Assembly (NCBI GenBank): GCA_048941265.1
Contig: JBHLNT010000096.1
Coordinates: forward strand, 1 to 15,745
Reading direction: 5' to 3'
DNA length: 15,745 bases
DNA from: Promethearchaeota archaeon
Lineage (GTDB): Archaea > Asgardarchaeota > Lokiarchaeia > Sigyniarchaeales > SOKP01
Below the pieces are notes generated by a model, which made no database searches, was not told the DNA's origin, and was given only the letters and a program-made list of their open reading frames with translations. Positions within the stretch are counted from its first letter, which is position 1, and each line of letters begins with the position of its first letter. The position numbers were made by a program, and so were the translations under genes. Below, one piece after another: positions 1 through 15,745 of the stretch.

Positions 1-228
1 AGCATATTGAATAGTATCGATAACATTGTCCATGTCGTTATATGGACTACCCGGCGCAATCAAAAAACCATCGAATTGGTCAAATATTTCTTGGGTAATA
101 TTCTGAGTATCAATCCAATATGAATCCAAATCACATTGAAGCAGGTTTTTTGAATGTTCTATTGCATTATTAGTAGCTAGATGAGTTTCTGAATTTGGAT
201 TAAAGTCTCCTATAATTGATAATTTCAT
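1..228 (-). CDS. Stand-alone CTP-synthase-C-terminal-like class I glutamine amidotransferase (5' part only; runs off the window)
   Basis: Not in the ORF track. Manual translation from ATG at 228 gives MKLSIIGDFNPNSETHLATNNAIEHSKNLLQCDLDSYWIDTQNITQEIFDQFDGFLIAPGSPYNDMDNVIDTIQYA..., open to base 1. The IIGD..., W(I)DT and DG..IAPGSPY pattern matches the PyrG GATase-like stand-alone family. The catalytic Cys would lie beyond the window. Confidence 0.8.
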   Translation of the reverse strand, partial: MKLSIIGDFNPNSETHLATNNAIEHSKNLLQCDLDSYWIDTQNITQEIFDQFDGFLIAPGSPYNDMDNVIDTIQYA

Positions 229-346
229 ATTCTATTCAATTTTCAATTCATAAAATAATTTTTTAGAATACCAATATCATTAAGAAAGCATATATAAGTC
301 TACAATTTAAAAAGAAGTGATATCAAATAATTTAAATAATGTTTTT

Positions 347-3124
347 CTAAGTTATAATAATTGCCGGTCTTCCAGGCAGAGCTTGACTTGCCTTTTTTTC
401 TTTTGAATCTTTTTCATTTAAAACTTCGATATCACATTGATATTTTTTATTTAGGATTGGTTTAATTTCTTGAAAGAATTGGAATTCTTCTTCAGAAGAA
501 AGTGAAATTTTAGAATATTTGCCAACATTTTTCAAGATTTTAGCAGTAATTTGACTGATACTTTTACTATATGGTTTTAAATCGCTTTCTTTCATCATTT
601 TTTTCATAATTTCTCCCTGATTTCTGGTATCATCCAGCGATGACATCAAAAGATCATAGAATTTAAATTTCCATTCCTTCGCGATAATGATCGAGATCTT
701 TGCTAACTTCTCTTGTTTCATTACTAATTTGATATTGTTAATATCGTCTCCAATATTGTTCATTAGCTTCCATTTAAAATCATTTTCTATAGTAAGAAGA
801 TTTTCGTTATAATTTGGCCATGAGGTTAGACTGGCATAATTTTTGTGTCCTTTCATCTCCCAGATTTCTTCGGTCATATGCGGAGCAATCGGATGCAGAA
901 GTAGAGTAAGTTTTTCGCAACATTCTTCGAAAATTTCTTTTATCACTCCTTCATTCTTATATTTAGTCAAATCAGACGTAAATTGGATGATATTGTTAAC
1001 CGCGTCCCTAATTGCGATTTTTTCGAGACTTTCCGTAACTAATTTTATGGTCTTGTTTAAATTATAGATGATAAGCATATCCCTTATAGTTTTTTTCTTT
1101 CGAATGTTTTCTGGAGGTTCGGAAAGCAATATAAAAGTGTTTCTTATGAATTTATAGGCAAAACCGACACCTTCTTCAGACCATTCCAATCCAGATTCAG
1201 GGCTAGCCCCAAAAAGGATAAAGAATCTCGCGCCATCTGCTCCATATTCATTCATAATCTCAATTGGATCAACAGTATTTCCGTAGGATTTACTCATCTT
1301 AACGCTCTTTAATACATATTTGGTTCCGCATTGTTTGCATTTCTCATCATGCATTTCGGCTTTCATAGCAAAACTTTCACATTTAGGACAATACGGATGG
1401 GCTTTATTTATCATTCCTTGAGTCAATAGGCGCTGAAATGGCTCATCAGCTTTTTGGAGCCCTAAATCTCGAGAAATTTTTGTAAAAAATCGAGCATAAA
1501 GAAGATGCATGACCGCATGTTCAACACCCCCTATATACTGGTCTACGTTCATCCAATAATTGACAATATCTTTTCTGTAAGGCAACTCATCGGTGTGAGG
1601 ATCGCAGAATTTAATGAAGTACCACGAGCTATCTACAAATGTATCCATTGTATCCGTTTCGCGTTTTGCTGCCTTGCCGCATTTGGGACATTTGGTATTC
1701 ACAAAACTCTTGCTAGTTTCTAAAGGATTTCCTTTTCCGGTAAATTTAACATCCTTAGGCAATTCAACAGGCAAGTCTTTATATGGCACGGGTACTATCC
1801 CGCATTCATCACAATAGATAATAGGTATGGGGCATCCCCAGTAGCGTTGACGGGAAATTAGCCAATCTCTTAACTTATAATTAATAGTAGCTTCACCCAT
1901 TCCTATTTTTTCTAATTTTTCAGTAATTGCATGAATAGCAGCACGATTTTCCATACCATTAAACTCATCAGAATTTACTAAAGTACCGTCTCCTTCATAT
2001 GAGCGCGTCATTTTGTCTAATTTTAACTCATAATCGAATGGTTGAATTACAATTTTAATCGGGATATCATATTCTTTTGCAAATTCGAAATCTCTTTGAT
2101 CATGTGCAGGTACAGCCATGACCGCACCAGCCCCATATTCAAAGATGACAAAATTACCAATATAAACGGGAACTTCTTCATTAGTCATAGGATTTACGGC
2201 ATATTTTCCGATAAACATTCCTTTTTTCTCAATTTCTATATCTGTTCTTTCAAATTTGTTTTGTTTCATAACTTCTCGATATAACTTTTCGAAATCTTTC
2301 TCATACTCAGTACCTTTAACCCATTCCCTTACCCATGGATGTTCAGGAGCGAAAACCATAAAAGTTACCCCATATAATGTGTCTGGTCTGGTAGTAAAGA
2401 TGTCAATTGTTCGATCTTCATCAACAATAGGAAACTTAATAATTGAACCCTCGGAACGCCCAATCCAATTTCTTTGCATAATCTTTACTTTTTCTGGCCA
2501 ATCTACAATATTCAATCCATCTAATAATTCTTCTGCATAAGCGCGTATCTTTAAAAACCATTGAGTCAAAAATTTCTGCTCTACATCAGAGGTACAACGC
2601 CAGCACTTCCCCCCCTGCACCTGTTCATTTGCTAGTACCGTATTACATTTATTACACCAATTCACATAAGAGCCTTCTCTATAAGCTAATTCTTTTTCAA
2701 AGAATTTTAAAAATAACCATTGATCCCATTTATAGTAATCTATATCATGGCTAAATATTAAACGGGTCCAATCATAAGAAAGCCCAATTCTTTTTTGCTG
2801 ATTTTTAATTGCTTCTATATTTGAATCAGTCCATTCTTCTGGATTGGCCCCATGATCAATTGCAGCATTTTCAGCGGGCATCCCAAAGGAATCATAACCC
2901 ATGGGATATAAAACATTAAATCCGCACATCCGTTTATATCGAGCATAAGCATCACCTATTGAATAGTTTCTAAGGTGACCTATATGAAGATGAGAGCTAG
3001 GATATGGATACATTTCAAGAACATAGAATTTTTCTTTTTTTTCTTCTTTAACCTCAAAAATTTTGTCCTTTTCCCATTTATCCTGCCATTTTTTCTCAAT
3101 TTTTTGAAAATTGTATTCAACCAT
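347..3124 (-). CDS. leuS: Leucyl-tRNA synthetase (bacterial-type core with archaeal-type C-terminal domain)
   Basis: 925 aa. Class I motifs [13 protein letters not shown] and KMSKS. Bacterial LeuRS signatures [25 protein letters not shown], editing-domain [10 protein letters not shown] and [61 protein letters not shown]. Ends [15 protein letters not shown]. Confidence 0.98.
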
Positions 3125-3132
3125 TATACTCT

Positions 3133-3145
3133 AACTCCCTTTTTT
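3133..3145 (-). promoter_or_regulatory. leuS ribosome-binding region (AAAAAAGGGAGTT; GGGAG 10 nt before the ATG)
   Basis: Minus strand reads ...TTTGAAAAAAGGGAGTTAGAGTATAATG. Shine-Dalgarno-like purine core at 3135-3139. Confidence 0.6.
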
Positions 3146-3236
3146 CAAATTTTTCATACACGTACTATTGTTTTGTTTTTTATTGCTTTTATTTTTTTCA
3201 CTTTTAAGATTTCAAGTAAGCTACGCAATATCTACT

Positions 3237-3315
3237 GACCTCTTTTTAGTAAAATTTACACACCGAGCAAACAAATCCGTGTTAAGGTTTTAAAAAGAGG
3301 TCTGATTTGCTTGCT
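3237..3315 (-). promoter_or_regulatory. Structured leuS leader RNA (candidate attenuator) with interleaved helices A:A' and B:B'
   Basis: Minus-strand order: A AGCAAGCAAAUC (3315-3304), B GACCUCUUUUUA (3302-3291), A' GAUUUGUUUGCU (3277-3266), B' UAAAAAGAGGUC (3248-3237). B:B' is a perfect 12-bp inverted repeat. A:A' gives 12 pairs with one G-U wobble that works only on the minus (leuS) strand. Confidence 0.75.
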
Positions 3316-3319
3316 TTCT

Positions 3320-3379
3320 TTATAATAATAATAATAATAGAACTTTGCTAAGAATTTGTAAACTTAAAGAGTTCTTCAT
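3320..3379 (-). CDS. Putative leucine-rich leader peptide of leuS (MKNSLSLQILSKVLLLLLL; 25-aa form MISNNN... if started at in-frame ATG 3397)
   Basis: ATG AAG AAC TCT TTA AGT TTA CAA ATT CTT AGC AAA GTT CTA TTA TTA TTA TTA TTA TAA. Nine of 19 codons are Leu, with six in tandem just before the stop. Same strand as leuS, stop about 195 nt upstream of its start, and directly followed by the structured element. Confidence 0.75.
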   Translation of the reverse strand: MKNSLSLQILSKVLLLLLL

Positions 3380-3422
3380 ATTATTATTTGAAATCATTAT
3401 TATATTCGATAAAATATTATGA

Positions 3423-3438
3423 ATTATAAATGTTTTCC
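3423..3438 (-). promoter_or_regulatory. Candidate archaeal BRE/TATA promoter for the leader-leuS transcript
   Basis: Minus strand GGAAAACA-TTTATAAT, with the TATA at 3430-3423. It ends about 25 nt upstream of the in-frame ATG at 3397, which fits a near-leaderless start. AT-rich context limits certainty. Confidence 0.5.
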
Positions 3439-3518
3439 TATTATCTTGAATTTAAATAGAACTTATAAAATTCTTGGAAGAAAGATTTTTTTTAAAAAAA
3501 GTACTAGTTAAAATAGGT

Positions 3519-4514
3519 ATGATTAAGAACATTCGCGTGTCTATAGGAAGCGCCTCCGTTCTGGGATTAGTCTCCAAAAAATTTCCTGTTCCTCCAATAA
3601 CATGTTATATTATGACTTATAAAGAAGGTCATTGTATTGCTAATTGTGGTTTTTGTCCCCAAGCGAGGGAATCAAAAAGCTCAGTCGATAAATTATCCCG
3701 TATCACTTGGCCTGTCTTTTCCTTTAAAGAGTTTTTAACCAAATTAGCGTACATGCCTCCTTCAAAAAAATTCAAAAGAATTTGTGTTCAAACTCTCAAT
3801 TATAAAGAAAATTTCGAGGATTTAATAGAAATAATTACCCGAATCAAGGAAATTTCAAATATACCTTTATCTATAGCAATTCCACCAATGTCGAAAGAAA
3901 AATTAAAGGAGCTTAAATTAAGAGGGGTTCAAAGGGTAGGGATTGCACTTGATGGGGCAACACCCGAAATTTTTGATAAAATTAAAGGACAGTATGCCCG
4001 AGGCCCCTACAAATGGCACCTTCATATGGAAGGATTAAAGAATGCTTTAGAAATATTTCCGGATAATTCCGTAACTACGCATATAATAGTCGGTTTAGGT
4101 GAATCTGAAAAAGCCATTCTTGAATTAATTAGGAAATTGCATGCTTTAAAAATACTTTCTTCTTTATTTGCATTTACGCCAATAAAAGGAACAACTTTGG
4201 AAAAAGTTCCCCAGCCTGAGCTTATTAAATTCAGGAAAATGCAGCTTGCCCGACACTTAATTTTGTGTGAAAATAAAGATTTAAAAGATTTTACCTTCAG
4301 TAAGAATGGTAATTTAATTAATATGAATATTTCTAGGTTAAAGTTAAGAAATATTATTGATGATACAAATGCTTTTTTAACTTCTGGATGCCCCGGTTGT
4401 AATAGACCTTATTATACTTCAAGACCTTCGGGTCCTATTTACAATTTTCCGAGAAAATTGAATGAGGATGAAAAAGAAGAAATTTATAAATCATTAGAAA
4501 AATTTATGATATAA
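3519..4514 (+). CDS. lipS2: Radical SAM lipoyl synthase component LipS2
   Basis: CxxxCxxC motif CIANCGFC, LSRITWP, and C-terminal TSGCPGCNRP matching the TxGCPxC(N/D)RP motif of Thermococcus-type LipS2. Adjacent to a lipoate ligase and LipS1. ATG 3519 (MIKNIRVSIGSA) is preferred over TTG 3474. Confidence 0.88.
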   Translation: MIKNIRVSIGSASVLGLVSKKFPVPPITCYIMTYKEGHCIANCGFCPQARESKSSVDKLSRITWPVFSFKEFLTKLAYMPPSKKFKRICVQTLNYKENFEDLIEIITRIKEISNIPLSIAIPPMSKEKLKELKLRGVQRVGIALDGATPEIFDKIKGQYARGPYKWHLHMEGLKNALEIFPDNSVTTHIIVGLGESEKAILELIRKLHALKILSSLFAFTPIKGTTLEKVPQPELIKFRKMQLARHLILCENKDLKDFTFSKNGNLINMNISRLKLRNIIDDTNAFLTSGCPGCNRPYYTSRPSGPIYNFPRKLNEDEKEEIYKSLEKFMI

Positions 4515-4531
4515 TACCGTTGAGGGATTAT

Positions 4532-5311
4532 ATGAATAAATGGCGGATCATACCTCTTGACGTGAGAAATGGTTATTGGAATATGGCCTTGGACGAGGCT
4601 GTTTTAAATGCAGTGTTAGAGAGGAAATCACTAAATACTGTTAGATTTTATAGATGGGAACCCTCTACGGCAAGTATTGGAAGAAATCAGAGTTTATCTA
4701 CAGAGATAAATATCGAATTTGCAGAACAGAAAGGATTTAATGTTGTTCGGCGTATTACTGGTGGTGGAGCTGTTTTTCATGACAATCGGGGTGAAATTAC
4801 TTATTCGATTATATGCCCTATAAAATTTTTAGAAGATTTAAATGCTATTAACGTACTTGACCAATTTGAAATTATTACGCAAGGAATAGTAGTCGGTTTA
4901 AATAATTACGGATTAAAGCCAAAAAAGGGAGTGATTCATTGTCCTGCGATTTTTCTCGATGGCAAAAAATTTTCAGGAAATGCCCAGGTAAGGAAGAAAG
5001 GCCACATTCTTCAACACGGTACCATTTTATTAGAAATTGATCCCGAATTAATGTATTCCGTATTAAAAGCTCCCGAGCAGGTCGGAAAATCACGGATGGT
5101 CAGATCAGTCCGTGCTAAATGTATAGGTATTAAAGATCAACTTCAGCATTATGATGAAGGACAATTTTTAAAAGCGTTGAAATTCGGTTTTGAAAATACT
5201 TTAGGGATTAAATTAGAAAGGGGTTATTTTTCTGATTATGAATTAAAGACTGCAGAACGGTTAGTTAAGGAGAAATATTCAAAAAAAGAATGGTTAATGA
5301 AATATGAATAA
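4532..5311 (+). CDS. lplA: Lipoate/octanoate-protein ligase, catalytic domain only (LplA-N/LipM-like)
   Basis: NMALDEA, SIGRNQ, VVRRITGGGAVFHD, KKFSGNAQ and QHGT motifs of the BPL/LplA/LipB family. About 259 aa with no C-terminal LplB-type domain. ATG 4532 is preceded by GAGGGA. Confidence 0.9.
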   Translation: MNKWRIIPLDVRNGYWNMALDEAVLNAVLERKSLNTVRFYRWEPSTASIGRNQSLSTEINIEFAEQKGFNVVRRITGGGAVFHDNRGEITYSIICPIKFLEDLNAINVLDQFEIITQGIVVGLNNYGLKPKKGVIHCPAIFLDGKKFSGNAQVRKKGHILQHGTILLEIDPELMYSVLKAPEQVGKSRMVRSVRAKCIGIKDQLQHYDEGQFLKALKFGFENTLGIKLERGYFSDYELKTAERLVKEKYSKKEWLMKYE

Positions 5312-6359
5312 AGCTACAGATCTATTGCAAAAAATAAGATCGAGCACCGCATCGTGGACTGATTATTCATCATTATTAAAGTTAGATAGGCAAGAAATGG
5401 AACCTTTTTTTCTTCTTGCCCAAGAAATAACGACGCAGAACTTCAAAAATATTTTAAAAATCTATAACCCTACTAATAAATTTCCTGCAATAAGTATAAC
5501 AGGGAACAATTGTGCGTTGCATTGCGAACATTGTAATGAAAAATATTTAAGGGGCATGAAATCGCTGACGACTAACAACGATCTAGAACGCTTTTTAATG
5601 GAACATTCCCGAAATGGAGGGATTGGTGCTTTAATTTCGGGAGGATGTGAATCAGATGGCTCTGTACCGTTAATTAATTATTTAGAAACAGTTAAAAAAG
5701 TGAAAAGAAATACAAATCTAATAATAAATACCCATTCGGGTCTAGTTAACTCGGAAACCGCACAAAAATTAGCAGAGGCAAAGGTGGATATAATTTCGTT
5801 TGATGTAAATTTAGATGAGCAAATCATTAAAAATATATATCACTTGGATAAAAGTGTTAATGATTATAAGCAAGCTATTGCGCTTTTAAAGAAAAATAAT
5901 TTAAATATTGTCCCACATATATGCATTGGACTTTATTACGGCAAAATCCATAAGGAATTGGATTCGATAAAATTTATCAAAGAAACAGAAATAAATCCCT
6001 CATTAATCGTAATCATAGCGTTAATTCCCCCAAAAAATCCTAAAGTTGAATTTAAAAGGCCAAAACCATTCGATATTGCTAAAATTATCGCTTTAATTAG
6101 GTTTGTATTTCCTTCTACAGAAATTTCATTAGGTTGCATGAGACCAAGAGGGGATATAAAATTTGAGTTAGAAAAGTTTGCTATTAAGGCAGGAATTAAT
6201 AGAATTGAACTCCCCTCGCGGGATACCTTAAAATGGGTTAAATCAATTAATCCTGAGATTCAATTTCAATTCTTTTCTGCATGTTGTGCTATTCCTAATA
6301 ATTATGAAGATTATGCAAAAAGTGAAGATTCAGATATTAAGAGATATTTAAGCATTTAA
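5304..6359 (+). CDS. lipS1: Radical SAM lipoyl synthase component LipS1
   Basis: SITGNNCALHCEHC (CxxxCxxC), LISGGC, VPHICIGL, LGCMRP (GC(M/A)R motif) and a C-terminal SACC (CC motif), typical of Thermococcus-type LipS1. Overlaps the upstream gene by 8 bp. Confidence 0.88.
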   Translation: MNKATDLLQKIRSSTASWTDYSSLLKLDRQEMEPFFLLAQEITTQNFKNILKIYNPTNKFPAISITGNNCALHCEHCNEKYLRGMKSLTTNNDLERFLMEHSRNGGIGALISGGCESDGSVPLINYLETVKKVKRNTNLIINTHSGLVNSETAQKLAEAKVDIISFDVNLDEQIIKNIYHLDKSVNDYKQAIALLKKNNLNIVPHICIGLYYGKIHKELDSIKFIKETEINPSLIVIIALIPPKNPKVEFKRPKPFDIAKIIALIRFVFPSTEISLGCMRPRGDIKFELEKFAIKAGINRIELPSRDTLKWVKSINPEIQFQFFSACCAIPNNYEDYAKSEDSDIKRYLSI

Positions 6360-6374
6360 ATTAGATCAAATAGA

Positions 6375-6818
6375 ATGATTTTTATGGATACTTTGGAATT
6401 AATCAAAAATAAATTTAAAAACGATAATTTTGCTAAGAATCTTGGCGTTATTCTGGATGAGCTGACGAACGACTATGTAAAAATGCACATAGAACTCAAA
6501 TCAGAGATGTGTAATTTTTATGGAAGGCCTCATGGAGGAGCAATATATAGTTTAGCGGATGCTGCTTTTTCGGTTATTGGCAACAATCAAAATATAATAT
6601 CAGTTGCATTAGATTGTACTATTACATATCATACAAGTCCAAACCCAGGGGATATCCTTTATGTCGAAGGAAAACTATTAAAACAAACTCGAAAGATTGC
6701 TACATTTTTCTTTACCCTCTATACTCTTAATAATGAAGATCAAAACTTAATTGCAACTATGTTAAGCACATTATATCGAACGGGAAGATCTATCAACCCC
6801 GAACTAATTGAAGATTAA
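6375..6818 (+). CDS. PaaI-family hotdog-fold acyl-CoA thioesterase
   Basis: 147 aa. D.FAK.LG N-terminus and NFYGRPHGGAIYSLADAAF (N...HGG...LAD) signature. Confidence 0.88.
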   Translation: MIFMDTLELIKNKFKNDNFAKNLGVILDELTNDYVKMHIELKSEMCNFYGRPHGGAIYSLADAAFSVIGNNQNIISVALDCTITYHTSPNPGDILYVEGKLLKQTRKIATFFFTLYTLNNEDQNLIATMLSTLYRTGRSINPELIED

Positions 6819-6827
6819 TGTTTTATT

Positions 6828-8240
6828 ATGAAAAATAAAATAGATTTAATCGGACTTAAAGGAATTCCTATAATTAAACCTGGAGATATTATTTCCCAAA
6901 TTGTTTTAGAGGCTCTCAAATCTAATGATATTACATTAAAAGATGGAGACATTCTAGTTATTGCTCAAACAATCATATCTAAGAGCAATGGAAGAATACG
7001 GCATTTAAAAAGTATAACTCCAAGTAGAAAAGCAATTGAGATTTATAACACTATTAATCCCATTGCCAGCAATATTGGAATTCCAATTAAGAGTCCAGAA
7101 CTTATCCAAGCAATTTTAGAAGAATCCAATGAAATAGTGAAAAAAGAGCATGTACTTATTACGGAGACGAGGCATGGTTTTATATGCGCTAATGCAGGTA
7201 TTGACCAATCAAACGTAGAGGGTAAAGATAATATAACATTGTTACCTAATAATCCTGATGGGGATGCTAATGAAATTAGAAAAGCCTTGAAAAAAACAAC
7301 TGGAAAAAACATTGCAGTAATCATTTCTGATTCATTTGGCAGACCATTTCGAGTAGGAGCTGTGGGTGTCGCTTTAGGTATTGCAGGAATCAATGCTATT
7401 TTAGATAAACGTGGGTATAAAGATTTATTTGGTTATGAACTTCAAAGTACTATTGTTGCGCAAGTTGATAATTTAGCATCTGCTGCTCAATTAATTATGG
7501 GTGAGGCTGATGAAGGTCTGCCAGTAGTAATAATAAGAGGATATGAATTTGAATTTAAAGAAGATAGCTCAATCAAGCTCATTTTAAGAGAGAAAAACAC
7601 TGATTTATTTAGGAGAAGTGCCAGTGAAATACTTGCTGAAATTCTTAAAAATCGAAGAAGTTACAAAATAAAATTTGATTCAAGAGAAGTCGATCCAAAA
7701 ATCATTCAGAATTGTATTGCTTTAGCTAGATGGGCACCAAGTGCCCATAATGGACAATATTGGAGATATATACTTTTAGAGAAAGGAAATATTAGGAATG
7801 AACTAATAAATAACATGAATTTGAAATTAAGGCAAGATCTCGAAAAAGACGGAAAATCAGAAACATTCATTAACAAAAAAATAGAAAAAACACGAGAAAA
7901 TTTCTTAGAATCTCCTATTTTAGTCCTTCTTTGTTTAGATACTACTGATTTAGAAAAATATGGTGATCTTGAAAGGTATAATAATGAGTATCTTTTAGGG
8001 GTGCAGAGTATTAGTGCTTCAGCTGCATATTTCCTTCTTGCAGTATCTTCAGAGAAATTAGCAGCGTGTTGGTATTGCGCCCCTTTATTTACAAGGGATA
8101 TTGTCAAAATGACCTTACAGCTTCCGAGTTCTTATGAACCAATGGCCTTTTTCACAGTAGGATATCCAATAAAAAAAATTGAAGCACCAGCTCGTAAAAA
8201 TTTGAATAATATTATATTCAAATTAAACAATATGAGATGA
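6828..8240 (+). CDS. cofE: Coenzyme F420-0:L-glutamate ligase fused to a C-terminal nitroreductase domain (FbiB architecture)
   Basis: N-terminal CofE motifs GIPIIKPGD, QTIISKSNGR, HGFICANAGIDQSN, SDSFGRPFRVG, DNLASAAQLIMGEADEGLPVVIIRG and DLFR. C-terminal nitroreductase motifs NRRSYK, ARWAPSAHNGQYWRY, ACWYCAP and VGYP. Confidence 0.93.
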   Translation: MKNKIDLIGLKGIPIIKPGDIISQIVLEALKSNDITLKDGDILVIAQTIISKSNGRIRHLKSITPSRKAIEIYNTINPIASNIGIPIKSPELIQAILEESNEIVKKEHVLITETRHGFICANAGIDQSNVEGKDNITLLPNNPDGDANEIRKALKKTTGKNIAVIISDSFGRPFRVGAVGVALGIAGINAILDKRGYKDLFGYELQSTIVAQVDNLASAAQLIMGEADEGLPVVIIRGYEFEFKEDSSIKLILREKNTDLFRRSASEILAEILKNRRSYKIKFDSREVDPKIIQNCIALARWAPSAHNGQYWRYILLEKGNIRNELINNMNLKLRQDLEKDGKSETFINKKIEKTRENFLESPILVLLCLDTTDLEKYGDLERYNNEYLLGVQSISASAAYFLLAVSSEKLAACWYCAPLFTRDIVKMTLQLPSSYEPMAFFTVGYPIKKIEAPARKNLNNIIFKLNNMR

Positions 8241-8247
8241 TTTTGGG

Positions 8248-9180
8248 ATGGCAAATGATTTTTATGTTGTTTTAGCAGGAGGAGTTGGTGCTGCAAAATT
8301 TCTTGAAGGATTAGTAAAGGTAATTCCTCCTGAATTATTAAAAATAATCGTAAATACTGGTGATGATATCGAATTATTTGGTCTAAAAATTTGTCCGGAC
8401 TTAGATATTATTACTTATACTCTCGCGGATGTTGTGGATAAAGTGAAGGGTTGGGGTTTTTATGATGAAACTTTTAATTGTTTAAGTATATTAAAAAGAT
8501 TTTATAATTATGGATGGTTCAATTTAGGAGATAAAGATTTAGCAATCCATATTTATCGTACTGACTTAGTACGTCAAGGTTTTACAAAAGCACAAGCAAC
8601 TCAAAAAATATGTGAAAAATTGGGTGTTTTGTCAGAAATTATTCCAATGTGTAATGAACCTGTAGAAACATACATCAAAACACCTTTTAATAACATTCAC
8701 TTTGAAGAATATTATATAAAATATCAATGCCAACCTGAGATTTTAGGAGTTGAGTTTAAAGGAATAGAAGACGCTAAACCAATTGAAAAAGTATTAGAAT
8801 TTATACATAAAGCGAAAAGGATCCTTATTTGCCCCTCAAATCCAATAGTTTCTATAGGAACTATACTTCAAGTGCCTAATATGAAAGAAATTTTAGTTAA
8901 AGAAAAAGATAAAATTTATGCCGTAAGCCCTATTATACAAGGAGCTGCTGTAAAAGGGCCGGCTGATAAATTATTAAAGTGTTTAGGTTTTAATGTTTCC
9001 AGCTTTGGAGTGGCAAAATATTATCAAGATTTTTTAGGCCATTTTATAATAGATAATAAGGATTGTAATTTAAAGTCTCAAATTGAACATTTAAGAATAA
9101 AAACTTATTGCTGTGATACCTTAATGACAAATTTGCAGAAAAAAAAAGAATTAGCAGAATTTGTAATTAATTTAAATTAA
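8248..9180 (+). CDS. cofD: 2-phospho-L-lactate/phosphoenolpyruvate transferase (CofD/FbiA)
   Basis: LAGGVGAAKFLEGL, IVNTGDD, ICPDLD, WFNLGDKDLAIH, HFEEY, CPSNPIVSIGTIL and VSPIIQGAAVKGPADKL. Adjacent to cofE. Confidence 0.95.
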   Translation: MANDFYVVLAGGVGAAKFLEGLVKVIPPELLKIIVNTGDDIELFGLKICPDLDIITYTLADVVDKVKGWGFYDETFNCLSILKRFYNYGWFNLGDKDLAIHIYRTDLVRQGFTKAQATQKICEKLGVLSEIIPMCNEPVETYIKTPFNNIHFEEYYIKYQCQPEILGVEFKGIEDAKPIEKVLEFIHKAKRILICPSNPIVSIGTILQVPNMKEILVKEKDKIYAVSPIIQGAAVKGPADKLLKCLGFNVSSFGVAKYYQDFLGHFIIDNKDCNLKSQIEHLRIKTYCCDTLMTNLQKKKELAEFVINLN

Positions 9181-9215
9181 ATAAAAAGTTTATAGTATAT
9201 ATCTTAGTATTAGGA

Positions 9216-10673
9216 TCAAGCCGTCTCTGTTGCTGCTTGCCCGGTTTCTCCAGAATCGTCTGCTTTTTCTACTGCTATTTCTTCCTGCTTTTTTACATAA
9301 TCACCTACTGTGGCAAGTATTTCCTTGATGCGTCCTTCTTGTTTTAATCTAATTATTAAATTTCTATGTTTTATATAAGAAATTGTATAAGCAATTACGG
9401 GGAATATGAGCATAAATGGAACCAATAAAATTATGACCACTTCAGGAGAATACATCGCAACGCTTTCTGTAATTGCGGGAGGCAAGTTAAAAACATTGAT
9501 AAAAAACCACCGTGGATGGATAATGATAAAACTAATAACGATTAGTAAGACTAATCTAAAAACTAAATTTGTTATTGTAGAAGTTATTAAACTCTGGGCA
9601 CGAGGCGCTGATGATGATGCCGTTAAAGTATTTGTTGCTTCTGTGTCTTCTCTAAATAGCCTTTCTACGTATCTACCGAGTCTCCTCGTTTTGGATGCAG
9701 CAGATATTAGTTTCTTTTCTTCCTCTTCCAATTTTCTCTTTTCAATCATTTCTTTAACGTATGAAAATTGATGAGTCGTTTTAGCTAAAAATTTACTAAT
9801 TTTAGCTTCTTCTAACCCAAGTTCTTCTCTTCTTTTTTTGGCTTCTTCTTTTATTTTATCAACATTTGCTGTTATCAGTTGGCTTTCTCTTCTAATTATT
9901 CCTAACTGAGTTTCTAATCGGTCGCTTCTTTCTAATGAAGGTTTTGTGACTATATCGGCATAACTTATTTGAAATGAGATTTCTAAATAAATATAACAAA
10001 TGATTGCAAGTAAGGCAGCTGGACTCGCTAAAAATAGGAAAAAATTATCAAGCGGTAAATTTGTTAACTCATCGGATACTGGATTTTCTAACTCCTCTAA
10101 AAAATCATATTTAAGAGTGAATAAATCTAACATATCTCTTAAACCAAACACCATCAATGGTAATACTAACATCATAATTAAACCACCCATCGCTGTAAGA
10201 CTATATTTTGGATCATTTTGCAAAGTAGCTCGAATAAAATACAATATAGCAATCAAAAAAAATACTTGAAAAGCAAATAAGTAGATATCATTCAAAAGTA
10301 AGATTAGTTCTTCAAAAATTAAATCAGCTATTTCATCTAGATGGGGGCTTTCGGAGGGAAAGGAACACCATAAACTTAAATAATTTCTAAAAAAAGAATC
10401 TAAGAAATTGAACATAAATGATGCATCGAAGTTTGGAAAAAGAAAAAATAAATTGGTGATAAGTAATGAAATGAAGCTAGCAATAGCATATAAACAAAAA
10501 TACAAGAGATATGCGAATACATTTTTCAATTTATCAATGAAGTCAAAGATAACTAGGTCTCCTGTAGGTGTGTAAAGTATCTTCCTAAAACTAAATATAC
10601 TACTAAATACTGTCAAAACTACTATAAAAATAGCCGCATTTATGATATTTAAAATTAATAAATATTTCCGCAA
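9216..10673 (-). CDS. Uncharacterised multi-pass membrane protein with a long charged, coiled-coil-like central loop
   Basis: 485 aa. About 5 hydrophobic segments, then about 130 aa rich in E/K/R (KIKEEAKKRREE, EKRKLEEEEKK), then 2 more hydrophobic segments. TTG start 3 nt after the DUF58 stop. Confidence 0.75.
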   Translation of the reverse strand: MRKYLLILNIINAAIFIVVLTVFSSIFSFRKILYTPTGDLVIFDFIDKLKNVFAYLLYFCLYAIASFISLLITNLFFLFPNFDASFMFNFLDSFFRNYLSLWCSFPSESPHLDEIADLIFEELILLLNDIYLFAFQVFFLIAILYFIRATLQNDPKYSLTAMGGLIMMLVLPLMVFGLRDMLDLFTLKYDFLEELENPVSDELTNLPLDNFFLFLASPAALLAIICYIYLEISFQISYADIVTKPSLERSDRLETQLGIIRRESQLITANVDKIKEEAKKRREELGLEEAKISKFLAKTTHQFSYVKEMIEKRKLEEEEKKLISAASKTRRLGRYVERLFREDTEATNTLTASSSAPRAQSLITSTITNLVFRLVLLIVISFIIIHPRWFFINVFNLPPAITESVAMYSPEVVIILLVPFMLIFPVIAYTISYIKHRNLIIRLKQEGRIKEILATVGDYVKKQEEIAVEKADDSGETGQAATETA

Positions 10674-10676
10674 GTC

Positions 10677-12005
10677 TTAATAAGCACTTCCTTTTTTTTT
10701 AGCGTCTAGATAATTTTTCAAAACATAATGCATCATGTCATCTGGTCCAACAGATGCTAAATTAACTCCTAAATTTCTTACTTCTTGTTTAATTAATAAA
10801 ATATGTTCCATCATTTCCTCACTTATAGCTTCAGCTAAGGCTTTATCAGTTGTGGACAAATCGGTTTCATGAATTTCAAACCAAGGGCTAAATGGATTAA
10901 TAATCATAACTGTATGATTATATGGGATTAATTTTCTTATCGCAGTATTTATCTCTTTGACTTCTGCTTCTAAATCAGAGATAATAAAAACTAATGAACG
11001 TTTTTGGAATCGTTTTATAAAAAAGTCAAGAGCTTCAAGAATTTTACATTTTCCTTGAGGTTTAACCTTTGCTACAAAATCCAGTACACGATAAAATTGA
11101 TCCTCTCCACTAGCGGGTTTTAAGAAGTTAAAATTTTTTTTATCTGAAAAGGTAAATACTCCAACACTATCTCGTCGTGTGAGAGCGACTCTAGTTAAAA
11201 GCATACAAGCTCGAATAGCATATTCAAATTTGGTATTTTCAATCGCTCCTCCTGCCATAGTTTCTGAAGAATCTACTAAAATCATAACGGTAATATCCCG
11301 TTCACTTTCAAATTCCTTAACAATTAATTTTTGAGTCCTTGCTGAAGCTTTCCAATCAATTAATCTAAATTGGTCTCCAAATACATATTTTCTCATTCCA
11401 TAAAAGTCTGAGCCCAAACCTTTTTGTTTTGATCGTTGAATTCCATAATTTAATAACAAAGACCTTTTGGAGCCAAGAATTTCGATCCTCTTAATATCTT
11501 CATAGGGAGGATATACCAAAATATCAGTTACACTGTTAGGAACAATCCTTTCTAATGAATTAAATCCTAATCTATCTTTAACAGTCACAGATAAAGGACC
11601 AAGTGGATATTCACCTCTTACTTTCGGTTCAAGAACATAGGAAAATTTTATGACACTTTTAGGGGCAATTCTAGTTGAGATGAAGTTCTCACCGAGTACT
11701 AATCTAAAAAGCTGCGGATTAAAATAATCTCTAATTTCAATAAAATCAAAACTACTTTTACTTAAATTTTCAATTACAACTTTAATATGAACAAAATCAT
11801 CTTTAAATACTTTTTCTTTTTCAAGTTCTCGATGCACACGCAATTCCTCAACATTCATTTGATAATGGAATATTGGTAAGCTAATAATTGTACTAAAAAG
11901 TAATAAAAGAGCAAAATAAATAAAAAAATAATTGACGAATGCAAATCCAGCAGTAAGAAAAAAAACTGCAAATAAAACTAGTATTCTACCTTTTCCACCT
12001 AGAAT
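10677..12005 (-). CDS. DUF58 / VWA-like MoxR partner with N-terminal membrane anchor and Ig-like domain (start extended beyond the ORF track)
   Basis: RGEYPLGPL, DRLGF, VYPP, GSDFYGMRKYVFGDQFRLIDWKASAR, VKEFESE, MIDAS-like DSSETM and ISDL. The frame stays open upstream of ATG 11858 to a stop at 12048-12050 and encodes LGGKGRILVLFAVFFLTAGFAFVNYFFIYFALLLLFSTIISLP. The start at ATT 12005 is inferred. Confidence 0.85.
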   Translation of the reverse strand: MLGGKGRILVLFAVFFLTAGFAFVNYFFIYFALLLLFSTIISLPIFHYQMNVEELRVHRELEKEKVFKDDFVHIKVVIENLSKSSFDFIEIRDYFNPQLFRLVLGENFISTRIAPKSVIKFSYVLEPKVRGEYPLGPLSVTVKDRLGFNSLERIVPNSVTDILVYPPYEDIKRIEILGSKRSLLLNYGIQRSKQKGLGSDFYGMRKYVFGDQFRLIDWKASARTQKLIVKEFESERDITVMILVDSSETMAGGAIENTKFEYAIRACMLLTRVALTRRDSVGVFTFSDKKNFNFLKPASGEDQFYRVLDFVAKVKPQGKCKILEALDFFIKRFQKRSLVFIISDLEAEVKEINTAIRKLIPYNHTVMIINPFSPWFEIHETDLSTTDKALAEAISEEMMEHILLIKQEVRNLGVNLASVGPDDMMHYVLKNYLDAKKKGSAY

Positions 12006-12087
12006 TTTAGTCCACCATTTTTGATTACTTTGAATATGCTTCGCAGATTATTTTTTTCAATAGAAATCCAAACAAAAAAGGGATTAT

Positions 12088-13065
12088 TTATATTGGAACT
12101 GGTATTTCTTCGATAATATTTTTAATAACTGCTTTCACATCTAAACCTTCAAGTTCAGCCTCGGGTTTTAAAAAAATTCTGTGATTTAGAGCAGCTACTG
12201 TCAATGCTCTCACATCATCTGGTGTTACATATTTTCGACCTAAAATCGCAGCTCGTGCCTTAGAAGTTTTCATTAAAACTAGACTAGCTCGCGGACCGCA
12301 ACCTAAGGCAACTTGAGGGTGACTTCTTGTCTTTAGAACAATATCTCTTATATATTTTAGAATCCTATCATCAATATATACAGAATTTATTAATCTCTGA
12401 GCAGCAAGAATTTCATCGCCAGAGGTTACGTGATCTACATTTGGAGATTCTCCACCTAGCTGTCTTCTTAAGATTTCTACTTCTTCATCCTGTTCGGGAT
12501 AATCAAGCCATAATTTAAATAGAAATCGATCAACTTGAGCTTCAGGTAGAGGATAGGTTCCCTCCATTTCAACTGGGTTTTCAGTTGCAATCACTATAAA
12601 CGGTTTTTCTAATGGTAAAGTCTCTCCCTCAATTGTTACCTGTCTTTCGGCCATTGCTTCAAGCAAAGCTGCCTGAGTTTTTGGAGCACTCCTATTAATC
12701 TCATCAGCTAAAACAACATTGGCAAACACAGGTCCTTTTTGTAATACAAATGTACCTTCTTCTTGTGAGAAAATTTTTGTTCCAGTTATATCAGCAGGGA
12801 GTAGATCTGGAGTAAATTGAATTCTTCTAAAACTTATTCCCAAAGTATTCGAAAAAGTCTTTGCCATCACAGTTTTACCTAATCCTGGAACACCTTCTAA
12901 TAAGACATGTCCATTTACAAGTAAAGCAATAAATAATTGTTGAAGAACTTCACCATTACCCACAATTACTCTAGATACTTCTGATAAGACATCCTGCGCA
13001 ATTTCTCTTATTGGGGTTATATCTAATTCCTGATTTTGATATTGAGCTTTTTCTGGGGTTTCCAT
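12088..13065 (-). CDS. moxR: MoxR-family AAA+ ATPase
   Basis: GHVLLEGVPGLGKT (Walker A), RIQFTPDLLPADITG, LADEINR (Walker B), ALLEAMAERQVT, ATENPVEMEGTYPLPEAQVDRF and GPRA. Confidence 0.96.
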   Translation of the reverse strand: METPEKAQYQNQELDITPIREIAQDVLSEVSRVIVGNGEVLQQLFIALLVNGHVLLEGVPGLGKTVMAKTFSNTLGISFRRIQFTPDLLPADITGTKIFSQEEGTFVLQKGPVFANVVLADEINRSAPKTQAALLEAMAERQVTIEGETLPLEKPFIVIATENPVEMEGTYPLPEAQVDRFLFKLWLDYPEQDEEVEILRRQLGGESPNVDHVTSGDEILAAQRLINSVYIDDRILKYIRDIVLKTRSHPQVALGCGPRASLVLMKTSKARAAILGRKYVTPDDVRALTVAALNHRIFLKPEAELEGLDVKAVIKNIIEEIPVPI

Positions 13066-13106
13066 AATTTTATCTCTCTTTTTTTTTTTATTTTTTTTTT
13101 AATTAT

Positions 13107-14858
13107 TTAAATGTTTTGAACAATCCATTCCATCTCAAAAAATAATTCTTCAAAACTTTTTTCATCTTTTACTTTTTTCCCTCTTTTAATTGCTAAAATA
13201 GTATCCATAAAGCGTGTTATCCTTCGTATTTTATGTCTATGTATTCCTGGTTCTTTATCTTTGACCATCTCTATCACATTTTTAGTCGTTATTTGATTAC
13301 CACCAAGTTGTGAATTTAATTTTCTTTCTAACCTTCTGTATAGTAAGGTTAATGCTTTATCATATTTACTTTTATCTCGATACCATTCAATTTTTTTAGC
13401 AAAAAAGGATGAGGTTCTAAATCGTGCTAATTCTTCTTTTTTTTCTTCTTCTGCTGCTTTTTTTTTCTCCTCTTTTTCATCTTTTTTGGGTAAATACCTT
13501 CTTAAAGTATAGACAGCTAAAAGAGGATATAGCCAAGCAGTAAGAGGATTTGTAGATAATTGGACAATATATTGAATAATAAACCCAAATATGCCTGCTG
13601 AGGAGATATCTCTTGAGTTTTCTGGACGAATATGAGCCTCATCAAATACAATCATCCAATCATCTTGATCATCACCCTCGTCATCACGAGTAAGCCATTT
13701 AATTATATTTATAGCAAATTGCTGGTTATCATAACCATCTTCATTCAATAATTCATTATTAAATAAACTTGCATCGGCAGATACAAATATTCGAGCATCT
13801 CCTGTATCCTTTGCCATGAATGGAGCTTGAGGATATCCCCCGAGAGGGACTTTAGTTAATTCTTCAGGAAAATCCCCTCCAATTGTATCTATTATAAATC
13901 CTATATCAATATTGTCATCATCGTAATCATACATCTTGTCATCGTTCATGTCAACAAAACTATATATACTAGAATATCCAATAACATCCCATCCGGAAAA
14001 TTCGATGAATGGTCCACCAACTGCAGCAGAACTTTGTGATAAAATTACTTTATCTATCCCATTATTTATTGGATGGTCTGTAAATGTTTTAATAACGGGG
14101 AAATCTGGGCTTGTATCATAAGATTCATTATCGCGTAATGTGCCATCAGGAAAAATTGTTATTGGAACAGCGTCTTGTACATCAGGATTAACCATGTTTG
14201 CTAAATATATTTCATATAATAAATTACTCGTAGAACCATAATCATGACATATTAATATAGAATTTCCATCTTCAAAGAACTCCATAAAATATGGTATTTC
14301 ATTAAGTGGATTATAAAATTGATTAGTACCTAATAAAACTAAACAAATTTTTTTATCCAATCGCTTAGTTGCGCTTAAACTGGATTGAATATTATAACAA
14401 TTATATCCTTCATCTTCTAACAACTTTTTAAGATCAGAAGATCCTTGCCAATCTTCATTATAAACCGAGAAATTATGGTTATTTTTGCCTTGATCTATAA
14501 TAGGTGCTAACAATGGAACAAAAGAAAAAACAAAGATTAATATAAACAACGCTTGTTTATAAATTGAACCTGCTTTTACTTTTCTTCTTGATCTGACTTC
14601 ACGAGTTTTTTGTATTCTAGTATTTCTTATAAAAATAATCAAACTTATTCCTGTAAATCCAGCTCCTAAATAACATAATAAAGGTAAATAATTCATATAG
14701 GCTCTTAATTCTCCTGGACGTGATTGATTATAAGAGCTAATAAAAAAGGAAATTACAATTCCAAAAATAATTAAATATATTGTAAAGAATCCTAAAATTA
14801 TGCCTTTCGAGACATTAACACTTCTTTGGGAAGATTTTCCGCCTTTTACTTTTACCAT
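13107..14858 (-). CDS. Membrane protein with a DUF4350/GATase-fold-like extracytoplasmic domain
   Basis: Three N-terminal hydrophobic segments, FSVYNEDWQGSSDL, LICHDYG, HPINNGIDKVILS, RIFVSADASLFNN, DNQQFAINII and IVFDEAH, then a membrane segment and a basic helical C-terminus. Typical position upstream of moxR. Confidence 0.7.
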   Translation of the reverse strand: MVKVKGGKSSQRSVNVSKGIILGFFTIYLIIFGIVISFFISSYNQSRPGELRAYMNYLPLLCYLGAGFTGISLIIFIRNTRIQKTREVRSRRKVKAGSIYKQALFILIFVFSFVPLLAPIIDQGKNNHNFSVYNEDWQGSSDLKKLLEDEGYNCYNIQSSLSATKRLDKKICLVLLGTNQFYNPLNEIPYFMEFFEDGNSILICHDYGSTSNLLYEIYLANMVNPDVQDAVPITIFPDGTLRDNESYDTSPDFPVIKTFTDHPINNGIDKVILSQSSAAVGGPFIEFSGWDVIGYSSIYSFVDMNDDKMYDYDDDNIDIGFIIDTIGGDFPEELTKVPLGGYPQAPFMAKDTGDARIFVSADASLFNNELLNEDGYDNQQFAINIIKWLTRDDEGDDQDDWMIVFDEAHIRPENSRDISSAGIFGFIIQYIVQLSTNPLTAWLYPLLAVYTLRRYLPKKDEKEEKKKAAEEEKKEELARFRTSSFFAKKIEWYRDKSKYDKALTLLYRRLERKLNSQLGGNQITTKNVIEMVKDKEPGIHRHKIRRITRFMDTILAIKRGKKVKDEKSFEELFFEMEWIVQNI

Positions 14859-14889
14859 TTTTATTTGAGATTTTTTTTAATAATTTAAA

Positions 14890-15276
14890 CTACAAACTGT
14901 AAGAAAAGGATTTATTCGTTATTTCTTTATATAATGTTGAAAACAATTCTATTGTATGTTTAAACTCCTTAGGAGTCGGTTCGAGCCCTCCATATATAAT
15001 GTCTTCAATCTTTTTAATGAAGGGATACACAGATTCTGGTTTTTGTCCTAATTGATTTACACAGGTTATGGCATATTCTCGAATGGTTTGATATGGTAAT
15101 CTAGGTTTTTTATGCTTTAAAGTTACTACATCATTATACACGAGATAAATATATGCTATAGCTTCTTTTGGTCTGCCAGTATCTATTAAAATTTTCACGT
15201 TATTGAATCTTTTCTTAACATTAAATTCTGGTTCTTGACCTTTTTTTTTCTTTTTTTTTCCTGTTATATCTACCAT
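14890..15276 (-). CDS. Small basic helical protein, DUF4129-like
   Basis: 128 aa. G..KEAIAYIY, R...QTIREYA and IEDIIYGG pattern resembles DUF4129 (T.RE ... E..RYG). Located in a MoxR cluster. Confidence 0.65.
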   Translation of the reverse strand: MVDITGKKKKKKGQEPEFNVKKRFNNVKILIDTGRPKEAIAYIYLVYNDVVTLKHKKPRLPYQTIREYAITCVNQLGQKPESVYPFIKKIEDIIYGGLEPTPKEFKHTIELFSTLYKEITNKSFSYSL

Positions 15277-15403
15277 TTTACTAACCTATTAGTTTATTAC
15301 TTTTAATCAAATTAATAATTTTTTTTATGTTTATAATTTTTTGTACTTCTTTTACTTTTAATGCTTTATTTTTTATTTTTGATATTTTATTGGAAATATT
15401 TAT

Positions 15404-15745
15404 TTAAAAATTTAAAATAAAATTGTAACCAGTCAATTCAAAATATATTGGTGAAAAAAGGTCCACCGCAGTATAGAAATCATTCTCATTTATTATAAAA
15501 GGCCTATCGTAAATAATTTTTTCAATATTTTGTATGAATGGATAAATATTATTTGGTTTAAGACTTAATTCTTTTACCGAAATAATAGCGAAATCTCTAA
15601 TTGTTTCCGTTTTTTTTTTAATTCTGCCATATTTAGCATTAATAAGTTCTAAATATATCGATTGAAATAGATAAGATAAAGCCTCCTCTAACCTACCCGA
15701 ATCTTTAAGTATTTTAAGATTCTTAATTCTGCCTTCAAGGGGTAG
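15404..15745 (-). CDS. 3' end of a protein with a DUF4129-like C-terminal domain, paralogous to 14890..15276 (partial)
   Basis: Not in the ORF track. Manual translation gives ...LPLEGRIKNLKILKDSGRLEEALSYLFQSIYLELINAKYGRIKKKTETIRDFAIISVKELSLKPNNIYPFIQNIEKIIYDRPFIINENDFYTAVDLFSPIYFELTGYNFILNF*, open from the window edge to TAA at 15404-15406. Confidence 0.85.
   Translation of the reverse strand, partial: LPLEGRIKNLKILKDSGRLEEALSYLFQSIYLELINAKYGRIKKKTETIRDFAIISVKELSLKPNNIYPFIQNIEKIIYDRPFIINENDFYTAVDLFSPIYFELTGYNFILNF

Follow-up and report, generated by a model that had tools for sequence, protein, structure and literature searches.

Ribosome-mediated attenuation is the textbook example of what follows when translation is coupled to transcription. 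In E. coli, the short leuL peptide (Rfam Leu_leader) gauges Leu-tRNA through a stretch of leucine codons, and the pheM leader-peptide attenuator precedes the synthetase genes pheST. The Rho-dependent tna system of the same organism works differently, as the stall at the stop codon of TnaC is caused by free tryptophan acting on the nascent peptide. Attenuators of the classical kind were predicted upstream of Streptomyces leuS and trpS by Seliverstov et al. (2005, PMC1262725). The same paper describes the actinobacterial LEU element before leuA, whose leucine codons pair with the leuA Shine–Dalgarno sequence (SD) as a base stem; mutation of these codons is stated there not to have changed regulation, so a Leu-run upstream ORF (uORF) is by itself no proof of ribosome sensing. 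In mycobacteria, ribosomes stalled on leaderless poly-cysteine short ORFs (the ‘ribulon’) open the structure that hides the ribosome-binding site (RBS) of the next gene, according to Canestrari et al. (bioRxiv 10.1101/834739). The archaeal polymerase stops at oligo-U and does not require a hairpin, and the KH domains of aCPSF1 recognise U-tracts in terminators, as stated in a 2026 cross-domain termination review (PMC13675443). Both ‘attenuat’ and ‘leader peptide’ are absent from that review, and our full-text literature searches for ribosome-mediated attenuation found bacterial descriptions only and no archaeal case.

The leuS leader described here looks like the ribosome-read amino-acid gauges so far described only in bacteria. 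It lies in a window of 15,745 nucleotides (the whole stretch of DNA analysed) from an Asgard archaeon with relatives among Promethearchaeia, Promethearchaeota, and Hodarchaeota. An earlier note on this DNA, made from the sequence alone, had described an apparently Asgard host, a bacterial-type leuS, a BRE/TATA-like box, a leucine run, two interleaved helices, and the leuS RBS. On re-reading the sequence, all of these features were found in place, and both the Asgard host and the bacterial-type leuS were confirmed (Table 1). The elements follow one another in the order TATA box, 33 nt, ATG, 25 codons ending in six leucines, TAA, A1-B1(T5)-A2-B2-D, ~75 A-rich nt, and leuS.

Table 1. Features of the leuS leader, listed in the direction of leuS transcription; MFE, minimum free energy fold.
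Feature	Position in window	Strand	Basis or remark
BRE/TATA-like promoter, AGGAAAACA TTTATAAT	3423..3439	−	Sequence read
Leader ORF (uORF1), 25 codons + TAA, MISNNNMKNSLSLQILSKVLLLLLL	3320..3397	−	ORF read
Six Leu codons, CTA + 5 × TTA	3323..3340	−	Immediately 5′ of the stop; presumably the sensing codons
Stop codon TAA of uORF1	3320..3322	−	
Segment A1, GCAAGCAAATC	3304..3314	−	Pairs with A2 or D; full-length fold extends the pairing 5′ to 3320
Segment B1, AGACCTCTTTTTA	3291..3303	−	Pairs with B2; T5 tract inside at 3296-3292
Segment A2, GGATTTGTTTGC	3267..3278	−	Pairs with A1 in the MFE when the transcript ends before B2
Segment B2, TAAAAAGAGGTCAG	3235..3248	−	Pairs with B1; bears SD-like GAGGT
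Segment D, GATATTGCGTAGCTTACTT	3214..3232	−	Alternative partner of the A1 region; closes a long stem around B1:B2
A-rich spacer, largely unpaired	3140..3213	−	MFE; nucleotide-level conservation in G001, G007, G008
SD-like GGGAG of leuS	3135..3139	−	Sequence read; free of leader segments in predicted folds
Start codon ATG of leuS	3124 (first base)	−	
leuS, 925-aa leucine--tRNA ligase, bacterial-type core	347..3124	−	TIGR00396, 950.6 bits (cut-off 548.4)

The distance of 33 nt from the start of the TATA box to ATG 3397 is typical of the family, as a TATA-like box stood 31–35 nt 5′ of the uORF ATG in 24 of 28 homologous leaders. The best match to the family promoter motif in the leuS upstream region was found 5′ of the uORF only; relatives without the leader carried a AAAAAAATTTAT-type motif ~70–85 nt before leuS. 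The earlier note had left the length of uORF1 at 19 or 25 aa. Both start codons are present (25 aa from ATG 3397, 19 aa from the internal ATG 3379), but the 25-codon frame is the conserved one; two of the four copies from the same genus have ACG in place of the second ATG. No SD was seen ahead of the uORF1 ATG, and because this ATG is placed 33 nt past the TATA box, uORF1 is probably a leaderless ORF. Nine of its 25 codons encode leucine, six of them consecutively. G001, G007, and G008 retained its length, start, and C-terminal Leu run, while the middle part varied. A Pfam search with the leader peptide matched no family, an Rfam search of the whole window on both strands (T-box and Leu_leader included) gave no match at E ≤ 1, and no tRNA genes were found in the window.

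Downstream of the stop codon, the helices A1:A2 and B1:B2 interleave, and a third pairing beyond those of the earlier note was detected between the A1 region and D. Because of this pairing, a long nested stem (A1:D + B1:B2) opposes the A1:A2 hairpin, and the two arrangements are mutually exclusive. The long stem was the MFE of the core RNA 3322-3211 (−29.0 kcal/mol, z = −2.97), and only 1 of 200 shuffled sequences was as stable. When the transcript was cut before B2, A1:A2 became the MFE structure (−13.1 kcal/mol, z = −2.12). The leaders compared folded in the same way: A1:A2 formed in 13 of 13 leaders cut before B2, B1:B2 within the outer A1-D helix was the MFE of 12 of the 13 full leaders, and masking of 14 nt at the stop left B1:B2 in place in all 13. 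The outer A1-D helix also appeared in the RNAalifold consensus of eight archaeal-type leuS leaders.

Across 11 sequences, 84.5% of the pairing cells held a pair, compared with 37–55% when the partners were slid. Six pairs had changed on both sides, three in helix A and three in helix B (for example, C-G to U-A in helix B of G008), and the covariation score was matched by 0 of 500 shuffles. These figures overstate the support, since they come from related sequences, one of which served to draw the structure. A T≥5 tract began +23 to +27 from the first stop base in 25 of 28 leaders, against a background of 31% of 40-nt intergenic windows; this conservation may be purely structural, because the U-tract belongs to helix B. 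In the window, no hairpin-plus-U-run terminator was found after A2, B2, or D. The T5 of this leader sits inside B1 and not after a hairpin, and among the 13 leaders compared only G008 had a T6 after B2. The view that the layout defines bacterial attenuation therefore stood for the sensor half only, as the bacterial-type terminator is missing. The leuS SD and start were unpaired with leader segments in every predicted fold, and in the MFE the Leu run paired with an AAU run inside uORF1 and not with GGGAG.

The distribution of the cassette was determined with a covariance model (R1) in an Infernal search of 135 family genomes; R1 matched in 106 of these, a count from which weak copies may have escaped because stricter filters were used. 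In 29 of 30 inspected R1 loci, an ATG-started ORF of ~24–30 codons with a Leu/Val-rich end had its stop at the start of the match. The earlier note had proposed a search for Leu-run uORFs with synonymous codon variation before related leuS genes, and what we found is a conserved leuS-linked cassette with a switchable RNA. The full cassette preceded the bacterial-type leuS in G001, G007, and G008 of the host genus and in G016, G041, and G044 of another genus (LeuRS identity 71%), and both helix sequences and Leu codons differed among these copies. The leucine codons of relatives were mixed (CTA TTG TTA...; TTA TTG TTA TTA CTT; CTC TTA TTG GTG CTC), showing synonymous variation among TTA, TTG, CTA, CTT, and CTC. 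G004 and G006 of the host genus kept the helices, but only with an 8-codon TTG frame. In genus g8, the terminal Leu run was broken (VLSLVL, LLLVL), and the peptides resembled hydrophobic helices.

Of the 121 family genomes with a bacterial-type leuS, nine had an R1 match next to that gene, a hand cross-tabulation in which 71 bacterial-type leuS upstream regions were covered by the model search alone. All nine belonged to two genera without a detected archaeal-type LeuRS. The remaining 112 genomes, including three of the nine from the host genus, had a bacterial-type leuS without the cassette. Archaeal-type leuS (TIGR00395) was present in 72 of the 135 genomes (0/9 in g1 and 0/5 in g8), and 48 of these 72 had an R1 match 60–190 nt upstream on the same strand; five genes downstream of R1 were confirmed as archaeal-type LeuRS. 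The homologous cassette before archaeal-type leuS in sister genera had the same MISNN start. One cassette thus serves two non-orthologous leuS genes, which offers a clean natural experiment for function. In the host genome (91% complete), we searched for an archaeal-type LeuRS and found none, the bacterial-type enzyme being the only LeuRS detected. The earlier suggestion that the element may have arrived with the bacterial-type leuS was contradicted by the 112 genes without it and by the homologue before archaeal-type leuS. Judged by these genome comparisons, the bacterial-type leuS did not bring the cassette with it, and a regulatory module appears to have outlasted a replacement of the gene under its control. 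Cassette paralogues also preceded ilvE and a small ORF. No tRNA gene was found downstream of the ‘orphan’ copies in eight loci, and Pfam matched no family to the 45-aa ORF after an orphan copy.

Cognate codons before other amino-acid genes, which the earlier note had also suggested seeking, were found at leuA, cimA, trpB2, and trpA. Our census of the host genome covered 4108 ATG-started uORFs of 6–45 aa in 3358 upstream regions. A run of six leucines occurred in one of them, uORF1 of leuS, and a run of five in three. Two of these four uORFs with at least five leucines in a row precede Leu-specific genes (leuS and leuA). The leuA leader uORF, one of the three with five, has 14 Leu in 37 residues, and Leu-rich uORFs ended 92–122 nt upstream of leuA in 17 of 26 loci. 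The cimA leader uORF has 14 Ile in 23 residues, and the ilvE leader is I/V/A/L-rich on the same scaffold as the leuS cassette. For tryptophan, and not counting the start Met, the trpB2 leader uORF has 5 Trp among 17 residues and the trpA leader uORF 4 among 22, and the two most Trp-enriched of 3367 host uORFs both stand before trp genes. W-x-W-x-W uORFs preceded trpB2 in 14 of 20 family loci and in 2 of 10 loci of other families.

Compared with the attenuators of Streptomyces leuS/trpS and pheM-pheST, the Asgard leader likewise has an ORF with codons of the synthetase's own amino acid, followed by alternative pairings. It differs in the lack of a hairpin plus U-run, in its archaeal host, in the predicted leaderless ORF, and in the position of the sensing codons at the very end. 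With leuL it shares a short peptide with a Leu run, and the host also has a Leu leader before leuA; sequence, fold, and domain of the host are different, and Leu_leader of Rfam did not match at E ≤ 1. The mycobacterial poly-Cys ORFs are alike in the leaderless sensory first cistron (predicted here), the one-codon run, the several loci per signal, and the dispensable terminator. Unlike in that system, the leuS RBS lies ~75–90 nt past the switch and is unpaired in predicted folds. The actinobacterial LEU element has the same combination of a Leu-run uORF with interleaved helices (pseudoknot or alternative fold), whereas in the MFE of our leader the Leu run pairs inside the uORF and not with the leuS SD. 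As in tna, a ribosome that pauses at the end of the leader ORF, with a factor-entry site beside it, could protect the RNA being made; the possible site in the Asgard leader is the U-tract 24–27 nt past the stop.

These observations (the anatomy, the conservation and covariation, the link to two leuS types, and the sister leaders for Leu, Ile, and Trp) are the basis on which we read the cassette as, in all likelihood, a cis-acting gauge at the head of the leuS messenger through which the ribosome reads the supply of Leu-tRNA(Leu). Other readings of the same DNA were weighed against it. The A/B/D RNA could be an operator or riboswitch-like element to which a protein, tRNA, or small molecule responds or binds, with the small ORF incidental or a helper, for example in ribosome loading. 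The helices are more widespread than a convincing ORF, as seen in G004 and G006, and the actinobacterial LEU element, with its Leu-run uORF and pseudoknot, was judged a probable protein site by its authors (PMC1262725), as mutated Leu codons made no difference. We nevertheless find an operator unlikely here: the ORF ended exactly at the switch in 29 of 30 inspected matches, its terminal bias tracked the downstream gene (six Leu at leuS, I/V/A/L at ilvE), unrelated scaffolds in the same genome carried Trp-, Ile-, or Leu-rich ORFs before matching genes, and Rfam, with T-box included, gave no match at E ≤ 1.

Still less probable, in our estimate, is that 3397-3320 forms a gene of its own, encoding a small hydrophobic (membrane) peptide on a transcript that stops at the U-tract, with leuS served by a separate promoter in the A-rich stretch. 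The g8 and ‘small-ORF-type’ peptides (e.g., MSLLMKKVQNILLFVLLLVVVLLLLL) do resemble a transmembrane helix, a T5–T7 tract follows the stop, and the spacer sequence AAAAAAATAAAAG is faintly like the family BRE/TATA motif; however, the sole good match to that motif lies upstream of the uORF, and covariation is seen in helices 3′ of the presumed terminator. Within the genus, conservation is poor in the middle of the peptide, against its preserved length, start, and Leu run, and the position of the cassette is constant before two leuS types and ilvE. A chance (TTA)n microsatellite in AT-rich intergenic DNA, in frame with an ATG by luck, has a negligible probability. The genome has ~30% G+C and the run in the window is a perfect trinucleotide repeat, but six leucines were found in only one of 4108 uORFs, leucine was kept in relatives through mixed, non-repeat codons, and ORF length and adjoining helices were conserved across genera. 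The comparative data already contradict this explanation.

In the proposed Leu-tRNA gauge, transcription would start a few bases before ATG 3397, and the leader ORF would be translated leaderless during RNA synthesis. The speed of the first ribosome through the six terminal Leu codons would pick one of the two exclusive folds of the next 110 nt; from the pairings, we infer that ribosome position makes this choice and that uORF1 translation and the kinetic order of folding are part of it. The edge of a ribosome footprint lies ~12–13 nt past the A-site codon. With A1 beginning 8 nt past the stop codon's first base, a stall on most of the Leu codons should leave A1 free. The earlier note had the Leu-stalled ribosome masking segment A; by this estimate, it is the terminating ribosome that would mask A1. 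A ribosome lagging on the Leu codons would thus allow A1:A2 to form once A2 is made, while a ribosome reaching the stop in time would cover A1 and let B1:B2 form, after which the released A1 would close on D to give the long stem, also the predicted thermodynamic ground state.

The fold, or the closeness of ribosome and polymerase at the U-tract (fixed 24–27 nt past the stop), would then set the amount of full-length translatable leuS mRNA. By analogy, starvation would be the ON state of leuS. The output step may lie in termination (of the oligo-U or aCPSF1/FttA type), in mRNA stability, or in translation. In the U-tract version, the ribosome, whether detained on the final Leu codons or released at the stop, would be one polymerase footprint behind the U-tract; its place would decide whether hairpin-independent oligo-U or aCPSF1/FttA termination acts, and the A/B/D switch would lock the decision. 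A role for FttA/aCPSF1 at this U-tract is speculation.

A broader proposal is held only tentatively and is, on balance, doubtful: a genome-wide Asgard set of ribosome-read leaders (Leu at leuS and leuA, Ile at cimA, Trp at trpB2 and trpA, mixed branched-chain at ilvE), together with a U-tract termination mechanism at leuS and ilvE without a bacterial counterpart. If the gauge reading is true, amino-acid supply is sensed via the translating ribosome in the closest prokaryotic relatives of eukaryotes, and transcription–translation coupling in these archaea is close enough to convey a regulatory signal. Regulated premature termination by the hairpin-independent archaeal polymerase would also become directly testable.

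Two other output arrangements were considered. In the MFE folds, no leader segment concealed the leuS SD. A second uORF that would begin in the SD-like B2/D region, with coupling to the start of leuS, was rejected as a general mechanism: an SD and start near D existed in only 5 of 13 leaders, and the recurrent ‘+8’ stop resulted from the conservation of the first codons of leuS. In topology, helices A and B may also be compatible with a simple H-type pseudoknot; the nested A1:D + B1:B2 arrangement accounts for the same pairs without a knot.

The promoter box, the uORF with its Leu run, the interleaved helices and the leuS ribosome-binding site were all present on the minus strand where the earlier note, made from the sequence alone, had placed them. 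No SD was present in the 25 nt between the BRE/TATA-like box and ATG 3397. The note had left the start open between 19 and 25 aa; the 25-codon frame (the leader ORF) is the conserved one, and the second ATG, at 3379, is ACG in the relatives G007 and G008. Searches of the window for tRNA genes and, at E<=1, for Rfam families found nothing. A 24-codon TTG frame (MRSLLEILKVKKIKAIKNKTIVRV, window 3154-3228, minus strand) begins 9 nt beyond the SD-like GAGGT in B2; being open in G007 and closed in G001 and G008, it is probably no conserved second uORF.

Features of the leuS leader, in window numbering
Feature	Position	Strand	Basis
BRE/TATA-like box AGGAAAACA TTTATAAT	3439-3423	-	read in sequence
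Leader ORF MISNNNMKNSLSLQILSKVLLLLLL	ATG 3397, 25 codons	-	translated frame
Leu run CTA + 5 x TTA, last six codons of leader ORF	3340-3323	-	
Leader ORF stop TAA	3322-3320	-	
Segment A1	3314-3304	-	
Segment B1, with T5 at 3296-3292	3303-3291	-	
Segment A2	3278-3267	-	
Segment B2	3248-3235	-	
Segment D	3232-3214	-	
A-rich unpaired spacer, ~75 bases	between D and leuS SD	-	
GGGAG, SD-like, before leuS	3139-3135	-	
leuS start ATG	3124	-	

In a genome-wide survey (4139 crude gene calls; 3358 upstream regions scanned for ATG-started uORFs of 6-45 aa), an L6 run occurred in 1/4108 uORFs, the leuS leader ORF itself, and L5 in three, one of them placed 93 nt before leuA (2-isopropylmalate synthase). 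The core RNA (3322-3211) folded at −29.0 kcal/mol (z = −2.97), with 1/200 shuffles equally good. When the transcript was ended before B2, an A1:A2 hairpin of −13.1 kcal/mol (z = −2.12) resulted. Folding of 13 leaders ended before B2 gave A1:A2 in 13/13. At full length, B1:B2 inside an A1-D helix was obtained in 12/13, with G016 retaining A1:A2, and B1:B2 was kept in 13/13 when 14 nt from the stop codon were masked. These predicted folds indicate an early-formed hairpin that shares A1 with a long stem of greater stability; this is attenuator logic minus the terminator hairpin.

When 11 sequences were aligned (two paralogues and the leuS leaders from both genera that carry the cassette before the bacterial-type gene), helices A and B paired in 84.5% of cells, versus 37-55% with partners shifted by 1-3 columns. 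Double-sided changes were seen in six pairs, three per helix, and the observed covariation score was attained by 0/500 shuffles, for sequences that are related and a structure taken from one among them. For eight archaeal-type leuS leaders, RNAalifold added an outer helix that joins the A1 region to a segment 3' of B2.

Upstream regions of 50 orthologous leuS genes (30 + 20) were read by eye, L013, L025 and L018 being too short or badly anchored; bacterial-type leuS regions beyond these were covered by a search with R1, the covariance model of the cassette (leader ORF plus A/B/D RNA), under stricter filters. The full cassette was found in G001, G007 and G008 of the same genus (g1) and in G016, G041 and G044 of genus g8 (71% LeuRS identity). 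G004 and G006 kept homologous helices, but their ORF is only an 8-codon TTG frame. The leader is shorter in all other regions read, including G002, G005 and G009 of the same genus and G043 of g8; in most of these, the distance from the family promoter motif (AAAAAAATTTAT-like) to the ATG is 70-85 nt. Within the genus, the MISNNN start, the length of 24-25 codons and the V-L5/6 end of the leader ORF were constant and the middle was variable. Synonymous codon variation was borne out, as relatives hold Leu with non-repeat codons (G008: CTA TTG TTA TTA TTA TTA; G016: TTA TTG TTA TTA CTT; G044: CTC TTA TTG GTG CTC).

R1 matched 106/135 family genomes at E<=0.01, and of the 30 best loci, 29 had an ATG ORF, Leu/Val-rich at its end, that terminated where the match began. 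Archaeal-type LeuRS (TIGR00395) was present in 72/135 genomes (g11, 41/54; g2, 29/42; g12, 1/1; g3, 1/7; g1, 0/9; g8, 0/5), and a search of the window's genome did not find it. By hand cross-tabulation, 48/72 archaeal-type leuS genomes carry a same-strand R1 match 60-190 nt before the gene; three of the other 24 have the 5' end of that gene at a contig end. Five genes downstream of R1 were verified as archaeal-type LeuRS, with leaders beginning MISNN as in the window. A second cross-tabulation placed R1 beside bacterial-type leuS in only 9/121 genomes, all of g1 and g8. These counts contradict the suggestion that the element arrived with the bacterial-type leuS. The distribution over both types indicates that the cassette goes with the lineage's 'regulated leuS'; it sits on the bacterial-type gene in g1 and g8, genera where the archaeal-type gene was not found. 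Several further genera without archaeal-type LeuRS also have no cassette at leuS.

The window's genome holds a second cassette copy before ilvE (contig C266; peptide ...AIDVIVAAALVL) and a third, orphan copy on contig C351, followed by a 45-aa ORF. The latter (G000 C351:12005-12136, minus strand; locus L078 1721-2025) has a Leu/Val-rich leader, MTSNTTTSNTLLRVLGVLVLVVVL, and the same A/B/D scaffold. Similar leaders with a small ORF were seen at L119, L123, L126-L128, L130, L131, L133, L135 and L137-L140. The small ORF is conserved (45-55 aa), has a strong SD and contains a Y..FF.P.EI-like motif; Pfam gave no family for it, and in genus g11 fwdA follows at a distance of ~365 nt. From its leaders, this protein appears to be under the same control as the cassette genes.

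The leuS product, a LeuRS of 925 aa, has a core of bacterial type (TIGR00396, 950.6 bits). Residues 4-816 (gene at window 347-3124, minus strand) match this profile, and the C-terminal 603-924 aligns with positions 614-937, the end of archaeal profile TIGR00395, so the enzyme may join a bacterial-type core to an archaeal-like, tRNA-binding end. In the closest relative, G001, a second, 109-aa fragment (C6:1138612-1138923, minus strand), 76% identical to the LeuRS C-terminal end and with an in-frame TAG, sits ~1.2 kb downstream of intact leuS. In at least nine family genomes (G014, G049, G130, G121, G145, G126, G148, G144, G127) 627-663 nt of bacterial-type leuS, instead of ~600, are taken up by the first 200 residues; these starts hold one to three in-frame stop codons and may contain a short insertion or small intron. 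The opposite strand carries lipS2, lplA, lipS1, a thioesterase, cofE and cofD from 3474. IlvE has a 90%-identical copy in a Promethearchaeia archaeon and 67%-identical copies in Promethearchaeota and Hodarchaeota MAGs. The assignment to an Asgard-like archaeon holds from these relatives together with LipS1/LipS2, the F420 genes, CdhD and FrhB.

A TATA box lay 31-35 nt before the leader ORF ATG in 24/28 leaders. Archaeal TATA boxes centre ~26-27 nt before the TSS, which would set the TSS no more than a few bases from the ATG; the ORF would therefore be leaderless and the first to be translated. Counted from the first base of the A-site codon, the ribosome footprint edge lies ~12-13 nt further on. 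A ribosome waiting at Leu codons 1-5 would then reach no further than +6 from the stop and leave A1 (from +8) free, the reverse of the proposal that the stalled ribosome masks segment A, and a ribosome at the stop codon would mask the 5' half of A1. In archaeal-type leaders the stop codon falls within helix A. Given these positions relative to A1, slow decoding of the Leu codons would lead to A1:A2, and a ribosome at the stop in good time would lead to B1:B2 and then the long stem.

No hairpin-plus-U-run was found in the leader, and the predicted folds showed no sequestration of the leuS SD. A coupled second uORF was rejected as a general output, being present in 5/13 leaders only. The most suggestive output feature is a T>=5 tract, which starts +23 to +27 from the stop in 25/28 leaders (background, 31% of 40-nt intergenic windows). 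A ribosome on the last Leu codon or the stop codon would stand directly against a polymerase whose 3' end is in this tract. The review PMC13675443 describes archaeal RNAP as able to stop at oligo-T without a hairpin, and aCPSF1/FttA as recognising U-tracts and cleaving nascent RNA emerging from the exit channel. Our favoured guess, made on geometry only, is that a stalled ribosome would shield the nascent RNA at the U-tract, which the A/B/D switch would later hide or expose. Analogy with pheST, with T-box-controlled synthetase genes and with biosynthetic ilvE suggests that starvation would turn leuS on; the reverse polarity, with leuS off under starvation, is conceivable.

In logic, E. coli pheM-pheST and leuL are among the closest known systems, as are the classical attenuators predicted for Streptomyces leuS in PMC1262725. 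As a leaderless, terminator-free element, it is closest to mycobacterial poly-Cys short ORFs (bioRxiv 10.1101/834739). The leuS cassette lacks both the terminator of the former and the RBS sequestration of the latter, which sets it apart from either family. Of the layout said to define bacterial attenuation, the uORF and alternative pairings are here and the terminator hairpin is not. A literature search, with subscription journals largely outside its scope, found no archaeal leader-peptide attenuator.

Cognate-codon uORFs were also matched before leuA, cimA, trpB2 and trpA, when 3367 uORFs of 8-60 aa were ranked by single-residue enrichment and their downstream genes then named. MKIMKIIPICIIIISSIIIGIII (14 Ile in 23 residues) precedes citramalate synthase (cimA), and a leader with 14 Leu in 37 residues precedes leuA. 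The top two Trp-enriched uORFs each precede a trp gene: MVPVNNLAWRWQWTWRWR (5 Trp among the 17 residues that follow the start Met) before TrpB2, and ...ITWFWIWRWHA (4 Trp among 22 such residues) before TrpA. Further enriched uORFs precede unrelated genes (uvrC, MCP, hydrolases, others), so the ranked list is not all signal. Leu-rich uORFs with a terminal Leu run lay 92-122 nt before leuA in 17/26 loci (14/17 in the family, 3/9 outside), and a W-x-W-x-W uORF preceded trpB2 in 14/20 family loci and 2/10 loci of other families. Read by eye, the trpB2 leader forms a hairpin of the last Trp/Arg codons and a 3' arm, with the stop in the loop; both arms differ in sequence between genera.

Between the Trp leader and trpB2, L082-L101 (e.g. 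G000 C189 ~14640-14790) carry a ~40-nt imperfect palindrome, GTGCATTA..TATTGATTTCCAATA..TAATGA.ACAC, followed directly before the trpB2 SD by a small hairpin, with both strands of its stem differing from genus to genus. Palindrome and hairpin are present even in genomes without the Trp uORF. At locus L057 (G000 C255:1717-2100, minus strand), 360-373 nt upstream of a 265-aa ORF for which NCBIfam gave no family, overlapping (GAT)n/(ATG)n uORFs (MADVDDGWDDDDDDDDYDDDDDD, MSMMVGMMMTMMTIMMMMMMINFNK) are the most biased in the genome.

Follow-up and report, generated by a model that had tools for sequence, protein, structure and literature searches.

The leuS locus and its leader

The window, that is, the whole 15,745-nt stretch of DNA analysed here, belongs to a low-GC contig whose closest gene records are from Promethearchaeota (Lokiarchaeia). 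The element under study lies on the minus strand, between leuS (3124-347) and a divergent lipoyl synthase cluster. The leuS gene encodes a bacterial-type leucine-tRNA ligase of 925 aa (TIGR00396, 950.6 bits against a cut-off of 548), and neither a second leuS nor an archaeal-type leuS was found in a search of the genome. The bacterial-type score of LeuRS extends over residues 4-816 and archaeal LeuRS profiles match residues 603-924, which suggests a hybrid C-terminus; close relatives of the protein include Woesearchaeota and Nanoarchaeota records. The divergent lipoylation cluster (3474-6359) comprises LipS2, a lipoate-protein ligase-like gene, and LipS1, with further metabolic genes after it, and is ordinary. 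An ARAGORN scan of the window detects no tRNA. The earlier note on this DNA had proposed an Rfam search to exclude known motifs; at both gathering and E-value thresholds, no family (T-box included) matches the window or the leader, and the only hits are at chance level (E 1.5-10). The features of the leader and its gene are listed below in the order of transcription.

3423..3430, minus strand: TATA-box-like element, preceded by a BRE-like purine-rich stretch (3439-3431), 33 nt before the ATG of the uORF
3320..3397, minus strand: leader uORF of 25 codons, with six Leu codons at 3340-3323 and then TAA at 3322-3320
3304..3315, minus strand: segment A, purine-rich, 5-16 nt after the stop codon, where a ribosome at that codon is predicted to cover it
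3291..3302, minus strand: segment B, with a U5 tract at 3296-3292, within the 26-nt loop of A:A'
3279..3282, minus strand: ACAC, 5' arm of the inner helix in the B:B' fold
3266..3277, minus strand: segment A', U-rich, with a GGAUUUG core, the most conserved sequence of the family
3260..3263, minus strand: GUGU, 3' arm of the inner helix
3237..3248, minus strand: segment B', partner of B
3225..3232, minus strand: second partner for the 3' part of A, seen in the minimum free energy (MFE) structure only and weakly conserved, which extends the B:B' fold in the full-length RNA
3125..3224, minus strand: spacer to the leuS start, A-rich, largely unstructured, free of U-runs, with a weak Shine-Dalgarno-like GGGAG near 3138
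347..3124, minus strand: leuS

Two interleaved helices are conserved in a family of leaders

The earlier note had described two interleaved helices here, and their geometry is confirmed. A (3315-3304) and A' (3277-3266) form a 12-bp helix, in which one G-U pair would read as a C-A mismatch on the plus strand. The perfect 12-bp helix of B (3302-3291) with B' (3248-3237) is lengthened inward by ACAC (3282-3279) and GUGU (3263-3260) and holds A' in its apical loop. The same note was right that a bacterial intrinsic terminator is absent: there is no hairpin followed by a U-run in 3100-3540, and a U4 or longer tract occurs within 25 nt after B' in only 8 of the 46 homologues described below. A:A' and B:B' are the only helices of at least 10 bp in the 198-nt leader. 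Among dinucleotide shuffles, an interleaved 12-bp pair arises in 4 of 1000 and a single 12-bp helix in 114 of 1000, and the MFE of 3225-3325 has a z-score of -2.4, with 5 of 200 shuffles equally good. In the full-length fold with A free, the 3' part of A also pairs with 3232-3225; because this pairing is part of the full-length B:B' fold, the two folds are mutually exclusive. Inspection of B:B' by eye for a bulge-helix-bulge or K-turn shows a geometry unsuitable for either.

Leaders of this kind precede bacterial-type leuS at 9 of 55 loci from 61 related genomes and on two metagenome contigs, while most of these relatives lack the leader and have a promoter-like stretch directly upstream of leuS instead. 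On the minus strand of our locus, about 80 nt before the leuS ATG, a NUG-AAA-AAA stretch (3200-3190) recurs in the same place in leaders L002, L006, L052, and L010; it may be either a relic of the ancestral promoter that is seen in relatives lacking the leader or the start of a second short ORF.

Among 10 leuS leaders, A:A' is 93% paired with compensatory changes at 4 of 12 pairs, and B:B' is 86% paired with compensatory changes at 3 of 12, including a position that is C-G, G-C, or U-A. None of 500 shuffles is as good, and slid controls reach 37-52%. A covariance model built from these 10 leaders finds matches at 89 places in 80 of 135 genomes of this Asgard family, and of these 89, 41 are followed after 28-67 nt by an archaeal-type leuS; L021, which is partly similar in look, does not match the model. 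We analysed 46 leaders, consisting of the 10 training members and 36 of the other matches. The gene that follows is a bacterial-type leuS in 11, an archaeal-type leuS in 9, a short ORF of ~45-52 aa in 24, and another gene in 2; sets of 45 leave out L260, whose contig ends before the gene.

The earlier note had named covariation across homologous leaders as a check on its proposal, and both helices keep compensatory changes and prefer their own partner. In 45 homologues, own partners pair better than foreign ones for both helices (0 of 5000 permutations, p<0.001), although the shuffle and permutation p-values overstate the case because the homologues are kin. In a motif-anchored alignment, in which about 8 rows are mis-anchored, A:A' is paired in 385 of 460 cells (shuffled mean 81%, 0 of 1000 as high). 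The B:B' count of that alignment was fitted to pairing and is excluded as evidence, and no pair counts were taken from a sequence-only alignment of all 46 leaders, which misaligned the subgroups. The interleaved helices are a real, conserved RNA element.

Several further features are shared by the family. The distance from the uORF stop to the start of A is 1-8 nt (median 2, 46 homologues), and a U4 or longer tract lies in the A:A' loop in 44 of 46, with L279 mis-anchored in both counts. B:B' extends into A in most homologues, positions -1 to +4 of A' show 91-100% identity, and A' exceeds A in U content in 45 of 45. A tree of the 46 leaders, which has one long branch, a midpoint root, and a short alignment behind it, places the bacterial-type-leuS leaders in two groups, and a single clade is rejected (AU p 0.0009). 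Archaeal-type leuS appears in 0 of 9 and 0 of 5 listed genomes, all incomplete, of the two genera concerned. The tree suggests a portable cassette that was recruited twice to bacterial-type leuS. Several other genera that lack archaeal-type leuS also lack such a leader.

Copies of the switch also occur away from leuS. A second copy in the genome (L311:3013-3134, minus strand; G000:C351:12012-12133) and 23 homologues combine a Val/Leu uORF with a short ORF (~45-52 aa) that has a strong Shine-Dalgarno sequence, and the encoded small protein would be under predicted branched-chain amino-acid control. Further copies, L323 and L327, precede other genes (413 aa; 483 aa or more).

The leader uORF and its amino-acid run

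The uORF is probably leaderless, with a start site deduced from its promoter, because the TATA-like box 33 nt before its ATG fits the usual archaeal spacing. In 44 of 46 homologues such a box precedes an in-frame ATG by 29-36 nt, and in 32 of them by 33-34 nt. The uORF is 24-31 codons long in 44 of 46, and at least 6 of its last 8 residues are Leu, Val, or Ile in 45 of 46. Its second ATG is ACG in two close relatives, which makes the first ATG the conserved start. Training member L047 and its near-copy L048 have no ATG uORF at the expected place. A candidate second uORF, starting from the Shine-Dalgarno-like GAGGU in B' (TTG at 3228), was rejected; its start is not conserved in relatives.

In this genome, the uORF amino acid agrees with the downstream pathway at five loci: Leu with leuS, Leu with leuA, Ile with cimA, Trp with trpA, and Trp with trpB2. 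The four besides leuS came from a genome screen for short ORFs with amino-acid runs, which also returned many noise-like candidates. They are the leaders of leuA, cimA (citramalate synthase), trpB2, and trpA (L216, L217, L218, and L219, on G000 contigs C184, C113, C189, and C147). A matching uORF is present in relatives at 30 of 30 among the best 30 of 62 leuA matches and at 26 of 29 cimA loci. The cimA leaders have the same layout of A, U-rich loop, and A', and the leuA leaders fold differently, as a single long hairpin directly after the stop.

These data bear on the possibility that the small hydrophobic peptide itself is functional, or that the Leu run is a (TTA)n microsatellite, and that the helices are incidental. 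The peptide does have a hydrophobic tail, the genome has ~30% GC, and TTA is the commonest run codon (150 of 368). However, the runs mix TTA with CTC, TTG, CTA, and CTT as well as in-frame Val codons, the run amino acid changes with the downstream pathway, and both helices covary; we consider this very improbable, the least probable of the alternatives.

A separate set of leaders was observed near leuS in L111, L123, L179, L190, and L198 (also L085, L086, and L203), several of them labelled Woesearchaeota or Nanoarchaeota. They carry alternating Leu-Val uORFs that end in Leu-Leu and are followed by a hairpin, and in some an AUG in the 3' arm of the hairpin may open an intervening ORF. They are possibly a distinct DPANN leader family with a translational output.

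Folding of the leader with segment A free or masked

When 60 or 70 nt after the stop are present and A is free, A:A' forms with a probability of 0.98, and it is absent when +1 to +12 are masked. From 85 nt on, P(B:B') is 0.95 with A free or masked alike. B:B' is the more stable helix (-20 versus -13 kcal/mol), A:A' persists in only 8 of 45 homologues when the MFE is taken at 112 nt, and the pseudoknot-free refolding barrier from A:A' is ~18 kcal/mol, which is an upper bound. The earlier note had supposed that a ribosome over A decides between A:A' and B:B', and that a single structure regardless of blocking A would speak against a switch. Part of this holds: A lies by the stop codon, where a terminating ribosome would cover it because A begins 1-8 nt after the stop, and both helices are conserved. 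A choice at equilibrium does not hold, as the final structure is the same whether A is blocked or not, whereas the structure formed during transcription, at 60-70 nt, does depend on A. Because B:B' wins at equilibrium in either case, the switch, if real, is co-transcriptional and kinetic.

Masking A during transcription also changes the predicted accessibility of A'. When the RNA is exposed up to 23 nt beyond the start of A', its U-core is unpaired with a probability of 0.09 if A is free and 0.55 if A is masked; the masked value is clearly higher in 37 of 45 homologues, and this leuS leader changes from 0.0 to 0.6. Transcription pauses have the consensus G-10, Y-1, G+1. The start of A' (3278-3268, minus strand) fits it, as do about half of the homologues, and a pause there could let the ribosome catch up.

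A full 12+12-bp pseudoknot, which the earlier note had offered beside the two-state switch, is unlikely. Two 12-bp stems, each longer than one helical turn, joined by a 1-nt first loop are topologically implausible, and B:B' overlaps A in most homologues. A partial pseudoknot is possible as a refolding intermediate. More broadly, the functional unit might be a pseudoknot, stable or partial, or else a site bound by a protein such as LeuRS or a regulator, and the uORF might be secondary. The core A:A' and B:B' helices share no base in this leuS leader, and the GGAUUUG core of A' is conserved beyond the needs of pairing. An actinobacterial Leu-uORF element, LEU, offers a parallel in which the Leu codons, in the account given in the accessible part of PMC1262725, left regulation unaffected. 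Besides the topology and the overlap, the fixed distance from stop to A argues for the ribosome instead, as does the agreement between run amino acid and pathway at five loci. We regard such a unit as quite improbable, ranking ahead of only a functional peptide or microsatellite.

Proposed leucine sensing and its output

We propose that the leader is a leucine-sensing, ribosome-read attenuator of leuS in which A:A' acts as an antiterminator that hides the U-rich A' from the termination nuclease aCPSF1/FttA, and we assign this reading a probability of roughly 0.5. Its sensing half, a ribosome-read leucine sensor, is very probably correct, and, granted such a sensor, an FttA output is slightly favoured. 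Here we infer that the uORF is translated, that ribosomes stall on it, in which direction the switch works, and that FttA reads it. If a ribosome stalls on the Leu run, A would be available to pair with U-rich A' as soon as that is made, and transcription would continue. A ribosome that arrives at the stop codon would sit over A, so that the U-rich loop and A' stay exposed, probably to cleavage by aCPSF1/FttA and termination. B:B' would form afterwards, in transcripts that have been read through, and would sequester the U-tract in B.

The genome encodes aCPSF1 (TIGR03675, 870 bits). A Lokiarchaeal aCPSF1 terminates transcription at U4 tracts in Methanococcus, as stated in the available part of PMC8716108, and archaeal U-tracts need no hairpin, according to the accessible text of PMC13675443. 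FttA favours a U at -23 and U-rich sequence at -30 to -36 relative to the 3' end of the RNA, according to the portion of PMC11616081 available to us. The U-richest part of the leaders is the stretch from the loop to A'; at +71 to +95 the RNA is A-rich and contains a U4 tract in 0 of 45. We scored the leaders with an FttA-like score, which is a crude construction of our own that partly mirrors the positions of U-tracts, themselves common in an AT-rich genome. Three registers emerge from this score, placing the 3' end of the RNA near +14, +25, and +37 of A'; in 43 of 45 leaders the best ones fall between +7 and +25. In this leuS leader, the scores at +14 and +37 are equal, and the binding site of the +37 register is A' itself. 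The +25 and +37 registers require an unpaired A', and these registers, which A could gate, score at least 7 in 22 of 45 and 29 of 45 leaders. The strongest register (+7 to +17) scores at least 7 in 45 of 45, but it uses loop U-tracts that are unpaired in both states (P 0.81 free versus 0.82 masked), and A' is then still inside the polymerase. Because the best register (+14) is open in both states and A' is still in the polymerase, we hold FttA-dependent attenuation at only about even odds. In addition, the loop U's are also explained by their pairing with B', and the conservation of B:B', despite its secondary role in the FttA model, counts against that model. Since leuA leaders fold differently, one output may not fit all leaders.

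The main rival keeps the same leucine sensor and is closest to the view of the earlier note. In it, B:B' is the OFF fold: with A covered, B:B' would form at once and stop transcription or destabilise the transcript, through release at a hairpin lacking a U-tail or through recognition by a nuclease, and A:A' would delay it until the polymerase has escaped. B:B' covaries as strongly as A:A', has the greater stability and the refolding barrier given above in its favour, and has a layout like that of bacterial antiterminator/terminator pairs. On the other side, the U-run after B' is missing in 38 of 46 homologues and no conserved reader sequence is found there; B is open in the A:A' loop, so that B' could invade without a large barrier; and cimA leaders keep A:A' and the U-rich loop without a comparable conserved B'. 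We judge a B:B' OFF fold unlikely, though it is the foremost alternative to the FttA output.

The output might instead be translational: in one of the two states, a pyrimidine segment (B or A') would pair where the ribosome binds to start leuS, in the manner of the leaderless sORF attenuators of mycobacteria. By sequence, the purine-rich stretch that precedes the leuS ATG offers B 8 bp of pairing, some cimA and leuA leaders of the genus have a masked MFE in which the Shine-Dalgarno region is covered, and the small-ORF members have strong Shine-Dalgarno sequences. Yet B' ends tens of nucleotides before the start codon (~110 nt in this leuS leader), and most leuS members have a weak Shine-Dalgarno sequence or none. 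Moreover, no group pairs better with own than with foreign start regions, in a comparison that placed L052 in the wrong group, while the same kind of test does detect both real helices. A cognate preference for the start region is seen neither for the loop nor for A' (p 0.38-0.99 across 45 leaders; p 0.46 across 23 of 26 cimA leaders). We therefore rejected Shine-Dalgarno sequestration as a general output, there being no pairing signal, and consider translational attenuation improbable for the leuS leader, less so than a pseudoknot or protein-binding site.

Comparison with known leader systems

Leader-peptide attenuation is established in bacteria, where the classical transcription attenuators include E. 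coli leuL, trpL, and pheM-pheST. The leaders described here resemble these in their short uORF with a run of cognate codons, in the alternative helices by the stop codon, and in their position before synthetase or biosynthetic genes. They differ in lacking a hairpin-plus-U-tail terminator, in carrying the U-tract inside the loop of the first helix, in a uORF that is probably leaderless behind a TATA box, and in having no Rfam match. Rho-dependent leader-peptide attenuation is represented by E. coli tnaC. The proposed logic is shared, in that the position of the ribosome governs the access of a termination factor to pyrimidine-rich nascent RNA; here, however, the factor would be the nuclease aCPSF1/FttA, a homologue of CPSF73 and INTS11, and access would be controlled through an RNA helix rather than by direct ribosome cover. 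Attenuators have been predicted for Streptomyces leuS, and Rho-dependent attenuation has been proposed for mycobacterial cys leaders (PMC1262725, accessible part).

The mycobacterial polycysteine 'ribulon', as presented in the available part of 10.1101/834739, consists of leaderless sORFs, as the uORFs here probably are too, and these likewise end in an amino-acid run and serve several genes of one pathway. Its sORFs sequester the ribosome-binding site (10.1101/834739), whereas no such pairing signal is seen in this leader family. The actinobacterial LEU element, in the text of PMC1262725 that was available, shares a Leu-run uORF, interleaved helices read as a pseudoknot or alternative hairpin, and the lack of a terminator. 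In LEU the Leu codons pair with leuA's Shine-Dalgarno box (PMC1262725), whereas the Leu run here has no conserved pairing partner and leuS starts 195 nt after the uORF stop. A base stem between Leu codons and a Shine-Dalgarno sequence is absent from the consensus fold and from folds with the codon run unmasked.

In archaea, the nearest precedent is the Rfam element leuA-Halobacteria (RF03001), a structured element named for its position before leuA. It is a predicted Leu-uORF attenuator, and we know of no experimental test of it. The 53-nt model comes from another phylum and has no match in the genome at E<=1, and none in the leader. The available portions of the main text of PMC5737381 do not contain leuA. 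The uORFs of Haloferax are documented in PMC7261190, the accessible part of which mentions no attenuation. Our literature search, with most subscription journals outside its coverage, found no demonstrated leader-peptide attenuation in archaea, Asgard archaea included. Its output aside, the leuS leader would thus represent a known kind of control in a domain in which we found no demonstrated case, with the predicted leuA-Halobacteria element as the nearest archaeal precedent; because that element is already a predicted attenuator, we withhold any claim to a first archaeal case.

Taken together, we tentatively picture, at somewhat less than even odds, Asgard amino-acid regulons built on portable ribosome-read cassettes, each consisting of a promoter, a leaderless uORF, and an RNA switch. 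As their output, the CPSF73/Integrator-type nuclease aCPSF1 would cleave the nascent RNA conditionally, and the cassette would have been recruited to bacterial-type leuS on two or more occasions, in lineages in which no archaeal-type leuS was found. A competition between ribosome and FttA for the elongation complex has been hypothesised (PMC11616081, available portion). A conserved family with a fixed spacing from stop to helix offers a direct test of this competition and of whether transcription and translation are functionally coupled in archaea. Should aCPSF1 prove to be the reader, the regulated use of a CPSF73-family nuclease for premature termination would predate eukaryotes, and bacterial-style attenuation would, if this is true, be wired to the precursor of eukaryotic cleavage-type termination.
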